Shown here: positions 1 to 64,000 of the stretch, piece by piece
Layout: each line of letters begins with the position of its first letter
Numbering within the stretch: position 1 is the first letter of the stretch
Assembly (NCBI GenBank): GCA_035621215.1
Contig: CP141729.1
Coordinates: 206,944-270,943, forward strand
Direction of reading: 5' to 3'
DNA length: 64,000 nucleotides
Source: Oscillospiraceae bacterium MB08-C2-2
Lineage (GTDB): Bacteria; Bacillota; Clostridia; Oscillospirales; Ruminococcaceae
Position numbers and translations under genes: made by a program
Notes under the pieces: model-generated
The model's input: only the letters and a program-made list of their open reading frames with translations
Told to the model about the DNA's origin: nothing
The model's database searches: none

Positions 1-3000
1 TGTTACCGCAAAGGTAATGGCGTATTTATCGGCGGGAGCTTGACTTAGATCAACGGTGATGGTCTTGTTGCCATCAGCAGTAAAGGTGGCAGACTTAGTC
101 TGGAAGCCTTCAGCGCTGACAGAATAGTTGTACTGACCGGGAGCCAAGTCGTAGACAAGGGCGTTGCCGGAAGTAGGAGCAACCACGGAACCTTCACTGT
201 TGGTTACCACAACCGCTGCGTTTGCAGGAGTGACTGCAAAGGTAATGGTAGAGTTGACAGGCTGGTCATCCTTCTCCATGTGAATGTATTCAAAGGTGGT
301 ATTGAATACGGAGCTGGTATCCTGATTGGTTGTGCTGAAGAGCTGAAGCTTGGCGCCATCCATACGGGTGCCGGCATCAAAGGAATTGGCACGGGAGAAG
401 TTCACGCCATCGGAAGAATAGTAGCCGATGATGTTGGAACCTTCCTTCTGGAGGCGGAGCCAGGCGGTGGTAAAGTTAAAGCCAGTGAAATTGTTGGCAG
501 ATTGGAAGCCGCTGTTATACTGCCAGGATGGATTGCCGCCGCTAATCTGAACCAGCTTGATCCAGTTGCTGCTGCCGGTGCCGGTGTTGTTGAGGGCGAT
601 ACCGTAGTTGGGGTATCCGTTGCCCGGCAGAGTGCGGTCGTTGGTAACCTTGACAGTGACAGTCCAGTCGCCATTGAGAGAGCCGTTGTACTGCAGCATG
701 TTGAGCATGCTGGTGGAAGGGAAGTCGTTGCCGCTGGAAAGGTTACTTGCGGGAATGGTAATTCCGGTATCTGCAAAAATAGCCTTGTCGTTGGCGTTGA
801 GAATTTCCCAATCAGCAGGCAGGCTGTTGAACCGGGTGGCACTCTCTGGTACGAAGGTGATCAGGTAAGTGTCGGTGGTGGAACCAGAGGTGAAGCTCAC
901 CTTGGCGGATTCCCACAGTTTGCTTGCCTGTGTAATGTTAATGGTTATAGATTTGTCTGCTGCACTGGCGGATATTCTGGGAATGTTGCCTTCTTCAGCA
1001 GTCTGTGTGTAGGATTTTGTGCCATAGCGGAATCCGGACAGAGGATTTCCGTCAACCTTGATTGAATAGAGCAGATCAAAATCCTTTTCAAGCTCAAAGG
1101 AGGTGCTGATAGCTGGGGTATGCTTGTAGGCAATGGAGATGTGCACCAACTGGGAGCGTTCGAGCTTTACCACTTCTGGATAGGAGAAGGTAACAGTCTT
1201 AGCTGTGCGATCCACCTGCATGTTGCTCAGAGAAAGGATACTGCCTTCAAAAGCATCCAAAGCAATGGTGGAGCTGAAATCAGCCAGAGTTAATTCTTCA
1301 TCGGGCATCATGTTAAACTGAACCGTCAAAATTCCATTTTTGGCCATGACGCTTAGAATCTGAGGCTCATTATAAATGAAGCGGATGATATAATCCATGG
1401 TGGTGTCCCCATTGGTTACAGTAACCTTGGCTTCACCAGGAATCTCAGAAACGTTTGTAATGCTGACAATCTCACTGCCTTCCATAGCGGCGGCAGTAAT
1501 GCTGAGAGCGTTGGGCAAAGTTCCAACGGGAACTGTATAAGTGTAGTTGCGCAGACCAGGCTCGAAATTATCAACGGACTGGCCATTGATCTTCAGTTCG
1601 CTGAGCTGCGGGCCATCGCCGGGAACAACCAGAACAACAAAATCACAGGTTTCTGTGGAACCGGTAGCGGAATCGGTAACAGTTGCGGTAATGGTGGCAA
1701 CACCGCTGGTTTTGGTTTGGATAACACCATCGGTAACCGAAACAACAGAAGGGCGGTTGCTGGTGTAGCTGATGTTAAAGCGTTCAGGAATGCTGCTGCT
1801 CTGGCCTTTCATGACATAACCATACATGGTATCGTCACTCATGGTGATGGTCAGCTGAGGATTAACTGTTTTACCCAGATCAAAACGGACACGGTTAGGA
1901 ATGTCTTTGGCTTTATCGCCGCTCTGAACAGCTTTGGCGGTAACAACAGAAATCTCAGGAGTAAGCTGGCCGGTAACGGTAAAGTCTTTATTCAGAACGA
2001 TGTTTTTGTGATCTTTACCAACTTGGAGATTGTAAGCGCCGTTGTAAACTTCAAAGCGGCTGCTGTCTTCATCAAAGAAGGCAAGGTCTTTTACTTTGAC
2101 ATCCATGTTAACGGTGACGGTTTGACCGGCCGGAACCTGGACCTTATCAAAACCAACCAGACGTTTGATAGGATGCAACAGTTCGGCAGGAGAGCCGGGG
2201 GTGGCCATATAAAGCTGAACCACTTCGGCACCATCCACATTGGTGGTGTTGGTTACATCAACAGAAACATTCAGAGTGCCGTTGGCATCGATACTGCTTC
2301 CGCTCAAACCACCAACTTGCAGGTTGGAGTAATCAAAATTGCTGTAGCTCAAGCCGTAGCCAAAGGGATAGCGTACGGCACCGCCGCGGGCTTCGTCATA
2401 ATACATATATGTACGGCCGTTGCCAACGCCAAAGGAATAAGTATCTTTGCCGCCGGAATTAAACTGGGAATGCTCGGGATAAGGCCAGCTGTCTTCTCCG
2501 GGGCTGAGGCGGTAGCTGTAGGTGGAAAGCATCTGATCGTTGCTGTCGAACCAGATGGAGGAAGTACGTCCGCTGAAGTTGACTTCACCCAGCAGAACAT
2601 CTGCCAGTGCGTCACCTTTCAGCATGCCGTTGTAGCTGCTCCATACCAGAGCGGGAACTTTATCAGCAAAAGAACCGATATAGTTTGTGCTGATGGTTTC
2701 CATTACAACAACAGTGCTGGGGTTCTTTTCGACTACTTTAAGGATATTTTGGCTCTGAGCACCAGGCAGGTTAAGGCTGCCACGGTCTTTATCTTCGTTG
2801 CCGTCGGATGCATTGGTACCTGCATAGAAGATAACCAGATCGGCATCGGCCAAGCTGTTGAGCTGCTCTTCGCTGATGGCAGTGCTGTTGGCAGAAAAAC
2901 CGATCAGGTTTACGCTTGCATTAGGGTTAGCTTTAAGAATAGCGGAGCGTAAGCCGTTGTAAGGGTTGACCAGTTTTGCCTGACCGGCGCTGCCCATGTT

Positions 3001-4548
3001 GGCGGAATAGCCGCCCAAGAACATGTTGGTGGTGTTAACGTAGCTGTTGGCTCCCACAATCACCACTTTAAAGTCGCCGCTTGCGGGCACTTGGATGGGA
3101 AGCAGGGCTTTAGCAGAATCACCATTGGCAACCTTATCGTTCTTGAGAAGGACAAGGGCCTCGTGAGAAGCTTCCAGAGAAAGGCTTGCTCGCTCATCGG
3201 TCATGGTATCGGCACCGTTGGAGGCTACGCTGGAAAGATTGTATTTCCAGTCGGGGCCATACTTGTTTTCGATGGTTTCGCGGGCTTGGTTATACCAGCT
3301 TACAACGCCGGCATCTACATCGAATTCGCCCAACGCCATACGAGCGCTCAGCAGGCGAAGCAAAGATACGTCTACAGAGTTCTCATCAAACACGCCGGAG
3401 GGGGTGGTGATTCCCTGAGCAGCGGCTCCCGGAACCAGCAGAGAGTATTTGAAACCAGAGACAGCGTGCCCATTGTTGCACTCAAGATCACCGCCGGCAT
3501 TAATAGCCCAAGCGACAGTCTCGTTGTTGTTCAGCTTTGCACCGGTATCGGGATGGCGCCAGCCATGACCATTACTGGTGGGGTTCAACGGGTCTTGATC
3601 GTATCCATTTCCGCGGGAAGAAACGGCTACGCTGTTGCAGTCTGCTGTGACATACCCATCAAAGCCAAAGGTCTGGCGAAGCAGTGTATCCAGCACATAG
3701 TTATTCAGGTTGGCGGGAACTTCGTTCACTCGGTTATAAGCTGCCATAACCGAAGAAACATCGGATTGTTCCACGATCAGCCGATATACGTAAGAATAAT
3801 ACTCACGCAATTCTTTGTCTGTCATATTAGAGGAACCCTTCAGGCGGTTGCCCTCTGAGTTATTGCCCAGGTAATGCTTGATGGTGCTGATCGTTTTCAG
3901 ATAGCCGTTTTCATCCAGACGGTTACCTTGCATATCTTTTCCTTCCATACCGTTGACAAACTGAGAAGCCATCATAGCGGTGTGGTAGGCATCCTCACCG
4001 AAAGCCTCATCTGCACGGCCCCAGCGAGGGTCACGCAGCAGGTTGACAGTGGGGGAATAGAAGGTAAGCTCATAACGGTTATCACGGGTCACTTCACGGG
4101 CCTCGTCACCGATTTCGGTGGCAACCCGGTACATCAGCTCCGGATTCCAGGTGGAACCCATAGCAAGGCTTATGGGATAGGAAGTGGTATTATAAATCGT
4201 GGTGGCGTTGGAATCACGCTGTGCCTGCAAACGGGAAACACCATGCAGGGCTTCATTCCACCAGCCGTACCAATTCATATTAAGCTCCGGAATCGCTGAA
4301 GAATAGCCGCTGATCATCTGAGATGCTTTTTGGTTCAATGTCATGCGGGATAGAAGATCGGCAGCACGCTCTTCAAACGAATACGAACGATCAAGATAAA
4401 TAGGGGATTCTTCTGCCGCGGCAATTACCGAGGGTGTGGCGGGAACCAATACATCGTCTGCATAAACAGCCGGGCTCATGGTTCCGACACAGATGCTGAG
4501 ACTTAGAACGAAAGAAACTGCACGAAGCAATCGGACTTTTCCCTTCAT
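1..4548 (-). CDS. Very large secreted glycoside hydrolase family 3 protein (beta-xylosidase/beta-glucosidase-like). The N-terminal catalytic region is followed by more than 700 aa of Ig-like beta-sandwich repeats. It is partial because the 3' end runs beyond position 1.
   Basis: Reverse-strand translation from the ATG at 4548..4546 (rc) gives MKGKVRLLRAVSFVLSLSICVGTMSPAVYA, a signal peptide. Next come ...MTLNQKASQMISG...WWNEALHGV... and the GH3 signature ...TFGFDGYVTADCNSV.... An RBS GAGGAGG lies upstream and a TAA stop immediately precedes the ATG. No complete minus-strand ORF appears in the track because the frame stays open to the window edge. The + strand ORFs listed across 280-4299 are low-complexity antisense artefacts. 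Confidence 0.8.
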   Translation of the reverse strand, partial: MKGKVRLLRAVSFVLSLSICVGTMSPAVYADDVLVPATPSVIAAAEESPIYLDRSYSFEERAADLLSRMTLNQKASQMISGYSSAIPELNMNWYGWWNEALHGVSRLQAQRDSNATTIYNTTSYPISLAMGSTWNPELMYRVATEIGDEAREVTRDNRYELTFYSPTVNLLRDPRWGRADEAFGEDAYHTAMMASQFVNGMEGKDMQGNRLDENGYLKTISTIKHYLGNNSEGNRLKGSSNMTDKELREYYSYVYRLIVEQSDVSSVMAAYNRVNEVPANLNNYVLDTLLRQTFGFDGYVTADCNSVAVSSRGNGYDQDPLNPTSNGHGWRHPDTGAKLNNNETVAWAINAGGDLECNNGHAVSGFKYSLLVPGAAAQGITTPSGVFDENSVDVSLLRLLSARMALGEFDVDAGVVSWYNQARETIENKYGPDWKYNLSSVASNGADTMTDERASLSLEASHEALVLLKNDKVANGDSAKALLPIQVPASGDFKVVIVGANSYVNTTNMFLGGYSANMGSAGQAKLVNPYNGLRSAILKANPNASVNLIGFSANSTAISEEQLNSLADADLVIFYAGTNASDGNEDKDRGSLNLPGAQSQNILKVVEKNPSTVVVMETISTNYIGSFADKVPALVWSSYNGMLKGDALADVLLGEVNFSGRTSSIWFDSNDQMLSTYSYRLSPGEDSWPYPEHSQFNSGGKDTYSFGVGNGRTYMYYDEARGGAVRYPFGYGLSYSNFDYSNLQVGGLSGSSIDANGTLNVSVDVTNTTNVDGAEVVQLYMATPGSPAELLHPIKRLVGFDKVQVPAGQTVTVNMDVKVKDLAFFDEDSSRFEVYNGAYNLQVGKDHKNIVLNKDFTVTGQLTPEISVVTAKAVQSGDKAKDIPNRVRFDLGKTVNPQLTITMSDDTMYGYVMKGQSSSIPERFNISYTSNRPSVVSVTDGVIQTKTSGVATITATVTDSATGSTETCDFVVLVVPGDGPQLSELKINGQSVDNFEPGLRNYTYTVPVGTLPNALSITAAAMEGSEIVSITNVSEIPGEAKVTVTNGDTTMDYIIRFIYNEPQILSVMAKNGILTVQFNMMPDEELTLADFSSTIALDAFEGSILSLSNMQVDRTAKTVTFSYPEVVKLERSQLVHISIAYKHTPAISTSFELEKDFDLLYSIKVDGNPLSGFRYGTKSYTQTAEEGNIPRISASAADKSITINITQASKLWESAKVSFTSGSTTDTYLITFVPESATRFNSLPADWEILNANDKAIFADTGITIPASNLSSGNDFPSTSMLNMLQYNGSLNGDWTVTVKVTNDRTLPGNGYPNYGIALNNTGTGSSNWIKLVQISGGNPSWQYNSGFQSANNFTGFNFTTAWLRLQKEGSNIIGYYSSDGVNFSRANSFDAGTRMDGAKLQLFSTTNQDTSSVFNTTFEYIHMEKDDQPVNSTITFAVTPANAAVVVTNSEGSVVAPTSGNALVYDLAPGQYNYSVSAEGFQTKSATFTADGNKTITVDLSQAPADKYAITFAVT

Positions 4549-4724
4549 TTAGATAGACCTCCTCTTTTTTAAACGGTTCTGGTACTTTTAAAAACCAATT
4601 GACTATGCTTTGATAATACCTGTCCTAAACAGCTGTACGAGCTTTAAAGAGCGGCCTGCACTGGCTGTATATATACCCCCCTTTCCGGGACAAGAGTGGC
4701 GCTTTCAATAAAATAAAGTGTAAA

Positions 4725-6044
4725 CTATGCGGCGGGCGAGCCGCTCACAATATCATAGTTCCAGTCCTTGATGCCTCCCAAGTTATATACAGTCTCATAT
4801 CCCATGGATAAAGCTTCTTCCAAGGCGGTTTGAGCACGGACACCGGCGGCGCAGTAAAAGATGATTTCCTGGCTCTTATCGGGCACCAGAGAAGGCAATT
4901 TCTGGGAAATCTCGGCTACCGGAATGTGCAGACTTCCCGGTATATAGCCTTCTGCCCGCTCTTCTGCCGAGCGTACATCCACCAGAACAGCACCGTTTTC
5001 ATAATCATTGAGTGCCTGCTCGGAACCGATAGAGAATTGACGCACAGAGTTTTCATCCAATATTTTGAACTCGAAGTTTTTTCCCACCAATAGAACTTGG
5101 CTGTCTCCCATGGCGATACTGTTCCACTCGGAGCCGTCCGCTTCAGACATTTGGTGGCATACCGTGCATTCCGTGATGGTCAGCAGGCGGCCTCGATCAC
5201 ATACAATAAGCAACTGATCGCCCAAAAGGCCCACAGCGCGCATTTCCAGAGGCAGCTGTTCAGAGAACTCCTCGCCATTCACACTGGTAAGCGCTTTAAA
5301 AAACCAAACGTCGGCCGCATCCGTGAACATAATAAAAGGCTCCCCGGGATTATCCTCCATTTGGCCATAAATAAAGAGGCTGTCACCCAGACTGGAAAGG
5401 CCGGTGAAACTGCGGCGGTCATAATAGCCGTTATATGCCTCGTTGAAATTGATCGCTTTCCAGTTCTCGCCATCGGCAGAGGTGAACAGATCGGTTTTGC
5501 CGGTTATTGCCATCAGGCCATAAGAGTTGGAGGCAATGGCAATAATATCGTTATCGGTTTCCAGCGTTTTGCTCTGCCAGTTCTGCCCGTCCTGCGAGAT
5601 CCACAGGCGGCCCTTTTCGGCGGCTGCATAATACCGGCCATTGAATTCCGTTACTTGAAAAATGGTCCCGCTTTCATCTATATTTGCCTGTTGAAATGTT
5701 TTAAGATCTCGGCTGTAAAGTAAAGTGCCCTTTTCTCCGCAGATCAGGGTAAGCCCATTCTGGGAATGGATATCCAGCAGAGAGGCTTGGGTAGGCAGCG
5801 GAAGGGTTTTGCTCTTGCCATTTTGATCAATTTGATCCAAGCGGCCAGCTGTTCCGGCAGCCAGAAAATAATTTCCCAGATAGACGGACGAAGTATACCC
5901 GGCAGGCTTACCGGTTGAAAGTGTCTGTGCCTGCAAAGGCTGAAGATCAGGTGCAGTGGCAGCTTTAACTGTGCAGGATGGTAATAAAAAGAGAGCAAGT
6001 GTGACTGCTGCTAAATGCAGTATATTTTGCCTCGTTATTTTCAT
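4725..6044 (-). CDS. Lipoprotein with a BNR/Ycf48-like beta-propeller domain fused to a C-terminal rhodanese (sulfurtransferase-like) domain
   Basis: The likely start is MKITRQNILHLAAVTLALFLLPSC with a lipobox, and GGAG lies 7 nt upstream. The C-terminus reads ...VLVDVRSAEERAEGYIPGSLHIPV...IIFYCAAGVRAQ..., a rhodanese fold with a Cys loop. The middle holds W/G-rich repeats typical of beta-propellers. Confidence 0.55.
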   Translation of the reverse strand: MKITRQNILHLAAVTLALFLLPSCTVKAATAPDLQPLQAQTLSTGKPAGYTSSVYLGNYFLAAGTAGRLDQIDQNGKSKTLPLPTQASLLDIHSQNGLTLICGEKGTLLYSRDLKTFQQANIDESGTIFQVTEFNGRYYAAAEKGRLWISQDGQNWQSKTLETDNDIIAIASNSYGLMAITGKTDLFTSADGENWKAINFNEAYNGYYDRRSFTGLSSLGDSLFIYGQMEDNPGEPFIMFTDAADVWFFKALTSVNGEEFSEQLPLEMRAVGLLGDQLLIVCDRGRLLTITECTVCHQMSEADGSEWNSIAMGDSQVLLVGKNFEFKILDENSVRQFSIGSEQALNDYENGAVLVDVRSAEERAEGYIPGSLHIPVAEISQKLPSLVPDKSQEIIFYCAAGVRAQTALEEALSMGYETVYNLGGIKDWNYDIVSGSPAA

Positions 6045-6138
6045 TTTTTCATCTCCAGAGTTGTTAAGCATAGGTGAAAAAGACTTTTAAGGTATTTTAG
6101 ATTAGCTCTGCAAGAGCAATGATTTTCATAGAAACGCA

Positions 6139-6633
6139 TTATTCCTGTTTAGAGGGAATCTGTGCACTTTTGATCAGATGCAAAAGCAGCTGAACCAAGG
6201 CAACCACAGACAATACAATTATGATGATAGGAATTACACCCACCCTGCTAATGAGGAGAGAGAGATAACCCAATAAAGGAATGGCCACAAAAAGCTTGCC
6301 TTTTATATGATTGTAGTTAACTGGGGAGGGGTCCGGCGTGTTGTTGGCATCGCCCTGTGTGATGATGCTGTCTGCTGTGACTTCCAGCGCTCGATGCGTG
6401 ACAACTTCATTGCCGCCCGAAGCATAGAAGGTGATGATATCTCCTACAGCTATATTTTCTTTTTCTACTGGACGAACCACAATTAGAGATCCAACAGGTA
6501 AAGCCGGTTCCATGCTGCCTGTAAGCACTGTGAACTGTTCCCAGCCCAACAGCTGTGGGATGAGTAGTAAAGCTACCAAAAAGAAAGTTACCGATTGAAA
6601 TACAATCGAAAAAATTTGTAAAAATTTTTTCAT
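6139..6633 (-). CDS. sipW: Signal peptidase I of the archaeal/eukaryal type (SipW-like)
   Basis: The 164-aa product has an N-terminal TM segment and then the ...FTVLTGSMEPALPVGSLIVVRP... block that contains the SGSMEP-type catalytic Ser motif of S26B/SipW peptidases. A C-terminal TM segment follows. Confidence 0.75.
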   Translation of the reverse strand: MKKFLQIFSIVFQSVTFFLVALLLIPQLLGWEQFTVLTGSMEPALPVGSLIVVRPVEKENIAVGDIITFYASGGNEVVTHRALEVTADSIITQGDANNTPDPSPVNYNHIKGKLFVAIPLLGYLSLLISRVGVIPIIIIVLSVVALVQLLLHLIKSAQIPSKQE

Positions 6634-6738
6634 AGAGGCGTGGATCCCCTTTCGGATTCGAAATCACATTGTGAGTTGCTTCAATTATCAGAAAATATCA
6701 ATGCAGATGATGAAAGACGAGAATAGAGAAAACTAGTA

Positions 6739-6783
6739 CCAAGGTTGCCGGCGGGTTGCATAAGTTCCCGGCGGCAACCTTGG
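6739..6783 (-). terminator. GC-rich 17-bp-stem hairpin immediately downstream of the xylanase gene; likely an intrinsic terminator separating the xylanase from sipW
   Basis: The arms ccaaggttgccggcggg and cccggcggcaaccttgg pair with one mismatch around the loop ttgcataagtt. On the minus strand the hairpin is followed by a T-containing stretch. Confidence 0.5.
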
Positions 6784-6794
6784 ATTTTCTTAAA

Positions 6795-8936
6795 TTATGC
6801 GGTTACGCGAATGGTTACTTCATGGGTTATTCCATTGTTGGCAGTTGCACGGATAATGGCAAAGCCAGCTTTTATTGCAGTAACTGTGCCATCTTCATCA
6901 ACAGTAGCAACACCGGGATTCAGAGAAGTCCAAACGACATCCTGAACAGTGGCATCTTTGGGAAGAATGGCTGCGGTCAACTTCTCGCTCTTGTTGCGCT
7001 TGATCGTGGCAGGTGCATTGATAGCAATGCTTTCTACTTCAATGGTTTCGCCGCCACCATTTTTAACAAGTGCATCAATAGCGGACTGCAGGGATATGAC
7101 AGCTGCATCTACCTCGGACTGCGTGGCTTCTGCACGATCGGCAACAGCCTGAGCACTTTCGCGTGCAATCTGCAGGGCGGCCCAGCTATCGGCGGTATAG
7201 TCTGCCTCATTCAAAGCAGCAAGCCCTTGCAGTTTGCTGTTAAGAATGCTCTTGTCAGCGGGCTCGGTTGGGGTGGCTTTTTCCAGAGCTGCTGTAGCAG
7301 CAAGCAGGGTAGTGGTTGCATTCTTAACAGCGGTAACAGCTGCCATATCGTAGATCCGAACCTCTACCAGATTCGCTGCTGCGGTTTTGGAGCTTTCGTA
7401 GGCTGCCCAGCTTTCAGTAGTGTAGAGGGATTTCTGATCGTCGGCAGGGCCGGCAGCAATGGCTTGCTTCATCTTGTCACGGCTGGGAGCGCCAAGCACA
7501 GCGAAGAAAGACATTTTTTCTGCATTTCCGCTCAGGCCGCTCCACATGTGTGCGCCCTTGTTGCTGTTAAAGGTAGAACCATCGTTGGTGCCGTCCCACT
7601 GCATAACAGTGAAGTGATCTTTGTATTCAATCAAAAGATCCATCAGATCTGCGGCATAATCTGCCTGTTCCTTCTGGATATCCTCACGCATGGCTATGGT
7701 ATGAGCAGAGGTGGAGTTCCAGCCGTTCTGATTCAGACGGCCCCAGCCACTCTTACGAATAGTGGTAGCGTTGTTGACATCATAGGTATTGGTTTCAGCA
7801 GTATCACCATTGGGGACAGAGGGAAGTGAAGGATCGTAGTCAGGGTTCAGCATAAAGTCGCTGCGGATATCAGCCTCAGTAAAGGAGATCTCGTTGGCAA
7901 CGGTCAAACCCATATCCAGCTGCTTACGAAGTTGCTCGATGGAGGGGAACACAGAAGAGAGACGTCCCTGCATACCGTAACCATCAATGTTGCCAGCTTC
8001 GTAAATAGGTTTCAGCATTTTAACGGTCTGGCTGAGTTTGGGTTCATAAGGTTTGTTGCTGTCATGGAAATCGTTGTAATAAAGGGTCCAGTCTGCATCG
8101 TAATATTCAGACCATTTTCTGGCGGATTCAAATGCCTTGCGGATGTATTCGGATTCTGCAAACAATCTGGCATCCGGATCGTTATCCAGATCACGGCGGC
8201 GGAAGATTCCGCCCCATTGGCCGGACTGAGAGTCGTCCATATTACGGACCTGACCCGAATAGTCATCCAGACCTTCGTTTACAACGTCCCAAGAATAGAT
8301 GACGTCGTTGTATGAGGAATAACGCTCCATCATCAATTTGATGTAGTTATCCAAACGGGCAAGCATAGTCTCGCGGCTGGCCCAATCGGGATTACTGGAG
8401 TTATAAACGAACCCGTTGCAGAAAAAGTAGTTGGGCTGCTGGCCGCCGTGCCAAACAAGCACATGGGCACGAATCATTCTTTTTTCATTTTCGGGTACGG
8501 TTTGGTTGTAAGCGCGGATCGCATCCAGGGTATTCATAACGCCGGGTCTGTCAAGCAGCACAACTTTTTCGTTGGCTTCTTTCAGTGCGGCTGCCTTCTG
8601 CTCTGCAGAGAGAGAAGTGTCAGAATTAATTCTCTCAATAGCTGAAACATAAGTGTTGCGGGAAGGCTGTGTTCCCCAGTTGCCGCCGATCTGGCTATCC
8701 AGCTTCAGTTCGTTGGCGGGGCTGCTTCCTTTGTAATGGTAGAGGCGCTGATCGGTTCCTGTAGGCTGCTGGGCTGTATTGCCGTTTTTCCAGCCGCCAA
8801 AGGTGCCGAACATGAAATAATCCTCATATTCCTGCCACAAAGAAGGCAATGTAAGATCGACTGCAGAAGCAGTCATAGGGATACAGGAGACAGTCAGAAT
8901 AAGTGCCATAATGAATGTTAAAACTCTCTTTTTCAA
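6795..8936 (-). CDS. Secreted GH10 endo-1,4-beta-xylanase with a C-terminal Big_2 (bacterial Ig-like) domain
   Basis: A signal peptide MKKRVLTFIMALILTVSCIPMTASA is present. GH10 motifs found are WDVVNE (acid/base), ...ISFTEADIRS (nucleophile TEAD) and IDGYGMQGRL. The C-terminus ...ILPKDATVQDVVWTSLNPGVATVDEDGTVTAIKAGFAIIRATANNG... is Big_2-like. Confidence 0.85.
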   Translation of the reverse strand: MKKRVLTFIMALILTVSCIPMTASAVDLTLPSLWQEYEDYFMFGTFGGWKNGNTAQQPTGTDQRLYHYKGSSPANELKLDSQIGGNWGTQPSRNTYVSAIERINSDTSLSAEQKAAALKEANEKVVLLDRPGVMNTLDAIRAYNQTVPENEKRMIRAHVLVWHGGQQPNYFFCNGFVYNSSNPDWASRETMLARLDNYIKLMMERYSSYNDVIYSWDVVNEGLDDYSGQVRNMDDSQSGQWGGIFRRRDLDNDPDARLFAESEYIRKAFESARKWSEYYDADWTLYYNDFHDSNKPYEPKLSQTVKMLKPIYEAGNIDGYGMQGRLSSVFPSIEQLRKQLDMGLTVANEISFTEADIRSDFMLNPDYDPSLPSVPNGDTAETNTYDVNNATTIRKSGWGRLNQNGWNSTSAHTIAMREDIQKEQADYAADLMDLLIEYKDHFTVMQWDGTNDGSTFNSNKGAHMWSGLSGNAEKMSFFAVLGAPSRDKMKQAIAAGPADDQKSLYTTESWAAYESSKTAAANLVEVRIYDMAAVTAVKNATTTLLAATAALEKATPTEPADKSILNSKLQGLAALNEADYTADSWAALQIARESAQAVADRAEATQSEVDAAVISLQSAIDALVKNGGGETIEVESIAINAPATIKRNKSEKLTAAILPKDATVQDVVWTSLNPGVATVDEDGTVTAIKAGFAIIRATANNGITHEVTIRVTA

Positions 8937-8990
8937 CGATGCTCCTCCTTTAGTTATAGTCCAGTGGATGCGCCAAGATGGTTGGGTTTT

Positions 8991-9806
8991 CTATAGTCGC
9001 CTGTTATTCACCCCCTGGTTGAACCGTTTTTTTAATATTAAGGAAAGATTCCCTTGACGCCAAAACAGTGCTAATAAGGCAATAAGCCCTGACAACGCTA
9101 CCCATGCAGGGGAAATCATATGGCCCCTGAGCCCTGTGTTGGGAATAGAAGTCGGAACTTTATTGTCCAGTATTTCTATGGTGCCCAAGGGAACCGGCTG
9201 ATCCAGAATTGTAATTGTTGATAGAGTTGAACCCTTATCGGAGTCTCTGTCTGAATCATCTCTGTCGCCGCCGGAGCCTGTAAATACGGTGCAATAAAAA
9301 CCCCAATCGAGGGAGGCCAATACATTTTGTTGCTCATTTCCAATGTTAGTGGGTAATGTAACGGTTATTTCCAGAACAGACTGCTGCCAAGAACGCAGTG
9401 TTCCAAGCGGGATATACTCATGAATTGAACCAGAGTCTTTTCGACCGGAGGCAGGGCCTTCATAGAGCAGCTTGCCGGTTTCAACAACGGAACCGTTGGA
9501 GTTGACTTCGTGAAGGGTAATCTTCATTTGAAGTGCTTCCAACAATGCGAGAGAGCGGTTAGCATCGGCCGAATCGGTAAAATGCGAGGGGGTAGCTTTG
9601 AGGTAAAAAAGCAATTGGGATGTGCTTCGGTTTTGCAAAATGACGCTGCGGGTTTCTGAGCTGCCGGGGAGCATTCCCTCCAGTGAAAAAAGCTGGCGGT
9701 CTGCCTGCAATTGCTGAAGGCTGCCCTGATAGGTAACACTGGCCCAGACCTGCAGCGGCGAGCACACCAAAACAATCGCCAATGCAAGGCCAAACAACCT
9801 TTTCAA
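8991..9806 (-). CDS. Secreted TasA-like (camelysin-fold-like) protein with a C-terminal IPNTG-like sorting motif followed by a TM helix and basic tail, making it a putative cell-anchored subunit
   Basis: The start is MKRLFGLALAIVLVCSPLQVWA, a signal peptide. The core contains ...MLPGSSETRSVILQNRSTSQLLFYLK..., which resembles the L-PG...N.G...R block seen in the neighbouring TasA-like paralogs. The C-terminus reads ...TSIPNTGLRGHMISPAWVALSGLIALLALFWRQ...KKRF. Confidence 0.5.
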   Translation of the reverse strand: MKRLFGLALAIVLVCSPLQVWASVTYQGSLQQLQADRQLFSLEGMLPGSSETRSVILQNRSTSQLLFYLKATPSHFTDSADANRSLALLEALQMKITLHEVNSNGSVVETGKLLYEGPASGRKDSGSIHEYIPLGTLRSWQQSVLEITVTLPTNIGNEQQNVLASLDWGFYCTVFTGSGGDRDDSDRDSDKGSTLSTITILDQPVPLGTIEILDNKVPTSIPNTGLRGHMISPAWVALSGLIALLALFWRQGNLSLILKKRFNQGVNNRRL

Positions 9807-9909
9807 AATATTCCCCCTTTTTTAGAAAGCTGCATTTCAAGCTGTATAAATTGAGACTTTTCCCTTTGGGAGAAGCAGATGTCTGCCCCTTTACAAATGC
9901 AGTTTGGTG

Positions 9910-18038: not shown

Positions 18039-19383
18039 GATAAGGTACAATAAGTTTCGCAAATAAGAAAAGGACAAGGTTTAAGTCTCTGGTAAAATGG
18101 GAGTAACGACACCACCATTTTGAAAGGAGACAGAAAACCATGTCCGAGAAAATTGTACAACTAAACGAGGAAGTAATCAAGGTAGAAATCCGGGAACTGG
18201 TGCGCAATAGCGTGGAGGAAACACTCAATGGGTTGTTGGAGCAGGAAGCACAGCAACTGACCAATGCCGCGAAATATGAACGCAGTGAGGGTCGACAGGG
18301 CTACCGCAGCGGGCACTACAACCGGAATCTGACAACAACGTCAGGGGATGTGGAGCTGAAAATGCCGAAGCTGAAAGGAGTGTCCTTTGAGACAGCGATT
18401 ATTGAGCGGTACCGCCGCCGGGAAAGCAGCGTAGAAGAAGCATTGATTGAGATGTATCTGGCCGGGGTATCAGTACGGCGAGTAGAGGATATTACAGAGG
18501 CATTGTGGGGAAGCAAGGTGTCACCAGCCACGATCAGCGAACTGAACAAGAAAGCGTATGTCCACATTGAAGATTGGCGGGGTCGCCCCTTGCAAGGCGG
18601 GAAATACCCATATGTCTATGTGGACGGCATCTACCTTCGCCGCAACTGGGGCGGAGAATATGAGAATGTGGCTATCCTCGTAGCCATCGCAGTCAATGAG
18701 GACGGCTACCGGGAGGTGATTGGCGCCGCTGAAGGGATGAAAGAGGATAAAGCAAGTTGGGTGTCCTTCTTCCAATGGCTGAAAATCCGTGGACTTTCTG
18801 GTGTCAAGCTCATTGTGGGTGACAAATGTCTGGGTATGCTGGAGGCCGTCTATGAAGTGTTTCCCGACGTCAAATACCAGCGCTGCACCGTGCATTTCTA
18901 CCGTAATGTATTCTCTGTTACCCCTCGCTCCAAGGTGAAGCTGGTAGCGAAAATGCTTAAGGCTATCCATGCGCAGGAAAGCAAAAAAGCGGCACGGGAG
19001 AAGGCGAAAGCCGTTGTGCAAGAACTGCACGCCATGAAGCTGACCCAAGCGGCCAGAAAAGTGGAGGATAGCATTGATGAGACGCTTACCTATGCCGATT
19101 TCCCACCCGAACATTGGACACGAATTCGCACGAACAACGTCATCGAACGCCTTAACCGTGAAATCCGTCGCCGTACAAGGGTGGTCGGCGCATTTCCTGA
19201 TGGAAACTCCGCTCTGATGCTCGTCTGCGCACGTTTGCGCCATGTCGCCGGTACTCAGTGGGGTAACAAGAAATACATGAACATGAAGCATCTTGCTGCT
19301 GCAGCAGACGATGCTTTGATCGCTGGTTAATCCCACATTATCAGAGGCTCAAAACCAATTTGCGAAAAACTATTGACACTACC
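18039..19383 (+). mobile_element. IS256-family insertion sequence, about 1345 bp and intact, flanked by 8-bp target-site duplications CACGGTTG (18031-18038 and 19384-19391)
   Basis: The imperfect terminal inverted repeats are gataaggtacaataagtttcgcaaat and atttgcgaaaaactattgacactacc (rc-related). A single transposase ORF is present and direct repeats flank the element. Confidence 0.8.
18140..19330 (+). CDS. IS256-family (mutator-type) transposase
   Basis: The 396-aa product shows the typical IS256 Tnp layout: ...YVYVDGIYLRRNWGGEYENVAILVAIAVNEDGYREVIG...LIVGDKCLGMLEAVYEVFPDVKYQRCTVHFYRN.... Confidence 0.85.
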   Translation: MSEKIVQLNEEVIKVEIRELVRNSVEETLNGLLEQEAQQLTNAAKYERSEGRQGYRSGHYNRNLTTTSGDVELKMPKLKGVSFETAIIERYRRRESSVEEALIEMYLAGVSVRRVEDITEALWGSKVSPATISELNKKAYVHIEDWRGRPLQGGKYPYVYVDGIYLRRNWGGEYENVAILVAIAVNEDGYREVIGAAEGMKEDKASWVSFFQWLKIRGLSGVKLIVGDKCLGMLEAVYEVFPDVKYQRCTVHFYRNVFSVTPRSKVKLVAKMLKAIHAQESKKAAREKAKAVVQELHAMKLTQAARKVEDSIDETLTYADFPPEHWTRIRTNNVIERLNREIRRRTRVVGAFPDGNSALMLVCARLRHVAGTQWGNKKYMNMKHLAAAADDALIAG

Positions 19384-19444
19384 CACGGTTGTGGTTGATG
19401 GTGAATGCGGAATAGATCTATTCATAATAAACAGCTCGAGAAAA

Positions 19445-19487
19445 GAGAAAAGCTTTTAACTAATCATCTTAGTTAAAAGCTTTTCTC
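19445..19487. terminator. Perfect AT-rich 19-bp-stem hairpin directly 3' of the tRNA; bidirectional terminator-like
   Basis: gagaaaagcttttaactaa-tcat-cttagttaaaagcttttctc. Confidence 0.5.
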
Positions 19488-19488
19488 A

Positions 19489-19565
<77 letters not shown>

Positions 19566-19984
19566 ATGTATGGAGTTTTTAGCGCCTATTTAGAATATCA
19601 TAATTATGGGAACATGTCAACTCCTAATTTTCATTTTGTTTGTTTCGGGCACTGTACATTTCCCAAATTACTTTTAGTTAAAGGAAATATAATGAAGAAA
19701 TTTTTTATAAATGCTATGGCTGAATGGGGTATGTGTATCTGTTGCAGTGGCTTTTTGGGCAGATTTATGTTATAATAGTTTTAAACCTCAACCAAGCCCG
19801 GGTTTTTGCGTGAACATGAAAACCGCAAAATCTGGCATTGCGTTGAATAAGGCTTGGGCAGGAGCGGCCTGTCTGTATGTTCAAACAGCAATTTTTGCTG
19901 TGCATTAAATGTATAAGGTTTTATAGGGGTCTTGATCGGTTCGGTAGGTGTGGGAATAATTAAAATGTTTCAGCGGAGGTACCC

Positions 19985-22348
19985 ATGGTAAAAGTGGAAG
20001 ATCAATTCTGCAGCCTAAGGCGGAAGGTGCTGGAAAAATACTATAGCAAAATGAATGATATGCAGCGCAGAGCCGTTTTTCAGGTACAGGGGCCCTTGCT
20101 GATCTTAGCAGGCGCCGGAAGCGGAAAGACGACGGTGCTGATTAACCGCATCGAATATATGGTGCGGTTTGGGGATGCCTATCACTCGCAGGAAAAAAGA
20201 GCCTCCTCGTTGGAGGCTCTTGGGGCGCTGGAAGCGTATCTGAATCAGGATGATGGGGATATTACCCCCCTGGTGCCTGCGCTTGCTTGCGAGCCTATTA
20301 AGCCATGGAATATTTTGGCCATTACCTTTACCAACAAAGCGGCGGGTGAGCTGAGAAGCCGTCTGGAGGAGAAATTGGGGAATGCCGCGTCTGATATTCA
20401 GGCTTCCACCTTTCATTCTCTCTGTGTGCGCATTCTGCGCCGGGAGATTGGTACTCTGGGTTACAACAGCAGCTTCACCATCTATGACAGCGATGATTCC
20501 ATGCGTGTTATTAAGGAAGGCCTCAAAGTCATTAAGGTGGATGAAAAGGTATTGGCCCCCCGGGCTGTGCTTTCTGAAATCAGCCGTGCAAAGGATCGGA
20601 TGGAAAGCCCTGCCGATATGCTGAGCCGGGCGGGGGATGATTACCGCCTCCAGTGCATTGCACGGGTATACGATTATTACCAAATTCAGCTTAAAACCGC
20701 AAACGCTTTGGATTTTGACGATATCATTCTGTTTGTGGTGCGCATTTTTCAGCAGTTCCCCGATGTTTTGGCTCATTATCAAAACCGCTATAAATACATT
20801 ATGGTGGATGAATATCAGGATACCAACCATACCCAGTATTTGCTGATCAGCCTGCTGGCCTCCGGCCACAGCAATCTTTGCGTGGTGGGGGATGATGATC
20901 AGAGCATCTATAAGTTCAGGGGAGCTACCATTGAAAATATCCTCAGCTTCGAAACGCAGTTTGAGGCTGCGGAAGTAATTCGGCTGGAGCAGAATTACCG
21001 ATCCACCCAGAATATCCTCAATGCGGCCAACGAGGTGATCGCCCACAATCTGACCAGAAAAGGCAAAAACCTTTGGACAGATGCAGGGCAGGGGGATAAA
21101 ATTCAGCTTCATCGTGCGCACAATGAAATAGAAGAATCCAAAATGGTGGCCAAAATTATTCTGGACCATGTCAATGCTGGGGATAAATACAGCGACCATG
21201 CTATTTTGTACCGGATGAATGCTCAATCCAACTCTCTGGAAAAGGCACTGGCAAAAAATGCAATTCCCTACCGTATTATCGGCGGCCTGCGTTTTTATGA
21301 GCGCAAAGAAATCAAAGATATGGTGGCCTATCTCAGCATCATGAATAATCCTTCGGATAGTCTGCGCTTTCTGCGGGTCATCAACGAGCCTAAGCGGGGC
21401 ATCGGCAACGCCACCCTCTCGGCTGCGCAGGAAATTGCGGATACCTTGGGAATGACTCTTTTTGAGGTGATGAAAGAGGCTGAAAAGTACGTTCCTCTGG
21501 CTAAAAAAAGTGCTTTGCTCCAAGGCTTTACCACCATGGTGGAAGAGCTGGCCCAAATGGCGGAGCAGGAGCCTTTGGCTGATGTGCTGGATGCGCTGCT
21601 GGATCGAAGCGGCTATGCCATGGCTCTGCGAACACAGGGCTTTGAGGGGCAGACCCGCCTCGAAAACATCATGGAGCTCAAGAGCAACCTCCTTAAATAT
21701 ACCGAAGAAAGCGAAGAGCCCACCTTGGCAGGCTTTTTGGAGGAAATTGCCCTTTATACCGATCTGGATAACTACGACCCGGATTCCGATGCTGTGGTGC
21801 TCATGACTGTTCACTCAGCCAAGGGTCTGGAATTCCCTTATGTTTTTATCGCGGGCATGGATGAGGGAATTTTCCCCGGCCGCCAGTCCAGCTATTATCC
21901 TGAGGAGCTGGAAGAAGAGCGGCGCCTTGCCTATGTTGCCATTACCCGGGCTAAGAAGCAGCTTTTTGTTACCTGCACCGAACGCCGCATGATTTTTGGG
22001 CAGACTAGCTTTAACCGGCCTTCCCGTTTTGTAGCCGAGATCCCGGCGGAGCTTGTTGAATGCCATGAACCTCCTGCCATTGCTAAAAAGCCAGTGTTGG
22101 ATCGGGCCGCGGCCAAGCGGGCTCATATCTCCCTTTCTTCCACAACCATCGGCGTGGGGGATACAAGCCACGAGCGCACCGGTTCGGTGAGCTTTGCTGT
22201 GGGAGATTTGGTTCGGCATCGTGTTTTCGGCGAAGGAAAGGTTCTTAGTGCCCGTCCCATGGGCGGGGATAGTCTGGTGGAAATTCGTTTTGATAAGGTT
22301 GGAGTCAAAAAAGTGATGGCTAATTTCGCAGGACTAACAAAAAATTAA
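19985..22348 (+). CDS. pcrA: ATP-dependent DNA helicase PcrA/UvrD
   Basis: ...LNDMQRRAV...LILAGAGSGKTTVL... is a Walker A motif. The UvrD motifs ...MVDEYQDTN... are present and there is a C-terminal Tudor-like tail. GGAGG lies 5 nt upstream. Confidence 0.9.
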   Translation: MVKVEDQFCSLRRKVLEKYYSKMNDMQRRAVFQVQGPLLILAGAGSGKTTVLINRIEYMVRFGDAYHSQEKRASSLEALGALEAYLNQDDGDITPLVPALACEPIKPWNILAITFTNKAAGELRSRLEEKLGNAASDIQASTFHSLCVRILRREIGTLGYNSSFTIYDSDDSMRVIKEGLKVIKVDEKVLAPRAVLSEISRAKDRMESPADMLSRAGDDYRLQCIARVYDYYQIQLKTANALDFDDIILFVVRIFQQFPDVLAHYQNRYKYIMVDEYQDTNHTQYLLISLLASGHSNLCVVGDDDQSIYKFRGATIENILSFETQFEAAEVIRLEQNYRSTQNILNAANEVIAHNLTRKGKNLWTDAGQGDKIQLHRAHNEIEESKMVAKIILDHVNAGDKYSDHAILYRMNAQSNSLEKALAKNAIPYRIIGGLRFYERKEIKDMVAYLSIMNNPSDSLRFLRVINEPKRGIGNATLSAAQEIADTLGMTLFEVMKEAEKYVPLAKKSALLQGFTTMVEELAQMAEQEPLADVLDALLDRSGYAMALRTQGFEGQTRLENIMELKSNLLKYTEESEEPTLAGFLEEIALYTDLDNYDPDSDAVVLMTVHSAKGLEFPYVFIAGMDEGIFPGRQSSYYPEELEEERRLAYVAITRAKKQLFVTCTERRMIFGQTSFNRPSRFVAEIPAELVECHEPPAIAKKPVLDRAAAKRAHISLSSTTIGVGDTSHERTGSVSFAVGDLVRHRVFGEGKVLSARPMGGDSLVEIRFDKVGVKKVMANFAGLTKN

Positions 22349-22424
22349 GTTTTTAGCACCAAACGGCGAATCCTTCATAAACTGTTATTGAGCATAACTT
22401 CAGTAACATACTAGGAGGATTCAT

Positions 22425-23237
22425 ATGGAAGAACTTATGAGTACGCCAATAGGCGAATCAAGTCAATCCAACACCTTTAAAGAAGCTGTTTGTGTGGAAG
22501 TGAACAAGATTTTCGATTCCTGCAGCGATAAGGATTGCTTGGAAGATTTGCAAATGTATTTCACCGCTGAAGATCAGGCGGTTATCGACCGTAGCAACCT
22601 GATCAAATGCCGTTCCGCTGAGGTGATGGATGTCTACATCAACGTGGAATCAATTCCCTTTAACCGTGGTTTTTACGCTGTGGATCTGACCTTCTTTTTC
22701 CGGGTCAATTTCAGCGCCCAAACCTCCCCGATTTCCAACTCGGTCAATGTGCGCGGCCTTGCCGTTTACACCAAGAGAGTGATTCTCTTTGGCAGTGAGG
22801 GCGGCGTAAAGAGCTTCTGCTCCGGCGCACAGCGCATCCCCTATTCCGAGGGCTTCGGCTCCAATATGCCCATTGCCTGTGTCAAAACTGTAGCCCCCAT
22901 TACATTGGGAAGCCGTGTCTGCGAATATGCTCCCGCTTACTGCGATGGGCTCGGTTCCATCCCTGCCGACATAGCCGCAGCCTTTGACGGCCCGATTATC
23001 ACCCAACCGGGCGAGGATCACAAGGTTGTTTTGGTTACCTTAGGTGTTTTCACCATTGTTACATTGGAGCGCAGCGTTCAGCTTCTCATCCCTGCTTATG
23101 ATTACAGCGTTCCCGAAAAGGACTGCACACCATCTATCTCTACTGATGATCCCTGCGAGATTTTCCGCAAGGTCAAATTCCCGGTGGAAGAGTTTTTCCC
23201 TGAGAGCCTCAACGGATCCTGCGACTGCCGCAGCTAA
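22425..23237 (+). CDS. Conserved hypothetical cytoplasmic protein, Cys-containing (start ...AVCVEVNKIFDSCSDKDC...)
   Basis: The 270-aa ORF has an AGGAGG RBS. I cannot assign a family with confidence. Confidence 0.5.
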   Translation: MEELMSTPIGESSQSNTFKEAVCVEVNKIFDSCSDKDCLEDLQMYFTAEDQAVIDRSNLIKCRSAEVMDVYINVESIPFNRGFYAVDLTFFFRVNFSAQTSPISNSVNVRGLAVYTKRVILFGSEGGVKSFCSGAQRIPYSEGFGSNMPIACVKTVAPITLGSRVCEYAPAYCDGLGSIPADIAAAFDGPIITQPGEDHKVVLVTLGVFTIVTLERSVQLLIPAYDYSVPEKDCTPSISTDDPCEIFRKVKFPVEEFFPESLNGSCDCRS

Positions 23238-23475
23238 TCCGGTATCATGAACATAACCAGAGCCTGACTCTGACCTGCGGCCTTTGCACAGGGCAGGCAG
23301 GTTTTCCACCTCACCTCACTAATTTATCATAACCAAATATGCTCACCCACCGGCATTTGAGGCGCACGAAAGTGCGCCTTGTGCCGAACCCGAAAGGGGA
23401 CAGGCTGCTCGGCGATGCAGCAGCTGCCGATCGTCAGCAACCAATGAATCCCATATAGAAAAGGATAGGATTGGA

Positions 23476-24258
23476 ATGCCAAAGGTTACCTTAATCAGCC
23501 ATACCGAAAATCCGGAAAAGATTGTTGCAGCTGCGGCCAAGCTTTGCTACAGTGCCAGCTCGGTGGATACTCTGCTGGAGAATCTGACCCCGGAAAAAAC
23601 CCAAAGCTTTGTGGAAATGCTGGCTCAGCTGGGCCATGAAAGCCCCATGGAGCATGTGAGCTTTACTTTTGCCATCGAAGGGGTTTCACGGTCACTGCTG
23701 GCGCAGATCACCCGGCACCGGATCGCTTCTTACAGCGTTCAGAGCCAGCGGTATGTGCGGGAAACGGATATGGAATATATTACGCCGCCGGAAATTGCGG
23801 CTGTTCCGGCTGCACAGGAGCTGTTTGAGCAGGCGATGGAGGCGGCACAGGCCAGCTACAAGGCCATTGCCGAAAAGCTCAAGGCAGCCCATACAGCCCG
23901 TTTGATCGCAGAAGGGGAGGATGAAAAATCCGCCGCACGCAAAGCGGAAAAGCTGGCCATTGAGGATGCCCGCTTTGTGCTTCCCAATGCCTGCGAAACC
24001 AAAATGGTGGTCACCATGAACGCCCGGGGTCTGCTGAATTTTTTCCGTCACCGCTGCTGCAACCGGGCCCAGTGGGAGATCCGGGAGGTGGCCAACCAGA
24101 TGCTGGAGCTGGTTTACGAGCGGGCACCCACTCTTTTTGGCAATGCCGGCCCGCCTTGTGCCGGCGGCCCCTGCGCTGAGGGGAAAATGACCTGCGGCAA
24201 AATTATCCAGGTGCGCCAGCAGTATAAAGAGATGAAGGAGCGGATTCGCGGTGAATGA
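23476..24258 (+). CDS. thyX: FAD-dependent thymidylate synthase ThyX
   Basis: The ThyX signature ...[16 protein letters not shown]... (RHRxxxxxxxSxRY) is present. Confidence 0.9.
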
Positions 24259-24934
24259 ACGGCTCGGCCGATTGCTTGTGATAGAGGGGCTGGATGGGAG
24301 TGGCAAAGCCACCCAAACGCAGCTGCTGCAGGAAAGCCTGACCGCAAGAGGCTTTGCCTGCCGCAAGATTTCTTTCCCCGATTATCAGCACAAATCCTCC
24401 ACGTTGGTGCAGATGTATCTGGCCGGGGAGATCGGCAGTCTGGAGCAGGTCAATGTTTATGCCGCTTCCAGCTTTTATGCCGCCGACCGCTACATCAGCT
24501 ATGCCACCGATTGGCAAAAGGATTATCTGGCAGGCCGAACTGTTTTGGCTGACCGGTATGTTACCTCCAACGCCGCTCATCAGATGTCCCGCCTGCCTCG
24601 TGAGCAGTGGGAGGAATATCTGAGCTGGATGGAGGAATATGAATATAAAAGGCTGGGCCTGCCCCGGCCTGATTTGGTTTTGTATTTGGATATGTGCCCG
24701 GCTGTTTCCCGCCTGCTTTTAGAAAAGCGCTATGGTGGCGATGAGAGCCGCCGGGATATCCACGAGCGCAATGCGGCTTATCTGGAAAAAAGCCGGGGTG
24801 CCGCACTGTTTGCCGCTCAGCAGCTGGGATGGCAGGTCATTCCCTGCGACGATGGAGCACAGCCTTTTTCTCCCGGCATGATTCAGGAAAGGATACTGGC
24901 CTTTCTGGAGAATAAAGTGCTCGACAGACAGTAA
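24251..24934 (+). CDS. tmk: Thymidylate kinase-like (dTMP kinase)
   Basis: The P-loop [15 protein letters not shown] is present, together with DRY...S.AHQ and the lid region ...PDLVLYLD.... The gene overlaps the thyX stop by 8 nt, giving a thyX-tmk operon. Confidence 0.7.
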
Positions 24935-25195
24935 TGACTGCCTCAGACTGTAGACATAACCACCTTTAGCTTAAAGACCTCATGGTTTTGGTGCGTAATT
25001 CTTCCGCAGTCGAATTGATTTCGACGCAGGAATCCCGATTTTTGCTCCGGAGCGGCGCAATCCGGGGGAGAATATGGGGGGTATTGGATGTTCCCCATAA
25101 AGGGTGTAGACTTTTGTTTACACCCTCAGACAGTAATGACTGCCTTGGCCGTTTTCTTTTGGCAGGGCAGAAAATGAAAGGATTTTTCCACCGTT

Positions 25196-26107
25196 ATGAT
25201 CGATTTCAAAGAAATTTCACTGGCTGATAAAGACTGGATGCAGGAACTTTTTGGCAAAGCCAATTATAATTCCGAGGAATATAACTTTACTTTTTCTTTT
25301 ATTTGGCGGGGAATCTTTAATAGCCGGGTCGCCCGCATGAACGATTATCTTCTGTATAAATCCATCCGGCACGATACGGCTTCTTATCTTTACCCACCGG
25401 GCTGCGGCGATGTCAAGCCAGTTATTGATGCTCTGATGGAGGACGCCCGACAAAATGGGCATACCTTTAAATTCCATACGGTGCTGGCCGAGCAGGTCAA
25501 GGTGCTGGAGACTCTTTATCCCGGAAAATTTGAGTTTTTCTCCTTGGATAATTACTTTGACTATGTATACGACGCCCAGAGCCTGATTACACTGGCAGGC
25601 AAAAAGCTCCATGGCAAGCGCAACCACATCAACCGTTTTATCGCGGATAACCCGGATTGGAGCTACGAGCCGATCACGCCGGATAATCTCCCTGATTGTG
25701 TCGCTATGAGCCGGGAATGGTGCATGCGCCACGGATGCAGTGAAGAGCCCCACCTGCGGGATGAGACCCGTGCGGTTCATCAGGCGCTGGATCATTATTT
25801 CTCTCTGGATATGCAGGGCGGGCTGATTCGTGCCGGCGGCCGGGTTGTGGCCTTTTCCATGGGCGAGCGGCTCAATTCCGATACCTATCTGGTGCACATT
25901 GAGAAAGCGTTCAGCGATGTGCAGGGAGCATATGCTATCATAAATCAGAAATTTGCTGAAACCAACTGCCAGGATTACCTTTATATCAACCGGGAGGATG
26001 ATTCGGGGCAGGAGGGCCTGCGCAAGGCAAAGCTTAGTTACCGTCCGGTGATGATGGTGGAGAAATACGCCGCCATCCTCAAGGAAGATTATCCGGAAAA
26101 CCCATAA
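25196..26107 (+). CDS. Stand-alone DUF2156 protein, resembling the MprF C-terminal aminoacyl-tRNA-dependent transferase domain
   Basis: ...GKRNHINRF... and ...YEP... are hallmarks of the family. The product is a soluble 303-aa protein. Confidence 0.55.
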   Translation: MIDFKEISLADKDWMQELFGKANYNSEEYNFTFSFIWRGIFNSRVARMNDYLLYKSIRHDTASYLYPPGCGDVKPVIDALMEDARQNGHTFKFHTVLAEQVKVLETLYPGKFEFFSLDNYFDYVYDAQSLITLAGKKLHGKRNHINRFIADNPDWSYEPITPDNLPDCVAMSREWCMRHGCSEEPHLRDETRAVHQALDHYFSLDMQGGLIRAGGRVVAFSMGERLNSDTYLVHIEKAFSDVQGAYAIINQKFAETNCQDYLYINREDDSGQEGLRKAKLSYRPVMMVEKYAAILKEDYPENP

Positions 26108-26158
26108 GATTTGATCTGCAAAAACGTTTAGCATGCTTGCCGCAAGGGGGAATGACCA

Positions 26159-27022
26159 ATGATCACGCTGGCTGATTCCAGCATGGAGCCCGCTCTGAAA
26201 AGCATCTGGGTCGCCTGCTTCGGCGATAGCCCGGATTATGTGGATTTCTATTTTCAGCGGATGTTCCGCCCGGAGGAAGTGCTGGTGGCCTTAGAAGAAG
26301 GCGAACCAGCCGCCATGCTGACCATGCGTTCGGTTCCGGTGCGTGCGGAGGGCAAAAGCTATAAAGCTGCTTATATTTTTGCGGTGGCCACACACCCTGA
26401 CCATCAGGGAAAGGGATTGAGCACCACTCTCATGGAGGCAGCTCACAGCCATCTTATCCAAAAGGGTTTTGCCCTTTCCATGCTGGCCCCTGCGACAGAC
26501 AGCCTGTTCGATTTTTATGGTAAGCGGGGGTATTCCACCGCTTTTGAAACAACCGTTCTTACTTTGCGCCCCGGCAGCTGGCAGGAACAGCCCGGGGCCG
26601 CTTTGGTTCCTCTTTCGGTGGGGCGCATGTTGGAGCTGCGCCGCCGCCATTTTGCTTCCAGCCGCTTTTTTGTGGATTGGGGGGCGGAATACCTTGCCTA
26701 CATTCTTGAAGAATGCCGGATGCTGGGTGGGGAGGCCTTGGAAATCGGCGGTGAGGGTTTTGCGGTCTGCTACCCTGTGGGGGAGCGGGTGGAAATCAAG
26801 GAGCTGGTTTTACCGTGGAGGACGCTGGATCAGGCTATGACAGCTTTGCATAGGCAATACGGTGCAAGGGAATATTCCCTCCGCCTTTGGCCGGGAGAGC
26901 CAATACCGGGCGAAAATAGACTCTTGCCATATGCTATGGTCAGGTGGTATGATGAAACTGCGAAAAGCGTGGCCCAAGGGGCTTGGGGAAAGGCCCCTTA
27001 TATCGCCCATATTATGGACTAA
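26159..27022 (+). CDS. GNAT-family N-acetyltransferase (Eis-like two-domain architecture)
   Basis: The acetyl-CoA binding block ...ATHPDHQGKGLSTTLM... is present. Confidence 0.55.
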   Translation: MITLADSSMEPALKSIWVACFGDSPDYVDFYFQRMFRPEEVLVALEEGEPAAMLTMRSVPVRAEGKSYKAAYIFAVATHPDHQGKGLSTTLMEAAHSHLIQKGFALSMLAPATDSLFDFYGKRGYSTAFETTVLTLRPGSWQEQPGAALVPLSVGRMLELRRRHFASSRFFVDWGAEYLAYILEECRMLGGEALEIGGEGFAVCYPVGERVEIKELVLPWRTLDQAMTALHRQYGAREYSLRLWPGEPIPGENRLLPYAMVRWYDETAKSVAQGAWGKAPYIAHIMD

Positions 27023-27050
27023 GCAGGATTAATAAAAGAGGAGGCCCCTC

Positions 27051-27593
27051 ATGATTACTATCTTTTTCGCACATGGATTTGAAGAAATAGAGGGACTGGC
27101 TGTGCTGGATATTCTGCGCCGGGCCGAACTGGATGTGCGTTCGGTTGGGGTAGGTGGCCGGGAAATCACCGGCAGCCACGGCATTACAGTTACCTGTGAC
27201 ATGACCGCCTTGGATGCCGATACCAAGGATTTGGAAATGGTGGTTTTGCCGGGGGGCATGCCGGGAACCCTGAATTTGGAAAAATCTCAGATTGTCACCA
27301 CCTTTATTCAGTATGCCGTAGAGCAAAACCTTTGGTTGGCCGCTATTTGTGCCGCACCCTCCATTCTGGGGCATATGGGCCTGCTGGCGGGCAAGCGGGT
27401 TACTTGTTTCCCCGGCTTTGAAACCCAGTTGGGTGAGGATGCCATTTTTACCGGCTCCTTTGTGGAGCGTGATAGCAAACTTGTAACCGCTCGGGGCGCC
27501 GGTGTGGCGGTGGATTTCGGCCTTGAGCTGGTGGAGTGTCTCCTTGGCTCTGAACGGGCTGGGGCATTGAGGGCATCTCTCCAATGCCGATAA
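27051..27593 (+). CDS. DJ-1/PfpI (ThiJ) family protein
   Basis: ...LAAICAAPSILG... carries the nucleophile-elbow Cys. The length is 180 aa. Confidence 0.8.
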   Translation: MITIFFAHGFEEIEGLAVLDILRRAELDVRSVGVGGREITGSHGITVTCDMTALDADTKDLEMVVLPGGMPGTLNLEKSQIVTTFIQYAVEQNLWLAAICAAPSILGHMGLLAGKRVTCFPGFETQLGEDAIFTGSFVERDSKLVTARGAGVAVDFGLELVECLLGSERAGALRASLQCR

Positions 27594-28156
27594 GCGGGGA
27601 AAAAGCTGTTCTTCGCCGCCGATTCCGTACACTGCGGGATGGTCTGGAGCCTAAACACAAAGCGGAATTGGATGCGGCCCTGCTGAAACATTTGCTGGCC
27701 TTGCCCGAGTTTCTTGAGGCACAAAGCCTGCTTTGCACCCTTTCCACAGGCTCCGAAATTGGTACACTCCCTTTGCTGACCGCCGCACTGGAGCAGGGCA
27801 AGCAGATTGCGGCTCCTTATTGCGTACCCGGCACCCGCCGCATGGAATTCTATTTTATCGATTCCTTGGAGCAGGGACTGGAACCCGGACCTTTTGGCAT
27901 TCTCCAGCCCAATCCTGCTGTTAGCCGCCCAGTAGAAAGGTTTGAAAAAAGCCTGTGCATTGTGCCGGGGCTGGCCTTCGACTGTCAGGGCTTTCGTTTG
28001 GGCTATGGGGGTGGGTATTACGATCGTTTTCTGGCGGGGTATACCGGTGTTTCGGCGGGCCTTGTTTATTCCTGCTTGCTGGTAGAGAAGCTGCCCCGGG
28101 ATGCTTATGATCTGCCCTGTAATCGCCTGCTTACCGAGGCTGGGCCTGTCCGCTGA
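27584..28156 (+). CDS. 5-formyltetrahydrofolate cyclo-ligase
   Basis: ...RLGYGGGYYDRFL... is the 5-FCL signature. The gene overlaps the preceding gene by 10 nt. Confidence 0.8.
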   Translation: MPISGEKAVLRRRFRTLRDGLEPKHKAELDAALLKHLLALPEFLEAQSLLCTLSTGSEIGTLPLLTAALEQGKQIAAPYCVPGTRRMEFYFIDSLEQGLEPGPFGILQPNPAVSRPVERFEKSLCIVPGLAFDCQGFRLGYGGGYYDRFLAGYTGVSAGLVYSCLLVEKLPRDAYDLPCNRLLTEAGPVR

Positions 28157-28169
28157 AGGGTAAAGAGCA

Positions 28170-28190
28170 AGCCCCTGGGACAGGGGCTTA
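28170..28190. terminator. Hairpin aagcccctg-ggac-aggggctt between the convergent 5-FCL gene and the small Cys-rich ORF; bidirectional terminator-like
   Basis: Read directly from the sequence. Confidence 0.45.
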
Positions 28191-28227
28191 TATCGGGCTC
28201 TTATACGGTGATGTATTAAAAGAAAGA

Positions 28228-28338
28228 CTAGCAGCCACAGCAGCAGATGATGACAAGAATGATAAGGATAATGCAGCAGCAATTTCCACCACCAAAACCG
28301 GTATTGCAACAGCTATTACAACCGCAATTACCGAACAT
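28228..28338 (-). CDS. Candidate 36-aa cysteine-rich hydrophobic peptide MFGNCGCNSCCNTGFGGGNCCCIILIILVIICCCGC (13 Cys)
   Basis: The ATG is preceded by AAAAAGGAGTG about 10 nt upstream. A sigma-A-like promoter (TTCACT-18-TAATAT) lies upstream and a hairpin downstream. The ORF is below the track's 60-aa cut-off. Confidence 0.3.
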   Translation of the reverse strand: MFGNCGCNSCCNTGFGGGNCCCIILIILVIICCCGC

Positions 28339-28531
28339 GCACGATTCACTCCTTTTTCTCTAAGTTACTTTATATTATGTGGATAAAGCATACCCAGTGA
28401 ATTGCCGGAATCGCTTTGGAAAAGCGATACTGCTTGGCTATTCTCCCCGTACAGGCTGTATCGCTTTCCGGGTGGGATACTTTGGCGGTTCACCTAAAAT
28501 AAATTGATAATTTCAGCTTCGGAGGAACAAT

Positions 28532-29815
28532 ATGCCTGGCATGGATGATTACAGCAACATACCCCGCCGACCCACCAATCCCTATCGGGATATTCCGGGT
28601 GAACCACCCCGGCGCCCGGTATCTTCTCAGCCTGTAAGGAGGCCGACTTCTGCCGGTGGATCTGGCCCTTCCCCTCAAAGGCAGCAGCCTCCCCGCCGGG
28701 AGAGCGCTCCAAAAAAGGAAAAGCCCCAGCGTCCGCCAGAGGGCGGCAACCGCTGGTTCCGAGCCATTGTCATGGTGCTGATTACCTTGGGGTTCTGCCT
28801 GTTTATGGCCTTTTTTGCTATACAGGTGGCCAGTGATTTTGCCGGGCTGAATCAGGAGGATCGTCAGGTCGAAATTGTGGTGCCCAAAAATGCCACCATT
28901 TCCCAGGTGACCAAGCTGCTGAAAGAAACCGGTGTGATCACCCAGTCTCTTGCCTTCCAGGTTTATTCCAACTTAAAGGCAGAGGATGGAGCCTTTTTGC
29001 CCGGTACCTATATTTTTAACTGCAATATGGGCTATCAAGAGATCCGCTTGGCGCTTATCAATGGAAACATCAAAAAGGTTGAGGTTCGTATCACCTTTTA
29101 TGAGGGCATGACCCTTCGGGAGATTGCCAAACGTTTGGAAGAAAACAAAATCTGTGAAGCAAAGGAGTTTCTGGATTATCTGGATACTGCCGAGCTGAGC
29201 TATGAGTTTGTGGATATGATTCCTTCCAGCGGCCTTCGCTTCCACCGGATGGAGGGCTATGTTTTCCCAGATACCTATGATTTCTTTGAAGGAGAAAAGG
29301 TATCTTCGGTTGCGAAAAAGTTCTTGGATAACTTTGAAGCCAAAATCAGCGAAAAGATGCTGGCTAAGATGCAGGATATGAATATGTCTCTGGATGAAAC
29401 CATCACCTTGGCCTCCATTGTACAGAAGGAAGCAGGCGTTGCCGAGGAAATGGAGCGGGTTGCTTCGGTATTCCTCAATCGCCTGGATAATTCCCAAACC
29501 TATCCCCGCTTAGAATCCGATGTTACCATCCATTATGTGGAAGATTTCATCAAACCCTATCAGGATAAGCTGAATCAGGATATGTATGATGCCTACAACA
29601 CCTATAAAGCCTCCGGATTGCCGGTGGGTGCTATCTGCAACCCCGGTCTGGAAGCCATTGAATCGGTGTTGTATCCTGCCGATACCGACTATAACTTCTT
29701 TGTTACGGATAAGGAAGGCAAATACTACTACGCCGCAACGCCAGAGGAGCACTACAAAAATGTAAGAACCGCCGGCATCGGTGCTCACGGCACCGGTGTG
29801 GGAGACGAAGAATGA
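28532..29815 (+). CDS. mltG: Endolytic murein transglycosylase MltG (YceG-like) with a Pro/Arg-rich N-terminal extension
   Basis: A TM segment is followed by the YceG domain with ...FHRMEGYVFPDTYDF.... The N-terminal 75 aa are Pro-rich low complexity. Confidence 0.85.
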   Translation: MPGMDDYSNIPRRPTNPYRDIPGEPPRRPVSSQPVRRPTSAGGSGPSPQRQQPPRRESAPKKEKPQRPPEGGNRWFRAIVMVLITLGFCLFMAFFAIQVASDFAGLNQEDRQVEIVVPKNATISQVTKLLKETGVITQSLAFQVYSNLKAEDGAFLPGTYIFNCNMGYQEIRLALINGNIKKVEVRITFYEGMTLREIAKRLEENKICEAKEFLDYLDTAELSYEFVDMIPSSGLRFHRMEGYVFPDTYDFFEGEKVSSVAKKFLDNFEAKISEKMLAKMQDMNMSLDETITLASIVQKEAGVAEEMERVASVFLNRLDNSQTYPRLESDVTIHYVEDFIKPYQDKLNQDMYDAYNTYKASGLPVGAICNPGLEAIESVLYPADTDYNFFVTDKEGKYYYAATPEEHYKNVRTAGIGAHGTGVGDEE

Positions 29816-31044
29816 GCCGGGTTAGCCTTCCTGAACTGTTGGCCCCCGCAGGTGATCAGGAGCGTCTGGAGGCTGCCCTCCTCTTTGGCGCAGATGCAGT
29901 TTATCTGGGCGGCAAGTCTTTTGGTATGCGGGCAGGCCCGCAGAATTTTGATCAGACCCAGCTTGCGGCGGCTGTGGAGCGGTGCCACAGGCAGGGTGTG
30001 AAGGTTTATCTGACCTGCAACACCCTGCCCAGAGGTGAGGAAGCGGAGCACTTGCCGGAGTTTATCCGAAATGCCTCCCGTGCGGGCGTGGACGCTCTGA
30101 TTGTGGCGGATATCGGTGTTCTGATGATGGCCCGCCGGGAAGCGCCGGAGCTGGCTGTGCATATTTCAACGCAGATGGGGGTGGTGAACCATTTCACTGC
30201 CACCGAGCTCTATCACTTGGGTGCCTCCCGTGTGGTTTTGGCCCGGGAGCTTTCTCTTGATGAAATTGCCTTTCTGCGGGATCGTACCCCCCCGGAGCTG
30301 GAGCTGGAAGCTTTTGTTCATGGAGCCATGTGTGTTTCCTTTTCAGGGCGGTGTATGCTTTCTCAGTATCTGGTGGGCCGGGATGCCAACCGAGGTGAGT
30401 GCGCCCAGCCCTGCCGTTGGGGTTATCATCTTGTGGAGGAAAAACGCCTGAACCAGCCGTTCCCTATTTACGAGGATGAAAAAGGCACCTATATTCTCAA
30501 CGCACAGGATATGTGTATGCTGGAGCATCTGGATAAACTGCAAAGAGCGGGTATTACCAGCTTTAAGATCGAAGGCCGGGCTAAATCGGCTTATTATGTG
30601 GCGGTGGTGACCGGCGCTTACCGGCAGGCCATGGATTTGCTGGCAAAAGACCCCGACAACTATAATCCTCCTGCATGGCTGGTGGAAGAAACCCGAAAGG
30701 TGAGCCACCGGCAGTATTGCACCGGCTTTTTCTTTCCCGATCAGCCCCCCAATCAATACCTGAAAAGCGGTGGCTATGTCCGGGATTGGGAGGTAGTGGC
30801 TGTGGTGGAGGGCTGGCAGGACGGAGAACTGCTTTGCCGTGAAAAAAACCGCTTCTCTCAGGGAGAAACGGTGGAGGTTATGCAGCCGATGAAGCCGCCT
30901 GTCCGGCTTGAGATCACTGCCATCACAGATGAGGAGGGGCAGGTTATCGAGACCGCTCGTCATCCTCATATGCTGGTGAAAATCCCCAGTGCCCAGCCCT
31001 TTGCGCCCGGTTCGCTGCTGCGCATCCGGCGGGAAGAAGAATAA
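29812..31044 (+). CDS. Peptidase U32 family protein (YegQ/RlhA-like)
   Basis: ...HGAMCVSFSGRCMLSQYLVGRDANRGECAQPCRW... is the U32 signature. It overlaps mltG by 4 nt. Confidence 0.8.
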   Translation: MSRVSLPELLAPAGDQERLEAALLFGADAVYLGGKSFGMRAGPQNFDQTQLAAAVERCHRQGVKVYLTCNTLPRGEEAEHLPEFIRNASRAGVDALIVADIGVLMMARREAPELAVHISTQMGVVNHFTATELYHLGASRVVLARELSLDEIAFLRDRTPPELELEAFVHGAMCVSFSGRCMLSQYLVGRDANRGECAQPCRWGYHLVEEKRLNQPFPIYEDEKGTYILNAQDMCMLEHLDKLQRAGITSFKIEGRAKSAYYVAVVTGAYRQAMDLLAKDPDNYNPPAWLVEETRKVSHRQYCTGFFFPDQPPNQYLKSGGYVRDWEVVAVVEGWQDGELLCREKNRFSQGETVEVMQPMKPPVRLEITAITDEEGQVIETARHPHMLVKIPSAQPFAPGSLLRIRREEE

Positions 31045-31048
31045 TCTT

Positions 31049-31082
31049 GCGGGCTCAGCGGCATTGCCGGGGGCCCGCTTTT
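31049..31082 (+). terminator. Intrinsic terminator after the U32 peptidase gene
   Basis: gcgggc...gcccgc stem followed by TTTT. Confidence 0.45.
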
Positions 31083-31292
31083 CAATTTATTTGCATTTCC
31101 GCAAGCCAGTAAGAAAAGCGACGCAACCGGGGGCAGCGTGGATACATTGCCGGGAATTAGGCGGCATTGCCTGTATATGCGCTTTCAGCAGCTATTAAAA
31201 GCATTGCGTTTTTAACAAATGTCTAGTATAATAATTGTAGTTGTTGCCATCACATATGTGAAATTGCGGCGATTACAGAAGGAGTATGGCAT

Positions 31293-32708
31293 ATGGAGCT
31301 TATTGGGTTCATCATAGCGGCGGCTGTGGTTGTTATCGCACTGCTGGGATATGTAAAAGCGCCGCCAGATACCGCTTTTATCATTTCTGGTCTGCGTAAG
31401 CATTCTAAAATTATTGTGGGACGTTCAAGCATTCGAATTCCTTTTTTGGAGCGTTTGGATAAGATTCCCCTCAACCTGATGCAGGTGGATATTAAAACCA
31501 ATTCCGCTGTGCCCACCGCAGAATACATAAACATTTTTGTGGATGGTGTTGCCAATATCAAGGTTTCCTCTGATTTGGAATCCATCCGTCTGGCCAGCCA
31601 GAACTTCCTTGGCCGCAAAAAAGAGGATATTGCCAACGTGGCCCAGCAGGTTCTGGAAGGCAATATGCGTGAGATCGTGGGCCAGATGAAGCTTTCCGAG
31701 CTGGTGCAGAACCGGGATAAGTTCGCCACTATGGTGCAGGAAAATGCCATGGGCGATATGCGGAAAATGGGCCTTGAAATCGTGAACCTGACTATCCAGA
31801 ACTTTGTTGACCAGAACAAGGTCATTGAAGATTTGGGTATGGATAACGTGGTGCAGATCAAAAAGGATGCGGCCGTTGCCCGGGCCAGAGGTGAGCGGGA
31901 TATCGCCATTGCCACCTCCAATGCCAAGGAGGAGGCCAACTTGGCCCGCACCGAGGCTGAGGCTAAAATTGCTAAGCAGAACAACGATCTGCTCATCAAG
32001 CAGGCGGCTCTCAAGCTGGAAGCGGATACCCGCCAGGCTGAGGCCGATGCGGCTTATGATATCCAAAAGCAGGAGCAGCGTAAAATTATAGAGGTTGCCT
32101 CTGCCAATGCAGACATTGCCCGTAAGGAACGAGAGGTTCTCTTGCAGGAGCGGCAGGTTGAGTTCAACGAACGTGAGCTGGATGCAGAGGTTCGCAAGCG
32201 TGCAGATGCCGAGCGTTATGCTTTGGAGCAAAAGGCACAGGCTGATCTCTATATTCGCCAGAAGGATGCAGAAGCTAAAAACTACGAGGTTTTGCAGGAG
32301 GCTGAGGCTCAAAAAGCACAGGCCTCTGCCGACCGCTTTGCTAAAGAGCAGGAGGCCGTGGGTATTCAGGCGGTAGGTCTTGCCGAGGCCGAGGCAATTC
32401 GCCAGAAGGCGGAGGCGATGCGGCTTATGGGCGAAGCTTCTATGATGGAAATGTATTTGCAGGCTCTGCCTGAGGTGGTTAAAAACGCCGCCATGCCTCT
32501 TGCTCAGACCGAGAAGATTGTGATGTACGGGGATGGCAATTCCACTCGAATGATCCGGGATGTGATGAATTCCTCCAATCAGATTATCGATGGGCTGACC
32601 GATGCCACCGGCATGGACATCAAAGAGGTGCTTTCCAAGTTCCTGAACAAGAATTTACAGGGAAAATCCCCCCTGAACTTTGAAGAGACCAAAGAAGAAA
32701 CCCTATAA
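31293..32708 (+). CDS. Flotillin-like SPFH-domain protein (FloT/YuaG-like)
   Basis: An N-terminal TM is followed by an SPFH domain and a long Ala/Glu-rich coiled-coil flotillin tail. GAAGGAG lies 8 nt upstream. Confidence 0.8.
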   Translation: MELIGFIIAAAVVVIALLGYVKAPPDTAFIISGLRKHSKIIVGRSSIRIPFLERLDKIPLNLMQVDIKTNSAVPTAEYINIFVDGVANIKVSSDLESIRLASQNFLGRKKEDIANVAQQVLEGNMREIVGQMKLSELVQNRDKFATMVQENAMGDMRKMGLEIVNLTIQNFVDQNKVIEDLGMDNVVQIKKDAAVARARGERDIAIATSNAKEEANLARTEAEAKIAKQNNDLLIKQAALKLEADTRQAEADAAYDIQKQEQRKIIEVASANADIARKEREVLLQERQVEFNERELDAEVRKRADAERYALEQKAQADLYIRQKDAEAKNYEVLQEAEAQKAQASADRFAKEQEAVGIQAVGLAEAEAIRQKAEAMRLMGEASMMEMYLQALPEVVKNAAMPLAQTEKIVMYGDGNSTRMIRDVMNSSNQIIDGLTDATGMDIKEVLSKFLNKNLQGKSPLNFEETKEETL

Positions 32709-32796
32709 TATAAGCCTTTATGACTTGCCGCTTCACCCTCACCATGCCGGTGGGGGTGAAGTTATATCTAAACCCAGACAGCAAAGGAGCCGTCCT

Positions 32797-34329
32797 ATGA
32801 GCAAATATCTGCTGGTTTACGACATTGTAACCTCTGTAAACAAAACTTCTCTTTTTACAACCGAAGGGGAGCTGATCCGGTGTGTCGAGTACCCGCTGAC
32901 TGTGAACTTTCTACAGGATGGGTGGGCTGAACAATCGGCCGAGAGTTGGTGGGAATCCACCTGCTCCAACACCCGGGCTGTTTTGGAGGGCCTTGACCCT
33001 TCCCATGTGTGTGCAGTCAGCTTTACCGCTCAAACAATGGTGTGCCTGTGCGTTGACCGGGAAGGAAACCCTTTGCGCCCGGCCATCACTTGGTCAGATC
33101 GGCGCTCCGGCGAGATAGAGGATTCTCTGGCCGGGCGGTACGATGCGCTGGCCATACGAAACATCACCGGTGGGCGCAATAAGCCGGAAAACAGCCTGCG
33201 TAAGCTGGCGTGGATACGGGAGAAGGAGCCGGAGATTTATGCAAAGACCTACAAAATGCTCCAATGCAAGGATTATCTGATGCTGAAAATGACCGGCCGG
33301 TTTGTCACCGATTATTCCGATGCCAGCTGTACAGGCGGCTTTGATATTGGGAAGTTCGATTGGTCTCGGGAGCTGGTAGAGGCGTTGGGGCTGGATAGGG
33401 CCAAGCTTCCCGAGGTGTTTCCCTCCACTCATGTGGTGGGGGGAATTACCCCACAGGCCGCCACTGAAACCGGCTTATTGGCTGGTACACCGGTGGTGCT
33501 GGGCGGGCAGGATTTTGCCTGTGCCGCTGTGGGGGCGGGCTGCGTGGAGGAGGGGCAAGCTTATCTTTCCGCCGGCTCCTCCTCATGGATCAGTATGGCC
33601 AGCGGATCGCCTTTAAAGGCCGAAGGCTTTGATAATCTTGCTCATGCGGTTCCCGGTCTGCTGTGCCCGTTGGCTTCGGTGCAGGAGCTGGGCACAGTCT
33701 TTAAATGGCTGAAAAACCGTATCTTCCAGTATGACCCTGCTTTCACAGGGGATACCAATGTATATACCTACAAGAACATTTATCCCTACACGGGCATGGA
33801 AGAGCTGGTGAGGGCCTCTGAGCCCGGTGCAGGGGGGATGCTGTATCTACCCTACCTGTTGGGAAATACGGCAGGAATGGCCGATTCCTTTGCCCGTGGA
33901 GCCTATGTGGGGCTGCGGGTAGAGCATACCCGGGAGGATATGCTGCGGGCGGCATTGGAAGGCATTACCTTCCACCTGAACGGACTGCTGGAAAAAGTAC
34001 GGCAGGATACGGCTATCCACGCCATGCGGGTGGTGGGCAATGCCTGCACAGAAGCGCAGTGGCTGCAAATTATGGCGGGGGTATTTGGAATGCCGCTGGA
34101 ACATTTCAGCCGCCCCGGCACGGCAGATTCCTTTGGAGCGGCTATTTTGGCCGGGGTGGGCATTGGCTTGTATAGTGATTTCAAGCAGGCACATCGCTTT
34201 GCCCGCTGGCAGACTGTTTCTCCCGATCCGGCATTGGTGAGGGCCTATGAAAAGCTGTTTCCGCTCTTTCGCCAAAGCTATCAAGGGCTGCGCGGCGTTT
34301 TCGAGCAGCTTTCCTCTTTTGAGGCTTAG
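32797..34329 (+). CDS. FGGY-family carbohydrate kinase (xylulokinase/gluconokinase-like)
   Basis: The start MSKYLLVYDIVTSVNKTSLF (AAAGGAG RBS) is followed by ...AITWSDRRS... and ...GGQDFACAAVGAG..., which are FGGY motifs. The ORF-track start at 32680 is probably an N-terminal over-extension. Confidence 0.75.
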   Translation: MSKYLLVYDIVTSVNKTSLFTTEGELIRCVEYPLTVNFLQDGWAEQSAESWWESTCSNTRAVLEGLDPSHVCAVSFTAQTMVCLCVDREGNPLRPAITWSDRRSGEIEDSLAGRYDALAIRNITGGRNKPENSLRKLAWIREKEPEIYAKTYKMLQCKDYLMLKMTGRFVTDYSDASCTGGFDIGKFDWSRELVEALGLDRAKLPEVFPSTHVVGGITPQAATETGLLAGTPVVLGGQDFACAAVGAGCVEEGQAYLSAGSSSWISMASGSPLKAEGFDNLAHAVPGLLCPLASVQELGTVFKWLKNRIFQYDPAFTGDTNVYTYKNIYPYTGMEELVRASEPGAGGMLYLPYLLGNTAGMADSFARGAYVGLRVEHTREDMLRAALEGITFHLNGLLEKVRQDTAIHAMRVVGNACTEAQWLQIMAGVFGMPLEHFSRPGTADSFGAAILAGVGIGLYSDFKQAHRFARWQTVSPDPALVRAYEKLFPLFRQSYQGLRGVFEQLSSFEA

Positions 34330-34354
34330 CCAGAAAATATTCTCTAGCCTTGTG

Positions 34355-34726
34355 TCAACCTTGCTGTTCCTCGGCCGCTTGCTCCTTGCAGGCGCTCAGA
34401 TGTGAAATATACTCGCTTCCCCACTGGCCCAGTGCATCCAATACAACTTGGAACTTTTCGCCCACATCGCTCAAAAGATACTCCACCTTGGGGGGAATCT
34501 GGGAATATTCCCGGCGTATGATCAGGCTGTCCGATTCCAGAGCCTTTAATTGCCGGGAAAGGGTTGTGTGGGTCATTTCCACGGGCATCTGCCGCTGCAG
34601 CTCGTTGAAGCGGATAGGTCCCTTTGAGAGGATATATAGGATATACAAAGACCACTTTCCAGTCAGTACCTTTTGCGAGGTTAGGTAAGGGCATAATCCA
34701 AACAATTCTTTTTTTATCGATGACAT
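34355..34726 (-). CDS. HxlR-family transcriptional regulator
   Basis: ...CPYLTSQKVLTGKWSLYILYILSKGPIRFNELQR... is an HxlR-type winged helix. Confidence 0.8.
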   Translation of the reverse strand: MSSIKKELFGLCPYLTSQKVLTGKWSLYILYILSKGPIRFNELQRQMPVEMTHTTLSRQLKALESDSLIIRREYSQIPPKVEYLLSDVGEKFQVVLDALGQWGSEYISHLSACKEQAAEEQQG

Positions 34727-34820
34727 TACGGTATCCTTTCCGATACTGGTATCTTAAAAAAACGTAGTTGCGTTTATATCTGTATGCGATATAATTGAAT
34801 TATATCATGCAAATAAGGTT

Positions 34821-35234
34821 GTGAAAAGGAGAATTTCTTTGGAAGAAACACTGGAGTTTTTGAAAAAATGCGGCACATTTTATTTGGCAACAAACGAGGG
34901 TAATCAGCCCCGTGTCCGTCCCTTTGGGGCTGTATGTGCCTTTGAAGGCAAGCTTTATATTGTAACCAATAATCAGAAAAAGGTTTTTGCCCAAATGCAG
35001 AAGAACCCAAAAGTGGAGATCAGCGGTATGGCCGGAGGCCAGTGGATACGCCTTGAGGCAGAGGCCATTCACGATTCCCGCCGGGAGGTGCGTGCAGCTA
35101 TGCTGGCGGATAATGAAGAAACACTCAGCCGTATGTACAGCGCCGACGATCAGCTGATGGAAGTTCTCTATTTGCAAAACGCCACTGCGACCATCTGCAC
35201 TTTTGCAGGTGAGCCCGAAGAATACCGTTTTTAG
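34821..35234 (+). CDS. Pyridoxamine 5'-phosphate oxidase-like FMN-binding protein (general stress protein 26-like)
   Basis: ...GTFYLATNEGNQPRVRPFG...LYIVTNNQKKVFAQMQKNPKVEI.... It is divergent from the HxlR regulator. The true start may be the TTG at about 34839, after AAAGGAGAA. Confidence 0.65.
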   Translation: MKRRISLEETLEFLKKCGTFYLATNEGNQPRVRPFGAVCAFEGKLYIVTNNQKKVFAQMQKNPKVEISGMAGGQWIRLEAEAIHDSRREVRAAMLADNEETLSRMYSADDQLMEVLYLQNATATICTFAGEPEEYRF

Positions 35235-35487
35235 TCCAATCGAGGGATGCACACGATTAAGCGAGGGGGAGCGTGACGCTTCGCCTCGCTTTTGTGGTTC
35301 CATAGCATTGGCCATTGCGGCTAATGCTCCTCACGGGCAAAAAAAATTCTGCGGGCTTGGCCGCAGAAACAATACTCAAATATAGTTAATTCACTTACAA
35401 CAATTCCGGTCTTAAAGCCGGGTATATGAGGTATAGTTGAGATACAGCAATTGAAGTTTGAATCCTTGCTGTGAAAGCCTAGCGGCT

Positions 35488-36354
35488 TTATACTTTTTGC
35501 AATGCCCACCGCATTCCGGCGTGTGCATTGCGAAAGGGCGAGATCGGATCGGGAATACGCCCGATGCCTTGTATAAGAGTTTCAATGCTGTGCCGCAAAT
35601 CGAGGCTGGTGCATCCGGGTTTATAGTCGTATTCCAGAATCAGGCTGGCATCCGGGGTATAAATACGGTAAAGATTGAAAAACTGTTCCAGATTCCGGCC
35701 GGAAAGAGCAAATGGATCTTCTGGGTTTCCTAAATTACATAAGCGGTAGGCTACAATGCAATCTTCCAGAGTTGAAACTATGTGAGGCAAGTTCCATTTT
35801 TCTTTTATACATCGTTCAATATCCAACACACAGTCGATTTCAGGAAAGTTTTCAAACAGCTCGATAAAGTCATCCGCATTAAACATGGGGCAGCATTCGG
35901 AATTGCCTCCTGCATTTTCAATATTCAGGGTTATGTTGCATTGGCGGCCCAGATAGGAGAGGGCTTCCAGATTCTCAAAAACATTGGGGTTCAGACTTTG
36001 TTGGCTATCCGGCGACACGATTTGATCTTGGGTCCGCAGTGTCAGGGTGGGGCTGCCCAGCATCCGAGCCATAAAGAAAGCGTATGTACAGTTTTTTATC
36101 AGCTTATGGTGTTCAGTGGTTCCCTTTGGGGCGATGATCTCTGAGCCCAGATAGGGGCTTTTGACTGAAATGGGGTAGGGGCGTAAATCGGGAATTTTTT
36201 GTTGGAGCATTCTTTGATATTCTGGTGAGTGGACAAGTAGGGGAATATCCATTCCCACCCGGCCATCGTATTGGGAGATAACCGATTCCACCAATTCCAT
36301 GGCTTCCAGAGTGGTCTCATAATCGTACATAGCAGTGCTGACAAAAATGTGCAT
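35488..36354 (-). CDS. Hypothetical protein, possibly a xylose-isomerase-like TIM-barrel (sugar phosphate isomerase/epimerase) fold
   Basis: The start MHIFVSTAMYDYE... has an AGGATGAGG RBS. The family assignment is a weak guess based on the ...NIENAGG... and ...DIER... blocks. Confidence 0.35.
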   Translation of the reverse strand: MHIFVSTAMYDYETTLEAMELVESVISQYDGRVGMDIPLLVHSPEYQRMLQQKIPDLRPYPISVKSPYLGSEIIAPKGTTEHHKLIKNCTYAFFMARMLGSPTLTLRTQDQIVSPDSQQSLNPNVFENLEALSYLGRQCNITLNIENAGGNSECCPMFNADDFIELFENFPEIDCVLDIERCIKEKWNLPHIVSTLEDCIVAYRLCNLGNPEDPFALSGRNLEQFFNLYRIYTPDASLILEYDYKPGCTSLDLRHSIETLIQGIGRIPDPISPFRNAHAGMRWALQKV

Positions 36355-37331
36355 GACTAAATACCTCATCCTGTTGTTTTCTTTTGATCGTTATAGAGCA
36401 CTTATGTTGTCAGCCCAGTTTAACTTGCACCTTACTGTTTGAAACAGAAGGAGGGCTGACTGCGAACGACAAGCAGCCTCTGCTCAAGGGAAGCGGATCA
36501 CGGTATGAGCCGTGAATTTAAAATAAACCGAAGAATATCTTAAACCTGCTTTAAACGCATCCGGCAAGCAGCTTTGAAGCCTTTTTAAAGCCGCAGAAAA
36601 ATGCTTTTGCGTCTTTCTAAGGAGACAGAGCTGTTGGAAATATAAATGCTTTTTCGCTTTGGGCATAACAAAAGGGACAAAATCCGCATACTTGTCCTAG
36701 CAGAGATTACGGTTTGTCTATGTACTTTATCATTCCCCTACGGGAGAAACTTCTTGGGTCTTTGCTCGATTTTTTGAGCATTTCTTTGTAATTTGTTGTG
36801 CAACAAAAGCGAAAGAAGCATTAATACTGTATTATATTGGTAAATATAGAATATTTTGATCAAAAAAATTGTCGCTCGCTGTCGACATAACAGAAATCCA
36901 TTAAAAAAATTGGAAAAAAGGTGAATTTCGCTTTAAAATAGTCGGTATTTGCTTTAATTTAAGAAAGTTTTCTGAGGGATCCCTCGAGTTTGAGTAGATG
37001 TGCCATTGCGATATGAGTGCCTTTTGAATACAATGGCAAGAGCTTGTCACGCTAAGATCAGCGCGGTTTTCAAGGTTGCATAAGAGCAGCGAGGCACAGT
37101 GCCGCAGCTTTAAAATCCTCCAAAATGACAGCTTCGAATGATTTTGAGGCTGTCATTTTCGATGGAGATAGGTATAATCCGGCTTGCTTTAAGGCTTTTG
37201 CGATCAATAAACTTAAGACAAGGCTCCCATTTCCTTTTGTGCAAAAGATGGGAGCCTTGTCTTGGTATAGTCCGCTATATTGAATACTTCTGTATTGGGT
37301 TTTGTTTTCCGAAGAATCTAAAGCTGAAAGT

Positions 37332-38096
37332 CTATTCTTCCACAGCGGATTCTTCGGCTGGCACTTCCTCTTTGGGTTCTTCCCACAAGCGGATAATACC
37401 GATAGGTGTCTGCTCGTCCGACTGTCCCAAAGGGTTATCCTTCAAAATACGAACCAGCCAGCTCTTATCCATATCCGAATGAGAGATGCCCAGAATGTTA
37501 CCACCCAAATCATTGATATCAACAACAGCTACAGGGCACCCACAGCCTTTAGAAGCCTCTTTAGCAGCCTCATCGGGGTTAGTAGGGCCAAGGACGACAT
37601 AATCGTTATAAGGGGGGATTGTGCAGTCGCAGGGGCCATCGATGGAACGTGCCTTGTCACCGGCAATTTGATAAAACCAGCCCCGCTTGCCAATCAGCTT
37701 TCCGATAACTGAAATGAAGGCCGCAAAGAGGATTCGGATTACACCGCATTCACGCAGAGCCATTTCCATGGTCTCGGGAATACTCAGGCCAATTCCGTAA
37801 GGGTTTTTATAGACAAAGCGACAGAGAGTGCGTGCCAGCCAGCTGGGTTTAATGTCCTTCATGGGAATGGCCCGCTTTTGGGTGCAGGCGACTGCCTTTT
37901 CTGAGATAAAGGCAATATCACCGGGCTTTGCTACTGGAGCAATGTATTGGGAGGCCACTTGGGTCAAGGTATCCCGATCCGTGATAATGTGTGTTTTTAA
38001 AGGAATACGGGCATATTGCCGGCCGTCTACTTCGATCAGCAGCCCTTTTCCCTCGTTGGCTTTTTCCATTGCTTGAACCGCTCCTTTTTTATCCAT
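37332..38096 (-). CDS. F420-0:gamma-glutamyl ligase (CofE)-like family protein
   Basis: ...PGDIAFISEKAVACTQKRAIP... and a Gly-rich core fit the F420_ligase fold. An acidic C-terminal tail is present. Confidence 0.45.
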   Translation of the reverse strand: MDKKGAVQAMEKANEGKGLLIEVDGRQYARIPLKTHIITDRDTLTQVASQYIAPVAKPGDIAFISEKAVACTQKRAIPMKDIKPSWLARTLCRFVYKNPYGIGLSIPETMEMALRECGVIRILFAAFISVIGKLIGKRGWFYQIAGDKARSIDGPCDCTIPPYNDYVVLGPTNPDEAAKEASKGCGCPVAVVDINDLGGNILGISHSDMDKSWLVRILKDNPLGQSDEQTPIGIIRLWEEPKEEVPAEESAVEE

Positions 38097-38250
38097 ACGC
38101 TATTTTGGGGCCGAATGCCCCAGATTATACCAATTACGTTTAAAATAAGCCTGATAGGCAAGATTTTGGTGAAATCGGCAATTTAATCTAGTATATCACT
38201 TTCGGACATTCACTACAAGAACTACCCGCCCATATCCTTGGCAAAATAAT

Positions 38251-38274
38251 CCCCGCCCTTTTTCAAGGGCGGGG
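38251..38274 (-). terminator. Intrinsic terminator downstream of the 880-aa surface protein gene
   Basis: ccccgccctt-tttcaa-gggcgggg, with a T-rich run after it on the minus strand. Confidence 0.55.
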
Positions 38275-38294
38275 AAAGCGGATACAAGAAAGGT

Positions 38295-40937
38295 TTATCG
38301 GACTACTCTTCCGTTGGAAGGATTCAGGTTTGGGTTGTTGGTGGCGGATTCAGAGCCTGGGTTGGAAGAACCCGAGCCATTGCCGGAGGAACCAGAGCTT
38401 GAACCGGAACCCGAGCTGGAACTGTTTCCGTTACCGGATGCGGTGCTGCTTGAGGAGCTTTCTTCAACATTAGGGTCCTGCGAGGAAGAGGAAGAAGGTG
38501 TTTTCAAGGAGACTTTTTTATCTGTCAGATAATATTTGGAGGAGAATTTGACCTTATCCTTAGTGGTTCCCAGATAGTCACCCTGCTCATTATAGACATA
38601 CAGCTTTTCATCCATATCAAAGGAGGTTTTGGTGGAGGCACTGCTCAGGTTGACCTGAACCACATTATAAATTGCAACAATGTTATCGTATTTGTTGAGC
38701 ATTTTTTCATCGGCACTGGTCAAATCAGAAGTTACCTTAGCGGCGTACTTGCGGCCGTTGTACATTTTGGTGTGGAAGGAAATATTATGACCTGCATAGA
38801 TCTGAATATCCTTCAGATAAGCATTGGCTTTGGCGATTTGACCTTCGGATAAATCCACATAATCATCGCCTTCAAAAAGCTCGATAAGCTCATTGGAAAC
38901 CGTACCAGAAAGAGTTACCTCAGATTCTGTGTGGCGACGGCCATCCACAGAAAGATAAACAGTGAGTGAGAATTTGCGGTCGGAGGTAATAGCCAAGTCC
39001 TTCGCAAACTTAACCCGAACAAAGGACTTGCCGTTTTTGGAATCAACTTCAACACTGTTAATGAGGTCGGAGCCGGTTCTTTTGGTGGAACGGGCGGTAA
39101 TCTTGCCATTGCGCAGCATGGATTCGGTTACCGATACGGCCGGGGAAGGCTTGCCGTTTTTCCATTCAAAGAAGTTAGAATCAAAATCAAAGATGATATA
39201 ATCCCCCGGGCGAACCTCCAGATCATCCAGCGTTTCACCTGAACCAAGAGCACTGTCGTTACGGGTTACCACGTTGCCCAACCAAGCTCCGGAGCTGATA
39301 CCTGTGATCTTGTTGCCGCTGACTGGAACAGGGTTGCTGACAGTCAGATTGTTCATGTTGTAAGTATTGCTGGTGACAGAGCCAGACTGGAAATAGAGGC
39401 TTCTGTTGGCGGCGAAAAGGGCTCTTTTAGCGGTTAGTCTCAAGACAGCGGAACCGTCACTGGATGAAGCCGCTCTGCTCACAGAGGAACTGCCTGGAGA
39501 GACAGAAACATCGAAATCTGCGCTGTTGATTCCTTTAAGGTAAGGCTGGATCATGGCATAGGTGACTACCTTATCGCCGGTACCGGCCGACCACTGAAAG
39601 AAATTGGCAGGCAAAAGAAAGGTCATGACATCGCCAATGGCAAGGTTATTACCTAAACCATCGGTACGCTGTAAGCTGGCGCCTGCGGTGACGCCGGTAA
39701 TGGTGGGCGGTGTAGAAGGCACAGAAGCCGAGACCGTTACTGGTAAGTTAATGGTGACAGTTTGGCCATTCATAGAAGACTTACTGCCCTGGAGAGTGAC
39801 CGGTACAGTGGTGGAACCCACAGCCGCACTCGCACTGGCGGTAACCAAAAGGTTGGTGGTGTTGGGTTCAATGGAGGCGGTAAAGCCGGAAGCGGAGGTG
39901 GAAGCAGTGATGCCGTATGTTCCATTGAGGGTGGCATAGGTCAAAGCTTGGGTGGGGGTTCCCGCAAAGGTAAAGTGGCTGTTGGTCAGCGCCATGCGGA
40001 AGCTCTCGCCCTGCTTAACCGAAGAAGCAGCGGGAGAAATGTTGGATTTAAACCCGGTCATCAGGTCAGGGTTAGAAACGGTGACTGTAACCGGGAAGTT
40101 AATGGTAACGGTTTCCCCGTTCATAGCCGATTTGCTGCCCCGCAGAGTGACCTGCACAGTGGTGGAACCAACAGCCGCATTGGCAGCAGCGGTAATCAGC
40201 AGGTTGGTGGTGTTTGGCTCAATGGAGGCAGTAAAACCGGCAGCTGAAGTGGAAGCGGTGATGCCGTATGTTCCATTGAGGGTGGCATAGGTCAGAGCTT
40301 GAGCGGGGGTTCCCACAAAGGTAAAGTGGCTGTTGGCCAGCGCCATGCGGAAACTCTCGCCCTGCTTAATTGAAGCAGGGGCAGGGGAGATGTTGGTTTG
40401 AAAACCAGTCATCAGGTTAGGGTTAGCGGCTACATTTCCGGTTAGATACTGGAGAGGTGTAGCACTGGTGACAACACCTTCTGTATTGGTAATCGCCAGC
40501 TTAATAGGAATAGAAAAGTTTCGGGCAGTGGCAATTTCCTGCGATACAGTTAAATGAGCCAGCACTCTGGCATTGGCAGCACCGGGATTTTCCAGTGTGA
40601 AGGTGATACCAGAAAAAACACTGCCAAGAGTCTGTTGATCTGCAACACCTGCATTAATAAAGGCAGGTGTTGCAGAAGCATTAAGCAGATCGGCCTGAGT
40701 AATGTCGTTAGCCGGCGTGTTAAAAGCGCTGGCGCCCAGTGGAATGGTATAGGTTTGCCCGGGGGTCAAAGTGGCTACTCCAGCTGTAGCAAAGGAATAA
40801 GTGCTGGGTGTTCCTGCAACATTGGCAGAAAAGGGGGTGCCTGTTCCAGCGGAAAGAACCGGAGCTGCACTAACAGGCAGCCGGGCAAGTCCAAAAACCA
40901 GAACCACAGCCAGCATAAGTGAAAGAACACGTTTCAT
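38295..40937 (-). CDS. 880-aa secreted protein with two near-identical 114-aa Ig-like repeats and a Ser/Gly/Asn-rich C-terminal tail; function unknown (cell-surface protein)
   Basis: A signal peptide MKRVLSLMLAVVLVFGLARLPVSA is present. The internal repeat reads NP(N/D)LMTGF..NISPA...KQGESFRMAL.NSHFTF.GTP.QALTYATLNGTYGITASTS.... The C-terminus ...SSSSTASGNGNSSSSGSGSSSGSSGNGSGSS... carries no LPXTG. Confidence 0.6.
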   Translation of the reverse strand: MKRVLSLMLAVVLVFGLARLPVSAAPVLSAGTGTPFSANVAGTPSTYSFATAGVATLTPGQTYTIPLGASAFNTPANDITQADLLNASATPAFINAGVADQQTLGSVFSGITFTLENPGAANARVLAHLTVSQEIATARNFSIPIKLAITNTEGVVTSATPLQYLTGNVAANPNLMTGFQTNISPAPASIKQGESFRMALANSHFTFVGTPAQALTYATLNGTYGITASTSAAGFTASIEPNTTNLLITAAANAAVGSTTVQVTLRGSKSAMNGETVTINFPVTVTVSNPDLMTGFKSNISPAASSVKQGESFRMALTNSHFTFAGTPTQALTYATLNGTYGITASTSASGFTASIEPNTTNLLVTASASAAVGSTTVPVTLQGSKSSMNGQTVTINLPVTVSASVPSTPPTITGVTAGASLQRTDGLGNNLAIGDVMTFLLPANFFQWSAGTGDKVVTYAMIQPYLKGINSADFDVSVSPGSSSVSRAASSSDGSAVLRLTAKRALFAANRSLYFQSGSVTSNTYNMNNLTVSNPVPVSGNKITGISSGAWLGNVVTRNDSALGSGETLDDLEVRPGDYIIFDFDSNFFEWKNGKPSPAVSVTESMLRNGKITARSTKRTGSDLINSVEVDSKNGKSFVRVKFAKDLAITSDRKFSLTVYLSVDGRRHTESEVTLSGTVSNELIELFEGDDYVDLSEGQIAKANAYLKDIQIYAGHNISFHTKMYNGRKYAAKVTSDLTSADEKMLNKYDNIVAIYNVVQVNLSSASTKTSFDMDEKLYVYNEQGDYLGTTKDKVKFSSKYYLTDKKVSLKTPSSSSSQDPNVEESSSSSTASGNGNSSSSGSGSSSGSSGNGSGSSNPGSESATNNPNLNPSNGRVVR
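39747..40430. repeat. Tandem duplication (2 x about 342 bp, about 90% identical) inside the 880-aa gene
   Basis: The nucleotide blocks (...gtgatgccgtatgttccattgagggtggcataggtca...) are seen twice. The track's + strand ORFs 39604..39939 and 39952..40290 give near-identical antisense translations. Confidence 0.8.
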
Positions 40938-41398
40938 TTTGATGTACCTCCTTTAAAGTCGGATCATTCATTGATGGAAAGGCAGGCTGACCGGTTGATA
41001 AAATGTCTGAACTCAATTAGCGGGCGCAGCTGCCTGTTCTTGTGTGAGAGTATCAACTGTACTATCATAATTATAACACATACCTTTTGTGATTTCAAGG
41101 AGAATGGAAAATACTTGTGCCTGCAACTTTCTACACTGGTTAATTTATTCTATCATAAAATTCTGGAAAAATCCTGCAAATGATCTCGAATTGATGCGGA
41201 AAGTGCACTCAAAAACAGTTTTTTTTTCGTATTGTAAAGGTCATCTGAAAATGCTAGAATATGATTACTTGAATTGTGCCAAAGAGAAACAAAAATAATT
41301 TCCTGTGGGTATTGCGTGAGGTGCCGTTTACTGCGAGAATCTCTGTGATATCCCGCATTGTATTTCTTGCTTATACCTTATTATATAATAGAGAAGGG

Positions 41399-41719
41399 AT
41401 GTCGGGTGATATGAACAATACCGCTATAGAAAGCAATATGGAAAATCCCCATTCGAAATATGTTCTGATTAATGCATACGACGATATTGTAAAAACAATG
41501 GTCAGGCAGTTTATGGATAAAACAGAAATGTGCCGTTGTGAGAAATGCTTTTTGGATGTGTGCGCCTTGGTTTTTAACCGCCAATACACACATTTCGTCA
41601 CCACCCGGGAGGGGGCGCTGCTGGCAAAGGTTCCCGAAATGAATCACGGCAATCGGGTTGAAATGACCGTTGTGGTTATGGACGCTATTCGTATCGTGAA
41701 AAATTTCCCCAAACACTGA
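41399..41719 (+). CDS. ComFB-like family small protein (Cys-cluster CRCEKC), a possible cyclic-dinucleotide-binding regulator
   Basis: MSGDMNNTAIESNMENPHSKYVLINAYDDIVKTMVRQFMDKTEMCRCEKCFLDVCALVFNRQYTHFVTT... has the CxC..C plus ...L(N)..P.Y pattern characteristic of ComFB. The start is uncertain (41399 or 41411). Confidence 0.45.
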   Translation: MSGDMNNTAIESNMENPHSKYVLINAYDDIVKTMVRQFMDKTEMCRCEKCFLDVCALVFNRQYTHFVTTREGALLAKVPEMNHGNRVEMTVVVMDAIRIVKNFPKH

Positions 41720-41940
41720 TAAGGAAATTGCTTAGATATCGCTTGGCGCAGGCCTTTGTGAAGGTTCTGCGATTTTTACTGTCATTTTGATGAAAATAAT
41801 TCATATATTTTTATAGGAATACAGTTGACAATCCCACGGTTTATTGGTATATTTTAGAGGAAGATTTATACCATACTAAAAAACAGTACTTTAAGCAGAG
41901 CAAATTTTGTGCAGGTGTCTTGAAGGAGAGGGGATTTATT

Positions 41941-42516
41941 ATGTCAGCAGTTGGGGCAAAAATTAAGAAAATCCGCAAGCAGCGGAAAATGACATTACAG
42001 GATCTGGCCAATTTTACAGGCCTTTCCGTGGGTTATCTTAGTAATTTGGAACGAGATTTGACCAACCCGACACTGATCAATCTTCAGCAGATTTGTGATG
42101 CTTTGCAGGTAAATGTAGTGGATATTATCAGCCAAACCAGCGGCGAAACCGTGGTTCGGCGTGATCAGCGGCAGGAGTTGTTTGTCCCCAATTCCAGCAT
42201 CCGGTATCAGCTTCTCACAGCGGGCCGTCATTCCATGCGGGGAATGAGCGTGATCATTGATGCAGATAATTCCGATGAAGAAATCCTTTGGGGGCATTTT
42301 GAGGATGAAATGCTGATTGTTCAGAAGGGTTCCTTGGAAATTGAATTTGGCGGCGAGCAGTACATATTGGAGGAAGGGGATTGTGCTTATATAGCACCCA
42401 ATACTCCTCACAAAATCCGTAAGCATGGGGCCGGGGAGTGTACCTTCCTTTGGGTGATCAGCGATCCCAAGGCCTACTCTCTTGAAGAGAGTGCTTATCA
42501 GTTGGTAACTAAGTAA
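41941..42516 (+). CDS. XRE-family HTH transcriptional regulator with a C-terminal cupin domain
   Basis: The HTH is MSAVGAKIKKIRKQRKMTLQDLANFTGLSVGYLSNLER. The cupin part is ...GDCAYIAPNTPHKIRKHG.... A GAAGGAGAGGGG RBS is present. Confidence 0.75.
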   Translation: MSAVGAKIKKIRKQRKMTLQDLANFTGLSVGYLSNLERDLTNPTLINLQQICDALQVNVVDIISQTSGETVVRRDQRQELFVPNSSIRYQLLTAGRHSMRGMSVIIDADNSDEEILWGHFEDEMLIVQKGSLEIEFGGEQYILEEGDCAYIAPNTPHKIRKHGAGECTFLWVISDPKAYSLEESAYQLVTK

Positions 42517-42595
42517 GGTTTAATGAGTATAAATGAACAACTGGTATAGTGGTGGTCACACCCCACTGTACCAGTTGTTCGCTTCTGTGGATGCG

Positions 42596-42638
42596 AAGAC
42601 CATGTCTGCCCGGTCAAAAGGCAGGCATGGTCTTTTTT
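42596..42638 (+). terminator. Intrinsic terminator (aagaccatgtctgcc...ggcaggcatggtcttTTTT) between convergent genes; a second long hairpin lies at 42535..42580
   Basis: Read directly from the sequence. Confidence 0.6.
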
Positions 42639-42659
42639 AGAAAATTTTATTGCAGGGTA

Positions 42660-44114
42660 TTAACGGCCCCGCCAAAAGTTTTGAATCCCGGCAGTATCGG
42701 GATCGGTGGGGTCGGGTGTGACACCGATGTATTTGCAGGTCTCATGAAGAATGGGAGACAGCTTGCCGTATGTACCTGCCGTATGATGGACATAAGGCCC
42801 GTAGACCAGCTTTTCTTCCCACGCAACCCAATCGTTCACCTCAAACCAGCTGTAGGTTCCGGTGGTGGCGGGGCCTTCCACGCTTTTCCCCTGCCCCATC
42901 AACAGGCTATACTCGCCATGATCGCCGTCAAAGCGGCAAATGGTCATGTCTTCGTCTGTGCGCAGTTCAAAATAGCTTTTGCCCGGGGAGGGAGTAGCGG
43001 CCGGAATGTTGCGTACGGTACAGGCAGCGGGGTCCTTGGCCATACAGGGCGGGAAATTGCCGCAGTGCCAAAGAAGCTCAGCATTGGGATTGGTCGGGTG
43101 GCGAATGGTCAGATCGGCAAAGAAAACAGGGTCGGTATAAAGCCCAGCGGCCTGCATCAGGCGGGAGCTGATGGCACCGTGAATATCCATCTCGCAAACG
43201 ACCGGGATGCCGGTTTGGCCCACATAGCCGTTAACAGCGCAGGCCGAAATTCCCATAGCCGCCTGAAAAGCATCCCAGCAGCTGGTGGCTACAGCGTTGC
43301 AGTGGTATTTGCTGCAAAGAGCCTGCAAAGCCAGATAATAGGCCGCCATGTTTACAAGATCGTCATCATTTACCCCCACCGGTGTGGTAAGCTTGCTTAT
43401 AAGGGAAACCGTTTCGGCAATTTCATCCGGAGCAGTCTCTTTGAGTTCTTGGCTTGCTTGCTGCAGTTCCACCAGAGTAATGGGGAATACCCGGATGCCG
43501 AACCGTTCCAGCAGCTCACCTTCGTTGCAGATTACCGTCCAGAAGGCTTCTGGGCGGGTGCCGATCTGGAGAATTTTGGTTTCCTTGAAAGCTTTGACTG
43601 TGGCACAAACACTCACAAAGGCTTTATAACCCCGCTCCAGCACATCGCTTTCCAAAGGGGCGTTTGGCAGATAGGTGAAAGGAACGTTGACACGCCGCAG
43701 CGCTTTGCCGGTGGCGAACAGCCCGCATTGGGTATCACGGGCCCGACCAACGGAGGATATTTTAAAATCGATAGGGGTGGAAGGGTCGTTATCCTGCGGG
43801 CCCCATACCAGCACCGGTACATTCAAGCGGGATGCCACATATACAATGCTGGATTCACTGCCGAAGTTGCAGTGCGGCACAAAGAGACCATCCACACCTT
43901 CACGGCGAAACTTCTCTGTCACTGCAATGGCGCCATCTTCGGTTTCCAGCAGGCCCTGCTGGGTTACATCGTCAATATCCACGATTTCAACAACATCCTG
44001 CAGCCATCCGCTAATTTGCTGCAGAATGGTTTCACGCAGCTCAAAGGTTTCTGGATGGTTGAAGATATCGCGTTTTGTCGGAGCAAACCCGATTTTAATT
44101 CGGTCTCGTTTCAT
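42660..44114 (-). CDS. L-fucose/L-arabinose isomerase family protein (sugar isomerase)
   Basis: The 484-aa product begins MKRDRIKIGFAPTKRDIFNHPETF.... Its overall size and blocks (...VVCEMDIHGA..., ...HCGNFPP...) fit the FucI-like fold. Family-level call only. Confidence 0.5.
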   Translation of the reverse strand: MKRDRIKIGFAPTKRDIFNHPETFELRETILQQISGWLQDVVEIVDIDDVTQQGLLETEDGAIAVTEKFRREGVDGLFVPHCNFGSESSIVYVASRLNVPVLVWGPQDNDPSTPIDFKISSVGRARDTQCGLFATGKALRRVNVPFTYLPNAPLESDVLERGYKAFVSVCATVKAFKETKILQIGTRPEAFWTVICNEGELLERFGIRVFPITLVELQQASQELKETAPDEIAETVSLISKLTTPVGVNDDDLVNMAAYYLALQALCSKYHCNAVATSCWDAFQAAMGISACAVNGYVGQTGIPVVCEMDIHGAISSRLMQAAGLYTDPVFFADLTIRHPTNPNAELLWHCGNFPPCMAKDPAACTVRNIPAATPSPGKSYFELRTDEDMTICRFDGDHGEYSLLMGQGKSVEGPATTGTYSWFEVNDWVAWEEKLVYGPYVHHTAGTYGKLSPILHETCKYIGVTPDPTDPDTAGIQNFWRGR

Positions 44115-44317
44115 TGGTATCCTCCCCTTATGTATTGTTAATCTTTTAGTTTAAGGAACAATATCAAGATATGATAAAACTCCTTTTTTTCCAGTGTATA
44201 GTAAATTCAAGTCTAAAACAATAGATTAATATAGTAAAACTTAGATTTATTGTTATTTTAGCGTATTACCCAAAGTGGATTACCAAAATTTGGAAGTCTT
44301 TTTGAAAATGAAAAAAC

Positions 44318-44575
44318 TTGTTTGTGCATAAAGAATTCACCGATACAATGTCCACTGAACAAATGCGTTTATTGTTCGACAGGCATTATATAAAACAGGG
44401 GGTAGATGAAAATTATCCCCTCTACACACAAGCTGTTGGCAAATCTACACGGACGATGTATAATATATACTCAAATAGATTGAAAACCAAAAAGGTTTTC
44501 AATTATCGGGTAAAACCCAAAACGTTATTCAACTATAAAGATAACGGCATGGCTTTTGAGACTTTGTGTGCCTAA
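44318..44575 (+). CDS. Hypothetical small basic protein
   Basis: The 85-aa ORF is immediately upstream of the membrane protein gene. Coding status is uncertain. Confidence 0.3.
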   Translation: MFVHKEFTDTMSTEQMRLLFDRHYIKQGVDENYPLYTQAVGKSTRTMYNIYSNRLKTKKVFNYRVKPKTLFNYKDNGMAFETLCA

Positions 44576-44605
44576 TTCTAACATTTTATCAACATAAGGG
44601 GGAAT

Positions 44606-46120
44606 TTGGTGGAATTCAGCTTTTCCCAATTGGTGCTGTATCTGGCGGCCTACAGTGTTATAGGTTGGATTTGCGAAACCATATATTGTTCGGTGGGTCA
44701 GCGCAAATTTATCAACAGGGGCTTTTTAAATGGCCCTTATTGCCCCATTTATGGTGTGGGCGGTGTGATCATTTTAGCCGTTACACAACCTTTTGCACCG
44801 TGGCCTCCATTGGTTTTTGCGGCGGCCATGGTGGCGGCCAGTATTTTGGAGTACTTCACCAGCTGGCTGATGGAGGAAATGTTTCAGATACGCTGGTGGG
44901 ATTATTCCCATATGCGCTTTAACCTGCGGGGCCGTATCTGCCTGCTGAATTCGCTGCTTTTTGGCGGAATGGGTCTTGCAGCTGTCTATTTGCTGCATCC
45001 TTTGGCAAGCGGACTCATTGGGAAAATACCCAGCGACATCCAAAGGGTTGTGGCTTCGCTGGTGGTTGTGGTATTTCTATGGGATTTGCTGGTCACCCTC
45101 AATGGATTGCTGGGGCTTTCTCAGAGTATGAAAAAGCTGCGGGAATACTTTGCCGGGCTGGAACTTCACGATATTTCACATACCTGGTATAACCGGCGGG
45201 ATTTAGCAGCCAGCGTTGCCCAGCTTTATAAGCTGCTGCAAAAGGAGCCGGAAAACAAAACCCTGGCCAAGATTCAGGGACAGCTTGAAGATTTAATTGG
45301 CTGGGGACACATTCAGAGCCGGCGGTTTGTCAATGCATTCCCCTATATGACAGTCAGCGGTTTGGGCAGAACAGCAGAAAGCCTGCGCCAAAGCTGGGAG
45401 CATCATAAGGAGAAAACTGCCGCTGGCGGCGGTCTGCGCCGTATATTGCGCCGGAAGGCACGGCAGGGTGCCTCGGTGTTTACCCGGGAGCTGAACGTTT
45501 ACAGGCTGACTTGGGTTTTTGTGGTAGCCTGTGTGCTGGGTTATTTTATTGAAACGGTTTATTGCCTTGTGACCACCGGCGTTATTGAAAGCCGTCAGGG
45601 TATGCTTTATGGGCCGTTTAATCAGGTGTATGGCTTCGGTGCGGTGCTGATGGCTGTTTTGCTGACTCCTCTGGCCAAAAAGAATGACCGGTGGGTCTTT
45701 ATGGGAAGTGCTTTGATCGGGGGCGCTTTCGAATACCTTTGCAGCTGGCTGCAGGAGAAAATGTTTGGCGCTGTTTCGTGGGATTATTCCTCCCATCATC
45801 TTTCCATTGGCGGAAGAACCAGCATAACCTTTATGTTTTTCTGGGGAATATTGGGGCTTGTTTTTATTAAAGCCATCTATCCAAGGCTTTCCCACGTTAT
45901 TGACCGAATTCCCAAGCGGCAGGGGCGGGTTATGATCTCGATTCTGGCTGTTGCCCTGAGCATCAACATGCTTTTATCCGGGCTGGCGGTTTATCGTTGG
46001 ACTGAGCGGCTCTACGGCCAACCGGCGGATACATGGCTGGGCCATTTTCTGGATCGGCAATATCCGGATTCTATGCTGGAAGAAGTCTATCCCAATATGT
46101 CCAGGGTGGAAATAGAATAG
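44606..46120 (+). CDS. Polytopic membrane protein with two tandem CmpB/DUF1113-like ('putative ABC-transporter type IV') modules
   Basis: The halves are internally duplicated: ...GWICETIYC...GPYCPIYGVGGVIIL...WWDYS... and ...GYFIETVYC...GPFNQVYGFGAVLM...SWDYS.... Confidence 0.6.
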   Translation: MVEFSFSQLVLYLAAYSVIGWICETIYCSVGQRKFINRGFLNGPYCPIYGVGGVIILAVTQPFAPWPPLVFAAAMVAASILEYFTSWLMEEMFQIRWWDYSHMRFNLRGRICLLNSLLFGGMGLAAVYLLHPLASGLIGKIPSDIQRVVASLVVVVFLWDLLVTLNGLLGLSQSMKKLREYFAGLELHDISHTWYNRRDLAASVAQLYKLLQKEPENKTLAKIQGQLEDLIGWGHIQSRRFVNAFPYMTVSGLGRTAESLRQSWEHHKEKTAAGGGLRRILRRKARQGASVFTRELNVYRLTWVFVVACVLGYFIETVYCLVTTGVIESRQGMLYGPFNQVYGFGAVLMAVLLTPLAKKNDRWVFMGSALIGGAFEYLCSWLQEKMFGAVSWDYSSHHLSIGGRTSITFMFFWGILGLVFIKAIYPRLSHVIDRIPKRQGRVMISILAVALSINMLLSGLAVYRWTERLYGQPADTWLGHFLDRQYPDSMLEEVYPNMSRVEIE

Positions 46121-46186
46121 CTGTGTTTTTTGAAAGTTGGCCTTAAATTGTTCTGCGGCAAACCGTTAAGAAGGAGCTTGAATACT

Positions 46187-46579
46187 ATGAGTAAAATTCG
46201 TCAGTTTTTATCCAGTAGGTATGGATCCGATCAGCTTTCGGTAGCACTGGCTATTACAGGCTGTGTCTTTATCCTCATGAACCGGCTCTCTGGCTGGCTA
46301 TGGGCATCTGTGGTGGCGTGGCTGTGTTTAGCGGCCTGCATTGTGAGGATGCTTTCCAATAATCCGGTTAAGCGCCGGGCAGAAAATCACCGGTTCCTGA
46401 ATTGGTGGGTAAAGGTTGCCTCTTTCTGGAAGCTGCGCCTGCGTATGGTTAAGGAATGGAAAACACATCGCTATCTGCGGTGCCCCGCCTGCCATCAGCA
46501 GCTCCGGGTGCCTAGGGGAAAAGGCAAAATCAGCATTACCTGCACCAAATGCCGCCATGCTTTTGTAAAGAAGGTATAG
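46187..46579 (+). CDS. Small membrane protein with a C-terminal zinc-ribbon (CPxC...CxxC)
   Basis: MSKIRQFLSS... is followed by two TM helices and ...RCPACHQQLRVPRGKGKISITCTKCRHAF. A GAAGGAG RBS is present. Confidence 0.5.
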   Translation: MSKIRQFLSSRYGSDQLSVALAITGCVFILMNRLSGWLWASVVAWLCLAACIVRMLSNNPVKRRAENHRFLNWWVKVASFWKLRLRMVKEWKTHRYLRCPACHQQLRVPRGKGKISITCTKCRHAFVKKV

Positions 46580-46670
46580 CATATATTTCTCGAAGCAAAG
46601 CTCAGAAAATAGCACAAAAAGCCCTGCGAATTCTTGGTTGGAGGAATTCGCAGGGCTTTTTGCAGGATTT

Positions 46671-48716
46671 TCAGTTGGGCTGCTGGCCCACGCGCTCCAG
46701 CAAGCGCTGAACGCTTTGGGCAAGGCCTGCGTGCTCTTTTAGGGCAAGTCCGGGGTCTTGCTCCAGCAGGGTGATTGCACAGGTCTGCGCCTGAGAAAGC
46801 AGCTCCATATCATCGGCAAGGCTGGCAATGTGAAGCTCAGGGAGACCATGCTGGCGGCTTCCGAAAAAGTCACCCGGCCCCCGAAGCTTCAGGTCATATT
46901 CTGCAATCACAAAGCCGTCGCTGTGTTCCTTCATAACGCCGAGGCGCTTGCGGGAAGTTTCACCCTTGGCGTCGGAGCAAAGAATGCAGAAGGATTGGTG
47001 CTTTCCACGCCCTACCCGGCCTCTGAGCTGATGCAGCTGGCTCAAGCCGAAGCGCTCCGCATTTTCAATCAGGATAATAGCGGCATTGGGGACATCCACA
47101 CCCACCTCCACCACAGTGGTGGAAACCAAAAGCTGGAGCTGTCCCTTTTCAAAGGCGGACATAGCTTTTTCTTTATCGGCAGGCTTCATCTTTCCGTGGA
47201 GCAACCCCACCGTGTAGCCTTTAAAAATGCCCTCCGAAAGGCTCTTGGCATATTCCACGGCAGGGCGCAGCCCGGTATCCACTTCCCCCTGCTCAATAAG
47301 AGGGCAGACAATATAAGCCTGCCTGCCGCTGTCCAGATGCTTTTTAATAAAGCGCAGCGCCCGCTCCCGCTTGGAGGAATCGATTACAAAGGTTTCCACC
47401 GGCTGCCGCCCGGGCGGCAGTTCGTCCAACACCGAAAGCTTGAGATCACCATAAATCATCAAGGAAAGGGTGCGGGGAATGGGTGTGGCGGACATGACCA
47501 GCACATGGGGTTGCTGGCTTTTGCCCGCAAGCTGTGTCCGCTGGTTGACACCAAAGCGATGCTGCTCATCGGTAATCACCAGCCGCAGATTTTGAAACTC
47601 CACCCCTTGAGAAAGCAAAGCGTGGGTGCCTACACATAAATGAATGGAGCCCTCGGCCATCCCTGCGAGAATCGCTTTCTTTTGGCTTGCCTTGGTGGAG
47701 CCGGTGAGCAAAGCCACTTGGATGCCGCTGCCTTCAAGCAGGCGGGTCATGGTGGCCCAGTGCTGGCTGGCTAAAATTTCGGTGGGAGCCATCATGGCCG
47801 ATTGCCCGCCGTTTTGAAAGGTATACCAAACAGCGGCGGCCGCCACAAGGGTTTTCCCTGAGCCTACATCCCCCTGTAAAAGGCGGTTCATGGGAATACC
47901 GGAACGGAGATCGGCGGCGATTTCCTCCCCGCTGCGGCGCTGAGCACCGGTAGGGGAAAAGGGGAGGCCCTCATAGAACTTCTCCAGTGAATAGGGCTTC
48001 ATGGGTTCTACAGGAGAAATCTGATTATCCCAGCACAGCTTGCCCAACCTCAGGGAAAGCACCAGCAGCTCCTCAAAAATGAACCGCTTGCGTGCAACCG
48101 AAGCCGCATGCTCATTTTCGGGGAAGTGGATGTTACGCAGGCAATAGTTAATTTCGCCCAGCTGATAGCGGCGGCGAATATCGGGCGGTAAAATATCGGG
48201 GAAATCCGATATCTGCTCCAGAATTTGAGAAATATTCTTGCGGATAAACCGAGAGTTCAGCCCCGCCGTTTGGGGGTAAACGGGCAGAAGCTTCCCCCCC
48301 TCAGACAGGCTGTATACCTCCGGGGAGAGCAGCTCTTTTTTCACAAAGGAGCCTCCCGGCTTGCCAAGAAAGATATATTCTCCTTCCAGGCGAAGCCCCT
48401 CGGCCAGAAACTTGTTGTTAAAAAGGGTGATGGTGATGCGCCCGGTGGAATCCTCCGCGGTCAGCTTAAAGAGGGAAAAACCTGCCCGAATGCGCTGTTC
48501 ACCGGATTTGTGGGTGATGGTGGCCACAATGGCACAAAGCTCCCCTAAAGGAGCTTCCTCTATGGTCAGAAGCTTGGTCAAATCCAGATAGCTGCGGGGG
48601 TAATGGGCTAACAGCTCCCCGGCAGTGTGGATACCCAGCTTATGATACAGAGCAGCCCGGCGTTCTCCCACACCCTTTAGATACTGCACCGGTGTTTGAG
48701 TGGTAAGAGGCGGCAT
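46671..48716 (-). CDS. recG: ATP-dependent DNA helicase RecG
   Basis: The start MPPLTTQTPVQYLKGVGERRAALYHKLGI (AAGGGGGAA RBS) is followed by a wedge domain and helicase motifs ...GDVGSGKT..., ...VITDEQHRFGV... and ...GRVGRG.... The ORF-track start at 48824 is an N-terminal over-extension. Confidence 0.85.
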   Translation of the reverse strand: MPPLTTQTPVQYLKGVGERRAALYHKLGIHTAGELLAHYPRSYLDLTKLLTIEEAPLGELCAIVATITHKSGEQRIRAGFSLFKLTAEDSTGRITITLFNNKFLAEGLRLEGEYIFLGKPGGSFVKKELLSPEVYSLSEGGKLLPVYPQTAGLNSRFIRKNISQILEQISDFPDILPPDIRRRYQLGEINYCLRNIHFPENEHAASVARKRFIFEELLVLSLRLGKLCWDNQISPVEPMKPYSLEKFYEGLPFSPTGAQRRSGEEIAADLRSGIPMNRLLQGDVGSGKTLVAAAAVWYTFQNGGQSAMMAPTEILASQHWATMTRLLEGSGIQVALLTGSTKASQKKAILAGMAEGSIHLCVGTHALLSQGVEFQNLRLVITDEQHRFGVNQRTQLAGKSQQPHVLVMSATPIPRTLSLMIYGDLKLSVLDELPPGRQPVETFVIDSSKRERALRFIKKHLDSGRQAYIVCPLIEQGEVDTGLRPAVEYAKSLSEGIFKGYTVGLLHGKMKPADKEKAMSAFEKGQLQLLVSTTVVEVGVDVPNAAIILIENAERFGLSQLHQLRGRVGRGKHQSFCILCSDAKGETSRKRLGVMKEHSDGFVIAEYDLKLRGPGDFFGSRQHGLPELHIASLADDMELLSQAQTCAITLLEQDPGLALKEHAGLAQSVQRLLERVGQQPN

Positions 48717-49017
48717 GCTGTTCCCCCTTTCTCTAACGGGATATAACAAAATACAGTGTATAATTGCCCATGACCGTAGGCTGGGCATAAGAGTGAAACG
48801 TAAAATATACTCATATAGCTTCAAAACTGCAACGCGATTTAAACCTATACAACGATAACCACTTTGGGGCTATTTTACCATAAAATGGCGGGCTTGTCCT
48901 GTGGTTACAGTAAAAACACGCCGATAATAGCCTGAAAATAAAGAACCGGCTTTCCCAGAAGGAAAACCGGTTGAGTAGACAATGATATATTTGTCAGATA
49001 GATTGCTTTCGGAAAGA

Positions 49018-49824
49018 TTACCACTTTCTGGAGCTGCCGCCGCCACCAAAGCTGCCGCCGCCACCAGAAGAACCTCCGCCAAACCCGCCACCACCGAAGC
49101 CTCCGCCACCGAAACCACCAAAGCCGCCAAAATGATCGTCATCATCCCGATAGGTTTTAACAAAATTGCGTCGCGGGCGGACATATGGGGCATAGCGGCC
49201 AAGACGAATTAATCTGCGGCGATTGGCGTTTTGCAGCAAAATGGAAATAACAAGAATAGCAATAAAGATGCCGATGCTGCCCAGCCCAAAACTGCTTTCC
49301 TCTGTGACTACAGTGCCGATTTCCTCTGGAACTTCCAAGCCGTAATGCTTATAAACAAGGGCTGCGGTGGCTTCAAACCCCTCCACAATGCCGGTGGAGT
49401 AATTCCCTTCCCGGAACTGCGGGAGCATATAGTCATCCTGAATACGGCCGGTGAGAATATCGGTCAGGGTACCTTCAAGCCCTTTACCCACCTCAATGCG
49501 TGATTCCTGATCCCCAATGGAAACCAGTATCAGCACACCGTTATCCTTACCTTTTTGGCCCAGCTTCCACTCATCCACAACCCCGATGGAATAGGATTCA
49601 ATATCCAAGCCATCCAGACTTTCCACAGTGAGCAGGGCCACCTGTGCACCGGTTTGAGCTTCCAGCTGGCGGGCAATTGCCAGCATCTGCTCTTGGTCGG
49701 CGGTGCTGCAAAGATTGGCATAATCGTTGACAAACAACGCGGAGGAAGGTGCAGGTGGGCTGGCGCCCATAAGCAGCACTGCCACCAGCACAAGGCTCAG
49801 CAGTATTGTAATTTTTCTCTTCAT
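49018..49824 (-). CDS. TPM-domain protein (YgcG family) with a TM anchor and a Gly-rich C-terminal tail
   Basis: A signal/TM is followed by ...VNDYANLCSTADQEQML...VALLTVESLDGLDIESYS...DNGVLILVSIGDQESRIEVGKGLEG.... The C-terminus is GGFGG repeats. Confidence 0.75.
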   Translation of the reverse strand: MKRKITILLSLVLVAVLLMGASPPAPSSALFVNDYANLCSTADQEQMLAIARQLEAQTGAQVALLTVESLDGLDIESYSIGVVDEWKLGQKGKDNGVLILVSIGDQESRIEVGKGLEGTLTDILTGRIQDDYMLPQFREGNYSTGIVEGFEATAALVYKHYGLEVPEEIGTVVTEESSFGLGSIGIFIAILVISILLQNANRRRLIRLGRYAPYVRPRRNFVKTYRDDDDHFGGFGGFGGGGFGGGGFGGGSSGGGGSFGGGGSSRKW

Positions 49825-49870
49825 AAACACTCCATTTGGTATTTAGCCGTTTTGGCTATACCCATTCCGG

Positions 49871-50440
49871 CTACTTGGAAAAATCCACAGTAGGCGCAGA
49901 TTGAGCTGATTGCTCGGCTTCAAAATAATCCATTTTGTCAAACCCAAACATTCCCGCCAACAGGTTGGAAGGGAATCTGCGGATGCGGCCGTTGTATTGC
50001 CGAACAGCCTCATTGTAGCGCTGGCGAGAAACCTTAATTCTATTTTCAGTGCCTTCCAGCTGGGTCTGTAAATCCAAGAAATTTTGGTTGGCTTTTAATT
50101 CTGGGTAATTTTCAACCACAACAAGCAGTCTTGAAAGAGCCGAGCTCAGTTCGGAATCGGCCTGGGCCACCTCCTGCATGCTGCCAGCGCCCATCAGCTT
50201 GGAGCGGGCATCGGCAATGCTTGTGTATATTTCTTCTTCATGGGTGGCAAAGCCCTTGACTGTTGCAACCAAATTGGGAATTAAATCATTGCGGCGCTGC
50301 AAATCAGCCTGCACATCAGCGAAGCTTTGCTGAACCGTTTCACTGGAAGCCACCATTCCATTGTAGGTTCCGGCCAGTGAAAACACGATCACTAAAACAA
50401 TTCCAATAATTACCAGAAGTATAATTGTACCTTTTTTCAT
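49871..50440 (-). CDS. lemA: LemA family protein
   Basis: MKKGTIILLVIIGIVLVIVFSLAGTYNGMVA...RRNDLIPNLV...ENYPELKAN... is LemA; it forms the typical lemA-TPM gene pair. Confidence 0.8.
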   Translation of the reverse strand: MKKGTIILLVIIGIVLVIVFSLAGTYNGMVASSETVQQSFADVQADLQRRNDLIPNLVATVKGFATHEEEIYTSIADARSKLMGAGSMQEVAQADSELSSALSRLLVVVENYPELKANQNFLDLQTQLEGTENRIKVSRQRYNEAVRQYNGRIRRFPSNLLAGMFGFDKMDYFEAEQSAQSAPTVDFSK

Positions 50441-50624
50441 ATTCATACCATCCTTTAACATAATCTGAAAAAACAAGCATTTAAAACGGGTAAAGCAACC
50501 TCATGCCGAGCCTTTGAAAATTGATTGCACGGCATGACCATAGAGCTGTTCGTCTTCTAATTTCACTTAATTATATAACTGACAATAGAGATACTTTGAC
50601 AGCGTTTTTAAATTGTTCAGGTGC

Positions 50625-50773
50625 AAGGTTTTGTGGCGTGTGTTCGCAAATCCTTTCAGGCAGTCAATTAATGTATCTGAAACGGCAAGACAAGCCTGTT
50701 TTGCCATCAAACAGAGCGAAAATTGCTCTGTTTGCAAATGCGCTTCGCAAAGCGCATTTGTTTAGTGGACATT
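50625..50773 (+). repeat. Copy A of a 149-nt conserved structured element containing two adjacent perfect hairpins
   Basis: It is about 88% identical to 62389..62537. It contains CAAACAGAGC-gaaaatt-GCTCTGTTTG and CAAATGCGCTT-cgca-AAGCGCATTTG followed by TTT. It lies 315 nt upstream of the GGDEF/EAL gene. Confidence 0.7.
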
Positions 50774-51088
50774 ATATGGGTTATTATACTCTGATTCGGT
50801 CAAAAAAACAAATGAAGAAACCATGAACCTATATAGCCGTGTCGCAATACCGATTTTTTCATGTTTTTATGTTGCCTTTTGTTGCATTTGAAGTATGTAT
50901 TTGATATTATCATAGTGTACGCAAAAAAATCATTCGAAGAGCAAAGGGATGGATACTTATTGCATTTATCCCCAGCTTGTAGCAGCTTTTTTTATTGAGT
51001 GTGCCTTATAATTTATACATGCCGTAAAGCGGAAAAAACGGTGGGTTGATAACAGGCGAAGCACCGGCCGTGCAATGTTAAAGGGGGA

Positions 51089-54000
51089 GTGGTATTGGCG
51101 GCCAGACTGGCAAAAAATTCAATCCGGAAACGTCTTGTGGCCTTTATGATACTCCTCATTGTTTTTCAATCCATTATTGTATTGGTTGTGCTGAGCTTGC
51201 AGGGCGTTTTTGGACGGTTGGATGAGGATTCCGAAAAATATTTTCTGGGTCATGTTACCATCCGGGCCGATGCATTGGAAAAGGAGATGGAACAGCGCTG
51301 GTCTTCCTTTTCTTATCAATATGATCAAATGGTGCGCATCATTCAGGAATATATGGAAGAAACCGGCCTGAGCTATGATGAGCTTTCACAGGATCCCAAG
51401 CAGGTTGGTATATTACTGGATAGCTTAATGGCTCCCACTGTGGGGCTGCTCCATTCTGGCAACACCACCGGAGCTTTTATCGTTTTAGATGCTGTTCCCA
51501 CCACTGAACCGGCAGGAGAGCAGATGCCCGGGATTATGCTGCAATATGCAAACCCCAAACAGATACAGGAGGATGAATCGGATGTGCTGCTGGTGGTTGG
51601 GCCTCCGACAGTTTCCCACCGCTATTCTGTGTTGGCTGATGAAGACTGGACCTTTGATTTTGATTTTAAACCATTGACCCCGCAGCAGGTTAAGCTGCAA
51701 ATGAGCCTGGATTATTTCTATAAGCCTCTTTATGCAGCGCAAACCTATCCATCCAAGGAGCTTATAGATTTAGGGTATTGGTCTCCCAGCTTTCGTCTGA
51801 CTCCTGAAGGAAGTCTCAATATGACCTATTCACTGCCCTTAATCGGTGAAGACGGCGAAGTATTCGGGGTGGCGGGCGTTGCCATTTCGCAGGATTATTT
51901 CCAGAATCTGCTTCCGATTGAAGAAATTGTGCGGGATGGAGATAACGCTTATTTTCTTGCAGTCTATGATCGGGAGAGCAATAACTTTTACAGCAGTGTT
52001 TATACCGGCTTCATGCTGGAGGCTTCCAGCTCTTTGCAGCCTATTTATTCCGCAGTGGATATTTATAAACAGTATGGCATTATTCCCCGCACAGAAGGAG
52101 CTTTTTATAAAGTCGATTACCTATCCTCATCAGGCGAAGAACGAAGCGTTGCCATGGGCGTGGTTCCCTTAAAGATATACCATGGGGGCTCGCCTTTTGC
52201 AGATCAGACTTGGTATCTGGCCGGGCTTACCCGTGAGCAGTCTTTGTATATCAGCTCCCAGTGGCTGCAAAAGGTTGTGATTATTTCTTTGCTGCTCAGC
52301 CTTGTGCTGGCGCTGACAGGGGTTCTTTACCTGAGCGGAAAGTTCGTGCGCCCTATTTCCAAATTGGTGGGCTCCATTCAGGAAATAAACCCTTATAGTG
52401 GTGTTGAGGTGGTGGAAACCGGCATTGCCGAGTTGGATGTGCTCTCTTCCGCAGTGGGGGTAATGGCCAACGATGTTGCCGAAGCTTCCTCCAAAGTGGC
52501 TACGATTCTTGAGCTGACCGATCTCTTGGTTGGTGTCTTTGAGGTGAATCAACGCAACGACAAAGCCTATGTTTCAGCTACAGCCCAGAGACTGCTGGAG
52601 CTTCCTCCCAATGCCAGTGGGCTGATGGATCAAAACACATTTACCCCACGGCTGGAAACCGTTATGCTCAACTTGGAGGAAGGCTGGGAGGATGTCTATT
52701 TTACACAGGTAAAGGGTGAAGCACGCTGGCTCCGCATCCGCACAAAAATGACCGAAACCAAGGTTGTGGGTACTGTAATGGATCTTACCCGGGAGGTTTT
52801 GGAGAAGCGCCGGATGGATTTCGAGCGTGATTATGACAGCCTCACCCATCTTTTTAACCGCCAGGCTTTTTACAATAAAGTATACAAGTTGATGGAAAAA
52901 GGGCAAGTGCAGGTCGCCAGCATGATTAAATGGGATTTGGACAGCCTGAAATATGTTAATGATACATATGGGCATAATTGGGGTGATCAATATCTCTGCA
53001 CAGCGGCTCAGGTTCTTGCCCATCTGCCTGCCGAGCATGCGCTGGCTGCCCGCAATTCCGGAGATGAGTTCTTTACCTTTCTATACGGCTTTGAGAGCAA
53101 AGAACACCTTTATGAGCAGCTTTGGGCGCTGCGTGATGCCATGGATACGGCAACGTTGATCCTGCCCAACAGCCGTCCGTTTAAGGTGCGCAGTTCGGCC
53201 GGATTTGCATGGTATCCCGATGATACCACCGATCTGGATACTCTGATCCGCTATGCGGATTATGCTATGTTCGAGGTTAAAAACTCCAAAAAAGGAACCT
53301 CCAATGAATTTGACGCTGGCTCCTATGAAAAGTTTTCGTTCCTGATCAATAAGAAGGAATCGCTCAACGTTCTCATTGATAGCAATCGTGTTCGCTATGC
53401 CTTTCAGCCCATCGTGGATGCGGTCAGCGGCGAGATTTTCGCTTATGAAGCTCTCATGCGCCCCGATAGCGAGTTGTTTTCTTCGCCGTTGGAGGTGCTC
53501 CAGATTGCACGCTCCCAATCCAAGCTTCATCATATTGAGCGTCAGACCATTTTCAATGTGCTGGATTACTATCAAAATAAGCGTTCTCTTTTTGGAAACA
53601 GCCGCATTTTTATCAATACAATTCCCAGTCAGGTGTTGGAGCAGGAGGATGTGCAGCGTATTCTTTCCCAATACCATGAGCTCCTGCCTATGACAGTATT
53701 CGAGATGACTGAAGGAGATGAATCCCTTGGCTCAGCGCCCAGTATGCTGAAAAAGCTGGAGATGGCATCCCAGCTTGGGGTGCAAATTGCCATTGATGAT
53801 TTCGGTTCCGGTTACAGCAACGAATCCGCTATCCTGAACATTAAATCCCATTATGTGAAATTCGACATTGGGCTGATTAAGGATGTGGATAAGGATTTGA
53901 AAAAGCAGCAGCTTCTTAAAGGGCTGGTGGAGTTTACCCAAACAAACGGAATTCTTACCATTGCCGAGGGTATCGAGACGGAAGAAGAGCTGCATACGGT

Positions 54001-54112
54001 GGTGGATCTGGGCGTGAACTACTTGCAGGGATATTTTCTGGCGAAGCCTTCCTTTGAGATAGGCGATGTTACAGAAGAGGCAAAGCGGGCCTTGAGAGGC
54101 TTGACTGTGTGA
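51089..54112 (+). CDS. Membrane sensor protein with a degenerate GGDEF domain (SGDEF) and an EAL c-di-GMP phosphodiesterase domain
   Basis: An N-terminal TM is followed by a large extracytoplasmic sensor region and a second TM. The GGDEF-like block ...AARNSGDEFFTF has S replacing the first G. The EAL domain carries ...AYEALMRP... and ...IAIDDFGSGYSN.... The start is a GTG at 51089 or a TTG at 51095 after AAAGGGGGAG. Confidence 0.8.
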   Translation: MVLAARLAKNSIRKRLVAFMILLIVFQSIIVLVVLSLQGVFGRLDEDSEKYFLGHVTIRADALEKEMEQRWSSFSYQYDQMVRIIQEYMEETGLSYDELSQDPKQVGILLDSLMAPTVGLLHSGNTTGAFIVLDAVPTTEPAGEQMPGIMLQYANPKQIQEDESDVLLVVGPPTVSHRYSVLADEDWTFDFDFKPLTPQQVKLQMSLDYFYKPLYAAQTYPSKELIDLGYWSPSFRLTPEGSLNMTYSLPLIGEDGEVFGVAGVAISQDYFQNLLPIEEIVRDGDNAYFLAVYDRESNNFYSSVYTGFMLEASSSLQPIYSAVDIYKQYGIIPRTEGAFYKVDYLSSSGEERSVAMGVVPLKIYHGGSPFADQTWYLAGLTREQSLYISSQWLQKVVIISLLLSLVLALTGVLYLSGKFVRPISKLVGSIQEINPYSGVEVVETGIAELDVLSSAVGVMANDVAEASSKVATILELTDLLVGVFEVNQRNDKAYVSATAQRLLELPPNASGLMDQNTFTPRLETVMLNLEEGWEDVYFTQVKGEARWLRIRTKMTETKVVGTVMDLTREVLEKRRMDFERDYDSLTHLFNRQAFYNKVYKLMEKGQVQVASMIKWDLDSLKYVNDTYGHNWGDQYLCTAAQVLAHLPAEHALAARNSGDEFFTFLYGFESKEHLYEQLWALRDAMDTATLILPNSRPFKVRSSAGFAWYPDDTTDLDTLIRYADYAMFEVKNSKKGTSNEFDAGSYEKFSFLINKKESLNVLIDSNRVRYAFQPIVDAVSGEIFAYEALMRPDSELFSSPLEVLQIARSQSKLHHIERQTIFNVLDYYQNKRSLFGNSRIFINTIPSQVLEQEDVQRILSQYHELLPMTVFEMTEGDESLGSAPSMLKKLEMASQLGVQIAIDDFGSGYSNESAILNIKSHYVKFDIGLIKDVDKDLKKQQLLKGLVEFTQTNGILTIAEGIETEEELHTVVDLGVNYLQGYFLAKPSFEIGDVTEEAKRALRGLTV

Positions 54113-54193
54113 TACGAACCGATGAACAGGGAAGTATCCCGTTCGAGAAAGGGCAGGGCAGCTGCTCAAAACGAAAACGTTCTGGTTTACATA

Positions 54194-54233
54194 AAAAAAG
54201 AGGCTGCCGCAATCAAGCGACAACCTCTTTTTT
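54194..54233. terminator. Bidirectional terminator hairpin between the convergent GGDEF/EAL and deoD genes
   Basis: aaaaaagaggctgccgcaatcaagcgacaacctctttttt. Confidence 0.5.
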
Positions 54234-54244
54234 CATCTTGGATT

Positions 54245-54955
54245 TTACAGAATACCCAAAGCAATTTCCATCATTTTGGTAAAGCTTTTCTGGCGTTCCT
54301 CCGCCGTGGTGGCTTCTTCCTTACCCAGCAGATCGGATACGGTCAGCAGACAAGCGGCATTTTTTCCGGTAACCGCCGCATTGTGGAAAAGCCCGAAGCT
54401 TTCCATTTCCACGGCAATGCAGCCATGTTCCTGATGAACTTTCTTCCAGTAGGGATTGGGCTGTGGCTCATAATAGAAAATATCCCCGGAATGCACACGG
54501 CCTTCCACCAGTGGGATTTCCAGCCCGGATGCACTCTGCCGAAGTCTTTTGCACAAAGCATCACCGGCTTTGATAACATTCCCGGTGAAACCGCTTTGAT
54601 AGAGGGCGTAAGTGGATTCACTAAAAGATTCAGTAACCAAAATCACGTCGAAAAGGGCCAAATCGGGTGCGTATCCACCTGCAGAACCGATGCGGATAAT
54701 ATTTTCCACACCATATTGGGTGAACAGCTCATAGGAATAAATACTGATGGAAGGGATTCCCATACCGCTGCCCATTACCGAAACAGGCTTTCCCTTATAA
54801 GAGCCGGTGTAACCCAGCATACCTCGGACATGATTAAACTCTACAGGGTTATCCAGATACGTTTCCGCAATAAATTTGGCACGCAGGGGGTCACCCGGCA
54901 TTAGAACCGTTTGGGCTATTTGTCCCATTTCAGCTTGGTTGTGTGGCGTTGGCAT
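54245..54955 (-). CDS. deoD: Purine nucleoside phosphorylase, DeoD-type
   Basis: MPTPHNQAEMGQIAQTVLMPGDPLRAKFIAETYL...VRGMLGYTGSYKGKPVSVMGSGMGIPS... is colinear with E. coli DeoD. Confidence 0.9.
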   Translation of the reverse strand: MPTPHNQAEMGQIAQTVLMPGDPLRAKFIAETYLDNPVEFNHVRGMLGYTGSYKGKPVSVMGSGMGIPSISIYSYELFTQYGVENIIRIGSAGGYAPDLALFDVILVTESFSESTYALYQSGFTGNVIKAGDALCKRLRQSASGLEIPLVEGRVHSGDIFYYEPQPNPYWKKVHQEHGCIAVEMESFGLFHNAAVTGKNAACLLTVSDLLGKEEATTAEERQKSFTKMMEIALGIL

Positions 54956-55087
54956 AGCAGGCTCACTCCTTTTTTACTATGCAACCAGTATAACATAACA
55001 TTGGGTAAAATCAATCCCTGAATCGTATGAATCACAGCTGAGTATAGGATTACATTATTCACTGCTGTAAAAAATGTTATGCAATAG

Positions 55088-55116
55088 TTGACATTTTTCT
55101 GATGAGGTTATATAAT
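55088..55116 (+). promoter_or_regulatory. Near-consensus sigma-70-type promoter (TTGACA-17 nt-TATAAT), likely driving the Ca2+-ATPase transcript through a leader of about 255 nt
   Basis: ttgaca at 55088-55093, a 17-nt spacer and tataat at 55111-55116. Confidence 0.55.
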
Positions 55117-55372
55117 GATATAAAATTGTTTTCTAAGGAGCTTCTCGACATTCCATGGATGATGGCGACAGTAGCAGCGAAGACAGCGATCGATGCTGTT
55201 TAAATAGGGTTTGTTTTGGAAGAATAGAATGATATGCTTTGCATTTTTAAAATGTCAAGGTATGTCTTTTTTTTGTTGTTTTTTTAGGATGGATTGATAC
55301 AGGTGTATACCCCGTGCGGGGCCTTGGCTCCGTGCCGGATAAATATATTTTTACTAAGGAGTTTTTTATTCA

Positions 55373-58021
55373 ATGGACGATCATTTACCTAAGCCTTGGC
55401 ACGCCAAGACATTGGAGGATGTTGAAAGCATACACAACACCTCGCTGAATGGATTAAGCGATGCTGAGGCGGCAAAGAGGCTCAAAGCAAACGGATTCAA
55501 TGAGATACGGCAGAAAAAACAGAAATCAGTTTTGGCAATGCTGTGGGAGCAGCTGACCGATGTAATGGTTCTGATTCTTATTGGAGCCGCCGGCCTATCC
55601 TTTATACTTAAAGAATGGACAGAGGCTGTGGTGATTCTGGTTATTGTCGCTCTCAATGCGGCAGTAAGCATCATTCAGGAAAAAAAGGCGGCCAATGCCT
55701 TGGAGGCCTTGAAAAATATGGGCGCGCCCACAGCAAGGGTACTCCGTGAGGGAGAAGAAAGCCGCATACCGGCCAAAGAGCTGGTGGCGGGCGATCTTGT
55801 GTATCTGGAGGATGGCTGTATTGTCCCCGCAGATATTCGCCTGGTGAGCAGCAACAACCTGAAAATTCAGGAGGCCTCTCTCACCGGTGAATCGGTGCCG
55901 GTGGAAAAAGAGGACGATGCCTTGTTTTCGGCGGGAGCCCCTTTGGGTGACCGCACCAATATGGCCTATAGCGCCTCGGTTGTCATGTATGGCAACGGCA
56001 TTGGGTATGTGGTGGAAACCGGCATGCACACAGAGGTGGGCCAGATTGCCACCCTGCTGGAGGAGCAGGATGAATACGATACTCCCCTTAAAAGAAAGCT
56101 GAACAGTGCCGGAAAGGCCCTGAGCATTGTGGGCCTGCTGGTGTGTATTATTATATTTGTTATCGGTTCGCTGTATGGCCGGCCATGGATTCCGCTGCTG
56201 ATGACGGCTGTTTCTTTGGCTATCTCGGTAATACCCGAGGGTTTGCCGGCTACTGCTACCATTGTAATGGCACTGGGTGTGCAGCGTATGGCCGGAAAAA
56301 ATGCGCTGGTACGCAAACTGCCTGCTGTGGAAACGCTGGGCGGGGCTACCGTGATCTGCTGTGATAAAACCGGCACCTTGACCCAAAACCGCATGACTGT
56401 TACCAAAATTGCCATGAATGGGGATTTTGAAGCAGGTACCCCAACCGCTGTGGAAAAAGGGGCGGATACCCATGCTGTTTACCGGGAGCTTGTGTATGCA
56501 GCGGCTCTTTGCAACAACGCAAGTCTTGACCCGGATCGCCCCGGCGAAATACTGGGTGACCCCACGGAAGGCGCTTTGATCTTTTTAACCGATGCTTTTG
56601 GTATGGATCAGGAGCATTTGGAGGAGCAATACCCACGCTTGTTTGAACAGCCCTTTGATTCTGACCGCAAGCGCATGACTACCGTGCATAGGATGCAGGA
56701 TGGGCTGACCGCTTACACCAAGGGTGCGGTGGATGAAATGATTCCCCTGTGTACACATATTCTCACTTCCCACGGCGTGCGGCCGATTACCGAAAAGGAC
56801 CGTCTGGAAATCCGGGAGCTGTGCCTGAATATGTCTGCGGAGGCGCTGCGTGTTTTGGGCTTTGCTAAGCGCATGCTGCCGGAAATCCCACAGGAGGATG
56901 ACACGAATGTGGAATATGATCTGACCTTTTTAGGGGCCGTTGGCATGATAGACCCGCCCCGAAAAGAGGTGGTTCAGGCTGTGGAAACCTGCCGCAATGC
57001 AGGCATCCGAACCATTATGATTACAGGTGACCACAAAATCACCGCAGTGGCCATTGCAAAGCAGCTGAGCATTTTCCGTGAAGGAAATACAGTGATTTCA
57101 GGGGATGAGCTGCACAGCATGTCCGATCCTGAGCTGGATCAAGCCATGAAGAATACCACGGTCTTCGCCCGGGTATCGCCCAGCGATAAGCTGCGTATTA
57201 TCGAATCTCTCCAGCGTACCGGTGAAATTGCCGCTATGACCGGAGACGGTGTCAACGATGCCCCTGCACTCAAGGCCGCCAATATCGGCGTTGCCATGGG
57301 TAAAAGCGGCACCGATGTGGCGAAGGATGCGGCGGATATGTTGCTGTTGGATGATAACTTCACCACCATTGAATACGCTATCCGTGAGGGGCGGCGCATT
57401 TATCGCAACATCCAGAAGGTTATCCAGTTTTTGCTGGCTGGTAACATTGCGGAGATTCTCACTCTGCTGATTGCTACCCTTCTCAATTGGGAGGCCCCCA
57501 TTCTGGCCGTGCATATTCTGCTGATCAATCTGGTCACCGATTCTTTGCCTGCTATTGCCCTTGGTGTTGACCCGGCCAGTAAAAACATTATGAAGCATAA
57601 GCCGGTCAAATCGGGCACCCTGTTTGAGCGGGGGCTTGTGGTGCGGGTTGTTATGTACGGTATCTTCATCACCATGGCAACGGTGGCCGCCTATCAGTTC
57701 GGCTTATCTTCCGGTGGATATCCGGTCGGGATGACAATGGCCTTTTTGGTTTTGGCGATCTCCCAGATGTTTCATGCCTTGAATCAGCGCTCCAATACAG
57801 ATTCTATTTTCACCTCCGGCGTTGGCCAAAACAAGTTACTGCTTGCTACCATGGTTGTTTCGGGTGTGGTTTTGGCGATTGTTGTTTTAACCCCGGCCCT
57901 GCGGCGCTTTTTCAGTTTATCCATACTCAGTGGCGGGCAGTGGATGATTACTCTGGCTTTTTCATTGATTCCGCTGGCACTGGTGGAGCTTACTAAGCTG
58001 ATACAGCGCAAGGTTTCTTAA
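55373..58021 (+). CDS. Calcium-translocating P-type ATPase (PMCA/SERCA-type, YloB-like)
   Basis: The phosphorylation site is ...ICCDKTGTLTQN.... The ATP-binding motifs are ...MITGDH... and ...AMTGDGVNDAPALKAANIGVAMG.... There are 10 predicted TMs. Confidence 0.9.
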   Translation: MDDHLPKPWHAKTLEDVESIHNTSLNGLSDAEAAKRLKANGFNEIRQKKQKSVLAMLWEQLTDVMVLILIGAAGLSFILKEWTEAVVILVIVALNAAVSIIQEKKAANALEALKNMGAPTARVLREGEESRIPAKELVAGDLVYLEDGCIVPADIRLVSSNNLKIQEASLTGESVPVEKEDDALFSAGAPLGDRTNMAYSASVVMYGNGIGYVVETGMHTEVGQIATLLEEQDEYDTPLKRKLNSAGKALSIVGLLVCIIIFVIGSLYGRPWIPLLMTAVSLAISVIPEGLPATATIVMALGVQRMAGKNALVRKLPAVETLGGATVICCDKTGTLTQNRMTVTKIAMNGDFEAGTPTAVEKGADTHAVYRELVYAAALCNNASLDPDRPGEILGDPTEGALIFLTDAFGMDQEHLEEQYPRLFEQPFDSDRKRMTTVHRMQDGLTAYTKGAVDEMIPLCTHILTSHGVRPITEKDRLEIRELCLNMSAEALRVLGFAKRMLPEIPQEDDTNVEYDLTFLGAVGMIDPPRKEVVQAVETCRNAGIRTIMITGDHKITAVAIAKQLSIFREGNTVISGDELHSMSDPELDQAMKNTTVFARVSPSDKLRIIESLQRTGEIAAMTGDGVNDAPALKAANIGVAMGKSGTDVAKDAADMLLLDDNFTTIEYAIREGRRIYRNIQKVIQFLLAGNIAEILTLLIATLLNWEAPILAVHILLINLVTDSLPAIALGVDPASKNIMKHKPVKSGTLFERGLVVRVVMYGIFITMATVAAYQFGLSSGGYPVGMTMAFLVLAISQMFHALNQRSNTDSIFTSGVGQNKLLLATMVVSGVVLAIVVLTPALRRFFSLSILSGGQWMITLAFSLIPLALVELTKLIQRKVS

Positions 58022-58055
58022 AAAGCCTGAGTGTGAATCCGTGATATTCAAATAT

Positions 58056-58090
58056 AAAAACAGGCATCGGATTGGTTCCGATGCCTGTTT
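58056..58090. terminator. Bidirectional terminator between the convergent ATPase and bactofilin genes
   Basis: aaaaacaggcatcgga-ttgg-ttccgatgcctgttt forms a perfect stem. Confidence 0.6.
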
Positions 58091-58102
58091 GCGTTTATGT
58101 AT

Positions 58103-58972
58103 TTAGTTCTCTTTGATTTGCTCGAAGCGATCCAACATATCTCTAGGCGGAGAATACATCATAATCTGCCCGTTGACAAAAGCCCCACGCTTAATTTCAA
58201 TCTCATCGGTGGAGATATTGCCCAGAATGGAGGAACTGCTGCCGATAGAAAGAGAATTGCGGATATCCAGATTGCCCTTGATTTTGCCTTCTACCTCTGC
58301 CTGCAGGGCCTTGATGTTTCCCAAAACCCATGCACTGTTATCAATGTTGATGATATCATCGCAGCGAACATCGCCATCTACCTGAGCACCAACAATATAA
58401 GCATTGGCGGCTGTGGTATTGCCTCGAACCTTGCCTGCTACCAATACATTGGATTTACAGTCAATATCACCTAAAATTTGCCCCAAAAGCCGCACAGAAT
58501 CCTCAGTCTGGAGAGCGCCCCGGATTACGGTTCCCTTGGAAATAACAGTTTTGTTATCGTCATAAGCAGAATCGGGGATCAACGAATCCACAATAGAACG
58601 GCTATCTGTATAAGAAGAACGTTCATTGGAAGAAGGCTGCTGATAAGAGCTGTAAGCAGAAGCCGCACTCTCTGCAAAAAAATCAGAACCATGCTCTGGT
58701 TGAGCATCAAAGGAAACCTCTTCTTCAAGGGAAGCTTCCGGCTCCTGAGCAGGAGGCGTATAGCCACCGTAGGAAGAAGCAGAAGGGGCGCTTTCAAAGC
58801 TGGGCTGGGTATCCCCAAAGTTATCCTTATCCTGATCAAATGCAACAACAGGTCTGAACAAATCGTTTTCAACAGGGGCAGGTGTGTCAGGTTGAGCGAT
58901 TGGGTCTGAATTCTTTATAAAATCCCGCTTGACACTGCGCAGAGCTTCTAAAAAATCCTCTTTCAAACTCAT
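58103..58972 (-). CDS. Bactofilin-family protein (CcmA-like) with a long disordered N-terminal region of about 150 aa
   Basis: The C-terminal beta-helix repeats ...ISKGTVIRGALQTEDSVRLLGQILGDIDCKSNVLVAGKVRGNTTAANAYIVGAQVDGDVRCDDIINI... are typical bactofilin. The N-terminus is Ser/Pro/Glu-rich. Confidence 0.75.
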   Translation of the reverse strand: MSLKEDFLEALRSVKRDFIKNSDPIAQPDTPAPVENDLFRPVVAFDQDKDNFGDTQPSFESAPSASSYGGYTPPAQEPEASLEEEVSFDAQPEHGSDFFAESAASAYSSYQQPSSNERSSYTDSRSIVDSLIPDSAYDDNKTVISKGTVIRGALQTEDSVRLLGQILGDIDCKSNVLVAGKVRGNTTAANAYIVGAQVDGDVRCDDIINIDNSAWVLGNIKALQAEVEGKIKGNLDIRNSLSIGSSSSILGNISTDEIEIKRGAFVNGQIMMYSPPRDMLDRFEQIKEN

Positions 58973-60027
58973 TGCACAACCTCCTTCTCGTAATTTTCTA
59001 GAAAGGACTTAGGCGCTGTTTCCGAAGTAAGGGGTAAAAAACGATAGCCCCTTTCGGTATATTCCTGAATCAATTCATCCAAAGCCTCGGCGGTTGAAGA
59101 AGAGCCTGTTCCATCGTGCATCAGAACAATGCCGGAATCCAACTGCTCAAGAGCCGGATAGATATTGCTAAGGATAGCTTTCGTGGAAAGAGGGGGAACC
59201 ACCGCATCCTGTGCAGAGGCATCCCAATCGAACTGCAAAAAGCCACGTAAGTCCAGCTCGTCCTTGAGTTGCGCCAACAGCTTTTGCCGCTGGGAATTGC
59301 CGGGGCTGATACTGCCGCCGGGCAAACGGTAGAGCCGGGTCTGCTGGCCGGTTGCTTTTTCAATTGCTTCAAAGATACGCTGATAATCCGCTAAAAAAGC
59401 ATCCTTATCAGCATAGATGCGATCGAAAGGCTCTACGCAGGAATAAGAATGAATTCCAATGCTGTGACCATTTTTCACCAGCTCTTTGTAAAAAGCGATG
59501 TTATCAACCGAATCCCGGGCATCCCACCAAACAAAAAAGGTGGCTTTAATGCCATACTTATCTAAAACATCCAGCAGCTGCTGTGAGGCGCCGGAAGGCG
59601 TGTTATCAAAGGTAAGATAAATCGTTTTGGAAGATGGCTCTGGCGCAGGTGCTGCCAAGGTATCAAAATAAAGGTTTTGATAGGCAGTGGGTATGTAAGG
59701 GTTAGAAACAGCGGGAGCCGCTTCTGAACTGTCTTCCATTGGGGAAGAAGATGAAGGGGGGACCAGCTCTGCGGAAGAATCTGCATTCGACTGCCCGTTT
59801 TCGCTTTCAGGAAGAACGGCTAAAGCGGGCAGAGCATCCGGCTGCGATACAGCAACCTCTGAAATAGAAGATGTGGCATCAGCCGCCTGTGCGATACGAA
59901 ACTCCTTCATCATGCGCCCCATTCGGAAATACAGCACAACGGTCAGAATGACCGGGAGCAGCAGCACCAGAACAATAAACAAATAAATGCCTGTTTTGAT
60001 CCGCTGCACTCTTTTGGGGTTTATCAT
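58969..60027 (-). CDS. Membrane-anchored polysaccharide deacetylase (NodB-homology domain; peptidoglycan/chitooligosaccharide deacetylase-like)
   Basis: An N-terminal TM is followed by a Ser/Pro-rich linker and then ...IYLTFDNTPSGAS...HSIGIHSYSC..., the NodB motifs. Its stop overlaps the bactofilin start by 4 nt. Confidence 0.7.
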   Translation of the reverse strand: MINPKRVQRIKTGIYLFIVLVLLLPVILTVVLYFRMGRMMKEFRIAQAADATSSISEVAVSQPDALPALAVLPESENGQSNADSSAELVPPSSSSPMEDSSEAAPAVSNPYIPTAYQNLYFDTLAAPAPEPSSKTIYLTFDNTPSGASQQLLDVLDKYGIKATFFVWWDARDSVDNIAFYKELVKNGHSIGIHSYSCVEPFDRIYADKDAFLADYQRIFEAIEKATGQQTRLYRLPGGSISPGNSQRQKLLAQLKDELDLRGFLQFDWDASAQDAVVPPLSTKAILSNIYPALEQLDSGIVLMHDGTGSSSTAEALDELIQEYTERGYRFLPLTSETAPKSFLENYEKEVVQ

Positions 60028-60208
60028 TTTCTCAACGTCCTCACATGTAATACACCTTTTTTAAGTTTAAGTTATCATGCCTTGAATGTCAAGGGAAATC
60101 GACAAAATCCCTCAAAGAATATCAAGGTTTCAGGGCTGAAATACCAAATATAAGAGAGCACTTTCTGGGCAATATGCATAGGAGGATGGATTGCCCCCTG
60201 CAGTGGCC

Positions 60209-61249
60209 TTACGGCAGCTTCCCAAGATATTTTCTTTCCAAAACCCGGTTGCGGTCTTGGGTATAGGGATTGCGCAGGCAGCTTAGTGCCTCTAAATCCA
60301 GCCGGGCAGAGATGATTTCACCTTCGCCTGCGCTCAGCGCTTTAGCGATGGTGCCATTTTTAACCTTGAGCAGCTCGTTGGGGGAATAAATGCGGGTGTC
60401 CCCATTCAACGAGAATCCCAGCCCGGTATCCCCCGTCATAGAGGACTGAATTCCAAAGAGATGATTTTCCTGCACACGCAGGCCAAGGCCGGAGGTCAGC
60501 GGGGAGGGAGGAACCGAATCCTGCATGGAACGAGGGCTCAGCAAGGCTTGAGCACCAAGCTTCTTGGCAATTTGAGCCAGCATGGGGTGTTGCTCGTCTG
60601 TGCCGGTCAGCAGGGAGAAAGCACCAAGCCGGGTATCGAATACCTTCAGCTCTGTGGCGGGCTGAAGTTGCAAATCCTGCTCCAGTGGGGAAAGGGACAT
60701 CTTATCCTGACAGCCGACCAGATCACCGCTGTTGTTAAAGAGAAAAGCCCGGTGGTGCAGCTTAGTGTGTTCAAAATAAAGAGAGGAGCCGGCCATAATA
60801 AAAACGCCGTGAAGCTTTGCCAGCTCAGACATAGTGTGGAAATAAACATCAAATATAAAATCTGAAAAGTAGGAAAGAAAATCATCAAAAGCAGCCGTCC
60901 ACTCAGGGGTGCGGCCCTCCTGCTTATAGGAAGCGCTCAGACCGGAAAAGCTGGGAATCAGAAAAATCGGCAGCAATCCGGCATACTCCGGAAAACAGAC
61001 TAGCTGAGCCCTTTGATTGACAGCCTGCTCGATATATTGATTCATGTCGCTGATATAATCCCATAAAGCCTCATATTTGCGCAGCTTAAGCTGAACAGCC
61101 GAAACCCGCAGATCGCTTTGGGTGGTGTAGGATAAATTATCCGATTGGCGGATATCCAGCCGCCGGATGCATTTATCCACCTCCCGGGTTGAGAGCTTGT
61201 AGGAGATTAAAAGCGCCTGATGGGAGCGAATATTTACTTTGAATTTCAT
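60209..61249 (-). CDS. Carbon-nitrogen hydrolase (nitrilase superfamily) protein with an N-terminal extension of about 45 aa
   Basis: ...LRVSAVQLKL... and ...LVCFPEYAG... carry the catalytic Glu (a second ...F.E... is present). A GGAGG RBS lies upstream. Confidence 0.6.
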   Translation of the reverse strand: MKFKVNIRSHQALLISYKLSTREVDKCIRRLDIRQSDNLSYTTQSDLRVSAVQLKLRKYEALWDYISDMNQYIEQAVNQRAQLVCFPEYAGLLPIFLIPSFSGLSASYKQEGRTPEWTAAFDDFLSYFSDFIFDVYFHTMSELAKLHGVFIMAGSSLYFEHTKLHHRAFLFNNSGDLVGCQDKMSLSPLEQDLQLQPATELKVFDTRLGAFSLLTGTDEQHPMLAQIAKKLGAQALLSPRSMQDSVPPSPLTSGLGLRVQENHLFGIQSSMTGDTGLGFSLNGDTRIYSPNELLKVKNGTIAKALSAGEGEIISARLDLEALSCLRNPYTQDRNRVLERKYLGKLP

Positions 61250-61318
61250 CCGGGCCGCCTCCTTTCAGGATGTAACTATATGAGTGAATCAGGCGGGCTG
61301 ACCGCCTTGCCCATAGGG

Positions 61319-61352
61319 TGGTATACTATCTGTATTTTCAGATAGTATACCA
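61319..61352. promoter_or_regulatory. Perfect 14-bp inverted repeat TGGTATACTATCTG-tatttt-CAGATAGTATACCA between the divergent CN-hydrolase and LUD genes; candidate operator
   Basis: Read directly from the sequence. It lies 70 bp from the CN-hydrolase start. Confidence 0.45.
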
Positions 61353-61482
61353 TAAAAAGACAAACGATCAAATACCATATCTTGAAAGACACACCATTTT
61401 ATACTATACTGTTATCTGTAAAAGGCAGACTGCATTTTGGAGTTGTGCAGACAAAGCAATCTTGGAAGGGGTGGCCAAAGTT

Positions 61483-62127
61483 ATGGACAAAAACCTGTCA
61501 CTGATAGTGGAAAAACGACTGGAGCGTACCGCAAAGGCGCTGGGTGCCAATCGCATAGATGCCTATGTGGTGCAGAACACACAGGAGCTTTATGAGAAAA
61601 TCCGTGAGGTTTTAAAAGAAGGAGAATCCTGCTCGGTGGGAGGCTCTATGACACTTCGGGAAACCGGTGTGGAGGCCATGCTCCAAAACGGACCGTATGA
61701 GTATTATGACCGCTATGCACCGGGGGCCAACCTTCGTGAGATTTACTATCAGGCATTGGGCTGCGATGTGTATTTTACCAGTGCCAACGCTGTCACGGAG
61801 GATGGCAAGCTCTACTGCATGGATGGCAACGGCAACCGGATTGCCGCTATGGCTTATGGCCCCAGAAATGTGGTAGTGGTGGCAGGAGCCAACAAAATTG
61901 TAACCGATATTGAAGCCGCCCGCCGCCGCAACCGGGAGGTTTCAGCTCCCGCCAATGGGGTTCGGCTGGAAAAAACCACTCCCTGTGCCTTAACCGGCGT
62001 TTGCAGAGACTGTGCCACCGATGAGCGGATGTGCAACATGGAGCTGGTTATTGAAAAGGGAAGAGAAAGAGAACCGGGAACCCGCCGGATTAAGGTGTTT
62101 CTGCTGCCGGATTCTTACGGTTATTGA
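61483..62127 (+). CDS. LUD-domain protein (lactate utilization protein/YkgG-like)
   Basis: MDKNLSLIVEKRLERTAKALGANRIDAYVVQNTQELYEKIREVLKEGESCSVGGSMTL... and ...YFTSANAVTEDGKLYCMDGNGNRIAAMAYGPRNVVVVAGANKIV... fit the LUD-domain layout. Confidence 0.65.
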   Translation: MDKNLSLIVEKRLERTAKALGANRIDAYVVQNTQELYEKIREVLKEGESCSVGGSMTLRETGVEAMLQNGPYEYYDRYAPGANLREIYYQALGCDVYFTSANAVTEDGKLYCMDGNGNRIAAMAYGPRNVVVVAGANKIVTDIEAARRRNREVSAPANGVRLEKTTPCALTGVCRDCATDERMCNMELVIEKGREREPGTRRIKVFLLPDSYGY

Positions 62128-62150
62128 TTCAAAAGTGGTTGTTTTTCACA

Positions 62151-62180
62151 TTGACGCAAAGCTGCTCTCTATGTTAAAAT
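62151..62180 (+). promoter_or_regulatory. Strong sigma-70-type promoter (TTGACG-18 nt-TAAAAT with a TGn extended -10); the predicted transcript start is at about 62187
   Basis: ttgacg at 62151-62156, tg at 62172-62173 and taaaat at 62175-62180. Confidence 0.5.
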
Positions 62181-62388
62181 AAAACCTATATTTTCACGCG
62201 CCGCTCCGGCGCAAAAAGTGGGATTCCTGTGTCGAAATCAATTCGACATAGGAAGAATTACGCATCAAAACCATAAGGTCTTCAAGTTGAAGTCAGTTAT
62301 GTCTACAGTCTGGCGCCCCGCTTCAGCGGGGCGTTTGCCTTATTTGGATGTAAGTTTTTCTGCCGAATACGGCAGAAAAACTTACACA

Positions 62389-62537
62389 AAGGATTTGTGG
62401 CGTGTGTCCGCAAATCCTTTTAGGCAGTCAATCAATGGTTCTGAAACATCAAAACAGGCCTGTTTTGCTGTCAACCAGAGCGAAAATTGCTCTGGTTGCA
62501 AGTGCGCTTCGCAAAGCGCATTTGTTCAGTGGACATT
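62389..62537 (+). repeat. Copy B of the 149-nt conserved structured element, 40 nt upstream of the Tyr-phosphatase start codon
   Basis: It aligns colinearly with 50625..50773. The hairpins are preserved by a compensatory A-T to C-G change (CAACCAGAGC...GCTCTGGTTG) and by a G-U wobble in the second stem, which is compatible with the + strand transcript only. Confidence 0.7.
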
Positions 62538-62576
62538 GTTTCACTCATTTTATTCAGGAAAGGGAGCGAGAAAGCG

Positions 62577-63305
62577 ATGGATACCCTTAAGGGCTACAAC
62601 ATCATTGATTTAGAGGGAGCTCGCAATGTGCGGGATTTGGGCGGCATACCCTGTGCGGGAGGCAAGCAAACGGCAATGGGGGTGTTCATCCGGGCGGCCG
62701 GTCTGGGGGATTTAACCGAGCGGGATCAGGAAATCCTGCTGGAATATGGGGTGGATTGCATCATTGATCTGCGCTCTCAGCGGGAGGTGTGTGATAAGCC
62801 GGATTCTCTGGCAGAGCATGAGAAGATTGTTTATCGGAATATTCCCATGCTGGATCAGGTGCAGTCTAATATTTCAAAGCAGGAGCTGATGTATCCCAGC
62901 TCGATGCAAACTATGTATATGGGGCTGCTTGATCTGGATGGAGAGCTGATTCGCCAGGTGTTCGATCTTTTGAGTGATCCTCAGTATCGGTGCATGGTTT
63001 TTCACTGCACAGCCGGCAAAGACCGCACCGGGATCATTGCCATGCTGCTTCTGGATTTGGCTGGGGTCAGCCGGGAGGATATCCTGCACAATTATGTGAT
63101 CAGCGGGGATCTGGTGCGCCCCTTGCTGCGGGCGCAGGAGATTGAGGGTATTCCCAGCTATGTGTTTGAATCCCGCCCGGAATTTATGGCGGATACCTAC
63201 ACACATCTTCAGCGGAAATACGGCGGGGCAAGAGAATATTTGCTTGCGCAGGGCAATACCCCCCAGCAGCTGGAAAGCCTGCTGAAAACGTTTGTGGAGC
63301 CCTAA
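62577..63305 (+). CDS. Protein-tyrosine phosphatase (Y_phosphatase3-like, CX5R P-loop)
   Basis: The start MDTLKGYNIIDLEGARNVRDLGG... leads to ...VFHCTAGKDRTGIIAMLLL..., an HCxxGxxR catalytic loop. Confidence 0.75.
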   Translation: MDTLKGYNIIDLEGARNVRDLGGIPCAGGKQTAMGVFIRAAGLGDLTERDQEILLEYGVDCIIDLRSQREVCDKPDSLAEHEKIVYRNIPMLDQVQSNISKQELMYPSSMQTMYMGLLDLDGELIRQVFDLLSDPQYRCMVFHCTAGKDRTGIIAMLLLDLAGVSREDILHNYVISGDLVRPLLRAQEIEGIPSYVFESRPEFMADTYTHLQRKYGGAREYLLAQGNTPQQLESLLKTFVEP

Positions 63306-63435
63306 AAGCATTTTCTTCTGTTACAGCATGTGGCATAAAAAACCACAGGACACCTCTTGTTAAGTAGTTGTATTGCACAGCAAAATACGCTACAATAAAG
63401 CTAGCCGCGCGATATTACAGCAGGGAGGCAGAGTA

Positions 63436-64000
63436 ATGAAAAATTTGGTCAAATTTGCAGAAAATCGAGTGCGCCGCAACTACACAGGCGGAGCCGCTAC
63501 CGATATGCTTCGGCGCAAAAGCACCTGTGTTGATAACAATAAGCCGGAGGATTGGATTGCATCTACTGTCAACGCGGGAAACCCGGATATGGAGCCGGTT
63601 GAAAACGAGGGGCTTTCCACTCTCGAGGATGGCCGACTGTTCCGGGATTTTCTCAGCGAGGCACCGGAGCATTATTTGGGCAAAGCCCATTACAGCAAGT
63701 TTGGGATTGAAACCGGCTTTTTGACCAAGATATTGGATTCTGCTGTCCGCCTTTGCATGCAGGGGCATCCCAGCCGGGATTTTTCACGCAAGCATTTGAA
63801 TTCAAAATATGGCAAGCTGGAGGTTTACTATATTTTCAGTGTTCGTCCGGGCATTGACCCCTATATCTGGCTTGGTTTCCAGCGGGCCCCCAGCAGGGAA
63901 GAATGGACAGATATTGTGCTGAAGCAGGATAGTGAGCGCCTTTCCGCCTGCTTTGACAAAGTTCCTGTTAAGCCGGGGGATGTGTGGTTTATTCCCGGTG
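63436..64000 (+). CDS. manA: Class I mannose-6-phosphate isomerase (partial; continues past the window end)
   Basis: The start MKNLVKFAENRVRRNYTGG... (GGGAGG RBS) leads to ...FLTKILDSAVRLCMQGHPS..., which resembles the type I PMI Zn-binding block LLTKLLD...HP. No stop occurs before 64000. Confidence 0.65.
   Translation, partial: MKNLVKFAENRVRRNYTGGAATDMLRRKSTCVDNNKPEDWIASTVNAGNPDMEPVENEGLSTLEDGRLFRDFLSEAPEHYLGKAHYSKFGIETGFLTKILDSAVRLCMQGHPSRDFSRKHLNSKYGKLEVYYIFSVRPGIDPYIWLGFQRAPSREEWTDIVLKQDSERLSACFDKVPVKPGDVWFIPG

What the first reader, a model, noticed from the sequence alone, without database searches (positions are those of the whole stretch)
8991..9806. TasA-like paralog with a C-terminal IPNTG-TM-KKRF sorting-signal-like tail, with no sortase in the window
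The C-terminus ...TSIPNTGLRGHMISPAWVALSGLIALLALFWRQ...KKRF has the tripartite layout of a Gram-positive cell-wall sorting signal (an LPXTG-like pentapeptide, a hydrophobic stretch and a basic tail). It sits on a protein whose core resembles the neighbouring TasA-like proteins. A covalently wall-anchored subunit in a SipW-type system would be unusual. Its gene is followed after 55 bp, with no terminator, by the GH10 xylanase.
Basis: partly seen in the sequence, partly recalled or inferred. Interest (0 to 1): 0.6.

Follow-up and report, generated by a model that had tools for sequence, protein, structure and literature searches.

The report
Wall-anchor subunit of a TasA-like fibre
This gene encodes the predicted cell-wall anchor subunit of a TasA/BsaA-type surface fibre; the same anchor sits in the same operon position in hundreds of gut Clostridia species, so the sorting-signal tail is real but ordinary.

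Summary
The ORF (8991-9806, minus strand, 271 aa) and its tail are real. The tail has IPNTG at residues 221-225, a hydrophobic helix at about 230-263 and K/R residues. No sortase is encoded in the 64 kb window.

The tail is a family trait. Of 146 remote homologues, 115 end in an xPxTG-type motif followed by a hydrophobic stretch and a basic tail. The motif's P and G are invariant while the linker before it is not.

The core is BsaA/TasA-type. This shows only at profile level (hhalign 98.4%, E 9e-15 against BsaA-like fibre subunits), not by pairwise BLAST against the neighbouring genes.

Related loci share the order SipW, several BsaA-like genes, a large VWA protein, a ~195 aa BsaA-like protein, then this anchor, often followed by a sortase. 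Anchors with xPxTG motifs, like this one, usually have no adjacent sortase (16 of 19 loci).

Two preprints already report LPXTG proteins and sortases beside TasA/BsaA genes, including C. perfringens bsaB.

So a wall-anchored subunit in a SipW system is normal rather than unusual. Whether this genome (Oscillospiraceae bacterium MB08-C2-2) encodes a sortase could not be tested here. Verdict: a new member of a known kind, of low to moderate interest.

The parts
8991..9806 (-). Anchor-subunit gene (271 aa; U6B65_00900). A BsaA/TasA-superfamily core with a C-terminal sortase-type sorting signal.
9741..9806 (-). Ordinary Sec signal peptide, aa 1-22 (MKRLFGLALAIVLVCSPLQVWA|SV). It is not the SipW-type GTxAxF motif.
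   Evidence: Hydrophobic peak at aa 4-22. No TIGR04088 hit. The family consensus is AxA followed by VTYxG.
9282..9740 (-). Beta-sandwich (jelly-roll) core, aa 23-175. It carries the family motifs LF..(M)LPG....N.S and TLPxxIGNEQQN....DWGF.
9147..9281 (-). Low-complexity acidic Gly/Ser linker plus the upstream DQPVPLG motif (aa 176-220). This is the presumed wall-spanning spacer.
   Evidence: pLDDT 50-65. Weak NF033073 'doubled motif LPXTG anchor' hit at aa 199-246, which 28 of 63 family members match with E down to 2e-23.
9132..9146 (-). IPNTG pentapeptide (aa 221-225), the candidate sortase cleavage site between T224 and G225.
   Evidence: P222 and G225 are invariant and T224 is conserved in at least 90% of the sequences in A3; G225 is also invariant in A1.
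9060..9119 (-). Hydrophobic membrane-spanning segment, aa 230-249.
   Evidence: Kyte-Doolittle up to 2.08. AF2 helix 233-263.
8994..9059 (-). Long, interrupted basic tail, aa 250-271 (RQGNLSLILKKRFNQGVNNRRL).
   Evidence: This is longer than in most family members.
8937..8990 (-). 54-bp gap between the anchor gene and the GH10 gene, with no terminator-like hairpin.
6795..8936 (-). GH10 xylanase with FIVAR and Big_2 domains. It sits between the anchor gene and sipW only in this lineage.
   Evidence: Pfam. In the syntenic locus L007 only a Big_2 piece is present, and it lies after sipW.
6139..6633 (-). SipW-type (archaeal-type) signal peptidase I.
   Evidence: TIGR02228, 92.3 bits against a cutoff of 51.85.
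9910..10554 (-). BsaA-like subunit. Its real start is probably at 10395, giving 161 aa by the Logan gene call.
   Evidence: Major-subunit HMM E 6.9e-14 and anchor HMM E 2.8e-6. hhalign probability 62%. TIGR04090 weak hit.
10514..11098 (-). 194-aa BsaA-like minor subunit. Its position between the VWA gene and the anchor gene is conserved.
   Evidence: Major-subunit HMM E 9e-5. Counterparts of 194, 199, 211 and 193 aa occur in L002, L005, L006 and L007. The L002 counterpart hits TIGR04090 at 2.5e-5.
11123..13885 (-). 920-aa VWA-domain protein (BsaC-like; candidate adhesin), with an 18-bp (6-aa SSLPDE) tandem repeat at 13514-13708.
   Evidence: Pfam VWA 1.3e-13. Tandem repeats. Conserved in related loci.
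13924..13950 (-). 12-bp G+C-rich hairpin followed by TTTCTT on the minus strand, just after the first TasA-like gene. It is a candidate partial terminator.
13959..14789 (-). TasA/BsaA-like protein with a SipW-type signal (…ASGTTYAWFTA). Its real start is probably M38, at 14678.
   Evidence: TIGR04090 E 5e-4 and TIGR04088 E 0.024, both below cutoff. Motifs read directly from the sequence.

Best explanation
The gene encodes the base (anchor) subunit of a TasA/BsaA-type surface fibre.

**Proposed sequence of events.**
1. The protein is exported by an ordinary Sec signal peptide.
2. It folds into a TasA-like beta-sandwich.
3. It is held in the membrane by its C-terminal hydrophobic helix and basic tail.
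4. A sortase encoded elsewhere in the genome then cuts IPNT|G and joins Thr224 to peptidoglycan. This step is inferred.
5. The acidic Gly/Ser linker and the VPLG segment span the wall.
6. The TasA-like core joins the fibre by donor-strand complementation and so tethers it to the cell. This step is also inferred.

The fibre would be built from the neighbouring SipW-processed BsaA-like subunits, with the VWA protein as a likely adhesin.

**Shown here:** the ORF, the tail layout, conservation of the tail across the family, homology of the core to BsaA-like subunits, the conserved operon position, and frequent dedicated sortases in related loci.

**Inferred:** sortase cleavage in this organism, and the donor-strand link to the fibre.
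For: - **The tail is a family trait.** 115 of 146 representatives at 50% identity end in a motif, a hydrophobic stretch and a basic tail. The motif's P and G are invariant and T is nearly so, while the preceding linker is unalignable. The 39-43% identical syntenic orthologue (39% by tblastn, 43% in alignment A3) keeps GT(I/V)EIL..(V/L)P(T/A)S(I/L)P(N/D)(T/S)G.
- **Curated sortase-signal models match the family.** NF033073 matches 28 of 63 members (best 2e-23), NF053819 matches 18 and TIGR01167 matches 12.
- **Dedicated sortases are common.** A class B sortase (TIGR03064) lies directly after the anchor gene in L002, L006, L012 and L015. Another sortase class overlaps the anchor gene by 7 nt in 39 of 44 LIQTGQ-type loci.
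- **The operon order is conserved.** SipW, BsaA-like genes, VWA, a ~195 aa protein, then the anchor.
- **Literature.** C. perfringens strains carry a bsaB-like gene with LPXTG next to srtB, and AF3 predicts that an LPXTG protein forms donor-strand oligomers with a fibril subunit.
Against: - No sortase is encoded in the window or in the 10 kb downstream of the syntenic orthologue. Whether the genome encodes one is unknown.
- The target itself fails the curated cutoffs. NF033073 scores 17 bits against 48, and there is no TIGR01167 hit.
- The tail is unusually long and interrupted, and the residue after G is Leu rather than the Asp, Glu or Gly seen in most family members.
- The orthologue has LPDSG (T to S), which may indicate relaxed constraint.
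- In C. perfringens strain 13, BsaA polymers are membrane-anchored rather than wall-anchored, and deleting srtB has no phenotype.
- No one has shown experimentally that any member of this family is a sortase substrate or a fibre anchor.
Confidence: 0.6

Rival explanations
1. In this lineage the tail is only a C-terminal membrane anchor. The protein stays in the membrane uncleaved, and the xPxTG motif is an inherited relic, because no sortase acts on it.
For: - No sortase lies in the window or next to the orthologue.
- The target scores below the curated LPXTG-model cutoffs.
- The tail is long and interrupted, and AF2 predicts a 31-residue helix.
- The orthologue's motif has drifted to LPDSG.
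- BsaA polymers of C. perfringens strain 13 are membrane-anchored.
Against: - The P and G of the motif and the flanking GT(I/V)EIL segment are conserved between the 39-43% identical orthologues, although the linker has diverged completely.
- 16 of 19 xPxTG-type anchors lack an adjacent sortase yet keep canonical motifs, which suggests a sortase encoded elsewhere is the norm.
- From general knowledge, most Clostridia encode at least one sortase.
Confidence: 0.25
2. It is a sortase-polymerised pilin. IPNTG-type signals are typical of class C sortase substrates, so subunits would be joined covalently by a pilin sortase rather than by donor-strand exchange.
For: - From memory, IPNTG is the signal of B. 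cereus BcpB and of some streptococcal pilins.
- The cluster contains a VWA protein, as sortase pili often do.
- The second sortase class in related loci scores nearest to class C.
Against: - No Cna-B, SpaA or pilin-type domain hit.
- The fold is a TasA-like jelly-roll.
- The other cluster proteins lack sorting signals.
- No class C sortase is present in the window.
- The related sortases fall below the class C cutoff.
Confidence: 0.03
3. The tripartite tail is a chance resemblance on an unrelated secreted protein.
For: Only that the target alone scores weakly against the curated models.
Against: Family-wide conservation, the conserved operon position, and adjacent sortases in related loci.
Confidence: 0.02

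Closest known systems
Clostridium perfringens Bsa system: sipW-bsaA-bsaB-bsaC with adjacent srtB. In ATCC 13124 and most strains a bsaB-like gene carries LPXTG (PMC7395162; PMC11580942).
   Same: - A SipW-type peptidase.
- Several BsaA/TasA-like proteins.
- A VWA protein (BsaC).
- One TasA-like protein ending in an LPXTG-type signal.
- The published proposal that this protein anchors the fibre to peptidoglycan.
   Different: - No adjacent srtB here.
- sipW lies at the end of the cluster rather than the start, and is separated from the anchor gene by a GH10 xylanase.
- There are two extra small BsaA-like genes.
- The motif is IPNTG with a long tail.
Bacillus subtilis TasA / TapA / SipW fibres (PDB 5OF1, 8AUR).
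   Same: A jelly-roll subunit fold, with shared motifs (NLKPGD...N.GS and NKYQG...F.F). A dedicated SipW peptidase. Fibre assembly by donor-strand exchange.
   Different: - From established knowledge, TasA fibres are tethered through TapA and not through a sortase substrate, and no TasA-family protein in B. subtilis carries a sorting signal.
- The target's own sequence does not reach Pfam PF12389 or NCBIfam TasA/BsaA models.
- The target's signal peptide is not the SipW-type.
LPXTG anchor proteins in bacterial AbpX / TasA-like clusters, for example Clostridium amylolyticum A0A1M6GRE1 (bioRxiv 10.64898/2026.01.04.697558).
   Same: An LPXTG-type protein encoded beside TasA-superfamily fibril genes and sortases, and predicted by AF3 to join the fibril by donor-strand complementation.
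   Different: The fibril family is different (AbpX), and the cluster has a different, 10-TM signal peptidase. Homology to the target was not tested.
Sortase-assembled Gram-positive pili (a base pilin plus a VWA tip adhesin; class C sortases).
   Same: The overall logic is the same: a tip adhesin with a VWA domain, a shaft, and a base subunit linked to the wall through an xPxTG signal.
   Different: The shaft subunits here have no sorting signals and have TasA-like rather than Cna/Ig folds. Polymerisation is presumably non-covalent or isopeptide-locked donor-strand exchange, not sortase transpeptidation.

Membership tests
Sortase substrate (LPXTG-type cell-wall sorting signal) | An xPxTG-type pentapeptide near the C-terminus | tested here: met
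   IPNTG at aa 221-225, with 46 residues following.
Sortase substrate (LPXTG-type cell-wall sorting signal) | A hydrophobic segment followed by a positively charged tail | tested here: met
   aa 230-249, Kyte-Doolittle up to 2.08. AF2 helix 233-263. R250, K259, K260, R261, R269, R270. The tail is longer than the family median.
Sortase substrate (LPXTG-type cell-wall sorting signal) | An N-terminal secretion signal | tested here: met
   Hydrophobic aa 4-22 ending VWA|S. This rests on inspection and hydropathy only; no dedicated predictor was available.
Sortase substrate (LPXTG-type cell-wall sorting signal) | Score above the curated cutoff of an LPXTG-anchor model (TIGR01167 or NF033073) | tested here: not met
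   NF033073 scores 17 bits against a cutoff of 48, and TIGR01167 gives no hit at E<=0.1. Among homologues, 28 of 63 match NF033073 and 12 of 63 match TIGR01167 at E<=0.01.
Sortase substrate (LPXTG-type cell-wall sorting signal) | Motif conserved in homologues | tested here: met
   P222 and G225 invariant and T224 >=90% conserved (A3; G225 also invariant in A1). 115 of 146 representatives have a full signal.
Sortase substrate (LPXTG-type cell-wall sorting signal) | A cognate sortase encoded in the same genome | not testable with these tools
   None in the 64 kb window. The rest of CP141729.1 and CP141730.1 could not be read, and the plasmid is not in PLSDB.
Sortase substrate (LPXTG-type cell-wall sorting signal) | Cleavage after Thr and amide linkage to peptidoglycan | not testable with these tools
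   Needs cell fractionation and mass spectrometry.
TasA/BsaA (camelysin, PF12389 / TIGR04090) superfamily | The target's own sequence matches the curated family models | tested here: not met
   The target has no Pfam hit, and its only NCBIfam hit is the weak NF033073 sorting-signal match - no TasA/BsaA-family model. Four of 63 homologues hit PF12389, best 8e-5.
TasA/BsaA (camelysin, PF12389 / TIGR04090) superfamily | Profile-level homology to bona fide BsaA-family subunits | tested here: met
   hhalign of A1 against 49 BsaA-like subunits gives 98.4%, E 8.9e-15, 164 columns. Of four such subunits scanned, three hit both TIGR04090 and TIGR04088 and one reaches the TIGR04090 cutoff (62.5 bits against 60); a fourth, the L002 194-aa minor subunit, hits TIGR04090 only. 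The anchor HMM hits them at E<1e-5.
TasA/BsaA (camelysin, PF12389 / TIGR04090) superfamily | A TasA-like jelly-roll fold | tested here: inconclusive
TasA/BsaA (camelysin, PF12389 / TIGR04090) superfamily | A SipW-dependent-type signal peptide (TIGR04088) | tested here: not met
   No hit. The N-terminus is an ordinary AxA-type signal.
TasA/BsaA (camelysin, PF12389 / TIGR04090) superfamily | Encoded in a cluster with a SipW-type peptidase | tested here: met
   SipW at 6139-6633. SipW is also present in most related loci.
TasA/BsaA (camelysin, PF12389 / TIGR04090) superfamily | Assembly by donor-strand exchange | not testable with these tools
C. perfringens-type bsa operon | sipW, a BsaA-like gene, an LPXTG-bearing BsaB-like gene and a VWA (BsaC) gene together | tested here: met
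   All four kinds are present at 6139-14789 on the minus strand.
C. perfringens-type bsa operon | An adjacent class B sortase | tested here: not met
   None in the window. Present in L002, L006, L012 and L015.
Sortase-polymerised pilin | A Cna-B / SpaA-type Ig fold, a pilin motif and an adjacent class C sortase | tested here: not met
   No such domain hits, a jelly-roll model and no sortase.

The most novel reading that the evidence does not exclude
In this organism the sortase-anchored, VWA-bearing TasA-like fibre may be wired into a xylan-utilisation locus. A GH10 xylanase sits inside the operon, between the anchor gene and sipW, with no terminator. A GH3 enzyme (its L007 orthologue carries a CBM9 module), a ChvE/xylose-type binding protein and a LacI regulator flank the cluster. 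The fibre could therefore be a substrate-adhesion organelle co-expressed with xylanase, a non-cellulosomal way of holding a gut Clostridium onto plant fibre.

A lower-probability alternative: the genome has no sortase, and the conserved xPxTG motif is processed by something else.
Probability: 0.15. Interest if true: 0.55.

Novelty: new member of a known kind. Interest (0 to 1): 0.3.

Why it matters
TasA/BsaA fibres are major biofilm and surface structures of Firmicutes, and how they are held on the cell is poorly understood outside B. subtilis.

This locus belongs to a very widespread, conserved operon type of gut Clostridia. The operon type combines a donor-strand fibre, a VWA protein, a dedicated anchor subunit and often a dedicated sortase. 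Nobody has yet shown experimentally that the anchor is a sortase substrate.

MB08-C2-2 is a cultured isolate with a complete genome, so it could serve to test this. The finding itself adds one more example and does not reveal a new principle.

Tried and rejected
- **Pairwise BLASTP** of the target against the three neighbouring TasA-like ORFs gave nothing significant. Profiles were needed.
- **The word-indexed protein search** with the single sequence returned only the protein itself. Exhaustive phmmer was needed.
A subfamily alignment, A2, worked, but it samples relatives only about 25% identical to the target.
- **My first sortase regex** (T[LVI]xTC) would have missed class B sortases (xSTC). 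I repeated the check with a looser regex, tblastn and two HMMs.
- **Weak sortase-like hits** at 15203-16345 and 49871-50476 turned out to be a ChvE sugar-binding protein and a LemA/MamQ-like protein.
- **Reading the strain's plasmid** from PLSDB to look for a sortase failed, because the record is not held.
- **A third large protein search with a sortase query** was considered and not run. The output is the best 120 hits of many thousands of sortases, so the strain's own sortase would almost certainly not have been listed.
- **Looking for other sorting-signal proteins.** I checked whether the large GH3 neighbour carries a sorting signal, which would imply an active sortase. Its orthologue ends in a CBM9 module with no signal.
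- **The sortase-polymerised pilin reading** was considered and rejected, for lack of a pilin fold, pilin domains or a class C sortase.

Full report
**Source.** The target protein is identical to hypothetical protein U6B65_00900 of Oscillospiraceae bacterium MB08-C2-2. This is a cultured isolate from black soldier fly larval faeces with a complete genome (CP141729.1 plus plasmid CP141730.1). It is a deep lineage, with 16S identity of 91.8% to Merdimmobilis hominis (PMC12697180).

**Observation.** The ORF at 8991..9806 on the minus strand is real.
- It is 271 aa with a TTG start and a GGGGG ribosome-binding site. Independent gene calls agree.
- The C-terminus reads ...DQPVPLGTIEILDNKVPTS-IPNTG-LRGHM-ISPAWVALSGLIALLALFW-RQGNLSLILKKRFNQGVNNRRL.
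- The pentapeptide lies at aa 221-225. The hydrophobic maximum is at 230-248 (Kyte-Doolittle 2.08). Six K/R residues follow.
- AlphaFold2, using a 63-sequence alignment, gives a confident beta-sandwich at aa 22-175 (pLDDT about 90), a disordered linker at 176-230 and a helix at 233-263.
- The gap to the GH10 gene is 54 bp, with no terminator-like site on the coding strand.
- No sortase is encoded anywhere in the window. This rests on motif scans, tblastn with three sortases, and two sortase HMMs against 163 ORFs. The two weak hits are a ChvE-type sugar-binding protein and a LemA-like protein.

**Is the tail more than chance?** Yes.
- The word-indexed search found only the protein itself. Exhaustive phmmer against 1.84 billion representatives found 146 relatives.
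- Of these, 115 end in an xPxTG-type motif, a hydrophobic stretch and a basic tail. Eighty-eight have strict xPxTG, most often LPKTG, LPQTG, SPKTG or PPKTG, and one other has IPNTG. Most of the rest are truncated or have degenerate variants.
- In the alignments the motif's P and G are invariant and T is nearly so, although the linker before it cannot be aligned.
- Many members also carry the upstream (D/E)xVPL(A/G) motif seen in the target.
- 28 of 63 members match NCBIfam NF033073 ('doubled motif LPXTG anchor', best 2e-23), 18 match NF053819 and 12 match TIGR01167.
- The target itself scores only 17 bits on NF033073 (cutoff 48). It has an unusually long post-motif region of 46 residues, against a median of 34.

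**What is the core?** It is BsaA/TasA-type, but this shows only at profile level.
- Pairwise BLASTP against the three neighbouring TasA-like ORFs is not significant.
- The family profile hits only TasA in the PDB, weakly, and on the hallmark motifs.
- Four of 63 members hit Pfam PF12389.
- The anchor HMM hits window ORF 9910-10554 at E 2.8e-6.
- hhalign between the anchor-family alignment and an alignment of 49 BsaA-like subunits from related loci gives 98.4% probability, E 8.9e-15, over 164 columns. Of four such subunits scanned, three hit both TIGR04090 (BsaA family) and TIGR04088 (SipW-type signal), the best scoring 62.5 bits against a cutoff of 60; the fourth, the L002 194-aa minor subunit, hits TIGR04090 only.
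- Unlike its neighbours, the anchor has an ordinary AxA signal peptide and not the SipW-type GTxAxF motif.

**Genomic context elsewhere.** Homologue loci share one architecture: SipW, three or four small BsaA-like genes, a 1000-1250 aa VWA protein, a ~195-210 aa BsaA-like protein, and then the anchor.
- The anchor is followed directly by a class B sortase in L002 and L006, but not in L005.
- A scan of GTDB species representatives with one subfamily alignment found 519 loci, of which 80 were fetched.
- Anchors ending ...TITNTxxLIQTGQLNWP have a small sortase overlapping the anchor gene by 7 nt in 39 of 44 cases. That sortase hits TIGR01076 above cutoff and is nearest to class C, though below the class cutoffs.
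- Anchors with xPxTG motifs have an adjacent class B sortase in 3 of 19 cases and none within the locus in 16 of 19.
- So a missing neighbouring sortase is typical for the motif class to which the target belongs.

**The closest relative.** P0002 (locus L007) is 39-43% identical to the target, depending on the alignment.
- Its locus is syntenic to the window. Protein identities are VWA 54%, the 194-aa protein 55%, the 214-aa protein 45%, SipW 68% and the rhodanese protein 38%.
- Its motif is LPDSG, and no sortase lies within the 10 kb downstream.
- It lacks the GH10 gene between the anchor and sipW. Only a Big_2 fragment similar to the GH10 C-terminus lies after sipW.
- The GH10 position is therefore lineage-specific.

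**Literature.**
- In C. perfringens the sipW-bsaA-bsaB-bsaC(VWA) operon lies next to srtB. In ATCC 13124 and most strains a bsaB-like gene carries LPXTG, and anchoring through SrtB is proposed but called speculative.
- Deleting srtB does not affect BsaA polymers in strain 13 (PMC7395162).
- A 2026 preprint notes LPXTG anchors and sortases in bacterial AbpX clusters, and reports an AF3 prediction that the LPXTG protein forms donor-strand oligomers with the fibril subunit.
- The concept is therefore known but not experimentally established.

**Mechanism proposed.**
1. Sec export and signal-peptide removal.
2. Retention in the membrane by the C-terminal helix and basic tail.
3. Sortase cleavage of IPNT|G and attachment of T224 to peptidoglycan. 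This is inferred and depends on a sortase encoded elsewhere.
4. The TasA-like core joins the SipW-processed fibre by donor-strand complementation and tethers it, with the VWA protein as a probable adhesin. This is inferred from family homology, operon conservation and the published AF3 prediction.

The main rival is that in this lineage the tail works only as a membrane anchor. I give that rival 0.25.

**Verdict.** The finding is a new member of a known, widespread but experimentally unproven kind. Interest is 0.3.

Noticed in passing
window 13924-13950 (minus strand), between 13959-14789 and 11123-13885: A perfect 12-bp G+C-rich hairpin (GAACCCCCGCCC-GGC-GGGCGGGGGTTC) followed by TTTCTT lies directly after the first TasA-like gene. 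It looks like a partial terminator that would give more transcript of that subunit than of the downstream VWA, minor-subunit and anchor genes, as in many pilus operons.
   Followed up: partly
window 6795-8936 compared with L007 4916-7234: The GH10 xylanase (with FIVAR and Big_2 domains) lies between the anchor gene and sipW only in this genome. In the syntenic relative, sipW follows the anchor directly, and only a 194-aa Big_2 protein similar to the GH10 C-terminus lies after sipW. The whole fibre cluster is embedded among xylan and sugar genes: a GH3 enzyme whose L007 orthologue carries CBM9, a ChvE-like binding protein at 15203-16345 and a LacI regulator at 16837-17901.
   Followed up: partly
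L016, L018, L024, L026, L028-L036 and others (about 44 of 80 genome loci), around locus positions 10001-11950: A distinct anchor subclass of about 410 aa has an extra domain ending ...VTITNT and the invariant signal LIQTGQLNWP, a hydrophobic stretch and KKK. It is always followed by a small (190-235 aa) sortase whose gene overlaps the anchor gene by 7 nt. This motif-sortase pair fits no curated sortase class cutoff; it is nearest to class C, at 50 bits against a cutoff of 160.
   Followed up: partly
window 13514-13708 (inside the VWA gene 11123-13885): An 18-bp tandem repeat of 10.8 copies (91% matches) encodes SSLPDE repeats just after the signal peptide of the VWA protein. It could be a length-variable stalk.
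   Followed up: no
proteins P0030, P0048, P0057, P0099, P0100, P0144: A subset of homologues has, in place of the sorting signal, a longer C-terminal region with two hydrophobic segments and an acidic end (...RWTPLI...). This may be an alternative, sortase-independent membrane anchor on the same core.
   Followed up: no
window 9910-10554 and 10514-11098: The longest ORF for the 214-aa protein overlaps the upstream 194-aa gene by 41 nt and starts with a non-signal-like sequence. The Logan gene call starts at 10395 (161 aa, LKPRLPFLPSIIFVSLILALSV...), which is probably the true start.
   Followed up: partly
window 4725-6071 and L007 7353-8702: A 448-aa lipoprotein-like protein, with a beta-propeller or Sortilin/BNR-like region and a C-terminal rhodanese domain, is conserved next to sipW in both syntenic genomes. 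Its relation to the fibre cluster is unknown.
   Followed up: no
L027, L037, L074 (MAGs labelled Candidatus Saccharibacteria): Anchor homologues in these MAGs end in KPKPLPxN..TLDNI followed by a hydrophobic stretch, with no TG motif. The taxon label may reflect mis-binning, or the tails may be a different signal.
   Followed up: no

What the first reader, a model, noticed from the sequence alone, without database searches (positions are those of the whole stretch)
50625..50773. Duplicated 149-nt structured element (copy A) upstream of the GGDEF/EAL gene
Two copies (the second at 62389-62537) are colinear and about 88% identical. Their flanks are unrelated, so this is a discrete element rather than a segmental duplication. 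It contains two adjacent perfect stem-loops. The first, CAAACAGAGC/GCTCTGTTTG, differs from the other copy by a compensatory A:T to C:G pair. The second, CAAATGCGCTT/AAGCGCATTTG, is followed by TTT and looks like an intrinsic terminator or attenuator. Both copies precede + strand signalling genes (c-di-GMP enzyme; Tyr phosphatase). Candidates are a riboswitch-like leader, a small RNA or a protein operator.
Basis: seen in the sequence. Interest (0 to 1): 0.6.

Follow-up and report, generated by a model that had tools for sequence, protein, structure and literature searches.

The report
Dispersed multi-hairpin repeat element, MITE-like
The duplicated 149-nt stretch is real, but it is two worn copies of a roughly 250-nt non-coding repeat of six hairpins scattered through Oscillospiraceae genomes, most likely a small mobile element and not a switch for the signalling genes next to it.

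Summary
Positions 50625-50773 and 62389-62537 are colinear and 89% identical, and the hairpins and the compensatory pair are as described. The interpretation mostly does not hold.

Pattern scans found relatives in an Oscillibacter MAG and five distinct metagenome contigs. They show a full element of about 251 nt: 5' CTGCTGAACAA, six hairpins (hp-1, hp0 to hp4), then the tail TTGTTCAGTGGACATT. The two ends form a 20-24 bp inverted repeat.

- Copy A (50579-50773) has a decayed hp-1 and lacks hp0.
- Copy B (62340-62537) lacks hp-1.
- A 36-nt ends-only "mini" copy lies at 44347-44382 on the minus strand.

All six hairpins covary: 29 of 76 pairs show compensatory changes, 95% of cells pair, and 0 of 500 shuffles match this. 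Rfam, plasmid, phage and viral collections gave no real match.

Family members sit beside unrelated housekeeping genes, often between convergent genes, and they occur as truncated or internally deleted forms. Three orthologous intergenic sites in related genomes lack the element. Short-read contigs break inside it.

My best reading is a new MITE-like structured intergenic repeat family (confidence about 0.6). A multi-copy structured RNA gene is not excluded. A riboswitch or attenuator for c-di-GMP or phosphatase genes is very unlikely.

The parts
50579..50773 (+). Copy A of the repeat element (195 nt). Its 5' hairpin hp-1 is degenerate, hp0 is deleted, and hp1-hp4 plus the tail are intact.
   Evidence: Alignments A2/A3. 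nhmmer hit 50559-50778, E 1.5e-58. CM R1 scores 159.5 bits at 50621-50775.
50570..50578 (+). AT-rich outer left terminus of copy A (ATTATATAA). It corresponds to the family consensus TATWTAATGY that precedes CTGCTG.
   Evidence: Flank comparison.
50579..50621 (+). Remnant of hp-1 in copy A. The 5' arm is reduced to CTGACAAT. The loop ATACTTTGACAGCG and the 3' arm GCGTTTTTAAATTGTTCAGG are kept.
   Evidence: Alignment A3 columns 21-88. Compare the full-length L004 copy.
50625..50655 (+). hp1: AAGGTTTTGTGG-CGTGTGT-TCGCAAATCCTT. The apical GGCGTGTGTYCGC is conserved and the outer stem covaries.
   Evidence: Helix 3: 7 of 14 pairs have compensatory changes and 97% of cells pair.
50656..50683 (+). 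Unpaired linker TCAGGCAGTCAATTAATGTATCTGAAAC, semi-conserved across the family.
   Evidence: Alignments A3/A4.
50684..50705 (+). hp2: GGCAAGACAAGCCTGTTTTGCC.
   Evidence: Helix 4: 4 of 9 pairs are compensatory.
50708..50734 (+). hp3: CAAACAGAGC-GAAAATT-GCTCTGTTTG.
   Evidence: Helix 5: 5 of 11 pairs are compensatory. The A:T to C:G swap against copy B is seen.
50735..50760 (+). hp4: CAAATGCGCTT-CGCA-AAGCGCATTTG.
   Evidence: Helix 6: 100% paired and 2 of 10 pairs compensatory. The terminator scan does not call it.
50761..50773 (+). Conserved 3' tail TTTAGTGGACATT (family consensus TTCAGTGGACATT). In full-length copies it is the right arm of the terminal inverted repeat.
62340..62537 (+). Copy B (198 nt). 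hp-1 is missing except for a degenerate TTATTTGG. hp0-hp4 and the tail are intact. It starts 5 nt after the terminator of the upstream unit and ends 39 nt before the phosphatase ATG at 62577.
   Evidence: nhmmer hit 62320-62542, E 2.5e-65. CM R1 scores 165.5 bits.
62350..62385 (+). hp0 of copy B: GTAAGTTTTTCTGCCG-AATA-CGGCAGAAAAACTTAC.
   Evidence: Helix 2: 7 of 15 pairs are compensatory and 97% of cells pair.
62389..62524 (+). hp1 (62389-62419), linker (62420-62449), hp2 (62450-62467), hp3 (62472-62498) and hp4 (62499-62524) of copy B.
62525..62537 (+). 3' tail TTCAGTGGACATT of copy B.
44347..44382 (-). 36-nt 'mini' copy: the 5' terminus CTGTCGAACAAT joined through AAACGC to the tail ATTTGTTCAGTGGACATT. 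TTATATAATGC precedes it.
   Evidence: nhmmer hit on the tail, E 6.4e-6. Sequence. The ends pair at 14 Watson-Crick + 6 G-U of 26 positions.

Best explanation
Copies A and B are two decayed members of a dispersed, non-coding repeat family. I found it only in Oscillospiraceae (Oscillibacter-like genomes and metagenome contigs). The intact element is about 251 nt. It starts with CTGCTGAACAA, carries six different hairpins (hp-1, hp0, hp1, hp2, hp3, hp4) with a 25-nt unpaired linker, and ends with TTGTTCAGTGGACATT. With their AT-rich outer few bases, the two ends form a 20-24 bp imperfect inverted repeat.

The most likely mechanism is that of a MITE-like non-autonomous mobile element. A transposase or recombinase encoded elsewhere recognises the inverted ends and places copies into AT-rich intergenic DNA, often next to terminators. 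Copies then decay by internal deletion, loss of the 5' end or IS insertion. When a neighbouring transcript reads through a copy, the plus strand folds into the hairpin series. That structure is under selection and probably acts as an RNA-end stabiliser, processing site or insulator, not as a ligand sensor.

Shown here:
- repeat family status, anatomy and inverted termini
- covariation in all six hairpins
- varied gene contexts and truncated or deleted variants
- absence from three orthologous sites in relatives

Inferred, not shown:
- transposition itself, including the enzyme and any target duplication
- transcription
- any effect on RNA stability
For: 1. More copies with unrelated flanks: L002, L003-L008, L041. 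Partial copies are L004 4322-4440, L002 6103-6171, window 44347-44382 and L047 723-807.
2. Full length is 251-256 nt in four loci and 221 nt in L004.
3. Structure: 76 pairs in six helices, 94.9% of cells paired against 33-48% for slid controls, 29 pairs with compensatory change, and 0 of 500 shuffles reaching any measure. RNAalifold finds 25 compensatory pairs.
4. Termini pair at 16-21 Watson-Crick + 2-5 G-U of 26 positions in the five full-length copies, and at 12-14 + 5-6 in the two deleted copies L004b and mini.
5. It is not coding. The only shared ORF has a stop in L003, no ATG in L006 and a frameshift in L004 (sequences).
6. Neighbours are unrelated housekeeping genes in every arrangement. 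Four copies lie between convergent genes and one is antisense to both neighbours.
7. Copies within a genome or sample cluster together (A-B 90%, L003-L008 93%), against 65-80% between lineages.
8. The element is absent at orthologous sites. The recO upstream region in 78-80% identical relatives is era-small ORF-recO with no element. The NlpC/P60-URO-D spacer is 63 or 98 nt in syntenic relatives against about 395 nt in L004. The spacer downstream of ireB lacks the second L004 copy.
9. Assemblies break in or next to the element. The Logan contigs of this very strain end at window 50737 and start at 62508, although A and B share no exact run longer than 24 nt. L040 starts 3 nt before recO and L041 starts inside the element.
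10. Rfam, plasmid and phage searches gave no match. Of three viral-contig scans, two found nothing and the 18-mer hits of the third are chance matches in coding DNA.
Against: - No transposase with matching ends was found.
- Target-site duplication is not demonstrated. The 9-mers flanking the same copy match 5.75 of 9 on average, against 4.84 of 9 for cross-copy controls, and only L008 is perfect at 9 of 9.
- No clean empty site was obtained, because the spacers of the relatives have diverged.
- The genome-wide copy number in strain MB08-C2-2 could not be counted. Only three copies are seen in 64 kb.
- Maintenance of all six internal hairpins by compensatory change across lineages that are 65-80% identical is more than a transposase needs. 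Together with a G-U over A-C excess (22 against 8), this points to selection on a plus-strand RNA or single-stranded DNA fold, which also fits a functional RNA.
- The apparent invariance of the hp1 loop and the tail is partly an artefact of how L003-L008 were retrieved.
Confidence: 0.6

Rival explanations
1. It is a multi-copy gene family for a structured non-coding RNA of about 200-250 nt that acts in trans or as a ribonucleoprotein scaffold. The hairpins, the conserved hp1 loop and the linker would be functional sites. The long 5'/3' pairing would be a closing stem, not a transposon end. Partial copies would be pseudogenes.
For: - Covariation in all six helices is strong.
- G-U exceeds A-C 22 to 8 on the plus strand.
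- The plus strand folds on average 5.6 kcal/mol better than the minus strand.
- The terminal helix contains two conserved wobble pairs (U-G and G-U) that would be mismatches in duplex DNA inverted repeats.
- The element persists across lineages at 65-80% identity.
Against: - There is no conserved promoter. Only a -10-like TATAAT sits at the 5' edge, with no -35 (flanks; scans).
- There is no convincing terminator at the 3' end.
- Three of eight copies fold better on the minus strand.
- Whole modules come and go: hp-1 is missing in B and L005, and hp0 is missing in A and L004.
- Ends-only and internally deleted copies exist.
- It is absent from orthologous sites in relatives.
- Assemblies break at the element.
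- The terminal helix is invariant, so it gives no covariation support.
Confidence: 0.22
2. It is a cis-regulatory leader (riboswitch or attenuator) that controls the downstream GGDEF/EAL and Tyr-phosphatase genes through premature termination at hp4.
For: - Both window copies lie upstream of, and co-oriented with, a plus-strand signalling gene.
- hp4 is a strong hairpin followed by TTT or TTC.
- In copy B a terminator precedes the element and only 39 nt separate it from the ATG, so the element lies where the phosphatase gene's promoter or leader should be.
Against: - Other members lie downstream of genes, between convergent genes or antisense to them, next to unrelated functions.
- hp4 is not called as a terminator and no anti-terminator alternative is evident.
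- Copy A ends 315 nt before the GGDEF/EAL start, with promoter-like sequence in between.
- Copies A and B lack different modules.
- recO orthologues in relatives lack the element.
- Rfam has no match.
Confidence: 0.03
3. It is a DNA-level site array. The three copies of TTGTTCAG/CTGAACAA (left end, internal, right end) and the hairpins would be binding or recombination sites for a host or mobile-element protein, such as a site-specific recombinase, a nucleoid protein or an operator. The hairpins would matter as cruciforms or as single-stranded DNA.
For: - The 8-nt motif occurs three times in a fixed arrangement.
- Short forms begin at the internal motif (B and L005).
- In L008 a 15 of 16 match to the element's 3' end plus flank (GACGTTATTTGATGC against GACATTATTTGATGC) also sits immediately 5' of the element. 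This resembles paired attachment sites.
Against: - No associated protein gene is conserved next to any copy.
- Compensatory changes that preserve pairing while the sequence changes argue for a folded single strand, not a duplex sequence read by a protein.
- The G-U excess is strand-specific.
Confidence: 0.08

Closest known systems
Correia elements (NEMIS) of Neisseria, a prokaryotic MITE (from my own knowledge and the reviews listed: PMC10969869, PMC2229807)
   Same: - Non-coding element of about 100-250 nt with long (about 25 bp) inverted termini that would form a closing hairpin in read-through transcripts.
- Dispersed in intergenic regions.
- Length variants exist that arise by internal deletion.
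- No transposase of its own.
   Different: - No sequence similarity, and a different phylum.
- Correia elements have a defined TA target duplication. No duplication could be shown here.
- Correia elements do not carry six distinct internal hairpins maintained by covariation.
BOX elements of Streptococcus pneumoniae and ERIC/IRU of enterobacteria (structured intergenic repeats; from my own knowledge)
   Same: - Modular hairpin-forming units whose modules are variably present, like boxA-boxB(n)-boxC.
- Located in intergenic regions of housekeeping genes in either relation to neighbours.
- Thought to act on RNA when co-transcribed.
   Different: - Different sequence and taxon.
- This element has long inverted termini and a fixed order of six different hairpins.
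- Copy number per genome is unknown here.
bcr1 and related repeats of the Bacillus cereus group (Firmicutes MITEs with stable predicted RNA structure; from my own knowledge)
   Same: - A repeat of about 150-250 nt in Firmicutes, AT-rich at its ends, with a strongly folding transcript.
- Degenerate copies are common.
   Different: - bcr1 has a specific TTTAT duplication and many near-identical copies.
- Here copies are 65-93% identical, and no duplication or copy count is established.
Riboswitch or attenuator leaders
   Same: It is a structured plus-strand element that, in the window, lies upstream of genes and ends in a strong hairpin.
   Different: - No conserved gene association.
- No U-tract terminator and no alternative pairing.
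- Modules are lost freely.
- No Rfam match.

Membership tests
Prokaryotic MITE (non-autonomous transposable element) | Small (under about 500 bp) with no coding capacity | tested here: met
   Length is 221-256 nt. The only shared ORF is broken by a stop in L003, lacks an ATG in L006 and is frameshifted in L004 (sequences).
Prokaryotic MITE (non-autonomous transposable element) | Terminal inverted repeats | tested here: met
   5' ..ATAATGY-CTGCTGAACAA pairs with TTGTTCAGTGG-ACATTAT.. 3'. The five full-length copies pair at 16-21 Watson-Crick + 2-5 G-U of 26 positions. The two deleted copies L004b and mini pair at 12-14 + 5-6. Two positions are always G-T mismatches at the DNA level.
Prokaryotic MITE (non-autonomous transposable element) | Target-site duplication flanking each copy | tested here: inconclusive
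   L008 is perfect at 9 of 9 (ATTTGATGC), L003 and L004b match 7 of 9. The same-copy mean of 5.75 of 9 barely exceeds the cross-copy control of 4.84 of 9. The AT-rich flanks are similar in all copies.
Prokaryotic MITE (non-autonomous transposable element) | Several dispersed copies in one genome | tested here: met
   There are three copies in this 64-kb window, two in L004 within 1.7 kb, and two in L002. Short-read contigs of the same strain break inside both window copies. A whole-genome count was not possible.
Prokaryotic MITE (non-autonomous transposable element) | Presence/absence at orthologous sites in related genomes | tested here: met
   The element is absent upstream of recO in 78-80% identical relatives. 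It is absent from the NlpC/P60-URO-D and ireB-downstream spacers of syntenic relatives. No nucleotide-exact empty site was found, so loss cannot be told from gain.
Prokaryotic MITE (non-autonomous transposable element) | A full-length IS with the same ends encoding the transposase | not testable with these tools
   None occurs in the window or in the fetched loci. The IS3-family gene in L005 abuts a truncated copy and does not share its ends. No IS database was available.
Riboswitch / cis-regulatory leader | Conserved position in the 5' UTR of functionally related genes | tested here: not met
   Neighbours are GGDEF/EAL, Y_phosphatase3, recO, NlpC/P60, URO-D, VanW, GyrI-like, RecF-like, ireB/pheT and an IS3 transposase. 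Four copies lie between convergent genes.
Riboswitch / cis-regulatory leader | Expression platform: an intrinsic terminator with a U-tract, or RBS sequestration with mutually exclusive pairing | tested here: not met
   The terminator scan calls nothing at hp4 in either copy. The tail is TTYAGTGGACATT. The RBS of the phosphatase gene lies outside the element.
Any Rfam family | Covariance-model match at or near the gathering score | tested here: not met
   Only a tRNA and an SRP RNA pass threshold, both elsewhere. On the element itself, low-scoring hairpin matches to miRNA and sRNA models fall far below the gathering score.
REP/BIME (RAYT-mobilised palindromes) | A short (20-40 nt) palindromic unit repeated in alternating orientation | tested here: not met
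   The unit is about 250 nt and consists of six hairpins of different sequence in a fixed order.
Independent small-RNA gene | Conserved promoter upstream and terminator downstream of every copy | tested here: not met
   No conserved -35 is present. B and L005 lack the 5' end altogether. No terminator is called at the 3' end. Transcription itself cannot be tested here.

The most novel reading that the evidence does not exclude
The family is a previously undescribed class of structured RNA of about 250 nt: six covarying helices, a conserved heptaloop hairpin and a conserved single-stranded linker. Its fold would be the functional entity, either as a trans-acting or ribonucleoprotein RNA or as the active RNA or single-stranded-DNA intermediate of a new kind of small mobile element, and not a passive MITE.
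Probability: 0.15. Interest if true: 0.65.

Novelty: new member of a known kind. Interest (0 to 1): 0.35.

Why it matters
- It removes a false lead. Nothing here points to a new c-di-GMP or phosphatase riboswitch.
- It defines a repeat family that is not in Rfam and matched nothing in the plasmid, phage or viral collections searched. This family fragments short-read assemblies of Oscillospiraceae and could be mis-annotated as small ORFs or regulatory RNAs. A covariance model of it would improve annotation of gut and digester Clostridia.
- If the unusually strong conservation of six internal hairpins reflects an RNA-level function, the family would be a useful case of a mobile repeat under structural selection.
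- Copy B sits exactly where the phosphatase gene's promoter or leader must be, so it offers a direct test of whether such insertions rewire expression.

Tried and rejected
1. Rfam at gathering and at permissive thresholds, on the window and on full-length copies: nothing relevant.
2. blastn of copy A and of full-length copies against plasmids and phages: no match.
3. Viral-contig scans. The hp4 24-mer and the hp1 19-mer gave 0 hits. The tail 18-mer gave 30 hits, but these fall in coding sequence of one heavily sampled phage gene family plus two others. None has any other part of the element, so they are chance matches.
4. Small-protein hypothesis (MxLKRQNRPVL..., about 35-50 aa, inside the element): rejected because of a stop in L003, no ATG in L006 and a frameshift in L004.
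5. The idea that the gene next to the mini copy (42660-44114) is the missing transposase: rejected, because it is a fucose-isomerase-like protein.
6. Orthologous empty sites for the window copies: impossible, because the closest phosphatase homologue is only 47% identical.
7. A nucleotide-exact empty site for the L004 copies: synteny is conserved, but the spacer sequences are too diverged.
8. A conserved outward or inward promoter in the termini: reading the flanks by eye gave no consistent -35/-10 pair.
9. Strand assignment from folding energies: mixed, with 5 of 8 copies favouring the plus strand.
10. A long-range helix between TGTTCA (internal) and TGGACA (tail) proposed by RNAalifold: it is invariant and therefore uninformative.

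Full report
OBSERVATION

Positions 50625-50773 and 62389-62537 align without gaps, and 133 of 149 positions are identical, or 89%. The repeat finder lists them as one two-copy family (D3). Motifs of 19-27 nt from the element occur only in these two places, with essentially zero chance expectation.

The two stem-loops (50708-50734 and 50735-60) and the A:T to C:G compensatory pair between the copies are real. Both copies fold far better than shuffled controls on either strand, with z of -5.0 to -6.5.

ORGANISM

The window comes from the chromosome of Oscillospiraceae bacterium MB08-C2-2, isolated from black soldier fly larval faeces (GenBank CP141729.1). The phosphatase at 62577-63305 is 100% identical to that strain's protein, and the next homologue is only 47% identical (PMC12697180).

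MORE COPIES

- Rfam gave nothing on the element at gathering or permissive thresholds.
- Plasmid, phage and viral collections gave no real match. The 30 viral hits to an 18-mer of the tail are coding sequence of unrelated phage genes.
- One scan of species-representative genomes with the hp4 21-mer found a single copy in an Oscillibacter MAG (L002).
- One metagenome scan with a two-block pattern (hp1 apex ... tail) found six loci, five of them distinct (L003-L008).
- nhmmer with the resulting alignment then found unselected partial copies: L004 4322-4440, L002 6103-6171, window 44347-44382, and later L047 723-807.
- A covariance model (R1) finds no further full copy in the window.

ANATOMY

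The intact element is 251-256 nt. It is 221 nt in L004, which lacks one hairpin. From 5' to 3':

- an AT-rich edge, TATWTAATGY
- CTGCTGAACAA, which opens hp-1, a 17-19 bp hairpin whose 3' arm is GTTTTTGAATTGTTCAGG
- hp0
- hp1, with apex GCGG-CGTGTGT-CCGC
- an unpaired linker of about 25 nt, CAGGCAGTCAATCAATGCATCTG
- hp2, hp3 and hp4
- the tail TTGTTCAGTGGACATT, followed by AT-rich sequence

Copy A really spans about 50579-50773. It keeps the loop and 3' arm of hp-1 but only a stub of the 5' arm, and hp0 is deleted. Copy B spans about 62340-62537. It has hp0 (62350-62385) but no hp-1. The third window copy (44347-44382, minus strand) is just the 5' terminus joined to the last 24 nt.

STRUCTURE

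On the eight-sequence alignment A3, the six-hairpin structure has 76 pairs:

- 94.9% of cells form standard pairs, against 33-48% when partners are slid by 1-3 columns.
- 29 pairs show changes on both sides.
- None of 500 shuffles reaches the observed values.
- Every helix has compensatory pairs: 4, 7, 7, 4, 5 and 2 respectively.
- RNAalifold independently recovers hp0-hp4 with 25 compensatory pairs.

The 5' end CTGCTGAACAA can also pair with the tail TTGTTCAGTGG. With the AT-rich outer bases, this gives 16-21 Watson-Crick plus 2-5 G-U pairs of 26 in the five full-length copies, and 12-14 plus 5-6 in the two deleted copies. This helix is invariant, so covariation says nothing for or against it. 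At the DNA level it is a 20-24 bp imperfect terminal inverted repeat.

Strand evidence is weak. G-U outnumbers A-C 22 to 8 in the stems. The plus strand folds on average 5.6 kcal/mol better, but only in 5 of 8 copies.

One caveat applies. The apparent invariance of the hp1 apex and the tail in L003-L008 was imposed by the search pattern. The independently found L004 partial copy has GCGGCATATCCGC and CAGCGGACATT.

NOT CODING

The element contains an ATG-initiated frame in A, B and some other copies. That frame has a stop in L003, no ATG in L006 and a frameshift in L004.

CONTEXT

In the window the neighbours are LemA (divergent) and GGDEF/EAL for copy A, and a LUD-domain gene and Y_phosphatase3 for copy B. 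Elsewhere the element lies:

- upstream of recO-mutS2 (L002)
- between convergent NlpC/P60 and URO-D genes (L004)
- antisense between ireB and the next gene (second L004 copy)
- 25 nt after the stop codon of a GyrI-like gene and convergent to VanW (L006)
- after a terminator and convergent to a RecF-like gene (L008)
- overlapping the stop codon of an unannotated ORF (L003)
- truncated about 190 nt downstream of an IS3-family transposase (L005)

There is no functional theme and no fixed relation to the neighbouring genes.

hp4 is not called as an intrinsic terminator in either window copy. Copy A ends 315 nt before the GGDEF/EAL start, with promoter-like sequence in between. These facts argue against a leader, riboswitch or attenuator.

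DYNAMICS

Copies within one genome or sample resemble each other more (A-B 90%, L003-L008 93%) than copies from different lineages (65-80%). Three orthologous sites could be examined in relatives.

- RecO proteins 78-80% identical to that of L002 sit in an era-small ORF-recO arrangement without the element.
- Contigs carrying URO-D proteins 87% and 81% identical to that of L004 keep the synteny pheT-ireB-ORF-NlpC/P60, convergent with URO-D. Their NlpC/P60-URO-D spacers are 63 and 98 nt, against about 395 nt in L004. Their ireB-downstream spacers lack the second L004 copy.
- The spacers have diverged too far to give a nucleotide-exact empty site, so gain cannot formally be separated from loss.

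Assemblies break at the element. Two Logan contigs from this very strain's Illumina run (about 500x coverage) end at window 50737 and begin at 62508, both inside hp4. Copies A and B share no exact run longer than 24 nt. Assuming the assembler used k-mers of about 31 nt, which is my own knowledge of Logan, this implies further near-identical copies elsewhere in the genome. In the Oscillibacter species, one MAG contig starts 3 nt before recO. Another starts inside the element and carries a variant hp1-hp2.

TARGET DUPLICATION

The 9 nt before CTGCTG and the 9 nt after GGACATT are identical in L008 and similar in L003 and L004. However, flanks of different copies are almost as similar to each other (5.75 against 4.84 of 9). 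This may be a target preference, part of the inverted repeat, or a decayed duplication. It is unresolved.

INTERPRETATION

A dispersed, MITE-like structured repeat fits these findings best:

- a small non-coding unit with inverted termini
- several copies per genome with unrelated flanks
- truncated, internally deleted and ends-only derivatives
- absence from orthologous sites
- assembly breaks
- a preference for AT-rich intergenic DNA near terminators

Comparable families are Correia, BOX/ERIC and bcr1. The element differs from them in its six distinct internal hairpins, which are kept by compensatory substitutions across lineages. That implies selection on a folded single strand, most simply the plus-strand RNA made by read-through.

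I put 0.6 on this reading. The rivals are:

- 0.22 on a multi-copy structured RNA gene family
- 0.08 on a DNA-level protein-site array

Transposition, the enzyme, transcription and any RNA-level effect are all inferred, not shown.

VERDICT

It is a new member of a known kind, of modest interest (0.35). There is a 0.15 chance that the fold itself is a new functional RNA class.

Noticed in passing
window 62151-62335 (+): A promoter-like site (TTGACG-18-TAAAAT with an upstream TG) is followed by about 150 nt that fold strongly (z -6.2) and end in a clean intrinsic terminator at 62312-62335. There is a sub-threshold RsmY-like Rfam hit (23 bits against a gathering score of 57), and GGA motifs are present. 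This is a candidate small RNA between the LUD-domain gene and copy B.
   Followed up: partly
window 44347-44382 (-): A 36-nt ends-only copy of the element (5' terminus plus tail) lies in the spacer between a fucose-isomerase-like gene and an ABC_trans_CmpB gene. It shares a 23-nt exact run with copy B.
   Followed up: yes
L005 91-1095 and 1290-1491: An IS3-family transposase ORF (rve, HTH_21) ends about 190 nt upstream of a copy that lacks hp-1. The truncation looks like an IS insertion into the element.
   Followed up: partly
L041 1-163 versus L002 5386-5540: Two MAGs encode an identical RecO, but the hp1-linker-hp2 part of the upstream element differs at many positions while hp3 onward is identical. 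This is either a chimeric assembly through another copy of the repeat or gene conversion between copies.
   Followed up: no
L008 6670-6694 (-) and 6395-6421 (-): The sequence CTTTGTAGTGGACGTTATTTGATGC lies immediately 5' of the element and nearly repeats the element's own 3' end plus flank (ATTTGTTCAGTGGACATTATTTGATGC). It could be a remnant of a tandem copy, an attachment-site-like duplication, or a 9-bp target duplication next to a site that resembles the element's end.
   Followed up: partly
L004 5990-6035: In the copy that lacks hp0, the segment GGCACACGCGC is complementary to the otherwise unpaired hp1 apex GCGTGTGTCC. The minimum-energy fold uses this alternative pairing. It is seen in this copy only.
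   Followed up: no
window 13452-13757: A tandem array with an 18-nt period, seen as 11 overlapping 126-nt registers at 65-88% identity (family D1). It is probably a six-residue repeat in a protein.
   Followed up: no
window 39723-40373: Two 300-nt direct repeats, 85% identical and spaced 351 nt apart, with a weaker third unit (families D2 and D4). They probably encode repeated protein domains.
   Followed up: no
window 43172: The Logan short-read contig that ends inside copy A has its other end here, inside the fucose-isomerase-like gene, for no reason visible in the window.
   Followed up: no
L042 1217-1327, L044 151-255: A conserved 34-36-aa ORF (MDAEILWELFYMTGEPLAYALYREAVE...) lies between era and recO in Oscillibacter relatives that lack the element.
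   Followed up: no
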